IMG/VR virus record: IMGVR_UViG_3300045970_000794 | Location: 62,001 to 126,000 of that record | Reading direction: 5' to 3' (one strand) | DNA: 64,000 nucleotides | Part shown: positions 1 through 64,000 of the stretch, piece by piece | How the letters are laid out: the number at the start of each line of letters is the position of its first letter | Position numbering within the stretch: position 1 is the stretch's first letter | Made by a program: the position numbers and the translations under genes | The notes under the pieces: generated by a model | Databases searched by the model: none | What the model was told of the DNA's origin: nothing | What the model saw: only the letters and a program-made list of their open reading frames with translations

Positions 1-6942: not shown

Positions 6943-7494
6943 TTATTGTTTTTTATAAATTCCAACAAATTTACCCGCTTGGAAGAATTCAAACCCATTA
7001 GGTATATTCTTTTTAAAAAGGTAACTATATAAATCCATTCTTCGATTACTTGATGGGGTTTCACCTTTACGAGAATTATATGTTGGCTCAGCGAAAATCA
7101 TTTGAAGTGGTATATCAGCATCATTTAATTTACCAAGAGCACTAGCGATAATACTCTTAACTGTATTCATAATCATAATTACGTCACCTTTATTTGACGT
7201 ATCAGCGAATAAACCTTCATCTTCTCTAAAACTAACATCTAAATAAGCACCATTTTCATCATGATTTAAATTAAGTTTTTTAAGTAATTCCATAAGTAAA
7301 TCTATTGATACTATGTCATTAGCAATTATAACTTCAATCTTATATTCACCATGTTTTTCATTTGGTACTCTGAATTTGTATAAGAAATTAATTAAATTAC
7401 CACGAATTACATTAACTGTTTGTATGAACGGTAAACCATCACCTTCACCAAACTCTTTTAATAATGCTTCCCTTAATTTAAGTTGTATATTCAT
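6943..7494 (-). CDS. hypothetical protein
   Basis: 183-aa ORF preceded by TATTTATA motif. Confidence 0.65.
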   Translation of the reverse strand: MNIQLKLREALLKEFGEGDGLPFIQTVNVIRGNLINFLYKFRVPNEKHGEYKIEVIIANDIVSIDLLMELLKKLNLNHDENGAYLDVSFREDEGLFADTSNKGDVIMIMNTVKSIIASALGKLNDADIPLQMIFAEPTYNSRKGETPSSNRRMDLYSYLFKKNIPNGFEFFQAGKFVGIYKKQ

Positions 7495-7506
7495 AAAATA
7501 ATTTTA

Positions 7507-8670
7507 TTATAAATATCTGGTGAACTTATCAAATTCAGCATGTTCGATTGCTCTACCCATGTCTGGACCTGGTTTTATTCCTTTATCTAACATTTCATCA
7601 CCAGTAACTGATAATTTAAACTGAACAAACGCCTCAATCATTTTCATATCCAATGCATTTAATTCAGCAAATCTTATTAACTCATTAGGCTCGATTTTAG
7701 AGACTATCTCAGCTTTTTTGTATCTGAATACCAATTCTGGTTTAAAGTTAAGCATACGCAATAAAAAGACTATTTTAGATACCTCTATCCAACTATATGT
7801 TAAAGCGTTTAATGCCTTTTGAACTTCTTCTAGATTATTTTTAATTAATAGTCCAGCAATTAATACAATTGGGTCCTTTTCTTCAATAACACCAGCCATA
7901 TTAACATTTAATTTACCAAATATCCATTTAAGTAAATCATATTGTCTGTACATACCAAATAAATGAGTAATTGATTTTGCTGATTTAAATGATTTCAAAA
8001 ATTCATCCCTAATTCTCTCTGGTGAAATACCTTCCAAGCTAGAATCATTTCTTAATGCCATATCAGTAGCTTCATCAAGATTAGAACCAAATCTAGCTGC
8101 GAAACGAATCGCTCTCATGATTCTAAGTCTATCTTCACCAAATCTATCCATTGGCTTACCTACAGTTCTAACAACTCCATTTTCAATATCTTTACGCCCT
8201 TTAACCAAATCAACGATTTCACCAGTTTTAAGGTCATAGAATAACGCATTAATAGTTAAGTCACGTCTTTTCACATCTTTATTTATGTTTGTGAAATTAA
8301 CTCCATCTGGCCTACGCCCAGAACCAACATCACTACGAAAAGTTGCAATCTCAAATTCATCATTAGCAGTAAACACATTAACAACACCAAAAGCTTTACC
8401 AGTTTCTAATATATTAGTAACAAATGGTTGTCCTTTAAGTGTAGCAATAACTTGGTCTGGTGTAGCATCAGTAGCAAGGTCAAAATCTTTAGGTTCTTTT
8501 CCTAATAACGCATCCCTAACTGAACCACCAACTAGGTAAAGGTCAAATCCTTTACTAGCCATAGCGTTTCTAATTAAAATGATGTCATTAGGTACTTGGA
8601 TGTGTGTTTTCTTCCTTTGTCCTAATAACCTTTGTTTTATTCTATTAAATACTGATTCTATAATTTCCAT
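7507..8670 (-). CDS. cca: CCA-adding enzyme / tRNA nucleotidyltransferase
   Basis: LVGGSVRD...KDFDLAT...RRDLTINALFYD...EDRLRIMRAIRFAARF; start MEII at 8670 lies just downstream of a TAnnTTTG promoter. Confidence 0.9.
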   Translation of the reverse strand: MEIIESVFNRIKQRLLGQRKKTHIQVPNDIILIRNAMASKGFDLYLVGGSVRDALLGKEPKDFDLATDATPDQVIATLKGQPFVTNILETGKAFGVVNVFTANDEFEIATFRSDVGSGRRPDGVNFTNINKDVKRRDLTINALFYDLKTGEIVDLVKGRKDIENGVVRTVGKPMDRFGEDRLRIMRAIRFAARFGSNLDEATDMALRNDSSLEGISPERIRDEFLKSFKSAKSITHLFGMYRQYDLLKWIFGKLNVNMAGVIEEKDPIVLIAGLLIKNNLEEVQKALNALTYSWIEVSKIVFLLRMLNFKPELVFRYKKAEIVSKIEPNELIRFAELNALDMKMIEAFVQFKLSVTGDEMLDKGIKPGPDMGRAIEHAEFDKFTRYL

Positions 8671-8713
8671 GATATTTTTTTTTGCAAAGATACTAATTAT
8701 AATATAAATATCC

Positions 8714-8744
8714 AAAAAAAATGGCGAGAAAATTTCCCCGCCAT
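8714..8744 (-). terminator. intrinsic terminator ending the amber-tRNA/pth operon
   Basis: ATGGCG...CGCCAT hairpin plus T run. Confidence 0.6.
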
Positions 8745-8748
8745 CATT

Positions 8749-9198
8749 TTAATGATAAAATAATCCTTTTTTCACTTTAAGTATTATTCTAGCCTCCTCT
8801 ATTTGAACTTTAAGTCGTTTATATTCGGCTCTAAGTTTAATGAGCTCTTGTTCTTGGTGACTTGGTTTGATTTTAATCGTCACACCAGTGATTACACCAA
8901 TTTTAATCATTACATGGAAGAATAAATTGATTGACCTAAGGCTTTTACGTTCTAATGAAATATAAATGCGTTTAGCCATTTTTTTCTTACCGTTTTTACT
9001 CATATTATTTAATATATCACTATTAATAGGGATTGATGCAAGGTTTGCGATATTTGATTCTTCACCATTAATCATTACTACATAGTTATTTTCTTTAATA
9101 ATATCAATAATATGATATAATGCATTATCAAATGCATTCATTAAGTCTTTAGTGTTTCTATAACCTAATACTTCTTTGTTTGTTACTATAGTTTCCAT
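8749..9198 (-). CDS. hypothetical protein (downstream of TAG-containing leader ORF)
   Basis: 149-aa ORF with C-terminal coiled coil. Confidence 0.65.
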   Translation of the reverse strand: METIVTNKEVLGYRNTKDLMNAFDNALYHIIDIIKENNYVVMINGEESNIANLASIPINSDILNNMSKNGKKKMAKRIYISLERKSLRSINLFFHVMIKIGVITGVTIKIKPSHQEQELIKLRAEYKRLKVQIEEARIILKVKKGLFYH

Positions 9199-9275
9199 AA
9201 TTTAAATTTTTTATTTGTTTTTATTTTATTTTACCATGATTTTAACGTATCATGATTTGACGTTATTTTCCCGAG

Positions 9276-9326
9276 TTATAATATGGAAACTGTGGGACAT
9301 CTGATTTTAATCTATAAATCTTTCAT
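9276..9326 (-). CDS. mini leader ORF with in-frame amber: MKDL*IKIRCPTVSIL
   Basis: ATG AAA GAT TTA TAG ATT AAA ATC AGA...TAA, preceded by an A-rich initiation region. Confidence 0.6.
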
Positions 9327-9336
9327 AACTTTAATT

Positions 9337-9690
9337 TTAAATTATTTTATTATTGTATAATTTTAATGCTAATGGTAAACTGCTGCATAGTTTATCGGAA
9401 CCTTCACAAGGTTCTAAGGCAATAGCAGTTATCTCGTAACCAAGGTCTGGCTCGATGAATGTAGAATATTTAATGTTGCGATTTTCGGCTTTGGAAAGTA
9501 ATTCTTTGAGGTGTTCCTCATTACGTGCCGATAAATAAACGAGATATTTGGAATCTCGGTGCCAAATTTTGGCAACTTCTGAATGGTCATGCTGAAATTG
9601 AACGGCAGCGTGTCCCGCTTGAACTGCTTGATAGCTAGGTTCTAAATCGTCTCTGACAATTACATACATTTTTCTGTTAATCTACGTCAT
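9337..9690 (-). CDS. Pth2-like peptidyl-tRNA hydrolase with in-frame TAG at codon 3
   Basis: MT*INRKMYVIVRDDL...QAVQAGHAA...F.EPDLG..ITAIA (PTH2 motifs); upstream ATG ACG TAG ATT is in frame. Confidence 0.8.
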
Positions 9691-9732
9691 AATTTTAATT
9701 TTTAAGTTAAACAATTTTATTTATAATTTTTG

Positions 9733-9807
9733 AGACTCTAGTTGGATTCGAACCCACGCTGACGGGTTTAGAAGCCGCCGCTTTAGACCAAGCTAAGCTA
9801 TAGAGCC
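9733..9807 (-). tRNA. amber suppressor tRNA (CTA anticodon)
   Basis: GGCTCTA/TAGAGTC, D stem GCTT/AAGC, GCGGC-TTCTAAA-CCCGT, U73. Confidence 0.75.
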
Positions 9808-9820
9808 ATTTAATTTAATG

Positions 9821-9852
9821 CAAAGATAATACAAATAATTTAAATGTCCAAA
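9821..9852 (-). promoter_or_regulatory. Bacteroidota sigma70-type promoter
   Basis: TTTG-N20-TATCTTTG; similar motifs near 665-700, 8684-8716, 17892-17926, 22390-22422, 28214-28246, 29049-29082. Confidence 0.75.
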
Positions 9853-10141
9853 TATTTTTGCAGTTTTTTTAAAAAAAATCATAATAGTCTGATTATTAAT
9901 TAATAAAAAACGCTAAAATAATATAAACAAATATTAATGTATAAAGTAAAGCAGCATTTAAAAACCTATTTAAGGTTCCATAAATGCCACTTGACTTATC
10001 ATCACCACCATTAAACAACTTAAAGTTAAAAAATTGATGTGGTTTTACTATTAATGATATTATCGATTTCAATACAAACATTAAATTATTTTTTTATAAT
10101 AAATATCATCAAAATCAATAATATACAAAATAATTTATTAA

Positions 10142-10667
10142 CTACCTGTTTAAAATTTTACCAAAGCGAATTACTTTTTCTATGAATTCTTCCTCTGTAC
10201 CATTATTATCAATGATTACATCAGCACAAGATATGCCAATATTAAATGAATCAGCTGACTCTTGTTCTAATCTTTTAGATGCATCAACCCAAACAATTAA
10301 ATCAAATAACCCTTGTTTCATACATTCTTCAATTTCACCCCTATCTCTCATACCAACATAACAGTCGGCTAATTCAAGAATTCCTTTAGCTAATCTAGCT
10401 CGGTCATCTTTATTATAATCACAAATCACAAATCATATTATACCATTCAGCTCTATGATTTGACCTATCTTCGTAACATTCCTCAGATGTCTTATAATCA
10501 TACTTTTCACTTAATTCATCATAAATGAATATATCAGCAGCTGCTTGTGATGATGAGATAAACTTTAAACCAAAATTATCTCTTAAAATTTCAGCAAACG
10601 TATCTTTACCATGTCTGGCATTTCCAAGGACTAACAGCCTTGGGAACTTACTTTTTCTTGTCTTCAT
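10142..10667 (-). pseudogene. P-loop nucleotide (dNMP-type) kinase split by a 7-bp tandem duplication
   Basis: GNARHGKDT P-loop; ATTTGTG repeated near 10420-10434 separates the 82-aa and 95-aa ORFs, both containing ICD. Confidence 0.75.
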
Positions 10668-11424
10668 AAAAATCTATTTTAAATGTTTTTTTAATTAATT
10701 TATTGTTTTTAATTGCAAATACTATTGAACTTTGAGATACTCCTATGACTCTAGCAGCTTCAGCTCCAGATTCTAAAATAGTAATTTCATTTGTTATAAT
10801 GTTTTTAATCGTAACTTTTTTACTACGTAAACTAATTTGACCAATTTTAAAAGAGTTAGAATTAGATTTAAAATTTTTAGTAAAACGAGCCTCAACTAAC
10901 TCTTTAATATCGGAATTTTTTATTTCATCATGATAAAACCAAGCAATATTTTTAACTGTTTTACAATTACCAAGGCAACATTTTGGAATTACACTTCGAT
11001 GTGTTTTTAATTCTCTAGATGCATCTTCAGCACTATTAAATTCATAAACAATAACACCTTCTTTATTATAACCAATCACACTTTTAGCATTATTACCTTT
11101 CTTGAAACTAGTGTTGTTACCAAATGTACAACCATCACCACCTAATGTATTATTAACTAAATCAAATCCCCATAATTTCATTTGACTAATCCAATATTTT
11201 TCCCAAAAAACCCATTCATCTATCGGTACTACATCAATCACCCATAAAATTGGTTTTAACTCTTCATTTCTTAATGAATTAATCCAATTTCGTTTATGTG
11301 TTTGATGGTCTCTAGCTCTATTCAAATGAGCTTTATATCTTTGTGTTATATTATTCGCTTTACCAACATATCTTACATGACCAGTCCTAGGGTCAATAAG
11401 AACATAAATATTTGTCGTTTCCAT
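10648..11424 (-). CDS. GIY-YIG homing endonuclease with NUMOD1-like repeats
   Basis: NIYVLIDP...YVGKA...E.YWI...L.N; C-terminal AEAARVIGV repeats. Confidence 0.85.
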   Translation of the reverse strand: METTNIYVLIDPRTGHVRYVGKANNITQRYKAHLNRARDHQTHKRNWINSLRNEELKPILWVIDVVPIDEWVFWEKYWISQMKLWGFDLVNNTLGGDGCTFGNNTSFKKGNNAKSVIGYNKEGVIVYEFNSAEDASRELKTHRSVIPKCCLGNCKTVKNIAWFYHDEIKNSDIKELVEARFTKNFKSNSNSFKIGQISLRSKKVTIKNIITNEITILESGAEAARVIGVSQSSIVFAIKNNKLIKKTFKIDFYEDKKK

Positions 11425-11458
11425 ATTAATACATTTCTATATAAATATGGTGAAATCT

Positions 11459-11533
11459 TTAAAAAGTTACAAGCCCATGTCTTCCCGAACCAATGATAAG
11501 TAATTTAGGGAATTGTTTCTTTTCATTAACCAT
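11459..11533 (-). pseudogene. orphan N-terminus of the kinase gene (MVNEKKQFPKLLIIGSGRHG)
   Basis: Manual translation; parallels MKTRKSKFPRLLVLGNARHG downstream of the endonuclease. Confidence 0.75.
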
Positions 11534-11555
11534 TTTAATAATATTTTATTTAATT

Positions 11556-11990
11556 TTATAATCCTTGACTGCAAATACCGTAATTATACTCCAAATGAAC
11601 AGTATTATCGTCATATTGAACAGCTTTAATGTATGGTGACTCATATCCATGGCTCCTAGAATCAAAATACTCGTAATGATGCATAATATCAGATTGAATT
11701 ATCACTTGTTTTCTATTCTTAGCTAATTTACCAGATTTGGTTAATATGATATTATCATAAATCAATTGGTTGATGTCAGTATCTAAATTCATGATTTTTT
11801 CAATAAATTCAGTTTTATATCGATTAAATTCAGCTTCATTTGAAGTGAATCCTTCATCACCACCGTATTCGTTAACATCTTGGGAGTGTTTGAAGTTTTC
11901 TTCATCCCATTCTAATTGATTAACTTTATTTACTAGGGCTTCAATATCATATATAATATCTAAACCATTAATTTTAATATTTTTTTCCAT
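11556..11990 (-). CDS. hypothetical protein
   Basis: 144-aa ORF. Confidence 0.6.
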   Translation of the reverse strand: MEKNIKINGLDIIYDIEALVNKVNQLEWDEENFKHSQDVNEYGGDEGFTSNEAEFNRYKTEFIEKIMNLDTDINQLIYDNIILTKSGKLAKNRKQVIIQSDIMHHYEYFDSRSHGYESPYIKAVQYDDNTVHLEYNYGICSQGL

Positions 11991-11992
11991 AA

Positions 11993-12493
11993 TTACTTTA
12001 ATAATATTGTTATATACCCAATTGGTTCGGTACTATCATCTAAAACTTCAAAATTTGTAATTTCTTTAGTACTTTTAATTGAAAGTCTGGTTGGTATATA
12101 CCGATTAGAATCACATTCAAAACACCATTCAACTTCACAAGCAATTACTACTTCATGTACTTTACCACCAATTTTAAAGTAATCAATTGTTTCAGCACCA
12201 TCTTTATTTAATTTCTCATCACCAAACATATCATAATAACCACAAGTAAAGGCATGTGATTTTAATTGTGTAGTAATAAATTCTTCCACAGTATTAAAGA
12301 CTGGTTGAGGGCACATGACTTCTTTTGTGTTTTTATTAATTTCTTCGGCTTGCTTTTCAGCTTCTTTTTCAATACCATCAAAAATATCTAGAGTTTCAAT
12401 GAATTCATTAAATGGGCATTCAATTTTTTTATCATTGAATGCTTTTTCAATCACTTCAATACTGTATTTCTTCATAATAATTTCATTAGACAC
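11993..12493 (-). CDS. hypothetical protein
   Basis: 166-aa ORF. Confidence 0.6.
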   Translation of the reverse strand: MSNEIIMKKYSIEVIEKAFNDKKIECPFNEFIETLDIFDGIEKEAEKQAEEINKNTKEVMCPQPVFNTVEEFITTQLKSHAFTCGYYDMFGDEKLNKDGAETIDYFKIGGKVHEVVIACEVEWCFECDSNRYIPTRLSIKSTKEITNFEVLDDSTEPIGYITILLK

Positions 12494-12525
12494 AAATATA
12501 CTATAAAATTATGATAGATGCCATA

Positions 12526-13201
12526 TTATTTTAATAATTCTATCTTACCTTTTAAGATTTCTTTTAGACTCACTCTTTTACCAGTTATATGGTCAATAAC
12601 AGTATCATCTTTAACTCTATATGTTCTTCGTTTATCACCACGACACCCATTACCGATTTGTTCTCTTCTCTCATCAATTTCTTCTTCAATAACACCAGTT
12701 TGATAGAATTTATTAACCCGCTTAGTTAATTCACTTAATGCTTCTTCCCTATTTTTATGCTGGTCACGACCATCACGCACTACTTTAATACCAGTAGCAT
12801 AATGAGTCATTACAACGCATGAATCAGTAGTGTTGCGGTGCTGACCACCTTTACCACTACCTCTAATAGTTTCAATACGAATCTCAGATGGGTGTATTTC
12901 AACCATCTTATATTCATTTTTTTCTAAAATTGCTACAGTTATTGAACTTGTGTGAACTCTACCACGTTTTTCTGTTGGTGAAACTCTTTGCCATAAATGG
13001 GTGCCCGATTCTGAATTGAAAAAATCGGAGGCTTCTGGTGAGCTAAAGGCAGAAAACTATATTACTAGGTGTCTCACTTAATAATTCATATCTAAAATCG
13101 TTACGATTACACGCTTTCACGTATATTTTATATAACTCCCTAACTAATAATTTTGAATCTTCACCACCCTCGGCAGCTCTAATTTCAACTGTTGTTTTCA
13201 T
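12526..13201 (-). CDS. class I peptide chain release factor (about 224 aa) requiring a +1 frameshift at CTT-TAG-C
   Basis: Frame 0: [19 protein letters not shown]...VFCL*; +1 frame: [34 protein letters not shown]...GSGKGGQH, joining ORF 12526-12906. Confidence 0.85.
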
Positions 13202-13937
13202 AATATTTATTTTTATTTAAATTTCCAATATATTCTATACCGTTTATTATTCTTGTTGTAGCCCATAACGGACGTAAATTATTCAACGCATTTACAACAC
13301 TAGGCGGTGAATCAATTGGGAATGACGATATTGGTTTAATATGGTCAACATGCCATTCACCATGATTATCCCACGACATCCCTTCAGTAAATAGTGATTC
13401 AATATGATGTTTAAATTGGGTTGCAGAATACCCTAACAAGTCAATAGTATGACCTTCTTTAGACTTACCTAATCGTTTAAGTGTGAAGTATAATAAATCA
13501 CCCCAAATTTTACGATATGGGTGATTTTTCCTGTATTTTTGTCTATTTTCATCAATCTTACTTTTATTTAATTTTCGGTATTCTTTATCATAAGCTCGTT
13601 TCTTATCTCGATTTTCTTTAGCGTAAAGTCTATCTTTCTCTCTAACATCATCAACATTATCTAACCGATATTGTTTTTGATAATCATTTCGCTTATCCTT
13701 ATTAACTTCCCGATATTCTTTAAAATAAATATCTAACTTATCTTTATTCTTATCTCTATACTCACTGTCTTGTTTACGTTTAGAATCTAAATATGTTTCA
13801 GAATAAACAACAACATCGAAAATTTCTTCTCTCAATTTTTTTATTGTTAACCCATGTTTTTTCAAATGACTACTACTTAAATATAATAATTCGTTATCAC
13901 AAATAGGACAGACAATATAATCAACATTTTTTACCAT
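13185..13937 (-). CDS. HNH endonuclease
   Basis: FKHHIESLFTEGMSWDNHGEWHVDHIKP...NALNNLRPLW. Confidence 0.85.
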   Translation of the reverse strand: MVKNVDYIVCPICDNELLYLSSSHLKKHGLTIKKLREEIFDVVVYSETYLDSKRKQDSEYRDKNKDKLDIYFKEYREVNKDKRNDYQKQYRLDNVDDVREKDRLYAKENRDKKRAYDKEYRKLNKSKIDENRQKYRKNHPYRKIWGDLLYFTLKRLGKSKEGHTIDLLGYSATQFKHHIESLFTEGMSWDNHGEWHVDHIKPISSFPIDSPPSVVNALNNLRPLWATTRIINGIEYIGNLNKNKYYENNS

Positions 13938-13998
13938 AATTATAAATATAATGAAAAATTAAAAAACATCAATAGTAGCGAGTATTTATTTTAAAAAT

Positions 13999-14026
13999 AA
14001 AAAAAAAGGAATCCGAAGATTCCTTT
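13999..14026 (-). terminator. terminator of RNA operon 2
   Basis: AAGGAATC-ttcg-GATTCCTT plus T run. Confidence 0.8.
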
Positions 14027-14036
14027 GTAAAATGGA

Positions 14037-14089
14037 CAGGTTAGCTTTTTTTTTCTAATAAAGAGCGTTTTAATTGCTGAATGTAACCT
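14037..14089 (-). ncRNA. stem-GCAA family small RNA
   Basis: AGGTTA-CATTCAGCAA...TAACCTG. Confidence 0.6.
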
Positions 14090-14097
14090 TTACCTTG

Positions 14098-14162
14098 TAG
14101 AGGTGGATGGATATGAACCGCCAACCTGTCTTACGACCGCTCTGGACTTGAGCTACACCTCT
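14098..14162 (-). ncRNA. anticodon-less tRNA-like RNA
   Basis: AGAGGTG/CACCTCT, D arm, GTC-GTAA-GAC in place of the anticodon arm, T-like arm. Confidence 0.7.
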
Positions 14163-14173
14163 AATTGAATTGT

Positions 14174-14286
14174 TGGTGTGAAAACCTATTTCGTTCTGGT
14201 TTTTCTTTTACCCGTCATTACATCGGGACACAAATTACGTCCGTAATCGGAGACTATCCACGATTATGTTACCATAACCTTTTCAC
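14174..14286 (-). ncRNA. structured RNA closed by a 7-bp acceptor-like stem with encoded ACCA
   Basis: GTGAAAA/TTTTCAC-A-CCA; no canonical T loop. Confidence 0.4.
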
Positions 14287-14346
14287 AATTTTAACCTTGG
14301 CCTTCGGTTTCCATCGAGATTTAGATGTTTCGTAATCAACAATTTG

Positions 14347-14423
14347 TAGCGGGTCATGGGAGTCGAACCCAGTATCTCTGAGGTTATGAGCCTCGAATGA
14401 TTATTCCGTTTCACTCACCCGCA
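14347..14423 (-). tRNA. tRNA-Met(CAT), initiator-like
   Basis: 1:72 mismatch, GAGG-CTCATAA-CCTC. Confidence 0.8.
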
Positions 14424-14429
14424 ATATCG

Positions 14430-14502
14430 TGGGAAAGAAAGGAGTCGCACCTTAACTTGTATCAACCTCAGATTGTTACCAACCCTACTATACAACTTTC
14501 CC
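14430..14502 (-). ncRNA. anticodon-less tRNA-like RNA
   Basis: GGGAAAG/CTTTCCC-A, GTAT/ATAC stem with expanded loop, AAGG-TGCGACT-CCTT. Confidence 0.6.
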
Positions 14503-14515
14503 AATTTTTTTTTTG

Positions 14516-14587
14516 TAGCGGGAGTAGGACTCGAACCTACGACCTACGGGTTATGAGCCCGCCGAGCTACCACTGCTCCACCCCGCA
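14516..14587 (-). tRNA. tRNA-fMet(CAT)
   Basis: 1:72 mismatch, GCGGG-CTCATAA-CCCGT. Confidence 0.9.
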
Positions 14588-14621
14588 ATATATTTTTAGT
14601 TTAGCTATTTTCAAAAAAAGT

Positions 14622-14694
14622 GTTAAGACGGCTGGATTTGAACACAGCAACTCGGGATTTAGTCCACGCAAGATACTATTTCTATACATCTTAA
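14622..14694 (-). pseudogene. degenerate tRNA-like sequence
   Basis: TTAAGAT/GTCTTAA acceptor and GTTCAAATC T loop; aberrant anticodon loop GGA-CTAAA-TCC. Confidence 0.5.
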
Positions 14695-14726
14695 CACATA
14701 TATAAATATGCGCTAAATTGAAAAAG

Positions 14727-14798
14727 TACTCGATAGGAGAATCGAACTCCTATTTAAAGCTTGAAAAGCTTCCGTCCTAACCGTTAGACGAATCGAGC
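14727..14798 (-). tRNA. tRNA-Glu(TTC)
   Basis: Standard cloverleaf, loop TTTTCAA. Confidence 0.9.
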
Positions 14799-14806
14799 AT
14801 ATGACA

Positions 14807-14866
14807 CAGGAAAACTTTGTTTTCAAATTTTCAGATTTTGATTTTTAAGTTTGCTGAATGTTTCCT
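14807..14866 (-). ncRNA. stem-GCAA family small RNA
   Basis: AGGAAAC-ATTCAGCAA...GTTTTCCTG. Confidence 0.6.
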
Positions 14867-14882
14867 TTAGTCACTTTGTAAA

Positions 14883-14950
14883 CAGGCTAGTTACTTTAAC
14901 ACTACTGAATTTTAAATTTAGTTTGTTTTTAGTTTTGCTGAACCTAACCT
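14883..14950 (-). ncRNA. stem-GCAA family small RNA
   Basis: AGGTTAG-GTTCAGCAA...AACTAGCCTG. Confidence 0.6.
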
Positions 14951-14958
14951 TAATCCCG

Positions 14959-15051
14959 TGGCCCCCGCTGGATTTGAACCAGCACCTATCTTGCGATATG
15001 CTCTCGAATCATTTCTATAAATAGAAGTTATTCTCCTTGAGCTAGGTGACC
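14959..15051 (-). ncRNA. anticodon-less tRNA-like RNA with expanded D loop
   Basis: GGTCACC/GGGGGCC, GCTC/GAGC, TATC-GCAA-GATA, GCTGG-TTCAAAT-CCAGC. Confidence 0.7.
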
Positions 15052-15396
15052 GTGATTTTAGGGATTTTACTTATCTTACGATAGCTGTATCCATTACTGG
15101 TAACTTCATCCCTAAAATTGTGCTTCGAATTCAGTTTGACTGTAGTTCACTAGCTACCACTCATTTTATTGAGCTCACTATGAACAATTCGAAGTGTTTG
15201 TTTGTCTGGGAATCGGCACCCAGAATAGCCTACTATTCACATTTTTATTTTAACAACCCTAAGATGATTCCTTATCGGATAAGCTGGATTCTCAAATCCG
15301 ACAGTAAGGTTGCGTTAGCTAACCAATTATCATTACATTATTGCCGCTCACCATAACGGGTGAACCATAACTACATCTGCTAGACCAAACAATTTG

Positions 15397-15494
15397 TGCC
15401 CGATGGAGGACTCGCACGCTCCACTCTATCTTTCGATATACTCTAGTATCCATTATTATTATAATATGGTAGTACCACTTTAAGTTAATCGGGC
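15397..15494 (-). ncRNA. anticodon-less tRNA-like RNA with expanded D loop
   Basis: GCCCGAT/ATCGGGC, ACTT/GAGT, TATC-GAAA-GATA, GTGCGAG T-loop variant. Confidence 0.7.
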
Positions 15495-15508
15495 TTATTC
15501 AATATTTG

Positions 15509-15612
15509 TGGAGTCCGCTGGAATTGAACCAGCACTGCAATTTCTTGGCGTGCTTGAATTAATAGATTAGCTAAAAGCTTCTCATGAGTATTCTCCCTTA
15601 CACTAGGACCCC
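15509..15612 (-). ncRNA. anticodon-less tRNA-like RNA with G3:U70 acceptor
   Basis: GGGGTCC/GGACTCC-A, GTGT/GCAC, GCTGG-TTCAATT-CCAGC. Confidence 0.7.
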
Positions 15613-15780
15613 AGTTGTGACGGAATGATGATTTATAGATAATTTTACGTGCTACCTAGAAACACCAGTTTTTCACACAGACCACCCGTGAACCCCTTTA
15701 TAACGTAATCATGTTACCCACTTTTTTTAAATTCTCTCATCCGCATAGCCTTTCAGCATTTTTTCATCGGACAAATTAAT

Positions 15781-15846
15781 TAGGAAAACTGGAAGAAAAA
15801 CCCGCCGTTCAAATCTAAATTTTTACGGTTTGCAGAAATCATTCCT
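15781..15846 (-). ncRNA. stem-GCAA family small RNA
   Basis: AGGAATGATTTCTGCAAACCGTAAAAAT...TTTTCCTA. Confidence 0.55.
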
Positions 15847-15924
15847 TACACTTCTTCAAAGAACTAGTTCTTAAATTTATAAAAGTTTGTAACTTAAATA
15901 TATTTTTAGAACGAATTGACTTTG

Positions 15925-15976
15925 CAAATTTACAAACTATTTTATTAAAAAGCAAGTTTTTTTGCAATTATTTTTT
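15925..15976 (-). promoter_or_regulatory. promoter of RNA operon 2 (near-identical to 6863-6912)
   Basis: Direct comparison; one extra T. Confidence 0.75.
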
Positions 15977-16244
15977 AATTATTTTTCTTTTCATTCATTT
16001 CCAATGGTTTAACCATGATAAAAATATGGTGTCTGAGTTGGATATGGTGAAAAACTCTATCCACAGAGTAATATGGTCCATTATAATTAAAATAAACTAT
16101 ATCACCTTCATTTGGTATTAATTTTGATTTAAACCTAACTTTCAACGTTTCATGATTACCATCTTTACCAGCAATCGCAAACGTAATGATTGGCTTCCAA
16201 CTCATCAACCAATGATATGTTATTACAACCCATTTAAATAGCAT
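15975..16244 (-). CDS. hypothetical protein
   Basis: 89-aa ORF (true start may be internal). Confidence 0.5.
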   Translation of the reverse strand: MLFKWVVITYHWLMSWKPIITFAIAGKDGNHETLKVRFKSKLIPNEGDIVYFNYNGPYYSVDRVFHHIQLRHHIFIMVKPLEMNEKKNN

Positions 16245-16429
16245 TAATCTAGATTTTTTTTGGATTGAATGTAAATGGCTTTCTTTTTATTAAGCCTTTT
16301 CTTAACTGATGGTTTTTCGAAATAAACTAAACCCTTTAGTTTTTCAACTAATTTAGTTTTTTTAACCTTAACTTTGAATATTTTTAAGGCTTTATCTATA
16401 CCACCATCTTTTACTGGTATTATTAACAT
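16244..16429 (-). CDS. rpsU: ribosomal protein bS21
   Basis: IPVKDGGIDKALKIFK.KV.K...YFEKPSVKKR. Confidence 0.85.
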   Translation of the reverse strand: MLIIPVKDGGIDKALKIFKVKVKKTKLVEKLKGLVYFEKPSVKKRLNKKKAIYIQSKKNLD

Positions 16430-16433
16430 ACGT

Positions 16434-17036
16434 TTATTTATTTAATTTACTCGTTATTTTTCGTAGTAATCTATCAGTTGAAGTGATTTGAGGAAGAACA
16501 TCAATCATATCACCACCATTAAATATGATGATATCAGATTTAGCCATTTTTTCATCATCACTCATCTGATTTGAGATTCTATCCATTATTTCAACCTCAC
16601 TTAATGTACCTCTAGTCACTGCCCGCTTAATTCTAAGTTCAAGTGGGCAATATACTGTAATAATAAAATCAAAATTAGACTCACCATTAGTTTCAAATAA
16701 TATTGCAGATTCACATAAAATATATGGTGATGTTTGTTCATTAACCCATTCTTCAAATTTTTGACGAAGAACTGGTAATATTATTAAATGTAATTCACTT
16801 AACTTTGATTTATCATTAAACATGATACTACTTATTTTTTTTACATTTATTTTATCAAATTCATCATAAATATCTTCACCAAAAAGTGCCTTAACTTTTA
16901 ATTTCACATCTAACACATCATAACAAGCCTTAGCCTCAATGTCTGTATTATATATTGGAATACCCAAATTATTGAATTTTCGGCAAACATATGATTTACC
17001 ACACCCAATACCGCCAGTAATTGCTACTTTTATCAT
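16434..17036 (-). CDS. coaE: dephospho-CoA kinase
   Basis: KVAITGGIGCGKS...IYNTD...ESAILFE...KSDIII.N. Confidence 0.9.
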   Translation of the reverse strand: MIKVAITGGIGCGKSYVCRKFNNLGIPIYNTDIEAKACYDVLDVKLKVKALFGEDIYDEFDKINVKKISSIMFNDKSKLSELHLIILPVLRQKFEEWVNEQTSPYILCESAILFETNGESNFDFIITVYCPLELRIKRAVTRGTLSEVEIMDRISNQMSDDEKMAKSDIIIFNGGDMIDVLPQITSTDRLLRKITSKLNK

Positions 17037-17038
17037 AA

Positions 17039-17878
17039 TTAATCAAATAAAATTTTACTAATAGGTTGAATAGCCTTTTTATGTTTAAATTTATACTTAT
17101 TATTCCCAAGTAATTGAATTATCTCAAGACCCAGATTGGAAGCTTTAACCGTATCCTCATAAACAACAAACTCAGTAGCACTATGCCAATCATAATATCC
17201 AGCAAACAAATTCATACAATTAAAATCAAAACTGCGTTTAATCGCAAATACATCGGTAAATGGGTCAGTATCTCGAATATTAGAAATACCATATCTTAAT
17301 AATATTGGGTCAACTAGTTTAAAGAACTCTCTATTAAATAGTTGCGTCCTATTTGAAACATATGATAACCAATCAGAACCTGGTGCATCAAATTCAATCG
17401 CATATCCAACACTATTGAATATATCAACATCAGCATTTCTGGAGCCAAGACAACCAATTTCTTCACCTTTAAAAAATGCACCAATAATATTATCAGTTTT
17501 ACTTATTATATCTAAACAAATTGCTATACCAGCTTTATCATCACCGCCAACACCAGTAATAGAATCTATACCTTGTTTTAATGGGTTCAGTGCCGTTAAA
17601 ATAGTTTTATTTTTATAAAATTTTTCATTGATTTTTAATTTTACATCTTTTTCAACCAGCTCACGATGCTCTTGAACGGTATCCATATGTGCAATCACAC
17701 ATGGGAAATACTCACCTTCACCAACTTTACCTTTTTTAAGATAAACATTACCATATGAATCAAGAATTACTGGTATAGAATTTTTAACTCCCCAAGAAAT
17801 TAAAAAATCAATCATCCGTTTTTCATAGTTATAAACGGTTGGAACTGCTAGTACTTCTTTCAATAATTCTATGTCCAT
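17039..17878 (-). CDS. M20/M28/M42-clan zinc peptidase-like protein
   Basis: AHMDTV...GGDDKAGI...EEIGCLGS...EFD...YYDWHSATE. Confidence 0.75.
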   Translation of the reverse strand: MDIELLKEVLAVPTVYNYEKRMIDFLISWGVKNSIPVILDSYGNVYLKKGKVGEGEYFPCVIAHMDTVQEHRELVEKDVKLKINEKFYKNKTILTALNPLKQGIDSITGVGGDDKAGIAICLDIISKTDNIIGAFFKGEEIGCLGSRNADVDIFNSVGYAIEFDAPGSDWLSYVSNRTQLFNREFFKLVDPILLRYGISNIRDTDPFTDVFAIKRSFDFNCMNLFAGYYDWHSATEFVVYEDTVKASNLGLEIIQLLGNNKYKFKHKKAIQPISKILFD

Positions 17879-17995
17879 AATTTAATTTTTATGCAAAGAT
17901 ATGTAAATTATATGTAAAAACCAAATATTAAAGTATTTATTTTAAAATAAAACTCATTATATTGAAATAATAACAATTATTAAAAAACATTAATT

Positions 17996-18145
17996 ATGTA
18001 TCTATTCGGATGTGGATGTGGTAAAAAGAGAGATAATGTAAGGACTAGACCACAGGTAACTAAACCTGTTCAAACCCCTACACCTCCACCAACTAATCCA
18101 CCTAAAACAAACCAATCAAACGGCTACCAAGGTCAAGGTAGTTAA
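17996..18145 (+). CDS. small protein with GCGCGKK motif and Pro/Thr-rich tail (49 aa)
   Basis: Manual translation MYLFGCGCGKKRDNVRTRPQVTKPVQTPTPPP...; followed by a terminator at 18148-18174. Confidence 0.6.
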   Translation: MYLFGCGCGKKRDNVRTRPQVTKPVQTPTPPPTNPPKTNQSNGYQGQGS

Positions 18146-18176
18146 AATAAAAAGCCAGATTACTCTGGCTTTTTCG

Positions 18177-18755
18177 TCAATAATTAATTGAACATTTGCG
18201 GTCTTCCCAATAATCATGTATTATTTTACAAAAATCAAGCATTTCTTGATGAGTCATATTATTTTTAGTATGATTAGCACTTATACTAATAAATTGAATA
18301 TTTCCTTTAATGTACCCTTTTTTAGAATCAATTCTGTCTAATGAAGCGGTATTATTATAATTGCAACCACATTCATTTTTTCGATTGGATTTATGTTTTA
18401 ATTCAACACCAGTATAAACACATAAACCTTTTTGTGAAGTCCACTGAGTTAATAAATCATCTAGGGTTATTGTACATTCAATATTTTTTTCTTTTTGTCT
18501 AATTTTTATACGTCTTAGATATTCTCTAAATTTAGTATATTCATCACATTTAATAATCTTTAAATTTTCATTGTGTTGACCATAGAAATTTTTTAATACT
18601 TCATAATAGGTTGCACTACAATTTAAAGAACAAAAATTTTTCCTACCAATTTTATTATTGCGTCTAACTTCAGAACCATCTTTCATAAATTTAGACCCAC
18701 ATTTTTCACAAATAACTTCAATTTGTGGTCGTTGATATTTCTTTTTATTTTCCAT
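18177..18755 (-). CDS. HNH-like endonuclease
   Basis: CEKC...CSLNC; CVYTG...ASLDRIDSKKGYIKGNIQFI...N..K. Confidence 0.8.
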   Translation of the reverse strand: MENKKKYQRPQIEVICEKCGSKFMKDGSEVRRNNKIGRKNFCSLNCSATYYEVLKNFYGQHNENLKIIKCDEYTKFREYLRRIKIRQKEKNIECTITLDDLLTQWTSQKGLCVYTGVELKHKSNRKNECGCNYNNTASLDRIDSKKGYIKGNIQFISISANHTKNNMTHQEMLDFCKIIHDYWEDRKCSINY

Positions 18756-18950
18756 AATAATAAATATCCCCACAATATAAAAACGCCCAGCTCCACGTGT
18801 CATAAAATAAAAAAAGTGCCATTGGCACTTTTCATATTAATATAAACCAAAATGTTAGTTTATCATAAAAGTAATAGTTTGTTAGTATTTAGTCGAATTT
18901 ATTCAATTCGTGTAGTGCATACCACGTACAGGTAACTAACCTAATGCACC

Positions 18951-19364
18951 TGGAGTTGGAGGGTAATGAACCCTCGTCTTACGAGCTCTTCAATAATATT
19001 CTACATGCTTAGGATTAAGTTTTCTTACTTACCAAAAATATTTAGTTGATTTATGTCACGGTTCAACTACTAAAACCGAGTGTTAATTAGACACCGACAC
19101 TACGGTGCTTTTTTTGTCATTCTTACTCTACTTACACTAAACTAAGTAAAGACTCAGCTTAATGTCATTGAGCAATGACCCGTCTGGCTTCAGTTAGGCA
19201 GCCATCGCCTCTCCAGCAAAAACACCACATGTGGCGTTTGCAAGGAAGTTTTCGTCAACAGATAATTCGTTGCCAGTTACTATTTTGATAGGTTTTTAAG
19301 TGTTTCCATCTAACACTGCATGCTAATTATTTACGACTACACGTAATCTAATCATTTCAACCCC
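18951..19364 (-). ncRNA. ssrA: tmRNA
   Basis: 5' GGGGTTG / 3' CAACTCC-A with G3:U70, T arm GAGGG-TTCATTA-CCCTC, tag ORF 19274-19194 ending AA*. Confidence 0.9.
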
Positions 19365-19412
19365 GTGTTCTGATAAATATAGCGATTTATCAGAAAATGT
19401 AAAGAACGTTAA

Positions 19413-20078
19413 TTATATTTTCTTTTTTGAAACAACAATTTCATCAATGATACCATAATCCTTTGCCTCAACAGCTGTTAACCATTTATCTCTAGTTGCA
19501 TCAGCTTTAACTTCATCAGCAGTTTTACAACAAGCATCACCTAAAATACCGAAAAGAATATCATTGTATTTTTTAGTTTCAGACATTGTAATTTCCATAT
19601 CTTGAATATTACCAACAGCACCAGCAGATACTTGATGTAACATTACTTTACTATAACGTAAACTAGAACGTTTTCCTTTAGTACCTTTAGCCAATAAAAT
19701 TGAACCCATAGATGCGCACATACCAGTATTAACTGTTACTATATCACATTCAATTATATCCATAACATCAACAATTGAAAGTCCAGATTTAACACATCCA
19801 CCTGGTGTATCAATATGCATTCTAATGTCTCTCTTTTCTTGATTATCCATAAACATTAATTGAGCTTGAATAATACTAGCCATAATCTCATCAACAGGTC
19901 TGGCAATCCAAATAATTCTATCCATCATTAACCTAGAAAAAATATCCATTTGGGTTACCCTTAATTGTCTTTCTTCTAGAATATAAGGTGTCATGGAATT
20001 CTCATATCGATATAGATTCAACCCAGAAATACCAGCATGCTTAGTAGCATATTTTTTAAATTCATCGTGTTCACTCAT
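19413..20078 (-). CDS. clpP: ATP-dependent Clp protease proteolytic subunit
   Basis: DIFSRLMMDRII...IDTPGG...CASMGS...MLHQ...RDKWLTAVEAKDYGIID. Confidence 0.95.
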   Translation of the reverse strand: MSEHDEFKKYATKHAGISGLNLYRYENSMTPYILEERQLRVTQMDIFSRLMMDRIIWIARPVDEIMASIIQAQLMFMDNQEKRDIRMHIDTPGGCVKSGLSIVDVMDIIECDIVTVNTGMCASMGSILLAKGTKGKRSSLRYSKVMLHQVSAGAVGNIQDMEITMSETKKYNDILFGILGDACCKTADEVKADATRDKWLTAVEAKDYGIIDEIVVSKKKI

Positions 20079-20090
20079 ATTTTTTTTAAT

Positions 20091-20350
20091 TTAAGTTGTG
20101 TGTATAAATAATGGTGTATTATCACCGAACCAAGCTGAAAGTGTATTAAATTCGAAATATTCTACAGCTTCTTCATATTCCATTCCTTTTTCAACTAATA
20201 TGTTAATGTATTTATCATAATCATATGTAACCACAGCATTAACACCATTCCAACCCTATAAGCTATACCAATAATAGCTTCCTCGTATTCATCATATAAA
20301 ATAGCTTCTTCATTATGTTCAGCTACTTGTTCACGTGTCCATTCACCCAT
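20091..20350 (-). pseudogene. small phage protein, frameshifted
   Basis: MGEWTREQ...EEAIIGIAYRVGM then another frame NAVVTYDYDKY...YFEFNTLSAWFGDNTPLF; 260 nt is not a multiple of 3. Confidence 0.6.
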
Positions 20351-20352
20351 TA

Positions 20353-20835
20353 CTAGAATACTTCACTATCATTAGAATCATTAACTTTCAAATCTGGTTC
20401 AGAATCTGGGTCAATTTCACCATCTTTTTTCTTTTTCTCGTGTTCAAACAACGTTTTAATTGTTTCATGCACTCTTTCACAGATTGGGAAAGTATATTTG
20501 TTGATTACACCAGTGTAAACGCACATATCTGGTTTCTCAATTGTGATTTTACCACTTTCAAGACTGCAATGTATACCAGCAATTAATGTTTCAGCAACAA
20601 TAAGTTTTTGCTGTTCTTCTAATTTATCAAAGATAACTTCATTAATTACAATGACAATATCAATACTTGTCATATGGGTAACTAAATCATTAGCTTTAAT
20701 AGGTTTACCAATTTCTTTTAATGAATTATTGGCCAAAATTTTAATACTAATTTTACTTTCACCTAAACTAGATGCTTTTATTACTTGATTGAAGATTTCT
20801 TCATTCTCATGCTCAATTTCATTATATGTTGCCAT
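20353..20835 (-). CDS. hypothetical protein, resembling putative phage metallopeptidase fold without HExxH
   Basis: DIVIVINEVIFDKL...KITIEKPD pattern. Confidence 0.45.
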   Translation of the reverse strand: MATYNEIEHENEEIFNQVIKASSLGESKISIKILANNSLKEIGKPIKANDLVTHMTSIDIVIVINEVIFDKLEEQQKLIVAETLIAGIHCSLESGKITIEKPDMCVYTGVINKYTFPICERVHETIKTLFEHEKKKKDGEIDPDSEPDLKVNDSNDSEVF

Positions 20836-20880
20836 AAAAATAATTTAATTTAATATTATTGTTTGGCAAAAATACTATAT

Positions 20881-21912
20881 TTATTTCCCTTTGTCCACTA
20901 ATTTCTTCATTTTTTTTAAAATTTCTTTATATTCACTTGAAATATTCTTCGGAACTTCTATACTAGTAACCACATACAAGTCACCTCTACCTTGATTACC
21001 TCTAATATTTAATCCTTTACCTTGTAATCTAAATTGTCTATCAATATCAGTACCCTCTGGTATGTTAATTTTAACAATCGAGCCATCAATGGTTGGAACT
21101 TCAATATCAGAACCCAAAACTAATTCATAATATTTAGCTTTATACTTATAAATTAAGTTATTTTCACTCCTAATGAAGATATCATGAGGTAATTCTTCAA
21201 TTAAAATGTGTAAATCACCAGGTTTATCACCTTTTCTAATTTCACTTCCCCCACCATTAGAAACAAATGTATCACCATTAATTAAACCACACGGTAAATC
21301 AAACTCAAACTCAACTTCATTCATTAACGTACCAGACCCACCACATTTTTCACATGGTTTTAGTATAATTTCACCCTCACCACCACAACTTCTACATACA
21401 AAACTTTGATGTATAATACCCATTGCCGATTGTTGAACTATTGTTTCCATACCACTTCCATTACACACTGTACATGACTTAAAATCACCGCCAGTTCCAT
21501 GACATGAATCACACTTAATTAACCTATTATATTTAATAGTCTTATGTGTACCATTGTGAATATCCTCTAGTGTTAGACTAACTTTAACTCTAAGCGTTTG
21601 TCCAACCCTAATATTACGTTGTTGACGATTTCTACCCATGAATTGATTAATAATATTATGAATATCAACGTTTGATGCGTTATTTTGATGTCCTCTTACG
21701 GAACCAGTAGTATCAAACATTTGTTTCTTTTCTGGGTCAGATAGAACTGAATATGCATCAGAAATCTCTTTGAATTTTTCTTCAGCTTCTTTATTATCTA
21801 GATTTTTATCTGGATGATATTGAAAAGCCTTTTTCCTGTAAGATTTTTTAATTTCTTCGTCAGTTGCATTTCTTTCAACACCTAAAATAGCATAATAATC
21901 TTTATTTTCCAT
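20881..21912 (-). CDS. dnaJ: DnaJ chaperone
   Basis: J domain with HPD; four CxxCxGxG repeats; C-terminal domain. Confidence 0.95.
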
Positions 21913-22387
21913 TTATTTGTAGTTTAAGTTCTTTAATAATTTTTTCTTTAATACCAGTTTGTTTAATACCTTGCATCCATTTCGGACAACATACGAAATA
22001 CTCTAATTGGAACATTAATAAATCATCAACAGCTACCCACGCTAAAATTTCATCTTTATTGCGTTCTAAATAGAGTGTTATTTCTTCAATTCTACCACCT
22101 TCTAAATTAGTTGGCGTATATCCACCAGAATTTGGTGTAATATCAATAACTGGTGCTTTTATATTGTAATGTGCGAACATTTCTCGTAGATTATTAATAC
22201 TAAATTGATTCCTCCAATCTGAACTAATAACTATTTCATATGGTATCTCATCATATAAAGCATTTAATACATCACAACATTTTTTATCGAGTGGTGGGCA
22301 TAGACCCCATTTGGTTAGTTTTGATTTACACCAACCAACAGAAATAACACCATCAATATCAAGAAATATAACAACTCTTTTTTTCAT
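21902..22387 (-). CDS. HAD-domain (Swiss-Army-Knife RNA repair-like) phosphatase
   Basis: IFLDIDGV...IVISSDWR...WVAVDD. Confidence 0.75.
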
Positions 22388-22444
22388 TTTGCAAATATAA
22401 TACTTTTTTATTTATTTTCCAAAAAAAATGTATATTATTATCAC

Positions 22445-23107
22445 ATGTATCGAATTATTTTAGCTAAAAACAAAAAACATAAAAAAATACTGTTCAAATC
22501 TAGGGATAAAGATTTGACTTATGATGAATTTAATGCATTAATTGAAGAGAATGTTGTATTATTCCCAAAAAAATTCGTTAACTATAATACTATCACCCCA
22601 GTCCAATATGAAATATTAATAATAAAAAGACGTAAAGATGGTGATATTAATAGAATGGTTAGAAATGATTTGGGGCAACTTGTTGAAGAAACAACAACAT
22701 CCGCAAAATGGATTATAATAGATAAACACCCATATTACATGGAAGAAACATTCTGGGTGTGGGGTTTTAACCATAGGTCAGACCGTTTCGATGCAAAACG
22801 AATTGTTCAAGAAATCTTATTAAAGAACATTCGTAAAAAACATATGGTAAAGCAAGTTGTAATTGTCTATAATAAGCTAATTATACAGTCAGATTCAGAC
22901 GATTTTAATCTAATCATATGCAAGTGTCAAAATGATGCTGTTCGTCTTCACAACGCTTTAAAACAAGCCGTATCAAAATCCAGAATAAAAAACATAATTT
23001 TCTTTGGATTAGCTAAGCCAAAACAAATTAGTGATATGTATGAAATCATTATGGAACATACTGGTTGGGACCGAATGCAAGTTAGAAGATTAAGTACAAG
23101 GCATTAA
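22445..23107 (+). CDS. hypothetical protein
   Basis: 220-aa plus-strand ORF. Confidence 0.65.
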   Translation: MYRIILAKNKKHKKILFKSRDKDLTYDEFNALIEENVVLFPKKFVNYNTITPVQYEILIIKRRKDGDINRMVRNDLGQLVEETTTSAKWIIIDKHPYYMEETFWVWGFNHRSDRFDAKRIVQEILLKNIRKKHMVKQVVIVYNKLIIQSDSDDFNLIICKCQNDAVRLHNALKQAVSKSRIKNIIFFGLAKPKQISDMYEIIMEHTGWDRMQVRRLSTRH

Positions 23108-23634
23108 GGACCTGGTGTTATAATTTCATCATCCTCAGCTTCATTCAAATCTACTTGACCAACATCAAAATTTTTAGCAATTTCATTAATTACATCATTA
23201 ATTTTACTCATATCAGCTGGCTTAATTTGAATTGGATTAATGCATTCAATTCTTTCTTTATCATCAGTTGGTAGGAAGAATGCCATCATATTTGCTTTAC
23301 GAGCTGCAATTACATCATTCACTGATTGAGCGTAAGGTGCCATTATTTTCGGATTCATCATTAATTCTCGGTCCAAATAAAATACTAGTATTAATGGGTG
23401 TGACTCACTTGCAGTGTACTCTGATTCTTCATCTTTTTGTTTAATATATTCATCAAATGAAACATATTCATATTTTTCTAATGGGATATCGTATTTCCTC
23501 ATTAATTCAGATTCTTTATCTAATTTACCATTTTTATCCTTAACAAATTCATGACACTCAATTGAATTATCATTATCATCTTTTAAATAAACTAGATAAA
23601 CGTCATCCCCAGTGCATTTTGTAACTACTTTCAT
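23104..23634 (-). CDS. hypothetical protein
   Basis: 176-aa ORF. Confidence 0.65.
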   Translation of the reverse strand: MKVVTKCTGDDVYLVYLKDDNDNSIECHEFVKDKNGKLDKESELMRKYDIPLEKYEYVSFDEYIKQKDEESEYTASESHPLILVFYLDRELMMNPKIMAPYAQSVNDVIAARKANMMAFFLPTDDKERIECINPIQIKPADMSKINDVINEIAKNFDVGQVDLNEAEDDEIITPGP

Positions 23635-23703
23635 ACTATAATTTTAATGTATTATTATTATAGCGTAATAATATTTAAAATTTTTGAATTAGTAAAGGAT
23701 ATT

Positions 23704-23738
23704 AAAAAAAAATGGCCACAATCGTTAGATTATGACCA
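23704..23738 (-). terminator. terminator after vWA gene and small RNA
   Basis: TGGTCATAATC/GATTGTGGCCA plus T run. Confidence 0.7.
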
Positions 23739-23753
23739 ATTTTTAACTTGAGA

Positions 23754-23903
23754 CAGAATGGGGGAGTCGTTTACTTCAAGATTCCGATTAGAAGGTTTTT
23801 TTTGTTTCACACGTTTATAGTGCTCGGTAGAATAATATCTAAAACTACCAACGGATTACAGTTATTAACATTTTCATATTTTTACCGTTGCCGCAATCAT
23901 TCT
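23754..23903 (-). ncRNA. stem-GCAA family RNA directly downstream of the TROVE/vWA gene
   Basis: AGAATG-ATTGCGGCAACGGTAAAAAT...CATTCTG. Confidence 0.6.
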
Positions 23904-23914
23904 TTACTCAAAGT

Positions 23915-24988
23915 TTATCCTAGATTGATATTTGCATATCTTTCTGACTTAACAACATCCATCATCATTGCATATGGAGTGAAATCTTTACCAGCTAATA
24001 ATGATTTCAAAATCGATGGTGAAAATCCACTTACGAGGCAAGTACCTTTTTTATCAAATTGTACTGGGAAATTGTCGTTTCTAGCGTGCAAGTTCCAATA
24101 TACAATTTTAGGTAATACGTAACCAGCATCTGCATACATTCTTTCAACCATTGCTTGCGCAGTATCTGAACGTATAGTAGCACTATTGAATTCCATATCT
24201 GAGAAAATAATCAACATAGTTGGCATTTCATCAGCTGGTACATTGTGCTTAACCGCTTGATTTAAAACCATACGGTACATAGCTTCAATATCAGTACTCA
24301 TTTCCCAATGAGCACGTTTCAATTGACTATATCTATCGCTCAAAGAACCCTTCAAGTACTGTAACTCTGGTCTTGAACTGAAAGTAACGAAAGCGTCCTT
24401 GAACATACCAACATTTCTTTCACTGATGTAAAGACCAAGTGAGATACATACGTCCATACATGTAAGTGTTCCACCACCAGCTGGGCAAGTCATTGAACCT
24501 GATACATCACAAACTGGTAACAATCTTTCCTTATTACCTTCAAGAAAATTAGGTAAAGCATTCCACTGTGCGTCAGCACCGTTAGAATTACCGTTATTAA
24601 GATTTTTGATGATATCGTATGGGTATACGGCACCAGCATTAATCTTAGTTTCACCTTTCTTCAATGAATCTAAGTATTTTGTGAATCTTTCGTAATCTCT
24701 CTTACCGAAAGCTTTCATATAGCCAGAGATAGCCTTTGATGGAAGTTTGCTATATTCAATAGCATCCCAATCTTTAGAACACATTTTTTGTTCAACAGTA
24801 TTTGACATTCTAACCAATAACTGTCTGTATTCTTTTGGAGACAAACCTAAGTATTTTCTCAACATAGTTGCTTGTAATTTCTTAGTTCTATCACCAACAT
24901 GTGGTCTTGGCATCCACTTAGCAACCAAACTCCCCGTCATTATTTTTAACGATAATAAACTTTTTAATTCTTCTTTTTTCGTTTTCAT
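23915..24988 (-). CDS. TROVE/Ro60-like DUF2828-type protein, C-terminal piece with vWA domain
   Basis: AKWMPR...NTVEQKMC...INAGAVYPY...CDVSGSM (MIDAS)...IFSDMEF...VYWNL...SGFSP. Confidence 0.85.
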   Translation of the reverse strand: MKTKKEELKSLLSLKIMTGSLVAKWMPRPHVGDRTKKLQATMLRKYLGLSPKEYRQLLVRMSNTVEQKMCSKDWDAIEYSKLPSKAISGYMKAFGKRDYERFTKYLDSLKKGETKINAGAVYPYDIIKNLNNGNSNGADAQWNALPNFLEGNKERLLPVCDVSGSMTCPAGGGTLTCMDVCISLGLYISERNVGMFKDAFVTFSSRPELQYLKGSLSDRYSQLKRAHWEMSTDIEAMYRMVLNQAVKHNVPADEMPTMLIIFSDMEFNSATIRSDTAQAMVERMYADAGYVLPKIVYWNLHARNDNFPVQFDKKGTCLVSGFSPSILKSLLAGKDFTPYAMMMDVVKSERYANINLG

Positions 24989-25080
24989 ATATTTTCATGT
25001 TAAATTGTTCGATAATTATTTATCTTTTTCAAATATTAACTATATTTATTATTAGGCATCCACTTAAAACTTTTATATTT

Positions 25081-25809
25081 ATGGAAACAATACCTTATAC
25101 TTACAAATTGATTTTTAAACCTACTGGTCAATACTATTATGGTGTTAGATACGCTAAAGGTTGTAATCCAACTGATTTATGGGACAAATATTTCACATCT
25201 TCTAAACACATCCATAAACTTATTAAAGAATATGGATTAAACTCTTTTATTATTAAGATTACTAAAACATTTAACGATAAAAATGACGCTATTACTCATG
25301 AATTAAATGTATTAACTAGAGCTAATGCTCACAAAAATGGTAAATTTATTAATAAAACAATTTGTAAAGCACCGCCATCACATGATGGATTGATAATAAT
25401 TCACCACATTGAATTAGATTTTGAAACCTTTCACAGTCCTAATTTACCAATTCCCATTGGGTGGATAAAAGGTACTAATGATAAACACAAAATAACCCAA
25501 TCTAATATTCGTAAAGGTAAACCAGCTCATAATAAAAATAAAAAATGTAAATTAACTGGTCCTTGTACCAAAGAAAGAAAAATAGCTATTAGTGAATCAA
25601 GAAAGCTAACACCAAAAATAACATGTGAATACTGTGGTAAACAATGTGATGGTGGTAATTTTAAAAGATTTCACGGAGATAACTGTAAATCGAACCCTAA
25701 TATTGACCAACAAAAAATCAAAGAACGTTCTGAGATAACTAAAAAATCTTATTTAACTCAAATAAATAAAGGTAATTTTAATAAGTTTAAAGGGAAAATT
25801 CGTGAATAA
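25081..25809 (+). CDS. GIY-YIG homing endonuclease (antisense, inside the split TROVE gene)
   Basis: PYTYKLIFKPTGQYYYGVRYAKGC...YFTSS; probable start METIP at 25081. Confidence 0.8.
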   Translation: METIPYTYKLIFKPTGQYYYGVRYAKGCNPTDLWDKYFTSSKHIHKLIKEYGLNSFIIKITKTFNDKNDAITHELNVLTRANAHKNGKFINKTICKAPPSHDGLIIIHHIELDFETFHSPNLPIPIGWIKGTNDKHKITQSNIRKGKPAHNKNKKCKLTGPCTKERKIAISESRKLTPKITCEYCGKQCDGGNFKRFHGDNCKSNPNIDQQKIKERSEITKKSYLTQINKGNFNKFKGKIRE

Positions 25810-26284
25810 GTCTTTCGCATTCTTCTTCAGATAATGTATCTATTTTAGAAAGAATTTCTTGCGCTTTTTGGTTTGACTTCAAACCTTCAGCAATAACTGC
25901 TAATGCATCATTTTGTAATGCAGTACCAACGAAAACCAAAAGGTCATCCCATCTACCATATTCTGAAATATGTACTAAATTTGCTTTGATAATATCTTTG
26001 TGCTTTTCAGCAAGATATGAACAGATTTCTCTGAAAATTCTTCTTTCACCAGCACCACCACGAACGTCACGTGCCCAGAATGCTAATCTAAGAGCAGTAA
26101 GTTTGTCTTCAGCAAATGCTTGGCTAAATGCGGCAATAATACGATTTTTATCTTGAGTTCTCATTGCACCTATTTGGAAAAATAGGTTTACGCATGAATT
26201 AAGTGAACTTGAATTGGTAACCATACCGTTTTCAGTAAAGGTATCTTCTGTCTGCATAGCAGATACTAATGAATTTTTTCTCAT
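25787..26284 (-). CDS. TROVE/Ro60-like DUF2828-type protein, N-terminal piece
   Basis: TENGMVT...FWARDVRGGAGERR...EYGRWDDL. Confidence 0.85.
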   Translation of the reverse strand: MRKNSLVSAMQTEDTFTENGMVTNSSSLNSCVNLFFQIGAMRTQDKNRIIAAFSQAFAEDKLTALRLAFWARDVRGGAGERRIFREICSYLAEKHKDIIKANLVHISEYGRWDDLLVFVGTALQNDALAVIAEGLKSNQKAQEILSKIDTLSEEECERLIHEFSL

Positions 26285-26325
26285 CGTGTTAAAGTTTTAA
26301 AAATTGTATTATTATTTCGGGACTG

Positions 26326-26365
26326 CAAAATTATAAACTATTTTATTAAAAGTCAAGCTTTTTTT
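26326..26365 (-). promoter_or_regulatory. promoter of TROVE gene, related to the two tRNA-operon promoters
   Basis: TTGACTTTTAATAAAATAGTTTATAATTTTG shares TTTTAATAAAATAGTTT with 6863 and 15925. Confidence 0.65.
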
Positions 26366-26567
26366 AATTCATTTTTAAATTATTTTCTAAGTTACTGAAT
26401 TTCACTGTTTTTCATAATATATTATTTTGATAATGCATTAATAATCCATTTTTTCATATCTTCTTTTGAATACGCACATACCCCATCTGGAACTATTAGT
26501 TTTTCAATTAAAAGTTGAAAAGCAAAATCAGTATCAGTTTCAGTTGGATTATAAAGCTTTTCGCTGA

Positions 26568-26813
26568 TTAATTCAGCAATTTTTTCGATTTCCATTTTAT
26601 ATTAATTAATAATGATTCCCTGGTGTACAACTTTGCATCACATTTATCGTAATCAGCATATTTTTCCCAACCACTTCCTTTTCGTTTTGTTAAATTTTCA
26701 ACGTAATTATCAATGTTAACAGACCCAATGGAACAAGTTGTAATGTCTTGACTAATCAATAGTTTACCATTCTTATAAAGTCTTATTAAATAATTACTTC
26801 CAGATGGATTCAT
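26568..26813 (-). CDS. hypothetical protein
   Basis: 81-aa ORF. Confidence 0.45.
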   Translation of the reverse strand: MNPSGSNYLIRLYKNGKLLISQDITTCSIGSVNIDNYVENLTKRKGSGWEKYADYDKCDAKLYTRESLLINIKWKSKKLLN

Positions 26814-26826
26814 AATATTAAATTTA

Positions 26827-26982
26827 TTATTGTTTAATTACATGTTTTTCTTTCATTTTATCAACAAATTCGATGATATCATCGGCAATTTCTTCACGTT
26901 TACCATGCTCTAGTCTACCTAAAACATCTAATAGTTCATCAATCGATTGCTTTGCAGTAACATAATCTACATCCATTCCCAT
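26827..26982 (-). CDS. small hypothetical protein (51 aa)
   Basis: Manual translation MGMDVDYVTAKQSIDELL... Confidence 0.45.
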   Translation of the reverse strand: MGMDVDYVTAKQSIDELLDVLGRLEHGKREEIADDIIEFVDKMKEKHVIKQ

Positions 26983-27161
26983 ATTACTTCTTTTTTTTTA
27001 TAATGGTCATTAAATCTTTTCTTATCTTCTTCTGATAATCCCTCACCCTTCCAATCTAAGATACCGAGGTTTTCATCAATATCCCATTGTTGTCTAGGTG
27101 ATAATTTAAAATAGTTTGAAGGTCTTCTAAACGATTGTTCAAACATTTCTCTTTCGTTCAT
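26967..27161 (-). CDS. hypothetical protein
   Basis: 64-aa ORF. Confidence 0.55.
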   Translation of the reverse strand: MNEREMFEQSFRRPSNYFKLSPRQQWDIDENLGILDWKGEGLSEEDKKRFNDHYKKKEVIWEWM

Positions 27162-27214
27162 GATATAACTTTTTTTCGTTTTTTACTGAATAATAACTTA
27201 ATATGTCGCCAAAT

Positions 27215-27418
27215 TTAATGTCCACACCCACAATCAAACGTTGCTTTCATTTCATCGAGGAAATAAGAATTTGTTTTACTTAATTGGCCAGCAATCGGGC
27301 TTTGAAACTCCATACCATCTTCCAATAGTTGAATAACATCTAATTCTGTTATCCCTAATGCATCGGCTAATTGTATTATCGCATCTTCAGCTTTCGCTAG
27401 TTGAAATTCATTTATCAT
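27215..27418 (-). CDS. hypothetical protein
   Basis: 67-aa ORF. Confidence 0.5.
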   Translation of the reverse strand: MINEFQLAKAEDAIIQLADALGITELDVIQLLEDGMEFQSPIAGQLSKTNSYFLDEMKATFDCGCGH

Positions 27419-27420
27419 AA

Positions 27421-27723
27421 TTAATTACATTTTTTAAAACCACCACCACACACTCGGCAGTTACCATAATCATGAATATCTACTTCATGTTTATACCAAT
27501 GGCACTTTGGTGTTTCATTAACAGTTACTTTATGTCTAAGCTTATGCTGAGATACTTTCCAGTTAGCATACATTTCAGCAGCTTCTTGAAAAAATACAGC
27601 TCTATGGCCAGTAACTAAGGTCTTACCCAACCCATACTTTGCAGCAATCTCAGCTTTACAGTCATTATAAGTCATTTTATTATATTTTATGTAACCAAAC
27701 ATAAAGCTTGGTATTTGATGCAT
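27421..27723 (-). CDS. hypothetical protein
   Basis: 100-aa ORF with C-terminal CxxC; true start probably internal. Confidence 0.5.
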   Translation of the reverse strand: MHQIPSFMFGYIKYNKMTYNDCKAEIAAKYGLGKTLVTGHRAVFFQEAAEMYANWKVSQHKLRHKVTVNETPKCHWYKHEVDIHDYGNCRVCGGGFKKCN

Positions 27724-28189
27724 AAATATCTGTAGCTATTCCAGCAATAACAACACCATCGGAAATGAAAGTATCACCAACTTTTATTGAGTAGCTACTT
27801 ATACCTATTGATGTGAAATTATTTAATGTTAATGTTGAATATGGTCCACCTAAAATATCAGCTAAAGAGTATTGTCTATTATGAAATACACCATATTGTA
27901 CGGTGTGAATTTCATATACATTATTAGAGATAAATTCTAGAGTATCACCAGAATTATGTGGTGTATTATTAAGGATTATTTGTGAAAAACCATCAACAAT
28001 CCATTTAGTCCCAATTAATGGGTTAGTATTTGTGTTAATTGGAACGGTACCACTGTCAGTATATTCATCATACCAATTAGTTGCTGGTATAGTATCAGTA
28101 GGTGGGTTTGGTCTTGTGTTTTGTTGTTTCTCACAAGAGGTAAATGCTAGACTTAAACAAACAATCACTAAAAACATTAAATTTTTCAT
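27680..28189 (-). CDS. lipoprotein
   Basis: Signal II MKNLMFLVIVCLSLAFTS-C. Confidence 0.75.
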   Translation of the reverse strand: MKNLMFLVIVCLSLAFTSCEKQQNTRPNPPTDTIPATNWYDEYTDSGTVPINTNTNPLIGTKWIVDGFSQIILNNTPHNSGDTLEFISNNVYEIHTVQYGVFHNRQYSLADILGGPYSTLTLNNFTSIGISSYSIKVGDTFISDGVVIAGIATDIYASNTKLYVWLHKI

Positions 28190-28249
28190 AATAGTATAGT
28201 TTTAAATTATAATGCAAATTTACAACAAATATTTTTAATAACCAAATTA

Positions 28250-28441
28250 TTATTCATTATTTTGATAAAAATCTTTTAATTTATCATCAATTATAATATT
28301 ATTGATTGTGTACCTATACATTCTATTACTATAACAGAAATTACAGCTACCATGATTTCTGCAATTTTGGTCGAAGGCTTTTGATTTATGATATTGTTTA
28401 CGCCAATCTTTACGATTTGGGTAGTCGGTGTCGAATGCCAT
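28250..28441 (-). CDS. small Cys/His phage protein
   Basis: SKAFDQNCRNHGSCNFC. Confidence 0.6.
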   Translation of the reverse strand: MAFDTDYPNRKDWRKQYHKSKAFDQNCRNHGSCNFCYSNRMYRYTINNIIIDDKLKDFYQNNE

Positions 28442-28452
28442 ATTCTTAGTAT

Positions 28453-29052
28453 TTAAATAAAATTTCTAATATATAATGTTCTGTGATATGGTGTAGCACC
28501 ATATTCTTTTAATCCTTGTGCATGTATTTTGGAATGATACCCAGCATTTGTGTTCCATCCATAATTTGGATAAATCTCATGCAACTTCTTCATATAATCA
28601 TCCCTCTGAACCTTCGCAATAATTGATGCTGCTGCTATTGATAGATATGTCCCATCACCTTTTTCGACACATGTGTGAGGTATATCTTCATATTGATTGA
28701 AGACATTACCATCCACTAAAATATGCTCTGGTACGATGCTTAAATCATCCAAGCATTTATGCATTGTAATAAACGTAGCCTCGTTAATATTGGTCCTATT
28801 AATTAATTTAACGGACCCAGCTTGTACTGAATATGCTAATGCATGTTTATAAATTATTTCAGCGGCAAATCTACGTTGTTTATCAGTTAATTTCTTCGAA
28901 TCATTAATCAACTCAGATTTAAAATCAGCTGGTAATATTACCGCTGCGGTAACAACTGGTCCAGCGAATGAACCACGTCCAACTTCGTCTAGTCCGACTT
29001 CAATACAATTTGATTTATGAAATGATTTCAACATAATTTTTATTTTTTGCAA
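28453..29052 (-). CDS. rnhB: ribonuclease HII
   Basis: GLDEVGRG..AGPV...DSKKL...VDG...KGD...SIAAASIIAKV. Confidence 0.95.
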   Translation of the reverse strand: MQKIKIMLKSFHKSNCIEVGLDEVGRGSFAGPVVTAAVILPADFKSELINDSKKLTDKQRRFAAEIIYKHALAYSVQAGSVKLINRTNINEATFITMHKCLDDLSIVPEHILVDGNVFNQYEDIPHTCVEKGDGTYLSIAAASIIAKVQRDDYMKKLHEIYPNYGWNTNAGYHSKIHAQGLKEYGATPYHRTLYIRNFI

Positions 29053-29083
29053 AGGTAATAAAAATATTTTAATCTACCAAATA

Positions 29084-29320
29084 TTATTCAACATTTTTTT
29101 CAATATCAATTCTAAATTGAACTCCACACACCTCAATCTCAATGACATCACTAGGTTCAAATTTTTCTTCTTTAGTTGTTCTATAGAATAAATCCTCATT
29201 CAATTTAAAATGCTGTTTTTCTGGTAAAGTATATACCATAACTAAATTTTCGATTGGAATCTTACCATTTTCGATAATTCCTTGTGCAATTTCCACTATT
29301 TTACTATATGAAAGTACCAT
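29084..29320 (-). CDS. hypothetical protein
   Basis: 78-aa ORF. Confidence 0.6.
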   Translation of the reverse strand: MVLSYSKIVEIAQGIIENGKIPIENLVMVYTLPEKQHFKLNEDLFYRTTKEEKFEPSDVIEIEVCGVQFRIDIEKNVE

Positions 29321-29321
29321 A

Positions 29322-29552
29322 TTAAAACCTTGTAAATATTTTAATTATTATTTTTTTAAAAGCGTTACCAAATCTAATATACCATGGTTTCCTATAGAAA
29401 GTTACTTGATATGGATTTTCTTTAATTGTTTTACCTAAACCACCATTAATTTCACCAATAAAGGTTCGTTTGGCCAATTTTGTTTTATAATCTAAAGACT
29501 TTTTATCGTATAAAGTCTTAGTGATTTCATTTTCAATTTCTTTATCGTACAT
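29322..29552 (-). CDS. hypothetical protein
   Basis: 76-aa ORF. Confidence 0.55.
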   Translation of the reverse strand: MYDKEIENEITKTLYDKKSLDYKTKLAKRTFIGEINGGLGKTIKENPYQVTFYRKPWYIRFGNAFKKIIIKIFTRF

Positions 29553-29556
29553 AAAA

Positions 29557-29940
29557 CTACATTAAATTAAATATTTTTTTACCCATTCTTGGATATAATG
29601 GTGTTGGTAAATCATTTTTATCAAACCAACCCCACGCTAAGTTTTCATAATTCAAAGTTGGTTCAAATTCAGTATCAGTAAATCCAATGAAATAATAAAA
29701 ATCCAAATCATTAGATTTTTCAGTGTATGCGTAATGATATTCGATTATATTTGGGTCAATACTAATTTCCTCACCAACTTCACGTTTTAATCCATCCAAT
29801 GGGCGTTCACCATTATCAATCTCACCACTAAGCATAGCCCAAGTCATTGGGTATTTACCAAGGTCAGCTCTTTTCATTAAAAAACAGTTACCAGTGGTCC
29901 TAGCTACAATTAGCACACCAGCCGCTTTACGTTTCTCCAT
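29557..29940 (-). CDS. NUDIX hydrolase
   Basis: GEIDNGERPLDGLKREVGEE Nudix box. Confidence 0.85.
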   Translation of the reverse strand: MEKRKAAGVLIVARTTGNCFLMKRADLGKYPMTWAMLSGEIDNGERPLDGLKREVGEEISIDPNIIEYHYAYTEKSNDLDFYYFIGFTDTEFEPTLNYENLAWGWFDKNDLPTPLYPRMGKKIFNLM

Positions 29941-30008
29941 AATTCTTTTTATTATAAATATTGACTTATTTAACAAATATACTTAAATTAAATGAAAATT
30001 TCAAGGAT

Positions 30009-30350
30009 ATGAAAGAATTAGTTTTATTTAGCGGAGTCGTTTATGGTATATCAAACATTGTTGTTTATAGTACAATGTTCACATGGTTACGAAATTTCTT
30101 TATGTATATTAGCCCGAAAATATTGGGTAAATTATTTACCTGTATGATGTGCTTCCCTACATGGTGTGGATTTCTACTATCATTCACATTACACATGTAT
30201 GGTCACGCCAATTTAACACCAATGGGAGTATGGGGAATCACAACTCCATGGTTGGCTATATTTCTAGATGGTTGTTTAGCATCTGGAACAACTTGGGGCA
30301 TCAATACAATTCTCGAGTATTTTGAATACAATACCCCTTCAGTTGATTAA
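30009..30350 (+). CDS. membrane protein (DUF1360-like, CxxC)
   Basis: Hydrophobic helices and LFTCMMCFPTW. Confidence 0.6.
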   Translation: MKELVLFSGVVYGISNIVVYSTMFTWLRNFFMYISPKILGKLFTCMMCFPTWCGFLLSFTLHMYGHANLTPMGVWGITTPWLAIFLDGCLASGTTWGINTILEYFEYNTPSVD

Positions 30351-30755
30351 TGTTTAAGTACTGCGATATTTCTAGCTTTGGTTCGTTTACACAAATTACA
30401 AGTTAAACAAGAACCTGGCATACGAATTTATCGAATTCTTCACCAATTTTGTTGATGACGTAGAAGTTGTTTGATACCATAAATCCAGAACCATTAACCA
30501 CTAGGTTATCCGATATGTTTTCGTAGTTTAAATCTTTTCTTGCGGTGTATGTGTACACTACAACAGTACCGTACAACGAAACTTGCGTAAACTTACGCAA
30601 TCACGTTTTCTTGCTTCATAACAGCTTTTAGCATGCTGGCAAAAGTTTAGTTTTTCAGATGGGCAATCTAAGGCCGCATTCATGTTGAAAATTGCTGTAT
30701 CATTCCCAACTTTACTATTTCCGAAACTAAGTAAATCTTTTAATTTTTCACTCAT
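30346..30755 (-). pseudogene. Gp88-like Cys-rich protein, fragmented
   Basis: LSFGNSKVG..TAIFNM...DCPS...C..CY N-terminus; YTYTARKDL...VNGS middle; GSCLTCNLC C-terminus in different frames. Confidence 0.55.
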
Positions 30756-30819
30756 AAGTATAACATTTATAGTTATAAATATCCTGTAAAATAAAAAACC
30801 ACTCATTGAGTAGTTTCAT

Positions 30820-31464
30820 TTATAATCCTTTTCTATCCATGCATTTGGGGCAAGCTTCGTTCTCACCGCAATTACAATCTCCTTCAGTCATTTCAGAAGG
30901 GAGCTCATGAACTTCAAGCTCTACCTTACCATTTTTAGGTGGTAATTCAATTTCATTTAAACCTGGTTTTTTAGGTCTATTTTTGATTGGTGCTCTATCT
31001 TGTTCAATTTTATTCGTATCATTCGATTGTAGTGGTTCAGATTTTACTGGTTGGGTAATTCCTAAATCAACACTAAAATCTTCGCTCATTAAGTCTGGTA
31101 CTAAGTTTTCTTTACCTAATACAAATTTCAATGTTTTAAGTTTTTCTAATGGATTTTCTCTAAAAACTATTTGAAGTTCTTTCACCTTAACTTTAAGTAA
31201 CTCTTGTTTAACCTCACGTTCGATGTTAATGTTAATAATACCTTCAACATAATCCAAAAGTTCATCAAACCCAACACCTTCTTTTTCAGTATAAAATAAA
31301 TAGTAATTTGGGTCCTTTTCACTTACTTCCTTGAAAACTGTTTTTGAATCTGGTATATTCCAACCTTCTTTAAAAACAACATCAACAACTGGAACTCCTT
31401 GTATAAAACGAATACCAGCAACATAAGGTTGAAGGTCATTTAATCTCTTTTGAATTTGTGACAT
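30820..31464 (-). CDS. hypothetical protein
   Basis: 214-aa ORF ending CNC...CPKC. Confidence 0.65.
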   Translation of the reverse strand: MSQIQKRLNDLQPYVAGIRFIQGVPVVDVVFKEGWNIPDSKTVFKEVSEKDPNYYLFYTEKEGVGFDELLDYVEGIININIEREVKQELLKVKVKELQIVFRENPLEKLKTLKFVLGKENLVPDLMSEDFSVDLGITQPVKSEPLQSNDTNKIEQDRAPIKNRPKKPGLNEIELPPKNGKVELEVHELPSEMTEGDCNCGENEACPKCMDRKGL

Positions 31465-31487
31465 TTTTCTATAATAAAACTATTTAG

Positions 31488-31685
31488 TTATAATTTAATT
31501 CCTGTGAATACACAAGTTAATATGTATGCGATGGAAGCACCTAGAAATAATAAATTAATCGGTTTCATAGTATAGCGTTCACGGCTAATCCATGATTGTA
31601 CCAAAAAATACCCAGTTCTTATAACATGCATTGACGTTAAAAAGAATATAAAGAATAATATTTTATCTATTGCTTCCATCACCAT
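31488..31685 (-). CDS. small membrane protein
   Basis: Two hydrophobic helices. Confidence 0.55.
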   Translation of the reverse strand: MVMEAIDKILFFIFFLTSMHVIRTGYFLVQSWISRERYTMKPINLLFLGASIAYILTCVFTGIKL

Positions 31686-31690
31686 TTAAA

Positions 31691-31867
31691 TTACATATTG
31701 TTTTTTCTGTCAGAAACTTCAGCTCTCATTTCTTGAGCTACTTTCTTAATATCCTGTAATCCTTTTCTAATTCTTACAGCTGCGGCTTTAACGTCTTTGT
31801 TATAAAATTTGTTTACATCATTGTCTAATGATTCGATTAAGCCTTTTAATTCAGTATACTTTTCCAT
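31691..31867 (-). CDS. Hc1 / histone-H1-like protein of Bacteroidota type (58 aa)
   Basis: Manual translation MEKYTELKGLIESLDNDVNKFYNKDVKAAAVRIRKGLQDIKKVAQEMRAEV; below the ORF-track cutoff. Confidence 0.75.
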   Translation of the reverse strand: MEKYTELKGLIESLDNDVNKFYNKDVKAAAVRIRKGLQDIKKVAQEMRAEVSDRKNNM

Positions 31868-31880
31868 GTTCTTTTTTTAT

Positions 31881-32105
31881 TTAGGAAATGTTATTTTGTT
31901 CAGATTTTGGTTCGACATTTGTGTACGATAACCACATGGATGCCATCTGATTATAATTAACCAATTTAGATAATTGTGATTTAATGAGTGTAACTTTAGT
32001 GTGAACATCAATCGTTGCGTCATTGATTATACGCTCTAATTCATCCTCAGCTTTCAGTCTATCAGCCAATAAATCAGCATTAACTATTTGAATTAATCTA
32101 TCCAT
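31881..32105 (-). CDS. hypothetical protein
   Basis: 74-aa ORF. Confidence 0.55.
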   Translation of the reverse strand: MDRLIQIVNADLLADRLKAEDELERIINDATIDVHTKVTLIKSQLSKLVNYNQMASMWLSYTNVEPKSEQNNIS

Positions 32106-32157
32106 AGCACCAATTTAATAAATTTTTAAAGAAAATCAATAGTAAACCTAACTTTTT

Positions 32158-32634
32158 TTACATTTTTTCCAATGATTTGGAAAATAATGTGTAAATTTCA
32201 ATCAACATGTCAATATCTGAGCGTGTTTTAACCACATTGCTATTAAATAAATAACTCCATAATTTAGTTAAATTTGGTCTTAATGTTGGAAATCCATCTT
32301 TATTTTGTACAGAATAAAAGGTTTCTATGAAGAAATCTAAAAAATAATTATACAATTCATTGGTTGAATTGAAGTGAATATTCTCAGATTTGAAATTATT
32401 TACATTCTTACCCCAAGCCCATTCAAAATGTTTTATCCTAAATTCTTCATCAGTAACATCATCACCTAAATAGGTGTCAAATACTATTGCAACCAATGAT
32501 TGAATAAAATCATGGTATAATAAACATCTCTCATATGAGATGTTGCATGAGGAATATAACGATGTTATCATCTCAGGTGTTAATGGTGTTTTAATATATT
32601 CCAAAAACTTATTAGCATTGTGTATATGATTCAT
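32158..32634 (-). CDS. hypothetical protein
   Basis: 158-aa ORF. Confidence 0.65.
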   Translation of the reverse strand: MNHIHNANKFLEYIKTPLTPEMITSLYSSCNISYERCLLYHDFIQSLVAIVFDTYLGDDVTDEEFRIKHFEWAWGKNVNNFKSENIHFNSTNELYNYFLDFFIETFYSVQNKDGFPTLRPNLTKLWSYLFNSNVVKTRSDIDMLIEIYTLFSKSLEKM

Positions 32635-32663
32635 AATTGTAATATACTAAATAATTTTTATAA

Positions 32664-33281
32664 TTAAAGAGTATTGTTAGACTCAATAATCATTATGGCA
32701 TTATAATGCGCTATTGCTATCTTTTCTCTACCTTCATCAGACATAAGCAATTCACAATCTGGTGTTAATGTATCCATAAAGAAATTTTCGGTTAATATTG
32801 CTGGCATTGATGTGTTTCTTAAAATTGCGAAATCACTATCCCAATCTGGTTCCCCATCACTCCAATCACCTCTGGCTTTCATAGTTGGGAATTGTTTAAC
32901 CATTTCTTGATGAAATATAGTTGCTAATTTATCTGATTTGCTTTGACCTTTATATGTATGAACTTCGAAACCAGTACCACCGCCAGCATTAGCGTGAATT
33001 GAAACTAAAACCGTTTGTTTATTATGACCTAGATTAATATTATTAGCTCTGATTACTCTCTGTGCTAATGATATATCCGATTCTTCTGATACTAATATGA
33101 AATTTTGAATATTTGCTTCAGTTAACATATTAGATAATCGTTTTACGATGTCTCTGTTGAATTCACCTTCAAATAATTGTCTCCCATCTGGCCATACTGG
33201 TGAACATTTACCGTTTGTTTGATAAACCCCATTTATCATCCCTCCATGGCCATTATCTAAGATATATTTGTATTTACTCAT
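32664..33281 (-). CDS. N-acetylmuramoyl-L-alanine amidase (Amidase_3)
   Basis: LDNGHGG...FEGEFN...VSIHANA...AILTENFFMD. Confidence 0.9.
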   Translation of the reverse strand: MSKYKYILDNGHGGMINGVYQTNGKCSPVWPDGRQLFEGEFNRDIVKRLSNMLTEANIQNFILVSEESDISLAQRVIRANNINLGHNKQTVLVSIHANAGGGTGFEVHTYKGQSKSDKLATIFHQEMVKQFPTMKARGDWSDGEPDWDSDFAILRNTSMPAILTENFFMDTLTPDCELLMSDEGREKIAIAHYNAIMIIESNNTL

Positions 33282-33349
33282 TTAATTTATTTAATTAATT
33301 AAAAAAAAACCCCAATGAAGGGGCTTTTAATTTATTTTCAATATGTTAA

Positions 33350-34513
33350 TTACTTTTTGTCATCACAACCTTCTTCAACGTCAGTTCCTTCTTCGATATC
33401 AGTAACTTCTTCATCTGGTTCAACTTCTTCACCCATTACTGGTTTAACTTCTTTTCCGAATGCGTTTTTTGGACCTTTTGGAGTTTCAGCTTCACCACCA
33501 ACTTTAGGGGCTACAGTCATTTTAGCTTCTTCAGCGATAACTTTCATCTTTTCAGTAATATCTTTGAATCTAGCATCTTCGATTAATCTATCTTTACCTT
33601 TAACAGTTCCTAAGGTGTTTTCAGATTTATAACCCATAAGGTGTTTAATCTTAGCCATATCTTCAGCGATAAATTGCTTGTTTGATTCTTGCAATACAAC
33701 AGCTTTTCCTTCAGTTAATGAACCTTCCCATCTAACTTTGTAAGTTTCATTTCCATCAGTCATTTCGAATGTTTTATCATCTACTTTGTAATGCTCTGGA
33801 ATTACATTCAAGGCATTATTAATACCATTAAATGGTGTTTTAAATCTTAATCTTTTCATTTTATTTTCGATTATATTTGTATTATTATTATCAACACTTT
33901 CAGTTGTTGCATCTTTTTTCTTAGTTGTGAATGGTGTTGTTGCACCTTTTTCAGCACCTTTTTTAGCTAGGGCTGTTTGTTGGTGTGTAATACCAGCGGC
34001 CTTACCATTACTGCCAGAACCAATTGTTGCTTCTTGACTTGTATCTTTAACACGGTCAATTTTAGTTTTAACTAAATCTTTACCGTAATCATCTTTTGAT
34101 GCACCCCATGTAGATTCAGTATTACCATTATCTTTACCAGTATAAACTTTATTACCCATTGTTGAATCACCCTCGATAGATTTTTTAGCTCTATCTTTGA
34201 ATTTTTCTGGAACTTCAAGCATATCATATGTTAAATCAGCATTGTCTTCACTCATTTCGATTTCATCATGATATTTTTTAGTACCATCTTTATCTTCAAC
34301 ATTGGTTTTAGGTGGTTTGATTGCGTCTTTAACCTCAGTAGTAGAAGCTTTGTCGTAATCTTTCATGGTTTTTTCAACTTCTTTAGAAGCATCATCATTA
34401 ATTTTTTTATCTTGAGATTTAATTGAATTAGCCATTGTAATAGCTGGATGTCCTTTTGACTCCGCTTCGTTCACCTTAATCTTCAAGTATTTTTTAACCA
34501 AATCTTCGTACAT
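33350..34513 (-). CDS. hypothetical charged protein, possibly head-packaged
   Basis: 387 aa, low complexity, several (V/I/L)xE sites. Confidence 0.6.
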   Translation of the reverse strand: MYEDLVKKYLKIKVNEAESKGHPAITMANSIKSQDKKINDDASKEVEKTMKDYDKASTTEVKDAIKPPKTNVEDKDGTKKYHDEIEMSEDNADLTYDMLEVPEKFKDRAKKSIEGDSTMGNKVYTGKDNGNTESTWGASKDDYGKDLVKTKIDRVKDTSQEATIGSGSNGKAAGITHQQTALAKKGAEKGATTPFTTKKKDATTESVDNNNTNIIENKMKRLRFKTPFNGINNALNVIPEHYKVDDKTFEMTDGNETYKVRWEGSLTEGKAVVLQESNKQFIAEDMAKIKHLMGYKSENTLGTVKGKDRLIEDARFKDITEKMKVIAEEAKMTVAPKVGGEAETPKGPKNAFGKEVKPVMGEEVEPDEEVTDIEEGTDVEEGCDDKK

Positions 34514-34716
34514 AGTTTTTATTTTAAATACATGTCATTTCTCGTTAATTGTAACCCTAAACCAAAGATTTTAGCTTTTAACTTAGCTATTACTTTTTCA
34601 TCTGGAACTTCTTTCTTGTATTCATCTTCAAGCTCCTTTTGCAAATCTTTCAACTTTTCGGTTACGACTGTCATAAATATAAATATCTGTTAAATTAAAT
34701 AAATTATTAATATTTG

Positions 34717-37290
34717 TTATATTTTACCACTTTCTACAACTTCATCTATCTTTTCAATGATGAATTGAGATACTTTGGAAATAATTTCCATATTTTTCTG
34801 AATTCTTTCTTTATTAGCTTTCCATAATGCTAAATAAGTCGCATGTTGTGTCGTTGGTAATCCATAATGTTTCAATACTACATAAGATACGCTTTCAGCT
34901 TGTAATTCCTGTAATGCTGAGGTTTGATAATTACCATTATCAATATGAAAAATAGATTTTTCTTTCCAATGCATTAATTCATGACCAAGTTCATGTACCA
35001 TAGTTGATAATTTACCAATACCAGTCATATCTGATGATATATTAATCTTATCACCAGCACTATAACCCTTTTCTTTACCTTTTGACGAATCAACTGTTAC
35101 ATCCACACCCATATATCTTGCAACTTCAGTTACAGCATCAAATAATTTATCAGCGGTTTCTGATGGTGTATTATCACCCCACCATTGTGGTTCATCTGGA
35201 ATATCACCCCTTTCATCAATTGCTTTTGTATCTGACACATCAAATACTCTTGCTGGTACAAATCTAATCTGACTATCTTGATTTTGTCCTAAAACATCCA
35301 ATTGATTGTCAGTTTCATCATCCGATAATGCAGTATTAGGTTTATTAGATTTCTGTGGGCGAAGTATACTAATAGATGTCGCACCTTTTTGTACTTGTCT
35401 ATGTACTTTTTGCCATGTATTATAGCCAGCAACCTTAGTTGCATCTGGTTTTTGTATGTAAATAAGTATTCTATTGTAAAAACTATATTGATGGAATTTT
35501 GAGAAGAATGTTAAATATCTTCTAATTTCAGCTGATAATGCCACCTCATCAGTTGCATTAGCTAAATCTGAAATATATTGTTCTAATTTACCTTTTAGAA
35601 AATCTTTATTTTCAGTACCAGAAGCTTCAACAGCATCTTCAATATCTTCCAATGAATTAATGATATACTCAGCTTTATTAACCAATGATAATGTTCTTTT
35701 AGCGATTTCCAATTTATCAGCTGGAATCACCCATGCTTTACCATTCCAATTAAATCCATTTTGTTTTAAAACATTTTTATTTCTGAATGTTTCATTACTA
35801 GCATCTTTACCCTCTAAATCGGATAAAACAATCAACATATTGTTTGGTTTATCGTGTTGTAGTTTTAATGATTCATCTAATGATGGAGAAATCATTGAGT
35901 TTCTACTTTTTTTTTGTTTAACTACATTATCAACAGCACCAACACTACAACCACCTTCTTGTGCTTTAGTATTGTTATTTAATTTAGTACAATTATCAAG
36001 TTCAACAAACCCACCATTAGGGTAAGCTGTATCGGTTTGATTACTTTCTAATATTTTACCACCTGGTATCATCGGTTTTTTACCATGTACCGAACTATTT
36101 TTATCTTTAGCCCAAATCTTAGGTTGAACGAATGAACCACCAACACTACCAGTTGTTGTATTTTCATCAACTTCTTCAGATTCTTCAATCTCTAATGTTT
36201 CATCCAATTCTTTAATTTTAGCTTCTAATGCTTCTTGTATTTTTCTACTTATAACACCCATAGGTGCTACAAAAGAACCGCCAACACCACCAGCAGTTGT
36301 ATTTTCATTTTGTTGAATGTGTAATATCTCAGCTAATTTATCACTTGGGAATGTTCTACTTAATTCAGCAGCCAATTCAGAATCAATCTTAATAATATCA
36401 TCACCATTTCCAAATCCCTCAAGACCTTGGCCTTTAGTTAAATCGTTAAAATGATAATTAACATAACCATTAATCACATTACCATCAATTTCTACTGAAT
36501 CATAATCATATTCGAAATCTGGTTGACCATCTTCATCATTACCAATATAATCCATTGGTACTTCAGCGAATTCCATAAAATCTTTTGGGTCAATGCCAGA
36601 GTAATAAAATACAAAAAATTCACCACCACTATTCTTCATGATGGCAATCTCATTATTCATATATAATGTATTGTAATTAGATTCAGAAACTTGTGTAGGT
36701 GTAGTTGTTCTGGTTGTTTGATTACCAGGTTCTTGGTCTAATGAATGTGATGGGTCTGGTGTAAAATTACCAGCTTCAACTAATTTCATTTCACTTAGCT
36801 CTTGAGCTAAATGTTTGATATTTCGTTTAATATTTTTAGAGTTAACATTAATTTTACCATCTTCATTATTTATAATATCAAAATCGATTAAACGATTCAT
36901 CAATTCTTCACGTTTTAACCCTAGTTTTGTTATGATTGGACTTGTTTTACTAATTTGCTCACCATTAACTAAACCAGATAATACCTTTTTAATTTCCTCA
37001 CCAACTTCTCTTAACGTAAATCCCTCTTCACTTTCAGTAATTTTAGTTGCTGGTGTGAATGATTTAGTTGTTTTCTCATTTTCTTTTGGTGTTTGTGGTT
37101 TATAATCAGTACCCATAACTGGATGCTCACCTAAATCAGTATCTTCAGTAAAATTAATTTTTTCCTTCATACCACTATTAGCAGCACTTTGTTGGAACTG
37201 TGCTTTTAAATTATGGGTTGCTTTGCTTTCTTCAATATGTTCAACAACCTTTGATAATTGTTCTTGTGTTAATTTAACTTTTTTTCCCAT
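34717..37290 (-). CDS. polyvalent protein: low-complexity N-terminus plus ArdC-like ssDNA-binding domain and zincin (HELGH) domain
   Basis: FHQYSFYNRILIYIQKPDATKVAGYNTWQKVHRQVQKG...VFDVSDT...HELGH...ELQAESVSYVV. Confidence 0.75.
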   Translation of the reverse strand: MGKKVKLTQEQLSKVVEHIEESKATHNLKAQFQQSAANSGMKEKINFTEDTDLGEHPVMGTDYKPQTPKENEKTTKSFTPATKITESEEGFTLREVGEEIKKVLSGLVNGEQISKTSPIITKLGLKREELMNRLIDFDIINNEDGKINVNSKNIKRNIKHLAQELSEMKLVEAGNFTPDPSHSLDQEPGNQTTRTTTPTQVSESNYNTLYMNNEIAIMKNSGGEFFVFYYSGIDPKDFMEFAEVPMDYIGNDEDGQPDFEYDYDSVEIDGNVINGYVNYHFNDLTKGQGLEGFGNGDDIIKIDSELAAELSRTFPSDKLAEILHIQQNENTTAGGVGGSFVAPMGVISRKIQEALEAKIKELDETLEIEESEEVDENTTTGSVGGSFVQPKIWAKDKNSSVHGKKPMIPGGKILESNQTDTAYPNGGFVELDNCTKLNNNTKAQEGGCSVGAVDNVVKQKKSRNSMISPSLDESLKLQHDKPNNMLIVLSDLEGKDASNETFRNKNVLKQNGFNWNGKAWVIPADKLEIAKRTLSLVNKAEYIINSLEDIEDAVEASGTENKDFLKGKLEQYISDLANATDEVALSAEIRRYLTFFSKFHQYSFYNRILIYIQKPDATKVAGYNTWQKVHRQVQKGATSISILRPQKSNKPNTALSDDETDNQLDVLGQNQDSQIRFVPARVFDVSDTKAIDERGDIPDEPQWWGDNTPSETADKLFDAVTEVARYMGVDVTVDSSKGKEKGYSAGDKINISSDMTGIGKLSTMVHELGHELMHWKEKSIFHIDNGNYQTSALQELQAESVSYVVLKHYGLPTTQHATYLALWKANKERIQKNMEIISKVSQFIIEKIDEVVESGKI

Positions 37291-37292
37291 AA

Positions 37293-37550
37293 TTATGCTG
37301 ATTTATTTGACAATGATGACTTCCAGAAATTACGTTTAGTCCATAAAGTCTTATATAATTGAGTTATTACATTACCAGCAATATCAACAATTTTATCTTC
37401 CAATTCTTTATTGGATTTAAGATGTTGTTTAACGATGGCCGTAACTTTATCCTTCAAATCGTTAGAATTAAGAACGGTTTTAACCTCTTGTTTAACATCG
37501 TCTCTGGTTAACTCTTCGTGTAATCTTGTTTTAATGAAATTATTCTCCAT
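37293..37550 (-). CDS. hypothetical protein
   Basis: Start MENNF after TATTTATA motif. Confidence 0.6.
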   Translation of the reverse strand: MENNFIKTRLHEELTRDDVKQEVKTVLNSNDLKDKVTAIVKQHLKSNKELEDKIVDIAGNVITQLYKTLWTKRNFWKSSLSNKSA

Positions 37551-37789
37551 AATTTTGTTTTTATATAAATATATCAATGTCATGGTAACTTAAATGAAAA
37601 AAGCTCATAATGAGCTTTAATCTTGAAAGTATCTTGGTGGGATTTTACTAGCCGCATATAATCTAGTTCGAAAATAGTCTATACATTCGATTGGTATTAA
37701 TTTCTTTTTAAAATCTTCAATACTACTGAAACCTTTAATTATTAAACTACCCATTTCAGCCTTTGAGAATAACTCTAATTGCTCTTTCA

Positions 37790-38587
37790 TTAAAATTTGA
37801 ATATTGAGAACGTTATACCTAAACCAACCTGTAAATTAAACTTCAAATCAGAACCAACGCCAACTCCAATATACGGACCAACACCCCATTTTTTGTTTTT
37901 AGTGAATTTTTTCATCACTGGATGATTTTTAGGGTCAATAATAGCACCTTCTAAATCACTTATAGTTAGGTTAGGATAATCGCTTCTGGCGAATATTTCA
38001 ATATTACCATCTTTTTCACGTAACCCTGTGATTAAATTAAATTTAATATCATCTTTAAATAAACTAGTATTTAGCGGAGTTATTTTATACTCAACCTTTT
38101 CAACACCATTAACAATTGTTTTTATTGTATCTTGTTTAAATCTACTTTCACCAGCAATTGACCTAGAATTCTTCGCATTGAAGGTCGTATCATAATCCCA
38201 TTTTAATCCATAAACACCATTACTATATTGAATTAATTTATTCTCAATGTATATCGTATCTCTAAGCTTAATATGTGCTAAAATACTCATTAATTCACTA
38301 ACTTTACCTTTTTCTTTCTTTAATTCATCAGCTAAATTTTTACTTAATTTATCTAAATCACCTTTTTCGGTAATTAATACATTAATTGATGATTCTAGTT
38401 GACCATTTTTTGTTTTACCAACTCTAACACTATCAGTCAACGCCTTTGTATTTTGTTCTGACATTGAAAGTCTAGTATCAAGATTTTGTATTCTAGTCCA
38501 ACCAATATAGCCAATGATAACCAACAATAATATTACTATGATTAAAACATTGCGCTGTACTTTAATATTTAAAGTTTTATCTTCCAT
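37790..38587 (-). CDS. membrane-anchored coiled-coil protein with C-terminal beta strands (spanin-like)
   Basis: N-terminal TM helix, coiled coil, WGVGPYIGVG...GLGITFSIFKF; next to amidase. Confidence 0.5.
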   Translation of the reverse strand: MEDKTLNIKVQRNVLIIVILLLVIIGYIGWTRIQNLDTRLSMSEQNTKALTDSVRVGKTKNGQLESSINVLITEKGDLDKLSKNLADELKKEKGKVSELMSILAHIKLRDTIYIENKLIQYSNGVYGLKWDYDTTFNAKNSRSIAGESRFKQDTIKTIVNGVEKVEYKITPLNTSLFKDDIKFNLITGLREKDGNIEIFARSDYPNLTISDLEGAIIDPKNHPVMKKFTKNKKWGVGPYIGVGVGSDLKFNLQVGLGITFSIFKF

Positions 38588-38593
38588 TTTTTG

Positions 38594-39139
38594 TTACTCC
38601 TTATACCTATATTCTGTATGTAATTTTACTGACCACTCTTTTGACCAATTTTTATAAAATCCGTAAAGCTTATTCATTGTTGTAATAGTATTATCATCAA
38701 TTTTAAGACTTTGAACGGTAATATTTAAACCATCTGAATCTTTTAATGACATAACCCATTCCAAACCACCTAAATCTTGGAAAACACCGCTAAATACAGC
38801 ATTTTGCTCTTTACGATAAATTTTAAATCCATTAAATTGAACTTTAGGGCTCACGGAATCCATAAACGCTTTTTCTATGTTCTTCATTTCATCTGGACTT
38901 AAATCTTCTGCTTCAGAAGGTTCTTGGTCAACGTTGGTTACGCCATTAGTTGACGATTCCATTCCACCAGATACTTCTTCAGATTCAGTGATTAATTTAA
39001 CACCATTTCTCATTGTGTTAAGCATTTTCTTAGTTATGTCATGTTCTTCAACTAATACTGGTTTCTCAGGTGAACCATTTCTCATTGTGTCAAGCATTTT
39101 CTTTGTCATATCATGCTCTTGTTCATATAATTTATTCAT
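38594..39139 (-). CDS. hypothetical protein with internal repeat
   Basis: EHDMTKKMLDTMRNG / EHDITKKMLNTMRNG. Confidence 0.65.
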   Translation of the reverse strand: MNKLYEQEHDMTKKMLDTMRNGSPEKPVLVEEHDITKKMLNTMRNGVKLITESEEVSGGMESSTNGVTNVDQEPSEAEDLSPDEMKNIEKAFMDSVSPKVQFNGFKIYRKEQNAVFSGVFQDLGGLEWVMSLKDSDGLNITVQSLKIDDNTITTMNKLYGFYKNWSKEWSVKLHTEYRYKE

Positions 39140-39755
39140 ACTTAAAATTTTTTAATTCTAAATTATTTTTAAATTCAATAAAATCGAACGCTGGGCTTAA
39201 ATCGGTGAATTCCTTAGAGAAATTACTTCTAAAAACAACACCACCATAATCTAATATTGAATCAACTTTAGTATTATGCCCAACAGTCTTTAAATAAATA
39301 TCATATTTCTCACATAGATACCTAATTAAATTAATTAATGAATTCATTTGCACTTCAGAATATGGGGTCCAATATTTTTGACTCCTCCATTTTCGTTCAA
39401 TTACATCATCAGATTCGAATTTATTACCATATATTGTAGTGTATGTATTATCAAGTTCATTTTTTTCTAACCAACCTTCATTAACTAAAACAATTGATAT
39501 AATCGTCTCATTAACACCTTTAATATTCATAAATTCAGAGAAATATTTTGGGTCAAAATGTTGATAGATTTTACCATCAACATCAATCGTAAAATTAGTA
39601 GTACCTTTAAATTTACCATTTAATCTAGTAATCCAACCATTATAATGATTCATATTAGAATTGAATGAATGACCAATCACTATCTGATTTTTTTTAGTCT
39701 CAATTTTATGGTAATTATCTTCATTTAGTTTATATAATTCAGAATCTATGTTCAT
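39132..39755 (-). CDS. Amidase_2-like cell-wall hydrolase
   Basis: QIVIGHS...NFTIDVDGKIYQ...SIVLVNEG...DLSPAF. Confidence 0.65.
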   Translation of the reverse strand: MNIDSELYKLNEDNYHKIETKKNQIVIGHSFNSNMNHYNGWITRLNGKFKGTTNFTIDVDGKIYQHFDPKYFSEFMNIKGVNETIISIVLVNEGWLEKNELDNTYTTIYGNKFESDDVIERKWRSQKYWTPYSEVQMNSLINLIRYLCEKYDIYLKTVGHNTKVDSILDYGGVVFRSNFSKEFTDLSPAFDFIEFKNNLELKNFKYE

Positions 39756-39756
39756 A

Positions 39757-40734
39757 CTAAACATCCCCTCTCTTATAATAAATTTCATTAGGATTTAAAT
39801 TCTTAATTATTTTATTACGACCTATTCGACCAATACTCATTATACTCGCATTCTTATCACTTGTACGATGATTTATCACCTCAGGTGGTGTTTCGATATC
39901 TTCAGACACAATCGTCTCTGTAATCGCTTCTAAATTCGTTTCAGCTTCTGGTTCATTAACAATGGTAATATCTTCTTTGATTGGCTCCATTTGTTTATAC
40001 TCAACCTCGGTAATCTCTGGTTTAATATTATATGAATTAGAACCAACTGGTATTACAAATGTTCGTTTAACTTCATTACTTTTATCAGTATGACCTAATA
40101 TCCTAGCATCTTCCATTAATTGTTCTATATTTGATGGTAAATAAAAATCCTTTTCAATTTTTTCTGGGTTATACTCCATATTAACGATACCAGTAACTGG
40201 GTCAACTAAAGGTTTAGTAATATCATTAGCTGGATATGGTATTGGGTCGGTTGTTTCTTTTTTAGGTTCTTCATCCCTATCATTGAATGATATTAATAAA
40301 TGTAAAAATGATAATGAAATAACTGGTATTAATCCACCAGCAAATAATGCTAACCATCTTTTATGTGCTAATAAATCACCAGATGTTGCCATTCCAATTG
40401 AATCGAATAGTGGATTCACTAAGTCAACCCAAGCTAAAAACACTTTATTCGTAATATCAATATATTGGAATGAAAAAAATACATTACCGATAAACTGAAT
40501 TAAGGTTACTATTAGAAATGGTAAATAAACCCATTTATTCATTTTGGCTGTTATACCAGCTAATGCACTTAATGCCGCAATTTCAACCCCAACTGATAGA
40601 TATGTAGCCCATGACATTGGATTAGTCATTCCATACCAAGTAATAACGTGCGCTATTGATACACCAGCGGCGAATAATATTGGAATTATGTAGGATAATC
40701 TAATTATTGTTTTATAATTTCTTTTGAACCACAT
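39757..40734 (-). CDS. multi-pass membrane protein with acidic tail
   Basis: Four hydrophobic segments in the N-terminal half. Confidence 0.65.
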   Translation of the reverse strand: MWFKRNYKTIIRLSYIIPILFAAGVSIAHVITWYGMTNPMSWATYLSVGVEIAALSALAGITAKMNKWVYLPFLIVTLIQFIGNVFFSFQYIDITNKVFLAWVDLVNPLFDSIGMATSGDLLAHKRWLALFAGGLIPVISLSFLHLLISFNDRDEEPKKETTDPIPYPANDITKPLVDPVTGIVNMEYNPEKIEKDFYLPSNIEQLMEDARILGHTDKSNEVKRTFVIPVGSNSYNIKPEITEVEYKQMEPIKEDITIVNEPEAETNLEAITETIVSEDIETPPEVINHRTSDKNASIMSIGRIGRNKIIKNLNPNEIYYKRGDV

Positions 40735-40784
40735 AATATTTAATTTAAAAACCAAAGCCCCTATTATCGGGGCTTTTTATTTAG

Positions 40785-40964
40785 TTATTTTTTCACTTCG
40801 ATTTTCTTTGTCGTGTCAGCAATAGTTTTACTGGTGTCACAAATAGTTGTATCCTTAACTACACAAGAATCAACACAACTCTTTTTATCTTTAACACCAC
40901 CGTTGTTGCATGATACGATGAATAAACTAGTTAACATCGCAGCAAAAATTAATACATTTCTCAT
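40785..40964 (-). CDS. small lipoprotein (59 aa)
   Basis: Manual translation MRNVLIFAAMLTSLFIVS-CNNGG; followed by terminator 40753-40778. Confidence 0.65.
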   Translation of the reverse strand: MRNVLIFAAMLTSLFIVSCNNGGVKDKKSCVDSCVVKDTTICDTSKTIADTTKKIEVKK

Positions 40965-40982
40965 CTACTTTTACTTTTTAAT

Positions 40983-41327
40983 TTAATTATTATTATTTTT
41001 ATTATTCTTATTCTTGAGTTTAGTCTCAATTAACTTTAATCTATTAGTCAACTCTTCGGAAGTTATTTTATTATTCACAATTGCGAAGACTAACATATTG
41101 TATTCTTTAAGCATTTCATTATTCATTAAAATAATATCGCTCTTATTTGGTGCATTTAAATGACTTGCTATTATTAAACTATCAATAGTGGCATGTTCAT
41201 TTTTACTTATTTCATTAGCCTCTTTTAGTTTCTGACCGCTTGAGCATGTCTTGAAAAAGCTTACCAAACTTAGGGATAATATGATAATTAAACCATATTT
41301 GTTTACAAATTCAATTAATTTATTCAT
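40983..41327 (-). CDS. membrane-anchored hypothetical protein
   Basis: N-terminal hydrophobic segment. Confidence 0.55.
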   Translation of the reverse strand: MNKLIEFVNKYGLIIILSLSLVSFFKTCSSGQKLKEANEISKNEHATIDSLIIASHLNAPNKSDIILMNNEMLKEYNMLVFAIVNNKITSEELTNRLKLIETKLKNKNNKNNNN

Positions 41328-41387
41328 AATTCAATATTTTAAATGTTTTTAGTTTCATAATAAATATACTTAACTTGATAAATGAGA

Positions 41388-42227
41388 TTACAATAACTCA
41401 AATATGTTTCTAATATGATGTCTAAGTTTCCTTATCGCCTTTTCTTTTATTTGACGAACTCGTTCCTTAGTTAACTCATATATATCACCTATAGCCTCTA
41501 AAGTCATAGCTTCAAAGTCTGGATTTAACCCAAAATAAAGTTCAATAATTTCTCTTTCCCTTTGACTTAAATGACTTAACGCATTTGTTAATTCTTTTGT
41601 AATTAAAGAATTGTTGGATTCTAGTTCATCTGGGCTTTTGGCTGAATTATCACACAATAAATCACATAATTCATCACCATCTTCATTTATTTCAATATTT
41701 AACGAAGTGCATGATGGATATGTCATATTGGTGTACTCAACCTGTAAATCAGAACCAACTTCAGATATAATCTCACCATCAACAGGCATTCGGCCATTAT
41801 CCATTTCGAATTTAGCTAATAATTTACGTACTTGTGATAATTTATTAATAATATTGGTTGGTAACCTTATAGTTCTAGAGTTTTCATTTAATCCTTGTAA
41901 AATACATTGTTTAATCCACCATACCGCATATGAAATGAATCTAAAACCACGTGATGGGTCAAACTTCATTGCTGCTTTAATTAAGCCTTCATTACCATCG
42001 TTAATTAAATCAGGTAATTCAACGCCATGTCCTTGATATTCTTTTGCAATTGATACTACAAATAATAGGTTAGCTGAAACTAATTCTTCAATCGCTTTTT
42101 CATCACCTTTTTGAATTCTAAGCGCAATTTCAATTTCTTGTTCTGGGGTTAGTAAGTTGGAGCCGTTAATGTCTTTGAAATACCTATTAATACAGGTATC
42201 TGTTGTGTCAATAAATTTTTTAACCAT
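41388..42227 (-). CDS. RNA polymerase sigma70 factor (RpoD/RpoS group, Bacteroidota-like)
   Basis: ANLLFVVSIAKEY...DLINDGNEGLIKAAMKFD...FISYAVWWI...TKERVRQIKEKA. Confidence 0.95.
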   Translation of the reverse strand: MVKKFIDTTDTCINRYFKDINGSNLLTPEQEIEIALRIQKGDEKAIEELVSANLLFVVSIAKEYQGHGVELPDLINDGNEGLIKAAMKFDPSRGFRFISYAVWWIKQCILQGLNENSRTIRLPTNIINKLSQVRKLLAKFEMDNGRMPVDGEIISEVGSDLQVEYTNMTYPSCTSLNIEINEDGDELCDLLCDNSAKSPDELESNNSLITKELTNALSHLSQREREIIELYFGLNPDFEAMTLEAIGDIYELTKERVRQIKEKAIRKLRHHIRNIFELL

Positions 42228-42318
42228 CTATTCATTTCTTTACGTTTTAAATTATTGTATTCGTTTAAATCTAATAATAAATACGCAAAAGTAAATAGTA
42301 TGTTGCTAGGTTTCTTAA

Positions 42319-42855
42319 TTATTTTTTATAATTAGATACTTTTTTTAATAGTTTTCTATCATAGTCAGTTAAGTTCTCAATACCCTTATCTATGATTTCA
42401 TCAACAATTTTATTACGCTGGTCAATTGATAGATTATCTAAATTAATGGAATTTAAATCACTTTTCTTATTTTTAATGATTTTAGTCTGAGTTGAGCCAC
42501 TGATTACTGGTTCTGGTATTCTACTAATAGAACCATTAATATCAGATAATAATTTACCAGTTAATGTATTCAAACTTTGGAACCCACTAATATCACCAAA
42601 TAAGTGTTCATGAATTGCTTTATTTGTTAGATTAACACCATAATTATCTTGACCCATTTCAAATAATATGAATGACCGATTATTTAATGTGAAAAATTCT
42701 TTCAACTCCAAGGTCGTTGCTATCGTGGAAAATGTTGCAATAACAATCCCTTTAGCATCAACATAACGCACAGCGGTTTCGGATATCTTACCGATTTCAT
42801 CCTTAACACCTTCAACTCGCCCAAGTACTACTAGGCAATAATTTTTAAATTCCAT
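42319..42855 (-). CDS. hypothetical protein
   Basis: 178-aa ORF. Confidence 0.65.
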   Translation of the reverse strand: MEFKNYCLVVLGRVEGVKDEIGKISETAVRYVDAKGIVIATFSTIATTLELKEFFTLNNRSFILFEMGQDNYGVNLTNKAIHEHLFGDISGFQSLNTLTGKLLSDINGSISRIPEPVISGSTQTKIIKNKKSDLNSINLDNLSIDQRNKIVDEIIDKGIENLTDYDRKLLKKVSNYKK

Positions 42856-42906
42856 AATTTAAAATTTAATTTATACAAATATACTTTAACTATTATAAAT
42901 AATCAA

Positions 42907-43567
42907 CTATTTGGTTGAAATTATTGAAATATTATTAGTTTTCTTAATAGTGACAATATTATCTCTTTTTTCATCCCTATTAATTTTACTACATAATGGC
43001 TGTAAATTACTATAATAACTTAATTTTAATATTTCTTCTTCAGTTTTGGCTGAAGATAATGGTATAATGTGGTCAATATCCCAACCATAACCATATTCAC
43101 CATTATATTTACCGTAATTAACCCAATTCATCCATGACTCAAATTTTGATTCTAAATGTAGTTTAAATTCTTCAATAGTACAACCAAGTATTTCAAATGT
43201 TTTTGATTTTTTAATTATATTTCGTTTCTTTAAAATCATTCTATATTTCTTCGCAAATTAGTGGTTAATTTAAATAATGGGTCAACTTCTCTACGTTTTT
43301 TATATCGTTCATTATTTTTACGTTGTTTTACCTCTTTATTCTCTTTAAAATATTCTTTACTATATTCTTTAATTTTCACCTTATTTTCACCTTATTTTCA
43401 ATATAATAAGTTTTTAAATATTCTTTTCGCTTCTCAAATCTTTCTTTTTTTAATCTTTCTTTTTCTTCATCAGTAATTGGAGTCTTTCTAAATTTATCAT
43501 AATATTTTCTAGCTTCTATTTTTCTAGCAGCTTTCTTTTCATCATCAGTAAAATATTTTTTCTTCAT
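42907..43567 (-). pseudogene. HNH endonuclease, frameshifted
   Basis: HLESKFESWMNWVNYG...WDIDHIIP...NLQPLC; broken by an 11-bp tandem duplication near 43373-43394 and a probable 1-nt deletion near 43240. Confidence 0.75.
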
Positions 43568-43628
43568 ATCTTTATTTTATAATAAAAAAATACATATGAA
43601 GAAAAATGTAAAGTCTTTAACAATTTTT

Positions 43629-45986
43629 TTATGACACACTAATAGTTGATATGTTATTAACTTTTTTAATAGTAACAATGTTATTTGACCAATCTTTTAC
43701 TACATCATTGTGTGTTATAAGTATTATAGTATCGTACCAATCTAATATTTTATCGAACAAAGCTTTCATACTATCTAAATTTTCAACAGCTACTGGTCCA
43801 AATATTTCATCAAATTGTAAGAAGTTTGGCTTTGGTAAATATGATACTCGACCAAGTACCGTTCTTAATGCTATTGCTGATGCAAATCGTTCTAAACCAC
43901 TAGCAGATTTTAATTTCTTTTCAATCCCATCAAGAATCATTAGAAATTCAACATCATTCTTATCATTAAGATATAATTCAATATCAAAATTACATACATC
44001 ATCTAATAATCTATGTAATTCAGCATTAATTATTGGTATAACTGAACGAAGTACTAATTTACTAATACCACGCTTACCAACCATATCAATATATATCTTG
44101 AAAATCTTTTCAATTTGGTCTTCCTTTTTAATTTTAACAATAATAGCTTCTTTTTTAGTAATATCGTTAGTATCAGTTTGAATATCGGTTTCGGTTAACT
44201 GAATGCTTTTAATTAAGCCATCACGTTTAAATTCTAATGTTTGAATTTCTGTTTGAACAATAGCTATTTCCATATCCCATTTTTTATTCATTTCAATAGC
44301 ATCATTATTCAAATTATATTGCTTCAATTGGGTTCGTTTACTCTTTATCTTATTTCTTAAACTATCCATTTCAACTAATAATTTATCACGTTCCAATTCC
44401 AGTGAATTACGTTCAGTCACCAATTTCTTTGTATCGGAAAATTCAAGTAATTCTTTTTCAATATTAATTAAACGAAGATTATAAACCTTATTTTTTTCCA
44501 CTAATGAATCAATAGTGCTGTTGTGTTCTAATATTATAGCACTATTATCAACACCTTCCAATGGGCGATTACAAGTAGGACAAATTTCACCATTCTTTAA
44601 ATCTTCAATTAAATTAGTTAATCTATTAATTTCACTATCGTTTTTTGTTTTAGCTATTGATATTGTTTTATCTTCAGTAGTTGTAGCTTGATACAAATCC
44701 TCATCAAATTCAATATCACCTATTTCAGTTAAACGCACTTTAATTAATTCAACACGAGCATTGGCAGCTAAACCTTTAGTAGTATACTCACTAATATCAC
44801 TTTCAATAGTATCTGGATTCGTTTTTAATATTTCATCATCGATGTTATATTTTTTACCGATTAAATCTTCTTTTTTATTAACACTTTTAATAATTTCACC
44901 TTTAACTTCAAGTAACCCATCATTTAAACTAGTTAATAATTCACCATTCGATACAATATCCTCCAAATGCTCAGTAATCTCAGTCTCTAATTGGATGATG
45001 TCATATTGATTAGAAGTCATTTTTTTAGCAAACTCATTATACAATTCCCTAGCTTTACTTTCTTTCATTTCAATAGGTTCTAATCCAATGAACCTAGTTA
45101 ATAACTTACCACGTTCAGTTGGTTTAGTATCAATTAAATCTTCCAAATTTTTAGAATTAGCTGAAATAATAATTTCAAAATCAGCCTCACTACCAATAGT
45201 ATCTTTTATCTTAGCTAACGTTTCACTGGATTCCTCACCCTTCAAATCTTTTTCACTACCATCGGCCATTAATTGATAATATTCAACACTACCTTTAACT
45301 GTATAACTACCTTCTTTTGTTGCTCTCCTAGTAAGCTTACGTTCGATAATAAATTCTTCATCTTCAATATCAATACCACCTCTAACTAATACTTCATCAC
45401 TGTCAGAATATGAATTAAATATTTCTTCATTTCTATCATTTTTACTAGTGGTTCCGAATAATAGATATCTTACCGCTTCCATTGAGAATGTAGTTTTACC
45501 ACCTTGGTTTTTAGGTTCGGATATTACTAGAGTTATTCCCTTTAGTCGACTAAAATATACTGGTTCATTATTACCAAAACATAGGAAATTATTAATTTTT
45601 AACCATTTCAAATTCCATTTACGTTGTCTGGTTGAGAATTCTTCAATTTTAAGTGCTGAATTAACCTTATCATCCAAAGCAATTAACCTATCAAAGTCAA
45701 CTACCTTTTTCTCACGCTCCAACCATTCTTTGAAGAGTTTACGTTGGTAATTAATATCCATTATATTATCAATTCCAGCTTGACACATATCAATAGTGTT
45801 ACCGTTTTCATCAATCTTAAATGGTCTAAATATTACATTAACATTTTTTCTATTAACCCCATATTTTTTACTAAAATGTGAACGAATCCTATTTTTAGCT
45901 TCTCTAGTGTAGTTTTCAGTGGTATCATCCCAGTATACTTTTATTTTAGCATTGGATGGTACATACATTGTATCGTTATTCCCCAT
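43629..45986 (-). CDS. SbcC/Rad50-like (gp46) recombination ATPase
   Basis: NFLCFG...NQGGKTT, CPTC zinc hook, ASGLE signature, QFDEIFG, LITH. Confidence 0.9.
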   Translation of the reverse strand: MGNNDTMYVPSNAKIKVYWDDTTENYTREAKNRIRSHFSKKYGVNRKNVNVIFRPFKIDENGNTIDMCQAGIDNIMDINYQRKLFKEWLEREKKVVDFDRLIALDDKVNSALKIEEFSTRQRKWNLKWLKINNFLCFGNNEPVYFSRLKGITLVISEPKNQGGKTTFSMEAVRYLLFGTTSKNDRNEEIFNSYSDSDEVLVRGGIDIEDEEFIIERKLTRRATKEGSYTVKGSVEYYQLMADGSEKDLKGEESSETLAKIKDTIGSEADFEIIISANSKNLEDLIDTKPTERGKLLTRFIGLEPIEMKESKARELYNEFAKKMTSNQYDIIQLETEITEHLEDIVSNGELLTSLNDGLLEVKGEIIKSVNKKEDLIGKKYNIDDEILKTNPDTIESDISEYTTKGLAANARVELIKVRLTEIGDIEFDEDLYQATTTEDKTISIAKTKNDSEINRLTNLIEDLKNGEICPTCNRPLEGVDNSAIILEHNSTIDSLVEKNKVYNLRLINIEKELLEFSDTKKLVTERNSLELERDKLLVEMDSLRNKIKSKRTQLKQYNLNNDAIEMNKKWDMEIAIVQTEIQTLEFKRDGLIKSIQLTETDIQTDTNDITKKEAIIVKIKKEDQIEKIFKIYIDMVGKRGISKLVLRSVIPIINAELHRLLDDVCNFDIELYLNDKNDVEFLMILDGIEKKLKSASGLERFASAIALRTVLGRVSYLPKPNFLQFDEIFGPVAVENLDSMKALFDKILDWYDTIILITHNDVVKDWSNNIVTIKKVNNISTISVS

Positions 45987-46272
45987 ATAAATCTATATCA
46001 TTAGGTTTTTTATTATTTTCAATCTTAATTTCTACTATAGGTATAATTTCTTCTACCTTTAATTCTTCTATAGGTTCCTCCATAGGTTCCTCTATTGGTT
46101 CTATTACCTCTTCTGGTATAGGTATAGTAATGTTTGGTGTATTACCATATTTTTCAATGGCAAATGCAGTCCTTATAAGCTTATATATGAAATTTTCAAC
46201 GTTTTCAATATCATTTAACTTACAATACTCACTAATTTCATCATATACATTACTCTTTATCTCCATTTTCAT
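45976..46272 (-). CDS. hypothetical protein
   Basis: 98 aa with EEP repeats. Confidence 0.55.
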   Translation of the reverse strand: MKMEIKSNVYDEISEYCKLNDIENVENFIYKLIRTAFAIEKYGNTPNITIPIPEEVIEPIEEPMEEPIEELKVEEIIPIVEIKIENNKKPNDIDLYGE

Positions 46273-46504
46273 CTTTTTTAGCTACATCACCTTGAATTGT
46301 TTCAACTTCTTCATCAGTTTGATGTAAAAATATCATTTCTTTATGTTCTTCATCAACATGTAATGCAACTATTGACTTATCAAGTCTATAATAAAACTCT
46401 TTTTCTTTATCAACCATACCATATTCACCATTTGCAATAGTAAATTCATCAAATTCTAGTGGTAATGTATTTAAAAATCCTTTTAATTCTTTAATTTTAA
46501 GCAT
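46250..46504 (-). CDS. hypothetical protein
   Basis: 84-aa ORF. Confidence 0.55.
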   Translation of the reverse strand: MLKIKELKGFLNTLPLEFDEFTIANGEYGMVDKEKEFYYRLDKSIVALHVDEEHKEMIFLHQTDEEVETIQGDVAKKDENGDKE

Positions 46505-46512
46505 AAAACAAT

Positions 46513-47331
46513 TTATTTATTAGTTAATTCTTCGGAACCAGTTTCTAAATCTTCCAAAGATGTTATTTTAAATTGGTAAAAACCATAATCATTGATTAAA
46601 TCACGTGTAATATATGTTTTTTCTTTAATATCCCATATTAAATAACCATGACCAGTAATAGTTTCACCGAAATCTTGTTGTATTAACGATGATGGAAACG
46701 CCATTACAGTACCAAATTCATTAGTAAAGTGCTGTCTTTTGTGAATATCACCTAATAATACTATATCACAACCCTCAAAATAGTCTGGATGTGCACCACT
46801 ATCAACAAATTCATACCCTAATGAGGTTTTTGAACCTATAATAGGTGCATGGAATAGTCCTATAACTGTTTTATCTGGGTGTTCTTTCTTTATAGTAAGG
46901 ATATTATCTGGGGGTAGGTTATCATTAAAGATTGAATATACAGCCCATATAACATTATCATCTTCATAACACTCACTTTCTTTATAATAACGTATGTTTT
47001 CATGACTCATTAATTCTATAATAGGTGTTAATGAATCCATACGGTCTTTATTGTCAGCTAGCATATCATGATTACCAGCAATAATTATAACAGGGCAAAT
47101 AGCTGCACACTGTTTAAGGAACCACGCAACTAGCATGGTTAATTCATTAGAAATAGTTATTTTTTGATGAACAATATCACCAGCAATTACGATTCTAAGC
47201 TCATCAGATGAGTATTCGGTACTTAATTCATTAATCTCATCAATAAATTGATTGAGAACGACTAGATATTCATCATGTCGTTTATATGTTCTGAAATGTA
47301 TATCAGAAATATGTATTATTTTTTTAATCAT
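46513..47331 (-). CDS. SbcD/Mre11-like (gp47) nuclease
   Basis: HISDIH...AGDIVH...GNHD...LGDIH. Confidence 0.9.
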   Translation of the reverse strand: MIKKIIHISDIHFRTYKRHDEYLVVLNQFIDEINELSTEYSSDELRIVIAGDIVHQKITISNELTMLVAWFLKQCAAICPVIIIAGNHDMLADNKDRMDSLTPIIELMSHENIRYYKESECYEDDNVIWAVYSIFNDNLPPDNILTIKKEHPDKTVIGLFHAPIIGSKTSLGYEFVDSGAHPDYFEGCDIVLLGDIHKRQHFTNEFGTVMAFPSSLIQQDFGETITGHGYLIWDIKEKTYITRDLINDYGFYQFKITSLEDLETGSEELTNK

Positions 47332-47332
47332 A

Positions 47333-48097
47333 TTAAGCAACTTGATTTAATTTTGTGTTATATTCGTGAAGCTTTAATAATTTTTTAGCTTCATTTTTTA
47401 GATACATTATAGGAATTTTTTCAAACTTTAACGTTACTTTATTAAAGTGTGCCACCCATAATTGTCTACATTTTTTACCTGTTTCCATTTCATACATCAA
47501 AGCGTATACACTCAATTGTATTGAATATACACTGTATTGGCAATCTTGCATGTGTTCAAATGGTGGTAGTAACCATGTTCTATAAGGTGAATAGAAATTA
47601 AATACTTTATTTGTTTTCCAATCACCAATATCAAATAATTCATCGTCTATATCAATTAATAAATCAGTCATACCAGCTAATTTATACTCAGCTGAGAACA
47701 TAATTCTTTCTGGGAATAATTCACGACCTTCATCCAACCCTAACTCTTCATAAGCCGCAATAACAGAAGCTTCGAAATCATTTTTAGGGAAATAGAATTT
47801 ATTAGCCATTAAGTAATCTTCAACTATTTCATGAACCATTGAACCGTACATGTTTGCTTCATCATTCTCACGTTGCCACTCATCCAATATATCATACTTA
47901 GACATCCCAACATATTTAGGATTCTTTTTAGAGTTAGATTGTTTAGTGATTGCTTCGGCAATATCCTCAGCTGCAAACGGTGGTTCAATCAAACTAATTA
48001 CTTTTGTAACTGAAGTGAATTTTTCACCAGATTTCTTATGAATATAAACGTGTTCAATTGGTTCTAAATATACTGGTCCATTATGCTTTCGAGCCAT
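47333..48097 (-). CDS. PD-(D/E)XK exonuclease
   Basis: YGSMVH...LAGMTDLL...DIGDWKT...YSIQLSVY. Confidence 0.8.
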   Translation of the reverse strand: MARKHNGPVYLEPIEHVYIHKKSGEKFTSVTKVISLIEPPFAAEDIAEAITKQSNSKKNPKYVGMSKYDILDEWQRENDEANMYGSMVHEIVEDYLMANKFYFPKNDFEASVIAAYEELGLDEGRELFPERIMFSAEYKLAGMTDLLIDIDDELFDIGDWKTNKVFNFYSPYRTWLLPPFEHMQDCQYSVYSIQLSVYALMYEMETGKKCRQLWVAHFNKVTLKFEKIPIMYLKNEAKKLLKLHEYNTKLNQVA

Positions 48098-48407
48098 TTT
48101 TTCCTTCTTTCGCTATCTTCATTATTTCATTTATCCACTCACGCTCTTTCTCTTCAAGTTCACGCATGTCTTTAAACTTTTTATTTTTTTCGTATTTAAA
48201 TTTTTGATATTTAAATGAATGTTCTTCTATCTCAAGCTTATTATTAAATTTAATTTCTTCATCGGTAAATCCCAATATATGTGTCGATTTGACATTACTC
48301 TCTTCAACCGATTTAGATGATTTCTTAAATTTACTAACTATGTATTTATAAAGTCCCATACTTGTTTTTAATATACTATTTTTTATTGAAATATACATAG
48401 AAATCAA
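48081..48407 (-). CDS. hypothetical protein
   Basis: 108-aa ORF, start uncertain. Confidence 0.4.
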   Translation of the reverse strand: MISMYISIKNSILKTSMGLYKYIVSKFKKSSKSVEESNVKSTHILGFTDEEIKFNNKLEIEEHSFKYQKFKYEKNKKFKDMRELEEKEREWINEIMKIAKEGKNGSKA

Positions 48408-49375
48408 TATATTTCTTCACAATCTGGAATGCGCTCAGCATTCTTTAATGTTAATAATACCCCGTTATTACCCAATAATTCATGTATTTTAGCAATATCA
48501 TATTCCTCTGGAATAGTTAATACTGCCCTTACCCTATTGTGTAATTTAAAAATATTATTTAGTTTGAAATATAAACGTTTTATGTTTTTCAGTGCGTCAC
48601 CATCCAATACAATCACAATTAAACCACTTGATTTATTTATGATTTCATCCATTAATAAATAATTAAAATCTAAAAATTTACCTAATAATGGTACTGAATT
48701 AGGTACAACTACATGGTCAAATGGGCCTTCTACTAAATAAATCGTAGCGTCCCAATTCAATTTATATTCATTGAATATGATAGTTGTTTTATCGGTATCT
48801 GGGTTCAGATATTTTGGCTTAATACCATTTTTATAAGCTCTACCAGCAAAGTAATTTACCCTACCATTGGCATCGTATGAAGGAATAATTATTCTACCAA
48901 CATATTTACCACTAGAGCAATATCCTAGATTGAATTTCTCAATGATATCAACCCCAATATTACGTGTTTTTAAATAACTTATAGCTTTTTTATACTCTGG
49001 GTGATTTGATTTGATTAGTAATGATTGGAATTCTTTAGGTAATTCACTAACAATTTCATCACTAGTGGTTTTAAATTCAATATCGAAATTTAATTCTTTA
49101 GCTATTAAAGTAAAATCACCAATATCTTCCTTGGAACCGTGATTCTTTATTAAATGGTAAATGCCACCACTCATGTGGTTTGTTTCATAACAAGACCAAC
49201 ATTTATAAACTCCTTTATAATAATTTATTTCTAAATTTCCTTTACCATCACCGTCAGACAGTCCTTTCTCAGCTGAACATGCGGGGCAGTCAAATGCTAT
49301 TTGGCCTTTCGAATGATTATGTTTTCGAGAGGGTCCTAAGAAATTTGTTAATATATTTATGAGTTCATCATGCAT
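48404..49375 (-). CDS. DNA primase
   Basis: CPAC...CWSC zinc finger, RIIIP, YLVEGPFD, VLDGDA TOPRIM. Confidence 0.9.
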   Translation of the reverse strand: MHDELINILTNFLGPSRKHNHSKGQIAFDCPACSAEKGLSDGDGKGNLEINYYKGVYKCWSCYETNHMSGGIYHLIKNHGSKEDIGDFTLIAKELNFDIEFKTTSDEIVSELPKEFQSLLIKSNHPEYKKAISYLKTRNIGVDIIEKFNLGYCSSGKYVGRIIIPSYDANGRVNYFAGRAYKNGIKPKYLNPDTDKTTIIFNEYKLNWDATIYLVEGPFDHVVVPNSVPLLGKFLDFNYLLMDEIINKSSGLIVIVLDGDALKNIKRLYFKLNNIFKLHNRVRAVLTIPEEYDIAKIHELLGNNGVLLTLKNAERIPDCEEIY

Positions 49376-49415
49376 CTAACAAAGATACAATAAATTATTC
49401 AATTTTGCAACTAAT

Positions 49416-50063
49416 TTATGACCAAGCCCCAGTTTTTCTCATTTGACCTAGTACCGAAGAAAAAGCATCGCTCATATCAAAGTTTTCTTTCTTTAAAATT
49501 CCATTTTTATCGTATAACCAACTAACTTTTGGTTCTAGATTAGAAACTTTTTTCCAAATAATTTCTTTTTTATCAATATCAAAATCATACGCACCGAAAA
49601 GAACTGGCTTTTTGTTTTTAATCTCCTTTTCACTATATGGTTGCCCTTTTTTATCAAACTTTCTAACAGCGATTAAATCTGGAAATGCATAGGCTCTAGA
49701 ATCATATGAACTAATGAATTCTGGAACAACACCCAATGTTTCATAAATTGCTTTACTAATCATACCATTAAATCTTAGTAATGTTGCAACAGTATTCACA
49801 TTATTTGACCTAAGCAATGGTTCTTCAATTATAACCTTAGTGATATTCATCCCAACGTATTTATTGATGAACTCAGTCTGGAATATTTGCGCTTTCCTAA
49901 ATAATTCCTCCATTTTATTGTCGGTTGTTGGTTTAACTTTCGGACTTACCGCAGTTAATAAATTCAACTTACCATTGGTTCCTAAATCTTCAAATAATGC
50001 ACAACCAATTGTTTTAGTACTAATATCTAATCCAATAATGAATTTACCAGTTTCTTTACTCAT
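49416..50063 (-). CDS. RuvC-like Holliday junction resolvase
   Basis: IIGLDISTKTIG...VIIEEP...FDMSDA. Confidence 0.8.
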   Translation of the reverse strand: MSKETGKFIIGLDISTKTIGCALFEDLGTNGKLNLLTAVSPKVKPTTDNKMEELFRKAQIFQTEFINKYVGMNITKVIIEEPLLRSNNVNTVATLLRFNGMISKAIYETLGVVPEFISSYDSRAYAFPDLIAVRKFDKKGQPYSEKEIKNKKPVLFGAYDFDIDKKEIIWKKVSNLEPKVSWLYDKNGILKKENFDMSDAFSSVLGQMRKTGAWS

Positions 50064-50135
50064 AATTTTAATGTTTAAAACTTATTATTTTAACCTAATA
50101 TAGTGATTTAACTTAAAACATAAATAGTATAAATG

Positions 50136-50160
50136 AAAAATGACGTATTTCTACGTCATT
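50136..50160 (-). terminator. terminator after structural cluster
   Basis: TGACGTA-gaaa-TACGTCA plus T run. Confidence 0.65.
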
Positions 50161-50186
50161 CAATCACTAATATTAAATAATATTTA

Positions 50187-51389
50187 CTATATTACAATTT
50201 TAACCGTCAATGCCATGAATGAACTTGATGGTATTTCAATTTGTTGATTTGGTTTAGCAATCGCTATTAAATTATCGGAAACATCATATAAACCAACTTC
50301 ACTAACTCTAGGTGTATCACCAGTCACCCATGTTGGATTACTTGACCTAGCAAATTCACCTCTATCTGAAATACATGTAATGTCTTGGAATATTCTTGTC
50401 ACAACACTATCAAACGTTACAGTTGTTGCACTTGAATTAGTAGTTAAACTAAAATTATTAACAATTGTTGGTTCAGTAATTACAATAATACCTTTATCTA
50501 AATAAACAATACCGCATGCAGTATCAGCAGTTTTACTTAAAGTAAGTATATTTGTGTAATTAAAAGACTCTTTACCATTCACACTAAATGGTTTATAAGT
50601 ATTCCAACCAGTTGACCAGCTTTTTGATGCATTACCATTTGGTTTTCTAATCGAATCCGAGAATAAAAATGCAATGTTATTACCAATAACAGCTGTTTCA
50701 TTTGATGATTCACGATATATCGCATCTAATTGAGCTGGTGAATAAATTCCACCCCTAAATGTTGCATATAGATTAAATGTTGCCGCTGTTGTGGTAATAT
50801 CAACTTTAACTGTTTTACCATCAATCAATTCACCGTATGTTGAACCAGTTAATGCTATCACTAATATCGTATCTTGGCTTATTCCACTAATAGCAGTATT
50901 AGAAAATCCATTACTATTGGTTGTAATTGCTGAGAAGTATGATTTATCTGTTTCACTAATAGGTAAACCAAAACTAAAATATAAATTACCCATCATATCA
51001 GTATAATCAGTCCTATTAACTAAATTATGAGTTAAATTTGACCCAGATATTGTAGAAATACCTAAGCTTTCAGTCATTACTGATACAGTACCAGAATTAG
51101 GAGTAACTAATTTATATGGATTATCTGAATTTAATGCATACTTCAATTTACTTCTTAATGTAATATTACCAAATGTACTAGTTGTCGCACCAGAATCTGG
51201 TCCAATATCACCACCAGTCGCTGGTATATTACCAGTTGTTAGTGGATATTGAGTGTTATAATTGGCATCTGAATCACCAAGAGCAAATTTACTAATAATG
51301 CCAATACTATTAGTTAGAATTGATTGTCTTCCATATGGCGTTAATTTAGCCACTAAGGTTAAGGTGTTAGCTGATGATATATATCCCAT
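50187..51389 (-). CDS. virion structural protein (baseplate/tail-collar-like)
   Basis: LTPYGRQ...FALGDSD N-terminus; SEVGLYD...LIAIAK C-terminus. Confidence 0.6.
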   Translation of the reverse strand: MGYISSANTLTLVAKLTPYGRQSILTNSIGIISKFALGDSDANYNTQYPLTTGNIPATGGDIGPDSGATTSTFGNITLRSKLKYALNSDNPYKLVTPNSGTVSVMTESLGISTISGSNLTHNLVNRTDYTDMMGNLYFSFGLPISETDKSYFSAITTNSNGFSNTAISGISQDTILVIALTGSTYGELIDGKTVKVDITTTAATFNLYATFRGGIYSPAQLDAIYRESSNETAVIGNNIAFLFSDSIRKPNGNASKSWSTGWNTYKPFSVNGKESFNYTNILTLSKTADTACGIVYLDKGIIVITEPTIVNNFSLTTNSSATTVTFDSVVTRIFQDITCISDRGEFARSSNPTWVTGDTPRVSEVGLYDVSDNLIAIAKPNQQIEIPSSSFMALTVKIVI

Positions 51390-51391
51390 AA

Positions 51392-53551
51392 TTAAAAGTC
51401 CATACTAGCCTCAATCATTATTGTTTGTCCCGCAACCAACGCAACTGGTTGACTTAATTTACCAATCATAACTAAATTTTTGTTACTATCATAAATAGCC
51501 AATTCAGATACTCTTAAATTAGGCGGGTTTGTATTAATATCAGTACTTCTAGTACTGTTTGTTGTATCACTAAAATAATTATAATCCAATGTAATTTTAA
51601 ATATTGTTTTATATATTGTAGCACCGATTTGTGTGTTTATATTACCGTAGAAAAATCTTTCATCACCGAATTGTAAATATTCTGGATTTGATTGTGGAGC
51701 CAATGATAAATCGCTTATCATTGAGAATAACGTACCACCACTAGCCACTGTATTTGATAAAATAAATCCATTTGCAGTCGGATTTTGATTATCTAATGCG
51801 AATGCACCACCAGTATAACTAGTAGGATTAATAGTCGCATTTAAAGTTTCTGTTATAGCTGTAGTTGTATAATTAATAGCTGACCAAGCATCTGGGTCTG
51901 GTCTAGTATTATTATCATCAACAATTTGATAAACCAAATTAAATGCATTTGCATAAAATCCTCTACCATCATAACCAGCATCTTCTACTTTTCTCATATA
52001 TGGTAATAAATTGATATCTTCAATCCTAAATTGAATATCTTTTGAAGCATTAGTAGAATTTAGAATTTTAGCATATTTTTGACAAGGTAACGATGTTGTA
52101 AATCCAGTTGTACCAGTATTAGCTAGTTGATATGTGACGTACATTACCTTATTTTGCTCTAAAATACCAGTACCAGTACTAGATGATTGTAGATTTAACG
52201 CTAATGATGGTAATGTCCAGTTTCTATTTGATTTATATGACATTGCTGAAGCTAATTCTTCATCATGTATTGTGATAATTTTTAATTGTGGGTAAACACG
52301 TCCAACCGAAATTGTAGTTCTACCAGTTACATATGTTGGACTCTCAATTAAATCATAATATTCAATATTCGATGTCCCTACATATTGTGAGCTACCACTA
52401 GTTGTAAATTCCATACCCATAGTTAATCCACTATTACCAGTACCACTATTATTATCTCTTCTATGATACATAATATCTGGGATAGTAACAGTTAATCGCT
52501 TATCATTTGCAATATCAATATGGAAAAATTCACCATAGAAATTAGAAATTGTGTAATTTGTGTAATGTAGTACTGATAAAACTTTTTGACCATTATCTAA
52601 ACCACTCAACCCTTGACATACAGATGTTACGGCCGTTGATGATATTCCAGTACCTTCTAAATCAAATCCAAAATATGGATTCATTTGACCTAAATATGTA
52701 TAAGAACCAAATCTTTGATATCCTTCATAAGTAGATGATGTTCCAGTAATACCAGCTGGAGTTTCAGCATAAATATTATTCATATTCCAAACAGGTACGT
52801 CTTCAATTGAGACATCACAACTAGAATCGAATGCTAATGTACCAGTATCCCAATAATATGTTTGACTTGGCATTCCGAATGCATCTTTTACTTCACCTTG
52901 TGGGTAAATAATATATTGGATATCAACAGCTGTTGCGGCACTAAGATTAGGTAATGCTCTATCGACAACTATTTCAGTTGTAGAGGCGGTTGACTGTATT
53001 TTATAGAATAAATGAGGTGTAGCTTCATTATTTGTGTTTAATGTCAAAGCACCTTTAGTTTGAGTTGTTAACTTTAATAATAAAATATCACCAATGGTTA
53101 ACGATGCGGCACTTAATGCTAATGTAGTCCCACCAGTTAATTTATCAGTGCTTATTATACCAGTGTCAACAACATATGATGAACCAGTTAATGTTTGAAT
53201 ATTAGCAGTAGTACCACTAAAAAATCCTCGTTCAGTTGCCGCATTATTAACAATAACTTTAACTGTTTTAATAACAGCTGGTGTGATGTCATTAAAATAA
53301 CTATTTGAGCTATTAACTAGATAAGACTTTAATTCTGGTTGCCTATCTTTTGGTCTTAAAATCTCACTAGTTACACTTAATGCAATAACTAATGGATTAG
53401 CTTCAACGATAGCCTCTCTATCATAATTAATCTCAGAATCACCAGCAGCCCAAAATGAAAAATTTAATTGACCTTTAGCCAATTGCATCCTACCAACATC
53501 TGTTAATTTTAATGAAACAAAAGGGTCTACACATTTAATAATATATGACAT
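51392..53551 (-). CDS. virion structural protein (paralog-like of 50187-51389)
   Basis: LTDVGR...WAAGDSE; SELAIYD...MIGKL. Confidence 0.6.
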   Translation of the reverse strand: MSYIIKCVDPFVSLKLTDVGRMQLAKGQLNFSFWAAGDSEINYDREAIVEANPLVIALSVTSEILRPKDRQPELKSYLVNSSNSYFNDITPAVIKTVKVIVNNAATERGFFSGTTANIQTLTGSSYVVDTGIISTDKLTGGTTLALSAASLTIGDILLLKLTTQTKGALTLNTNNEATPHLFYKIQSTASTTEIVVDRALPNLSAATAVDIQYIIYPQGEVKDAFGMPSQTYYWDTGTLAFDSSCDVSIEDVPVWNMNNIYAETPAGITGTSSTYEGYQRFGSYTYLGQMNPYFGFDLEGTGISSTAVTSVCQGLSGLDNGQKVLSVLHYTNYTISNFYGEFFHIDIANDKRLTVTIPDIMYHRRDNNSGTGNSGLTMGMEFTTSGSSQYVGTSNIEYYDLIESPTYVTGRTTISVGRVYPQLKIITIHDEELASAMSYKSNRNWTLPSLALNLQSSSTGTGILEQNKVMYVTYQLANTGTTGFTTSLPCQKYAKILNSTNASKDIQFRIEDINLLPYMRKVEDAGYDGRGFYANAFNLVYQIVDDNNTRPDPDAWSAINYTTTAITETLNATINPTSYTGGAFALDNQNPTANGFILSNTVASGGTLFSMISDLSLAPQSNPEYLQFGDERFFYGNINTQIGATIYKTIFKITLDYNYFSDTTNSTRSTDINTNPPNLRVSELAIYDSNKNLVMIGKLSQPVALVAGQTIMIEASMDF

Positions 53552-53563
53552 ATTTTTATATTT

Positions 53564-54436
53564 TTATATTTTTATTAGTTTATTATAAATACTTTCTTTA
53601 TGTGAAATTCGTAATAATTTTATTTTATTATTAAAACAATAATCTGTTTTAATTTTATCTTTGTTTTGTTGGTCAATTAACCCATTAACCCCACCCCACC
53701 TATCTATTATTTCAAAATGTTGTCTACCATCATATTCAATACATGTATTATATTCTGGAAGATAAAAATCAAATGGTAATGGCTTAATATCTTTACAATC
53801 ATCAAATTTATGTTGTGGAATGAACTTGATATTATTTTTAGTTAAATAATCTCTAATAATTTTTTCACCTTTAGATTCTTTACATTTAGGACACCCACAT
53901 CCTTTTAAATGACTATTGGGTGTCTGTTCAAATTCACCATGAATTGAGCAAATTATTTTTATTTGTTTAAAAACACTAATATAATTAACTAATGAATAAT
54001 CATATTTTTCACCATGAATAGTTTTAGCTTTTTCAATAAATTCATCAGTCGTTTTATATTTACCAACGCATTTAGGGCACCCACATCCTTTTAAATGACT
54101 ATTGGGTATTTGTTCAAATTCACCATGAATTGGGCAAATTATTTTTATTTTAATTTTATTATTTTTATAATTAACTAATGAATAATCATATTTTTCACCA
54201 TGAATAGTTTTAGCTTTTTCAATAAATTCATCGGTTGCAACATAATTACGACTACATTTATAACAATTAATACCTTTCAAATGACTATTTGGTATTTGTT
54301 CAAATTCACCATGAATTGGGCAAATTATTTTTATTTTAATTTTAGAACCGACATAATTGACTAATGAATAATCATATTTTTCACCATGAATAGTTTTAGC
54401 TTTTTCAATAAATTCACCAATAGTTTGTTTTTCCAT
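53564..54436 (-). CDS. homing-type endonuclease: three Zn-finger (DUF723-like) repeats plus PD-(D/E)XK domain
   Basis: Repeat EFIEKAKTIHGEKYDYSLVNY...ICPIHGEFEQ...C..C; PFDFYLP...IEYDGRQH. Confidence 0.85.
   Translation of the reverse strand: MEKQTIGEFIEKAKTIHGEKYDYSLVNYVGSKIKIKIICPIHGEFEQIPNSHLKGINCYKCSRNYVATDEFIEKAKTIHGEKYDYSLVNYKNNKIKIKIICPIHGEFEQIPNSHLKGCGCPKCVGKYKTTDEFIEKAKTIHGEKYDYSLVNYISVFKQIKIICSIHGEFEQTPNSHLKGCGCPKCKESKGEKIIRDYLTKNNIKFIPQHKFDDCKDIKPLPFDFYLPEYNTCIEYDGRQHFEIIDRWGGVNGLIDQQNKDKIKTDYCFNNKIKLLRISHKESIYNKLIKI
53884..54420. repeat. three tandem repeats of about 180 bp inside the endonuclease gene
   Basis: aatgaataatcatatttttcaccatgaatagttttagctttttcaataaattc recurs three times. 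Confidence 0.85.
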
Positions 54437-54490
54437 ATCAATAAATATCTACAATTTAGATAAAAGTTAAATTATCTCCACATTTTTCAT

Positions 54491-56338
54491 TTAATATGAA
54501 TTTATTGCATTACTCATAATTGTTATTGGAATAATTTCACTATAAGCTTCACTAGCGATAATATCACCAGTTAAATTTTCATAATTTTTAACATTTTTAA
54601 CTCTATAATATAAATCAGTACCAGCAACACCACTAATTGATATAGTACTACTATAAACTGATACACCAGCAATATATTCTGTTGTTGATGACGCTACTAG
54701 TGTTGTAAAAGTATTTCCAGTACTCACTTCTAATGTAAATTCACCATTAGCTAATTGTGGCTTTATCGCTACTTCCCAAGTTACTGTTAAGTTATTACTA
54801 TAAAGATTGTCAACAACATTTGTTTTTGGTAAATAATATAAATTAATTACATCAGTAACAATTATAGTTCCTTCAAGAATAAATCTTTTAGGGTTACTAA
54901 TTGATTGGTAATAATCAATATTTGGAGCTAAAATAACTCCATTTAATGTTATTATCACTTGATTATTAGTTCGTGGGGTTAATGATGTGTAAACTTCATT
55001 TTTACCAGTGGTTGTATTATAATAAACACTATTAGTTCCTTCACTACCAGTAGCACCGCTAGCAATTGGATTACGAATAATTATCAAATCATTATGTGTT
55101 GGTGCTGTTATATCACCAATTGAACCGATAATTGTAACAACATCAGTTTTTTTAACAGCATATGAGAACGTAATTGTATTACTACTAATTGAATAATCAA
55201 AATTTTTGGCTAAAACCAATCCATTCAATGCTATTATTGGTGAATCAATAAAATTAATATTATACGATAAATTGGTTTGGTCATCATATGATGGAAATAG
55301 TGTTATACCGTATAATCTACTACCAGCATTGTCAATTAAAGTACCTAAAAATGTTGGTGTCATTGCCGATGTTAAACCGATGAAATAATAATCTAATTCT
55401 TCATTATACAATGAATATAAGTTACCGTTAGAATATTGTGATGTATCGTATCTTTCACCCAATCTACCTAATATATCAGTACAATAATTACATATAAAAT
55501 TACCTTTTATTAAATAATCACCATCTAAATTTAATGTGGTTGATGATATCGTCATTGTAATGGAACTAGTTACACTAACGGCTGAATATGCATAGTCATC
55601 GCTAATATAAATCGCTGGTTTTTCGAATCCATTCAATTTAGGGTTATATTTGAAAATACTATATTTGAAAATCGTATCACTACTAGATTGAACATCGAAA
55701 GAATCCATATTACCTGTGAAAACTATTGATAAATCAACTGATGATTTTGTCGTTCCGAAAAAATAAACACCAGAGCTACCACTAGTCATATATGGGTAGT
55801 TTAATGAACATGCCGTTGTGCAAACACCACAAGTACCTGTAGTACAACCAGAATCATAATTAGCATCAACACATAATTCAAAATCAATAGAATTAATACC
55901 ATATGGTTTTGGTAAACTAATAATAGATGTGCCACTCAATGAATATGGGTACCCTAAACTAACCAATGATGATAATACCGATGTATTATAATTACTTTGT
56001 GTAAATGTATTAGCTGAAGATATACTAGTTAATATTTCACCACTATAAGCTAAATCATTGTTAGAATAAACTAAATTATTCCAAGTTAATCCACAAAAAC
56101 ATGTTGATAATGAATAAGCACTAAAACAAGTTGCTGATAATGTTGATTCCATAGCGGTATAACTAGTACCACTTAAATTACATGTTTCAATTGAAAATGG
56201 AATTTTAGTTGCACCAGAAATGTAGAATTCTGGAGCTGTGTAAATGCAAAAATCAGAGCTAGTATTAACATTATTTATAGCTTTGTTTCTAACATTACTT
56301 GATTGTGTTTCAGTATATATTGGTAATTGCTTTCTCAT
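54491..56338 (-). CDS. putative virion protein (Ser/Thr-rich)
   Basis: 615 aa in structural cluster; repeated LNGxxLA...DY motif. Confidence 0.55.
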   Translation of the reverse strand: MRKQLPIYTETQSSNVRNKAINNVNTSSDFCIYTAPEFYISGATKIPFSIETCNLSGTSYTAMESTLSATCFSAYSLSTCFCGLTWNNLVYSNNDLAYSGEILTSISSANTFTQSNYNTSVLSSLVSLGYPYSLSGTSIISLPKPYGINSIDFELCVDANYDSGCTTGTCGVCTTACSLNYPYMTSGSSGVYFFGTTKSSVDLSIVFTGNMDSFDVQSSSDTIFKYSIFKYNPKLNGFEKPAIYISDDYAYSAVSVTSSITMTISSTTLNLDGDYLIKGNFICNYCTDILGRLGERYDTSQYSNGNLYSLYNEELDYYFIGLTSAMTPTFLGTLIDNAGSRLYGITLFPSYDDQTNLSYNINFIDSPIIALNGLVLAKNFDYSISSNTITFSYAVKKTDVVTIIGSIGDITAPTHNDLIIIRNPIASGATGSEGTNSVYYNTTTGKNEVYTSLTPRTNNQVIITLNGVILAPNIDYYQSISNPKRFILEGTIIVTDVINLYYLPKTNVVDNLYSNNLTVTWEVAIKPQLANGEFTLEVSTGNTFTTLVASSTTEYIAGVSVYSSTISISGVAGTDLYYRVKNVKNYENLTGDIIASEAYSEIIPITIMSNAINSY

Positions 56339-56344
56339 TATCTA

Positions 56345-56629
56345 TTATGCATATGAAATTGTTAATTCTGTATATTTTGATTTTGCATTATAACCATTTA
56401 ATGATAATACTGGGTGATTACCATCATCTGGGATTCTATAAGCATCTAAACCATCAATAAATAACTCAGTTACAGATTTTGCAAATAGAAAATTTTGAAG
56501 TATAGCTTTTAACCCTTGAACTTCGATATAATCTTCTAAGTCCAACTCAGATAAAATTCCCATAATTTTAATCGTACCTTGGTAGTCATAAATTACTTCA
56601 CCTTGTATTTCTTTAATTAATATTGGCAT
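56345..56629 (-). CDS. hypothetical protein
   Basis: 94 aa after TATTTATA motif. Confidence 0.5.
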   Translation of the reverse strand: MPILIKEIQGEVIYDYQGTIKIMGILSELDLEDYIEVQGLKAILQNFLFAKSVTELFIDGLDAYRIPDDGNHPVLSLNGYNAKSKYTELTISYA

Positions 56630-56679
56630 ACCTATAAATAGTTTATTATTTAAAATTTATTTTATTCTTGTACCAGTTG

Positions 56680-59600
56680 CTATGACACCAATTGAATTGG
56701 TTTAGTTTTGACTGGTAATGCATTGCTTGGTATTGTTTCACTAACGATAATCATATCCTTATTAACTACAGAATCAGATGGATTTACACCAGATTTCATA
56801 ATTGTAACAGTACCATAAAATTCGGACCCATCATCAACTTGTTTAATATAAACACCACTACAGGTATCAGCTTGTACTTCAGTTACAATACAATTAGCTG
56901 TAAAACTTTGTACTTCACCATATTCAACATCAACATTATAATCATATGACATTCGTTCAGAACAATTAGTACAATTAGATGATGCTGTTATAATTATTTC
57001 ATCAAGTAATGCATTTACTTCATTATAAGCTGAGATATATTCATTTAATAAGTCGGTAACATCCTCATAATTTAAATAAGCATTTATTAATAATGTTATA
57101 TAATCACTAAAATTAGTATTAGCAATCACAGCAAGGGGTCTCAATTTACGTACTTTCACAGTACAATCACGTGATAATGTTCTTAACGTTACATTATACC
57201 AAGTATTAATCAAACATGATAAATAAGTATTTCTAACATTCATATAATAAGCAAAAAAATCATTAATATCATCACAGGATGTATAACCATTTGTCATAAT
57301 ATCAACGAATGTTTCATGTGCTAATGTAAAACTAGCTAAATATCTATCACAATCAGTTGGTCCTTCTGGTAAACAATAAAATAATGTACTTCGTTTGTAT
57401 TTAAACTTTGGTTGGTCAAACATAGTATTTCTATAAACATATGTTGAACCCCATATTGTTGTTGCTGGAACGACTTGTTCAATAATATCAACCCAATATG
57501 TACCAATTAAATCTACAAATCTAGTTAACATACAATAATTGTATGACCTACTATCCGCTGTACATCCAACTGATGATGGATTATTGTAACTATCGTAAAT
57601 ATACCTTAATGTTGGATATGCACTTAATACTTTTCTACTCTTAACATCAATCAATTCAGTTTGTATTACCGAAATAAATTCTTGCGTATTAGTAATACTA
57701 GACATATCAGTATCTAATAAATCGCCAATCGTTGAATGTGTACACCCACTAGGTTCATATGTGTAAATTAATTTACTTAAATTAATGCAACTTAATATTC
57801 CATCCTCATATGGTGTATTGGTTAATCTAAAATATAAATAATCGTAATTAGTATCACCAGTTAAACTAGATAATAGTACTGTATAACTAGTAAGTCCAGT
57901 CGTATTAGTGTTAACAATCAACACTGGTGTTGATGCAGTACCAATTTGAACATTAAGTTCTGTTTGTGAATCACCAGACCAAGTTCCTAAATTAAAACTA
58001 AGTAAATAATCACTACCAGCAGTTATTCCAGTTATTTGTTGATACATGTATTCACTATTACCAGATGATGTCATGTGAACCGTATTAGTTGGGGCCCACC
58101 AAAAATCTGGTTGTGAACCTAAATTATAAAATGAGCTTGTCCATCCACTTAATTCTAGTGTTATCGCATCATATTCAAAAAAATCATAATTATTTACTAC
58201 TTGAGCAATAATTGTATGTGTTAATGATTCTGGTGTGTAATTACTACAAATTTGATTTGATAAAATACAATCATTATTTTGTAAAAAATCAAATACATTA
58301 CATTCAATTGCTGATGCCGAATCTAAATTAATATCAACTTCTTTTGTATTAACAATTAATTTAGAGTGATTAGTACTATAATTAGTATCTCTTAAAGTTA
58401 GATTATACTCTCTAATATGTGGTGATGCATCATACACCCAAGATTTTTTATTATCGATTTCACGATTTAATTCAAAACCTGGTGATGTATTAACAACAAT
58501 ATCAGCTTTTTCAACCTTAGTACAGACTTTATTTATTTTAATATTATCTAATAACAAAGAAAAATCGCATGTACATCCATTAATTTGGATTCCTAGTTTA
58601 ATTCTTTGGTTTTCAATTAAACTTAATATATCTGGTTGGCTTATTACGTATGAATAATGAACCCAACTAGAATTAAATGTATCACCACTAATAATCCCGC
58701 AGTTTTCACCTAAACCGTCCATTACACAATTAATTGTTGAAGTGCAATCACCAGTAAATAAAAATCCAGTATTTGTATTATTAGTAAAATAAGTAACAAA
58801 ATCAGGTGTTATCTCAAAAAATCTTTTAGAATAAACAGTTTCTAACCTTGTCGGATTTTGATAATATATCGGCGGTGTACTAGTTACCCCAGTAATAACT
58901 TCAAGAGTCGTATCTAATGTAATATTATTTAATACTGATATAACATCACAACCATATACGGTTGTTAGTGGTATACATGTAGTCAAAGTATTAATTAAAT
59001 TAGTTAAACTAGTGTTAACTAAAGCTATTTGTGCTTGATATGTATAAACATCAATTTTAACATTAGGGTTTGGTGGTGATATTAAATTAATCATTTCAAT
59101 TAATACATTTACATCAGCAATTGCTATATTTAATGCACCTTGAATTAATTTAATACATTCATCACTAAGACCAGTGGTTGAATAGGTAGAATTAAATGAG
59201 TTTAACCATGAATTCCAACAATTGATGAATGCTGTGTAATTATTTGAATAACCAGTGTATACATTATCCAAATTTTGACTTAAATTAGTCGCTTTACCTG
59301 TTTGTGTAGTGCCGCTATCATAAATATTACTCAATTCAGCATACATCTCGAGATATTGACCTTGTGAGATGGCCAATGCACTTAATAGTGTTCTGCAATT
59401 CATTAACTCTGATGCTAAAATGTTTGATGATGTTTCTGTTTTAGCACATTCCATTAATGTATCACAATCAAATAGGATAATATAATCAAAACTAACTTCT
59501 AAATAACATGTTTCATTTGAATCAACATCAAATAAAGCACCATCATTCTCTTCTGGTGATAAAATTAATTTATATTGTCCGTTTAAATCACATGCTGAAC

Positions 59601-59901
59601 CCCAACGGCATTGATTTGTTGTTGCATCCCAAGTGATATTTAAATTAGTATTAGATGGAAGTGGTAATAAACCAGAAGCATAAGCATTACAGCACTCAGC
59701 AACTAATCTAGTACCAGGTGATATTGGTGTATTACCGTATTGTCCAGTTGGTAATTCACTAGCAGTTAACCCATAAATAGTACCATTGGTATTTAATATA
59801 ATACCAAGAAATGGATTACCATTGGCACTACCATCATCAGTACAAAAATGATAGTCATAATTAGGGTTATTAGTATCTGGATTTAATATTTTCATTGTCA
59901 A
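56680..59901 (-). CDS. large putative virion protein
   Basis: 1073 aa, Cys/Thr-rich, in structural cluster. Confidence 0.6.
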   Translation of the reverse strand: MTMKILNPDTNNPNYDYHFCTDDGSANGNPFLGIILNTNGTIYGLTASELPTGQYGNTPISPGTRLVAECCNAYASGLLPLPSNTNLNITWDATTNQCRWGSACDLNGQYKLILSPEENDGALFDVDSNETCYLEVSFDYIILFDCDTLMECAKTETSSNILASELMNCRTLLSALAISQGQYLEMYAELSNIYDSGTTQTGKATNLSQNLDNVYTGYSNNYTAFINCWNSWLNSFNSTYSTTGLSDECIKLIQGALNIAIADVNVLIEMINLISPPNPNVKIDVYTYQAQIALVNTSLTNLINTLTTCIPLTTVYGCDVISVLNNITLDTTLEVITGVTSTPPIYYQNPTRLETVYSKRFFEITPDFVTYFTNNTNTGFLFTGDCTSTINCVMDGLGENCGIISGDTFNSSWVHYSYVISQPDILSLIENQRIKLGIQINGCTCDFSLLLDNIKINKVCTKVEKADIVVNTSPGFELNREIDNKKSWVYDASPHIREYNLTLRDTNYSTNHSKLIVNTKEVDINLDSASAIECNVFDFLQNNDCILSNQICSNYTPESLTHTIIAQVVNNYDFFEYDAITLELSGWTSSFYNLGSQPDFWWAPTNTVHMTSSGNSEYMYQQITGITAGSDYLLSFNLGTWSGDSQTELNVQIGTASTPVLIVNTNTTGLTSYTVLLSSLTGDTNYDYLYFRLTNTPYEDGILSCINLSKLIYTYEPSGCTHSTIGDLLDTDMSSITNTQEFISVIQTELIDVKSRKVLSAYPTLRYIYDSYNNPSSVGCTADSRSYNYCMLTRFVDLIGTYWVDIIEQVVPATTIWGSTYVYRNTMFDQPKFKYKRSTLFYCLPEGPTDCDRYLASFTLAHETFVDIMTNGYTSCDDINDFFAYYMNVRNTYLSCLINTWYNVTLRTLSRDCTVKVRKLRPLAVIANTNFSDYITLLINAYLNYEDVTDLLNEYISAYNEVNALLDEIIITASSNCTNCSERMSYDYNVDVEYGEVQSFTANCIVTEVQADTCSGVYIKQVDDGSEFYGTVTIMKSGVNPSDSVVNKDMIIVSETIPSNALPVKTKPIQLVS

Positions 59902-59906
59902 TTATT

Positions 59907-62660
59907 TTAAATTATAGCCGCATTACGAGGATTGTGAGTTATTTTAACATTACCACATACATTAACTTTTAATTGGTTATCATATGGGTCAGTCGTGGTA
60001 AATACACTACCACCCAATGCTATACAACATTCAAGTGGTATATTATCCATATTATACGTTTCATTAATTGTATCTGGATTGAATATGTAAAAATTATGAA
60101 TAAAATCATAAGTATACGTTAGTTTTCCACATGGACCACTTGGTGGTATAGTGATTTGACATACATTACCAGTTTCAAGTGATACGACAACACCTCCATG
60201 TATTCTACAACATTCAGCTCCATTAACACCAGTCACTTGAGCTAATGATGTTATTGATGTGATATCATTACCATTAATATTAAAATGAAGGATACCATTA
60301 GCATCAACGGTGATATGGTCTTTTAAATCTTCACAATTGATAACTTGTGGCTCTGCAATTGTATTTGGGGAGCATTTGAAATCAATTTTCAATGCATCAT
60401 CACTAGTTGCCAATACACAACCACATTCAGTTAATTTATCAACTGCAAACGGACTATCAATTATTGATGTTGATACTGTAATACACGTGCTAGTATTATT
60501 ATTACCATCAACAACTTCAGTATAAATTGGTGTATTAGTAGGGTCAGCTAAATCATTAAATGTCCCACTATTGTAATTAACAAATATGTTAGTAGTACCA
60601 GTAGTGATAATTTCATTAAGTATTGTTGTAGCTGTAAAATCTGGTATTAGATTTGTAAAATTAGAAATATACGCATAACCTCTATCATATGGGCCAACGT
60701 GTGGGTTATTACCGTGTAAAATATCAACAATAGCATTAGCACCACCAGTTTCTCTATACCATAAACCACCTTTTTGGAAATACATACTACTAGTATTCCT
60801 CAATGTTTTAGGGTAACCGAATTGGTCTAACCACATTTGATTTAATATGGTTGCATCTTCTGGTAATATGTTATTTGTGGTCATCAAATCTCTGAATTTT
60901 AAAACTTGAGTCATTGATGATGGATTGTATTCATATAAATTACTACTAAATGTACTTACGGTTAAATTAACCCCAGATAATGCTGCTGTCGATAAGAATG
61001 AATTAATATTAAGTCCAACTATTGGAATATAATGATATTCAACAGATTCTTCCCATGTCATTTTAAATACGTAAGTTCCATCTAAATCAAAATTAGTTAA
61101 ACCTTCAGCATTTAAAATCCTCAAGAATAAATCAATATTTATTGGTTTTTCAGCATTATAAACGTATTCATTAAATGTTATTAAACCATTTGGCGTTCCA
61201 ATTATTTTGAACAAAAATTCAATAGTTTTTCTAGTACCCTTAGATTTCCAAATCCATGGACTATTAATGATTAATCGTCTCCAAAACTCCATTTCAGACT
61301 CAATAGGTGTTAATCCAACGGTTTGACCCGAATATGTACTAGTGTTAGCTGTTAAATATGAAGCTAAAATATCATTATCAACAATTGATTGTGCTAATTC
61401 CCAGCCAAGGGTATTCGCCACAAGCTTTATAATGCCATCTGGTGCATTATCTTTCTTATCATAAGAAAAACTATGTGCGAATGATAAGCCATCGGTAAAA
61501 CGCTTTATTTCGTCAAATTCACGACCATATATTTTAAGTGTCTTAGCGATTTTTTGGTCATCATTACCAGTTGTTGATGTTTCATTAGAACCATTATCAA
61601 TTGATACAGTATCAAATGTAGTAATTGATTCACTAACGAAGAACCTACTAACTAAATTAGTTTCAACAGCATCAGAGCCATCAGCAATGTCAAGTAATGT
61701 TTCAACGTAATCCAAATAATATGTTGTATCATAATCTAAATTGTAACCATCTTGTGTTGGCCATGTGGCTGTTTTAATTTGACTTAAAACAACACCAGTA
61801 TCAGACTTAGATTTAAAACTAAACGTAATTGTATATTGTGGTATTACCAATCTATTCAATAATTGACTCTTGAAATCATCTAATGAGTTAAAGAATTCTT
61901 CTCGTTTCAATTTATTTGGTAGTATATGGTAGTTATCACCATAAGTACCAGTACTAATTGCACTTGGGAATGGATTACCATTAACTTTTAAATAAACATA
62001 ATAATCTGATAGACCACTATAACTCAATATTTCACATTCCAATGTCTCACCAGAAACTGAATAATCAATATAATTTTCAGTGAAGTTACGTAAATCGAAT
62101 AAATCAGTATGTAATGGTGTGATAAATCCACTATTAGTATAATTTATATCAAATTTATTTACAATATTGTTTATTGGAATTTTAAATGTTGAGAAATTAT
62201 TAAGTGTATCATATGCATAATCTTGTACTGTATTACCAGTATATCCTTGATAATATCTATAAACGTATAATGATGCTGGCCATTCGGTTAATGTTTCCTC
62301 TAATGCTACTCTAATGAACTCTCTAAATGAACCAAAGAAAGCATAATTAGTTAATTTTGTTTTATCTAAATTAAGTTTTAATTCTGTAGTACTAGGTAAT
62401 ATAGAGATTGATTGATTTGTAGTTACATTTAAATCATTTAAACTATAAAAACTAGAAAACATTCTAGTATTGAATAGTTTAGAAATTCTAGGGTCAACAT
62501 TTTCTGTAATCGTAAAATTACCGATAGTAAATAGAGCATCGCCACCTCCCTCGGTGAATTGCTGACCCACTAATGAGTCGCTAAAATTACGATATTCTAT
62601 TCCTCCATCGTAGAATACTCTTTGAGCGTATCCAACTACTTTAACTCTACCAGTTCCCAT
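59907..62660 (-). CDS. baseplate-wedge-like virion protein
   Basis: WRRLIINSPWIWKSKGTRKTIEFLF motif typical of phage baseplate wedge proteins. Confidence 0.6.
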   Translation of the reverse strand: MGTGRVKVVGYAQRVFYDGGIEYRNFSDSLVGQQFTEGGGDALFTIGNFTITENVDPRISKLFNTRMFSSFYSLNDLNVTTNQSISILPSTTELKLNLDKTKLTNYAFFGSFREFIRVALEETLTEWPASLYVYRYYQGYTGNTVQDYAYDTLNNFSTFKIPINNIVNKFDINYTNSGFITPLHTDLFDLRNFTENYIDYSVSGETLECEILSYSGLSDYYVYLKVNGNPFPSAISTGTYGDNYHILPNKLKREEFFNSLDDFKSQLLNRLVIPQYTITFSFKSKSDTGVVLSQIKTATWPTQDGYNLDYDTTYYLDYVETLLDIADGSDAVETNLVSRFFVSESITTFDTVSIDNGSNETSTTGNDDQKIAKTLKIYGREFDEIKRFTDGLSFAHSFSYDKKDNAPDGIIKLVANTLGWELAQSIVDNDILASYLTANTSTYSGQTVGLTPIESEMEFWRRLIINSPWIWKSKGTRKTIEFLFKIIGTPNGLITFNEYVYNAEKPINIDLFLRILNAEGLTNFDLDGTYVFKMTWEESVEYHYIPIVGLNINSFLSTAALSGVNLTVSTFSSNLYEYNPSSMTQVLKFRDLMTTNNILPEDATILNQMWLDQFGYPKTLRNTSSMYFQKGGLWYRETGGANAIVDILHGNNPHVGPYDRGYAYISNFTNLIPDFTATTILNEIITTGTTNIFVNYNSGTFNDLADPTNTPIYTEVVDGNNNTSTCITVSTSIIDSPFAVDKLTECGCVLATSDDALKIDFKCSPNTIAEPQVINCEDLKDHITVDANGILHFNINGNDITSITSLAQVTGVNGAECCRIHGGVVVSLETGNVCQITIPPSGPCGKLTYTYDFIHNFYIFNPDTINETYNMDNIPLECCIALGGSVFTTTDPYDNQLKVNVCGNVKITHNPRNAAII

Positions 62661-62665
62661 ATTAA

Positions 62666-63571
62666 TTATACATTAGTAATATCATTAAATTGTTTAGTGA
62701 AATCAATAGAAGTTCTTTCTTCTCTAACCTCAAACAATGGTTTACCATTGAATTGTTCTTTGATTTCATATAAATTGTATTGTTTATAGATTTGACCTTC
62801 GAAATTGTAAATAGTGTAAACACCATCTTCAAGTGATTTGGTTTGATTAGCTAATAACGCATATGCTAATGTTTCAATATCATGGTCAACTAATTCAATT
62901 TCCAACATTATTGGATTGAAGAATGTATTAGTGATAATTACACTCTGACCAGCGGTTCCAATATATGGGGTCGCATTTGGTCTTACACTTGGTGATGATG
63001 ATGGTGAAACAGTACAAAACGTTAAAGTTCCATTATCATTAAATGAATATCTAGTACTAGAAATATTAGTATTTGATTGGTCGGCATTCACAGCCTCAAC
63101 TTTATTATTAGAAGTTACAATTCTAAAAAAATTATTAATTTTAACATCATCTGAATTAGCTGTTGAAAGATATTCAATACGATACCCAATTAATCCATTA
63201 TTAATAAATCGATTAACAAATTTCTGGTCAATTGTATTAATATCAAATACAATACCTTTATTATCTGGTAAATTACTTAATACACCACAATCAACAATAG
63301 TAGTTCTGATTTCAATCGGTTTTATTATTATGGTATAAATTCCTTTAAGGTTGAAATTAGCTGTTGGCAATTTCAATGTATATAAACCGCCAAATAATTC
63401 AACACTTGTATTATTTGGATTAGTAGTTTTAACTAATAAATCCTCACCATTGTATTTAGTTAGAACATTATCACCACTTTGACTTCTACTTGGTGTGAAG
63501 TGAACAAATATTTCAGCATCACTTGGTTGAATGTCGGCGGGTCTTACTGTCCCGTATGCGCCAGTTGCCAT
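62666..63571 (-). CDS. putative virion protein
   Basis: 301 aa in structural cluster. Confidence 0.55.
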   Translation of the reverse strand: MATGAYGTVRPADIQPSDAEIFVHFTPSRSQSGDNVLTKYNGEDLLVKTTNPNNTSVELFGGLYTLKLPTANFNLKGIYTIIIKPIEIRTTIVDCGVLSNLPDNKGIVFDINTIDQKFVNRFINNGLIGYRIEYLSTANSDDVKINNFFRIVTSNNKVEAVNADQSNTNISSTRYSFNDNGTLTFCTVSPSSSPSVRPNATPYIGTAGQSVIITNTFFNPIMLEIELVDHDIETLAYALLANQTKSLEDGVYTIYNFEGQIYKQYNLYEIKEQFNGKPLFEVREERTSIDFTKQFNDITNV

Positions 63572-63574
63572 ATT

Positions 63575-64000
63575 TTATAAATTATTTTTTACTACGTTAT
63601 AATATCCATTACCATATCGAACTAAATGTTCAACACTTTCAATTTCTGATAATCTTAGATGATTTTCAAGCGCACTCGTCACACCTCTATCTATAAATAC
63701 ATCAGTTTGAACTTCTGGTGAAGAAACTATTCCTAAATATATTTCTTCTTTTACAACCGCTGATAGTGTTGTATTACCTGAGTTCCAACCCTCACCAATA
63801 TATGAAATTGTTGTATTAACTTCTTCTGGCACATCAAAATCTAAACTATTCCTTAAATTAATTAAATTAGGGAAATAATTAATTATTTTATTATCACCGC
63901 TTAATGGATATGTTGTGTATTTAAACCCAGTTGTTTGATTTGGGGTTCCTATATTAGCATCAAAATTTGCTTTATTCACATATGTAATTGCAGATTGTGA
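63575..64000 (-). CDS. putative virion protein, C-terminal part (runs off window end)
   Basis: Frame open from 64000 (SQSAITYVNKAN...) to 63575. Confidence 0.55.
   Translation of the reverse strand, partial: SQSAITYVNKANFDANIGTPNQTTGFKYTTYPLSGDNKIINYFPNLINLRNSLDFDVPEEVNTTISYIGEGWNSGNTTLSAVVKEEIYLGIVSSPEVQTDVFIDRGVTSALENHLRLSEIESVEHLVRYGNGYYNVVKNNL

What the first reader, a model, noticed from the sequence alone, without database searches (positions are those of the whole stretch)
42907..43690. HNH insertion at the 3' end of sbcC with a synonymously recoded duplicate C-terminus
SbcC ends NNIVTIKKVNNISTISVS, and the HNH frame downstream ends DNIVTIKKTNNISIISTK with different codons. The old gene end is stranded beyond the endonuclease and a replacement end completes sbcC. 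This is the fourth instance in the window (with tRNA-Arg, kinase and TROVE) of insertion accompanied by target duplication, suggesting a general intron-free homing strategy in this phage group.
Basis: partly seen in the sequence, partly recalled or inferred. Interest (0 to 1): 0.6.

Follow-up and report, generated by a model that had tools for sequence, protein, structure and literature searches.

The report
Dead homing endonuclease duplicated sbcC's end
A selfish, now broken, HNH endonuclease gene landed in the last codons of a jumbo phage's Rad50/SbcC repair gene, which stayed whole because its 16-codon end is present twice: a layout long known in fungal mitochondria that I found no report of in phages.

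Summary
All features are on the minus strand.

- **Two copies of the tail.** The 785-aa SbcC/Rad50-like gene (43629..45986) ends NNIVTIKKVNNISTISVS*. The HNH reading frame 722 bp downstream ends DNIVTIKKTNNISIISTK*. Thirteen of 18 residues are identical, and 6 of those 13 use different codons.
- **Relatives lack the insert.** The four closest relatives with a readable 3' end, and more distant ones, have one tail. The three with a gene map have about 51 nt and then the next gene, with no HNH.
- **Copy B is the old end.** Copy B, its stop codon and the following 51 nt line up with an HNH-free relative. The last codons and downstream flank of copy A do not.
- **The HNH gene is dead.** It carries an 11-nt tandem duplication and a second frameshift.
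- **The layout recurs.** It is seen at two more of the nine HNH paralogues in this 362-kb genome. At the major capsid gene the two copies share 22/22 residues and all 11 base differences are silent. Mirror-image 5' duplications flank two GIY-YIG genes, and 4 or 5 of 76 HNH loci in other phages show flank duplications.

Best explanation: break repair copied the endonuclease from a diverged phage, with a short-homology right-hand junction. This matches the "gene hybrids" made by mobile endonuclease ORFs in fungal mitochondria. It looks like a recurrent by-product, not an obligate strategy.

The parts
43629..45986 (-). sbcC/rad50-like ATPase gene (785 aa), complete, ending in copy A
   Evidence: ORF. 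Weak Rad50 zinc-hook hit in Pfam. The C-terminal lobe aligns to Pyrococcus Rad50 with signature motif, Walker B and H-loop. 1213 homologues, most of those listed 745-803 aa; sources name them SbcCD ATPase subunit.
43632..43685 (-). Copy A of the tail (NNIVTIKKVNNISTISVS), the one that completes SbcC. Its last 3 codons and TAA stop (43629..43640) have no counterpart in relatives.
   Evidence: The 36 nt upstream match relative L020 at 28/36. The last 12 nt match at only 3/12.
43568..43628 (-). 61-nt spacer between the sbcC stop and the HNH start. It contains the leader motif TTATTATAAAATA (43573..43585).
   Evidence: The motif occurs only twice in the 362-kb genome, upstream of this HNH and of its closest paralogue. 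The spacer is not similar to the ancestral intergenic region (P=0.93).
42964..43567 (-). HNH homing-endonuclease pseudogene, read in three frames: ORFs 43376..43567, 43236..43379 and 42907..43239
   Evidence: Collinear tblastn matches to intact paralogues switch frame near 43380 and near 43240. HNH hit in Pfam at E=6e-4, and phrog_1035 at E=9e-6. Nine paralogues in the genome.
43378..43399 (-). 11-nt tandem duplication (GAAAATAAGGT x2) that causes the first frameshift in the HNH gene
   Evidence: Reading with one copy left out joins ORF1 and ORF2 into one open frame of 106 aa.
42907..42963 (-). Copy B of the tail (DNIVTIKKTNNISIISTK plus TAG stop): the stranded ancestral end, read in frame as the C-terminal extension of the HNH ORF
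   Evidence: Last 3 codons plus stop match HNH-free relative L020 at 10/12. HNH paralogues and family members lack this extension.
42856..42906 (-). Ancestral 51-nt intergenic region between sbcC and the next gene
   Evidence: 23/30 identical to the L020 sequence downstream of sbcC. Relatives have 50-51 nt at this position.
42319..42855 (-). Downstream 178-aa gene of unknown function; it is the direct neighbour of sbcC in HNH-free relatives
   Evidence: A homologue follows sbcC directly in L010/L011. 181-183-aa genes occupy this position in the three closest relatives. No Pfam or PHROG hit.

Best explanation
**What it is (shown).** A 722-bp insertion carrying a free-standing HNH (His-Me finger) homing-endonuclease gene sits inside the last about 18 codons of the phage's essential-looking SbcC/Rad50 ATPase gene.
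- The gene was not broken, because a 16-codon stretch of its tail is present twice.
- The upstream copy (A), plus three new codons and a new stop, finishes SbcC.
- The downstream copy (B) is still attached to the ancestral stop, the intergenic region and the next gene. It is a leftover that the HNH frame now reads through.

**How it probably arose (inferred).**
1. The endonuclease cut an HNH-free sbcC allele roughly 55 nt before its stop codon.
2. The break was repaired from a diverged HNH-carrying phage.
3. The left side used homology within sbcC and copied the donor's tail, spacer and HNH gene.
4. The right side was joined to the cut end through a few shared bases. The HNH gene's own ...KRD/N end overlaps the sbcC ...DN codons.
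5. The recipient's own tail was therefore left behind.

The silent differences between the copies would then be ordinary divergence between two phage lineages. They may also protect copy A from cutting and slow deletion between the repeats.

**Afterwards (shown).** The endonuclease gene decayed, through an 11-nt tandem duplication and a second frameshift.
For: **Structure**
- ORFs and sequence.
- The insertion is absent from the three closest relatives, which keep the order sbcC, 50-51 nt, 181-183-aa gene, sigma factor. It is also absent from more distant relatives.
- Copy B and its flank are orthologous to HNH-free L020, and copy A's upstream flank is too.
- The tail forms the last beta-strands of the Rad50 fold and is conserved in the 120 best homologues listed.

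**HNH identity and decay**
-.
- The family's normal C-terminus ends at ...INRDIKRD/N. The junction therefore falls where the HNH end and the sbcC tail share residues.
- The same in-frame junction at KRN is seen in an unrelated phage, L071: the gene ends ...VKRNFWSSALSNKPT* and the HNH ends ...DIKRNFWKSGLSNKTT*.

**Origin from two lineages**
- The differences between the copies are biased towards silent changes: sbcC 6 silent and 3-5 replacement codons; geneX 6 and 6; major capsid 10 and 0, with 22/22 residues identical. Random mutation would give about 8-11 replacement codons.
- At the capsid locus each copy has its own stop and a different terminator-like hairpin.
- The A-B divergence (about 73-80% identity) is similar to the sbcC divergence from L020 (77%).

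**Literature**
- The same architecture is attributed to endonuclease-mediated transfer in Allomyces and Glomus mitochondria (PMC3630166).
Against: - For sbcC alone, the excess of silent changes is not decisive. If copy A were constrained and copy B drifted after a duplication on the spot, I estimate by hand P of about 0.09 for the observed pattern.
- Copies A and B are equally distant from the only relative with DNA, within the 45-nt core.
- Codon usage makes copy A look slightly more like the gene body than copy B. This fits a long conversion tract, but it also fits copy A being native.
- No donor lineage with an ...ISVS* tail was found among the 120 best homologues.
- No identity breakpoint is visible along SbcC.
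- Cleavage, its position and the immunity of copy A are all untested, and this HNH copy is broken.
- Reads from the source sample could not be examined.
Confidence: 0.65

Rival explanations
1. Duplication on the spot. The HNH gene inserted by two short-homology template switches or a staggered break, which copied one 48-nt stretch of this genome's own sbcC twice. The copies were identical at first and have since diverged: copy A under protein constraint, copy B freely.
For: - The repeat is short and sharply bounded. Copy A's last three codons, stop and spacer are unrelated to the ancestral sequence, as expected if the insert starts right after codon 16.
- Shared residues at the junction here and in L071 fit short-homology switching.
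- The HNH gene is old enough to have two frameshifts, which allows time for divergence.
- Both core copies are equally distant from L020.
Against: - At the capsid locus all 11 differences are silent although copy B is untranslated. By my hand estimate this is essentially impossible under free drift (P about 3e-5).
- Copy B of sbcC has no indel or stop in 18 codons.
- Ser AGT/TCA and similar codon-family switches recur in several pairs, which suggests long divergence under selection.
Confidence: 0.22
2. A dedicated cassette. The mobile unit is [recoded gene end + spacer + endonuclease], and the recoding is selected to restore the gene, resist self-cutting and prevent loss. On this view it is an evolved alternative to introns and inteins, not a repair accident.
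For: The layout recurs with two endonuclease families, at both 3' and 5' ends, at five or more loci in this genome and in other phages. Duplications have a consistent length of 16-26 codons.
Against: - About 95% of loci of the same HNH family in other phages show no flank duplication.
- The two closest paralogues share the HNH gene and its leader but have different, gene-specific tails. The tail is therefore acquired at each site and not carried along.
- No functional test was possible.
Confidence: 0.1
3. Chance resemblance, an assembly artefact, or an intron or intein.
For: The sequence is AT-rich (30% GC) and of low complexity, and the repeat is short.
Against: - The score lies about 10 SD above shuffles.
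- Copy B and its flank are orthologous to a relative.
- The repeats are only about 73-80% identical, so an assembler could neither have collapsed them nor have created them.
- No Rfam family, including group I and II introns, matches 42200..44200.
- sbcC ends at a stop codon before the HNH gene, so this is not an intein.
Confidence: 0.02

Closest known systems
Gene hybrids made by mobile endonuclease ORFs in fungal mitochondria (Allomyces macrogynus atp6; Glomus sp. atp6, atp9, cox2, nad3; Rhizopus atp9; Mortierella cox2), as described in PMC3630166
   Same: An endonuclease ORF sits near the 3' end of a conserved gene. An inserted C-terminal copy, in phase, completes the gene. The native C-terminal copy is left downstream. 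The two copies differ more at the DNA level than at the protein level, and the origin is attributed to transfer from another lineage.
   Different: - This is a phage genome, and the endonuclease is an HNH/His-Me finger enzyme of PHROG family phrog_1035.
- The endonuclease is not in phase with the upstream gene: there is a stop codon and a 61-nt spacer. It is instead fused to the downstream remnant.
- The duplication is only 16 codons.
- The endonuclease gene is already broken.
- Higher identity of the native copy to relatives holds only for its last 12 nt and flank, not for the core.
Free-standing homing endonucleases of T4-like phages and intronless homing (SegF, SegG, MobE; from my own knowledge, and the survey of phage endonuclease genes in PMC10448857)
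   Same: A free-standing endonuclease gene lies between or next to conserved, essential genes. It is present in some relatives and absent in others. Frameshifted dead copies are common.
   Different: In the papers I could search, I found no report of those elements duplicating the end of the target gene. Here the insertion point lies inside the coding sequence.
Integrase-mediated insertion of prophages and islands into the 3' ends of tRNA/tmRNA genes (from my own knowledge)
   Same: The same logic applies: the inserted DNA supplies a replacement 3' end, so the target gene stays whole, and the displaced old end remains at the far junction.
   Different: No integrase is seen here. The repeats are diverged and not an identical recombination core. 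The target encodes a protein.
Genes split by endonuclease insertion ("fractured genes" with split inteins, PMC2677866; mobE in Aeromonas phage nrdA, from my own knowledge)
   Same: An endonuclease gene lies inside a coding region without a self-splicing intron.
   Different: Those genes are cut into two polypeptides or rely on protein splicing. Here the gene stays in one piece through duplication of its end.

Membership tests
Free-standing HNH homing endonuclease gene | HNH/His-Me finger catalytic motif | tested here: met
   Pfam HNH at E=6e-4, 20.3 bits, just under the 21.4-bit cut-off. phrog_1035 at E=9e-6. The family's invariant ...WDIDHIIP...NLQPLCS.INR residues are present. 57-76% identity to the four closest of the eight intact paralogues.
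Free-standing HNH homing endonuclease gene | Intact reading frame that includes the N-terminal DNA-binding part | tested here: not met
   Two frameshifts: an 11-nt tandem duplication at 43378..43399 and an indel near 43240. This is a decayed copy.
Free-standing HNH homing endonuclease gene | Present in some close relatives and absent in others at the same site | tested here: met
   Absent from the three closest relatives and from more distant ones, in otherwise identical gene order.
Free-standing HNH homing endonuclease gene | Site-specific cleavage of the empty allele, and homing in mixed infection | not testable with these tools
   This needs an enzyme assay or phage crosses.
Gene hybrid made by a mobile endonuclease ORF (Allomyces atp6 type) | Duplicated C-terminal coding segment, with the upstream copy in phase and completing the gene | tested here: met
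   SbcC is 785 aa, within the range of most listed relatives (745-803 aa).
Gene hybrid made by a mobile endonuclease ORF (Allomyces atp6 type) | The native downstream copy is closer to endonuclease-free relatives than the inserted copy | tested here: inconclusive
   Met for the last 12 nt (10/12 against 3/12) and the flank (23/30 against 11/30). The 45-nt core is a tie (about 35/45 against 37/45). Only one relative has DNA available.
Gene hybrid made by a mobile endonuclease ORF (Allomyces atp6 type) | Endonuclease ORF in phase with the upstream gene | tested here: not met
   A stop codon and a 61-nt spacer separate them. Per PMC3630166 this holds in only some of the fungal cases.
SbcC/Rad50 ATPase (the target gene) | Walker A, CxxC zinc hook, signature motif, Walker B and H-loop in the usual order | tested here: met
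   GGKTT, CPTC, SGLER, FLQFDE and ITH can be read in the translation. Weak Rad50_zn_hook hit. The C-terminal lobe aligns to Rad50 structures at E=1.4e-4.
Group I/II intron or intein | Ribozyme structure, or an in-frame protein-splicing domain | tested here: not met
   No Rfam match at E<=1 in 42200..44200. sbcC ends at a stop codon before the HNH gene.

The most novel reading that the evidence does not exclude
In jumbo phages, homing endonucleases of at least two families (HNH and GIY-YIG) routinely invade coding sequence without introns or inteins. They do so by pairing the endonuclease gene with a silently recoded copy of the 3' or 5' end of the target gene. The recoded copy keeps the essential gene whole and makes it immune to cutting. 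In the 5' version it lends the endonuclease the target's own translation start, as in the in-frame fusion of a GIY-YIG gene to the first 25 codons of its neighbour.
Probability: 0.3. Interest if true: 0.7.

Novelty: new member of a known kind. Interest (0 to 1): 0.5.

Why it matters
- **A third route into coding sequence.** It shows that a free-standing phage endonuclease gene can enter a coding region and leave the gene intact without an intron or intein.
- **Fossil junctions.** The leftover junctions record how such insertions form: one homologous side and one short-homology side.
- **Annotation.** Odd C-terminal extensions on endonuclease ORFs, and short orphan ORF fragments next to them, can be remnants of the neighbouring gene.
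- **Locating the cut site.** The remnants mark where the endonuclease probably cuts. The cut site of an uncultivated phage's endonuclease can therefore be tested in vitro.
- **Gene exchange.** The pattern of silent differences gives a handle on exchange between diverged jumbo phages.

Tried and rejected
No reads could be laid, and no HNH-free allele could be sought in the source sample.
I used the intact paralogue as the query instead.
- DNA for the three closest relatives is not held. The metagenome scan gave only one closer but truncated contig (L021). A degenerate DNA pattern for the DW...IVTIKK tail found nothing in IMG/VR.
- The DNA repeat finder missed the sbcC repeat because no exact seed is long enough.
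- The promoter and terminator scan was uninformative in this AT-rich DNA.
- Rfam found nothing.
- Codon usage as a test of which copy is native gave mixed results.
- The identity profile of SbcC against relatives shows no recombination breakpoint.
- The spacer after copy A is not similar to the ancestral intergenic region.
- Pfam TROVE has no match in the genome.
- The duplicate tRNA calls (His, Trp, Asn, Arg) are not simple copies of each other.
Full report
**Setting**

The window is bases 62001-126000 of a 362,102-bp IMG/VR phage record with direct terminal repeats. The genome has 30% GC and uses TAG as an ordinary stop codon. Everything in the finding lies on the minus strand.

**1. The observation**

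The gene order on the minus strand is as follows:

- a 785-aa ORF at 43629..45986;
- a 61-nt spacer;
- three overlapping ORFs at 43376..43567, 43236..43379 and 42907..43239;
- 51 nt of intergenic sequence;
- a 178-aa gene at 42319..42855;
- a sigma-70 gene at 41388..42227.

The 785-aa protein is an SbcC/Rad50-type ATPase:

- It has a weak zinc-hook hit in Pfam.
- Its C-terminal lobe aligns to Pyrococcus Rad50 through the signature motif, Walker B and H-loop.
- It has 1213 homologues, most of those listed 745-803 aa long. Several are named SbcCD ATPase subunit by their sources.

It ends ...DWSNNIVTIKKVNNISTISVS*. The 110-aa ORF ends ...INRDEKRDNIVTIKKTNNISIISTK*.

- Thirteen of the 18 tail residues are identical, and six of those 13 use different codons.
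- The first 15 codons share 36 of 45 bases. Similarity ends sharply on both sides.
- The match scores 62, against 31.3 +/- 3.1 for shuffles.
- The tail is a conserved part of the family and corresponds to the last strands of the Rad50 fold.

**2. What lies between the copies**

The three ORFs are one HNH endonuclease gene read in three frames.

- Intact paralogues match it collinearly, with frame switches near 43380 and near 43240.
- The first switch is caused by an 11-nt tandem duplication, GAAAATAAGGT x2, at 43378..43399. Reading with one copy left out joins the first two ORFs.
- The catalytic part hits Pfam HNH and phrog_1035.
- The genome holds nine paralogues. The other eight have open frames of 200-278 aa.
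- The family is very large: more than 4500 relatives at E<=1e-5.
- Family members normally end 17-25 residues after the NLQPL motif, with the consensus ...INRDIKRD. The window copy runs 33 residues, so the extra stretch is the sbcC-like tail.
- Paralogues carry different N-terminal modules: a zinc ribbon, a helix-turn-helix-like region, or none. This fits different target sites, but is an inference.

**3. Which copy is ancestral**

- The three closest relatives are 82-89% identical in the C-terminal third. Their gene order is sbcC, then 50-51 nt, then a 181-183-aa gene, then the sigma factor, with no HNH.
- More distant relatives with DNA also have one tail followed directly by the homologue of the 178-aa gene.
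- Only one close relative has DNA available: L020, whose sbcC is 77% identical at the DNA level. It gives the following comparison.

| Segment compared with L020 | Copy A | Copy B |
|---|---|---|
| 36 nt upstream of the tail | 28/36 | 13/36 |
| Last three codons plus stop | 3/12 | 10/12 |
| Next 30 nt downstream | 11/30 | 23/30 |
| 45-nt core (approximate) | 37/45 | 35/45 |

- Copy B's stop is 51 nt from the next gene, which is the ancestral spacing.
- Copy B is therefore the old end in its old place, and copy A sits on the gene body.
- The insertion is 722 bp long. Which core copy was imported is not resolved.

**4. The same layout elsewhere**

I scanned every long ORF's end against its downstream DNA, with an opposite-strand control, and ran a self-comparison of all reading frames. 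This found further cases in the same genome.

| Locus | Endonuclease | Duplicated end | Silent / replacement codon differences |
|---|---|---|---|
| geneX, 165 aa, genome 51988..52485 | intact HNH (closest paralogue) | EKFIAHSQYIHKLLEMGLIL* with remnant EKNIEHSKYIHRLIENGLITT*, out of frame | 6 / 6 |
| gp23-type major capsid gene, genome 242072..243859 | HNH plus DUF723-type ORFs, in 2.1 kb | 22 of 22 residues identical | 10 / 0 (all 11 base differences silent) |
| 174-aa gene | GIY-YIG, fused in frame to a copy of the first 25 codons | 5' end of the gene | 8 silent over the first 30 codons |
| kinase-like gene, window 10142..11539 | GIY-YIG | about 24-codon head remnant upstream | 7 silent over the first 30 codons |

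- At the capsid locus, each copy has its own stop and a different hairpin.
- The sbcC HNH and its closest paralogue share a leader motif found nowhere else in the genome, yet their duplicated tails are specific to each target gene. The tail is therefore acquired at each site and not carried along by the element.
- Among 76 loci of this HNH family from other phages, 4-5 exceed the control.
- One of them, L071, copies the sbcC case exactly. The gene ends ...VKRNFWSSALSNKPT*, and the HNH ends ...DIKRNFWKSGLSNKTT*. The junction lies at KRN, which is shared by the gene and by the normal HNH end.

**5. Mechanism**

*Shown:*
- the insertion and the duplication;
- the ancestral position of copy B;
- the decay of the HNH gene;
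- the recurrence of the layout.

*Inferred:*
- The excess of silent differences, absolute at the capsid locus, cannot arise in an untranslated remnant that drifts. The two copies most likely come from two diverged lineages.
- A simple route is break repair. The cut recipient invades a diverged HNH-carrying genome through homology within the gene. It copies the donor's tail and the endonuclease gene, then rejoins the recipient's cut end through a few shared bases at the A-rich end of the HNH gene.
- This predicts a cut site about 50-70 nt before the stop codon at the three 3' loci.
- For sbcC alone a duplication on the spot is not excluded. My hand estimate is P about 0.09 for its pattern of silent differences under that model. 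Codon usage is ambiguous, and no breakpoint is seen in the protein.

**6. Comparison with known systems**

- The architecture matches the gene hybrids made by mobile endonuclease ORFs in fungal mitochondria. The first such case was Allomyces atp6. In Glomus atp6, atp9, cox2 and nad3, an inserted C-terminal copy completes the gene and the native copy remains downstream (PMC3630166).
- Searches for the same thing in phages found nothing. That covers only the open-access library.
- It is not an intron and not an intein.
- I rate it a new member of a known kind. It is of moderate interest because it recurs with two endonuclease families and at both ends of genes.

**7.

- The kinase instance is confirmed.
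- TROVE was not found.
- The tRNA-Arg instance was not confirmed.
- "General strategy" is too strong. The layout is frequent in this genome but seen at only about 5% of family loci elsewhere.

Noticed in passing
G000:C1:239893-243859 (L047:1393-5359), outside the window: The gp23-type major capsid gene has its last 22 codons duplicated 2.1 kb downstream. The copies share 22/22 residues, and all 11 base differences are silent (including CGT/AGG). Between them lie an HNH paralogue and two DUF723-type ORFs on the other strand.
   Followed up: partly
G000:C1:51187-52485 (L049:2187-3485), outside the window: A 165-aa gene (phrog_12204, unknown function) is followed by the closest, intact HNH paralogue. 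After that comes an out-of-frame remnant of the gene's last about 20 codons, which overlaps the HNH stop.
   Followed up: partly
L048:1840-3130 (G000:C1:181840-183130), outside the window: A GIY-YIG endonuclease ORF begins with an in-frame copy of the first 25 codons of the 174-aa gene just downstream, and of part of that gene's leader. This is the mirror image of the sbcC case, and the endonuclease appears to borrow the target's start signals.
   Followed up: partly
window 10142-11539 (-): A GIY-YIG gene (10648..11424) sits between a stranded head remnant (MVNEKKQFPKLLIIGSGRHGLVTF*, 11462..11539) and a kinase-like gene. The kinase-like gene is itself frameshifted by a 7-nt tandem duplication (GATTTGT x2, near 10420-10435).
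   Followed up: partly
window 43378-43399 and about 10420-10435: Both broken genes in these endonuclease loci are broken by short tandem duplications (11 nt and 7 nt). These may be scars of error-prone break repair.
   Followed up: no
L071:2726-3714 (IMGVR_UViG_3300009149_000377): An unrelated phage shows the same layout. The upstream gene's tail, ...KRNFWSSALSNKPT*, is repeated as the in-frame end of an intact HNH gene. The junction lies at KRN, and there are 6 silent and 3 replacement codon differences.
   Followed up: partly
L089, L094, L080: Three other IMG/VR loci of this HNH family also show flank duplications above the control (scores 115, 81 and 71). At least one involves a gene on the opposite strand, and one looks like a duplication of a 5' end.
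   Followed up: no
window 9732-9807 (-): ARAGORN calls a tRNA with anticodon CTA (amber-reading). TAG nevertheless ends 35 of 272 long ORFs, and no sign of a changed genetic code was seen.
   Followed up: partly
window 2359-4020 and 6350-6389: Eight copies of a 40-nt element that resembles a tRNA T-arm and acceptor stem. Several lie outside the tRNAs that ARAGORN called, so they may be tRNA fragments or missed tRNAs next to endonuclease genes.
   Followed up: no
window 53794-54351: Three tandem 186-nt units encode the repeated zinc-finger-like module (reverse-strand reading, C...HG type) that is typical of the DUF723-type endonuclease-like ORFs seen elsewhere in the genome.
   Followed up: no
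whole genome G000: The genome carries many endonuclease genes: 9 HNH paralogues of one family, 9 GIY-YIG matches, and DUF723 repeats at seven places.
   Followed up: partly
   Followed up: partly
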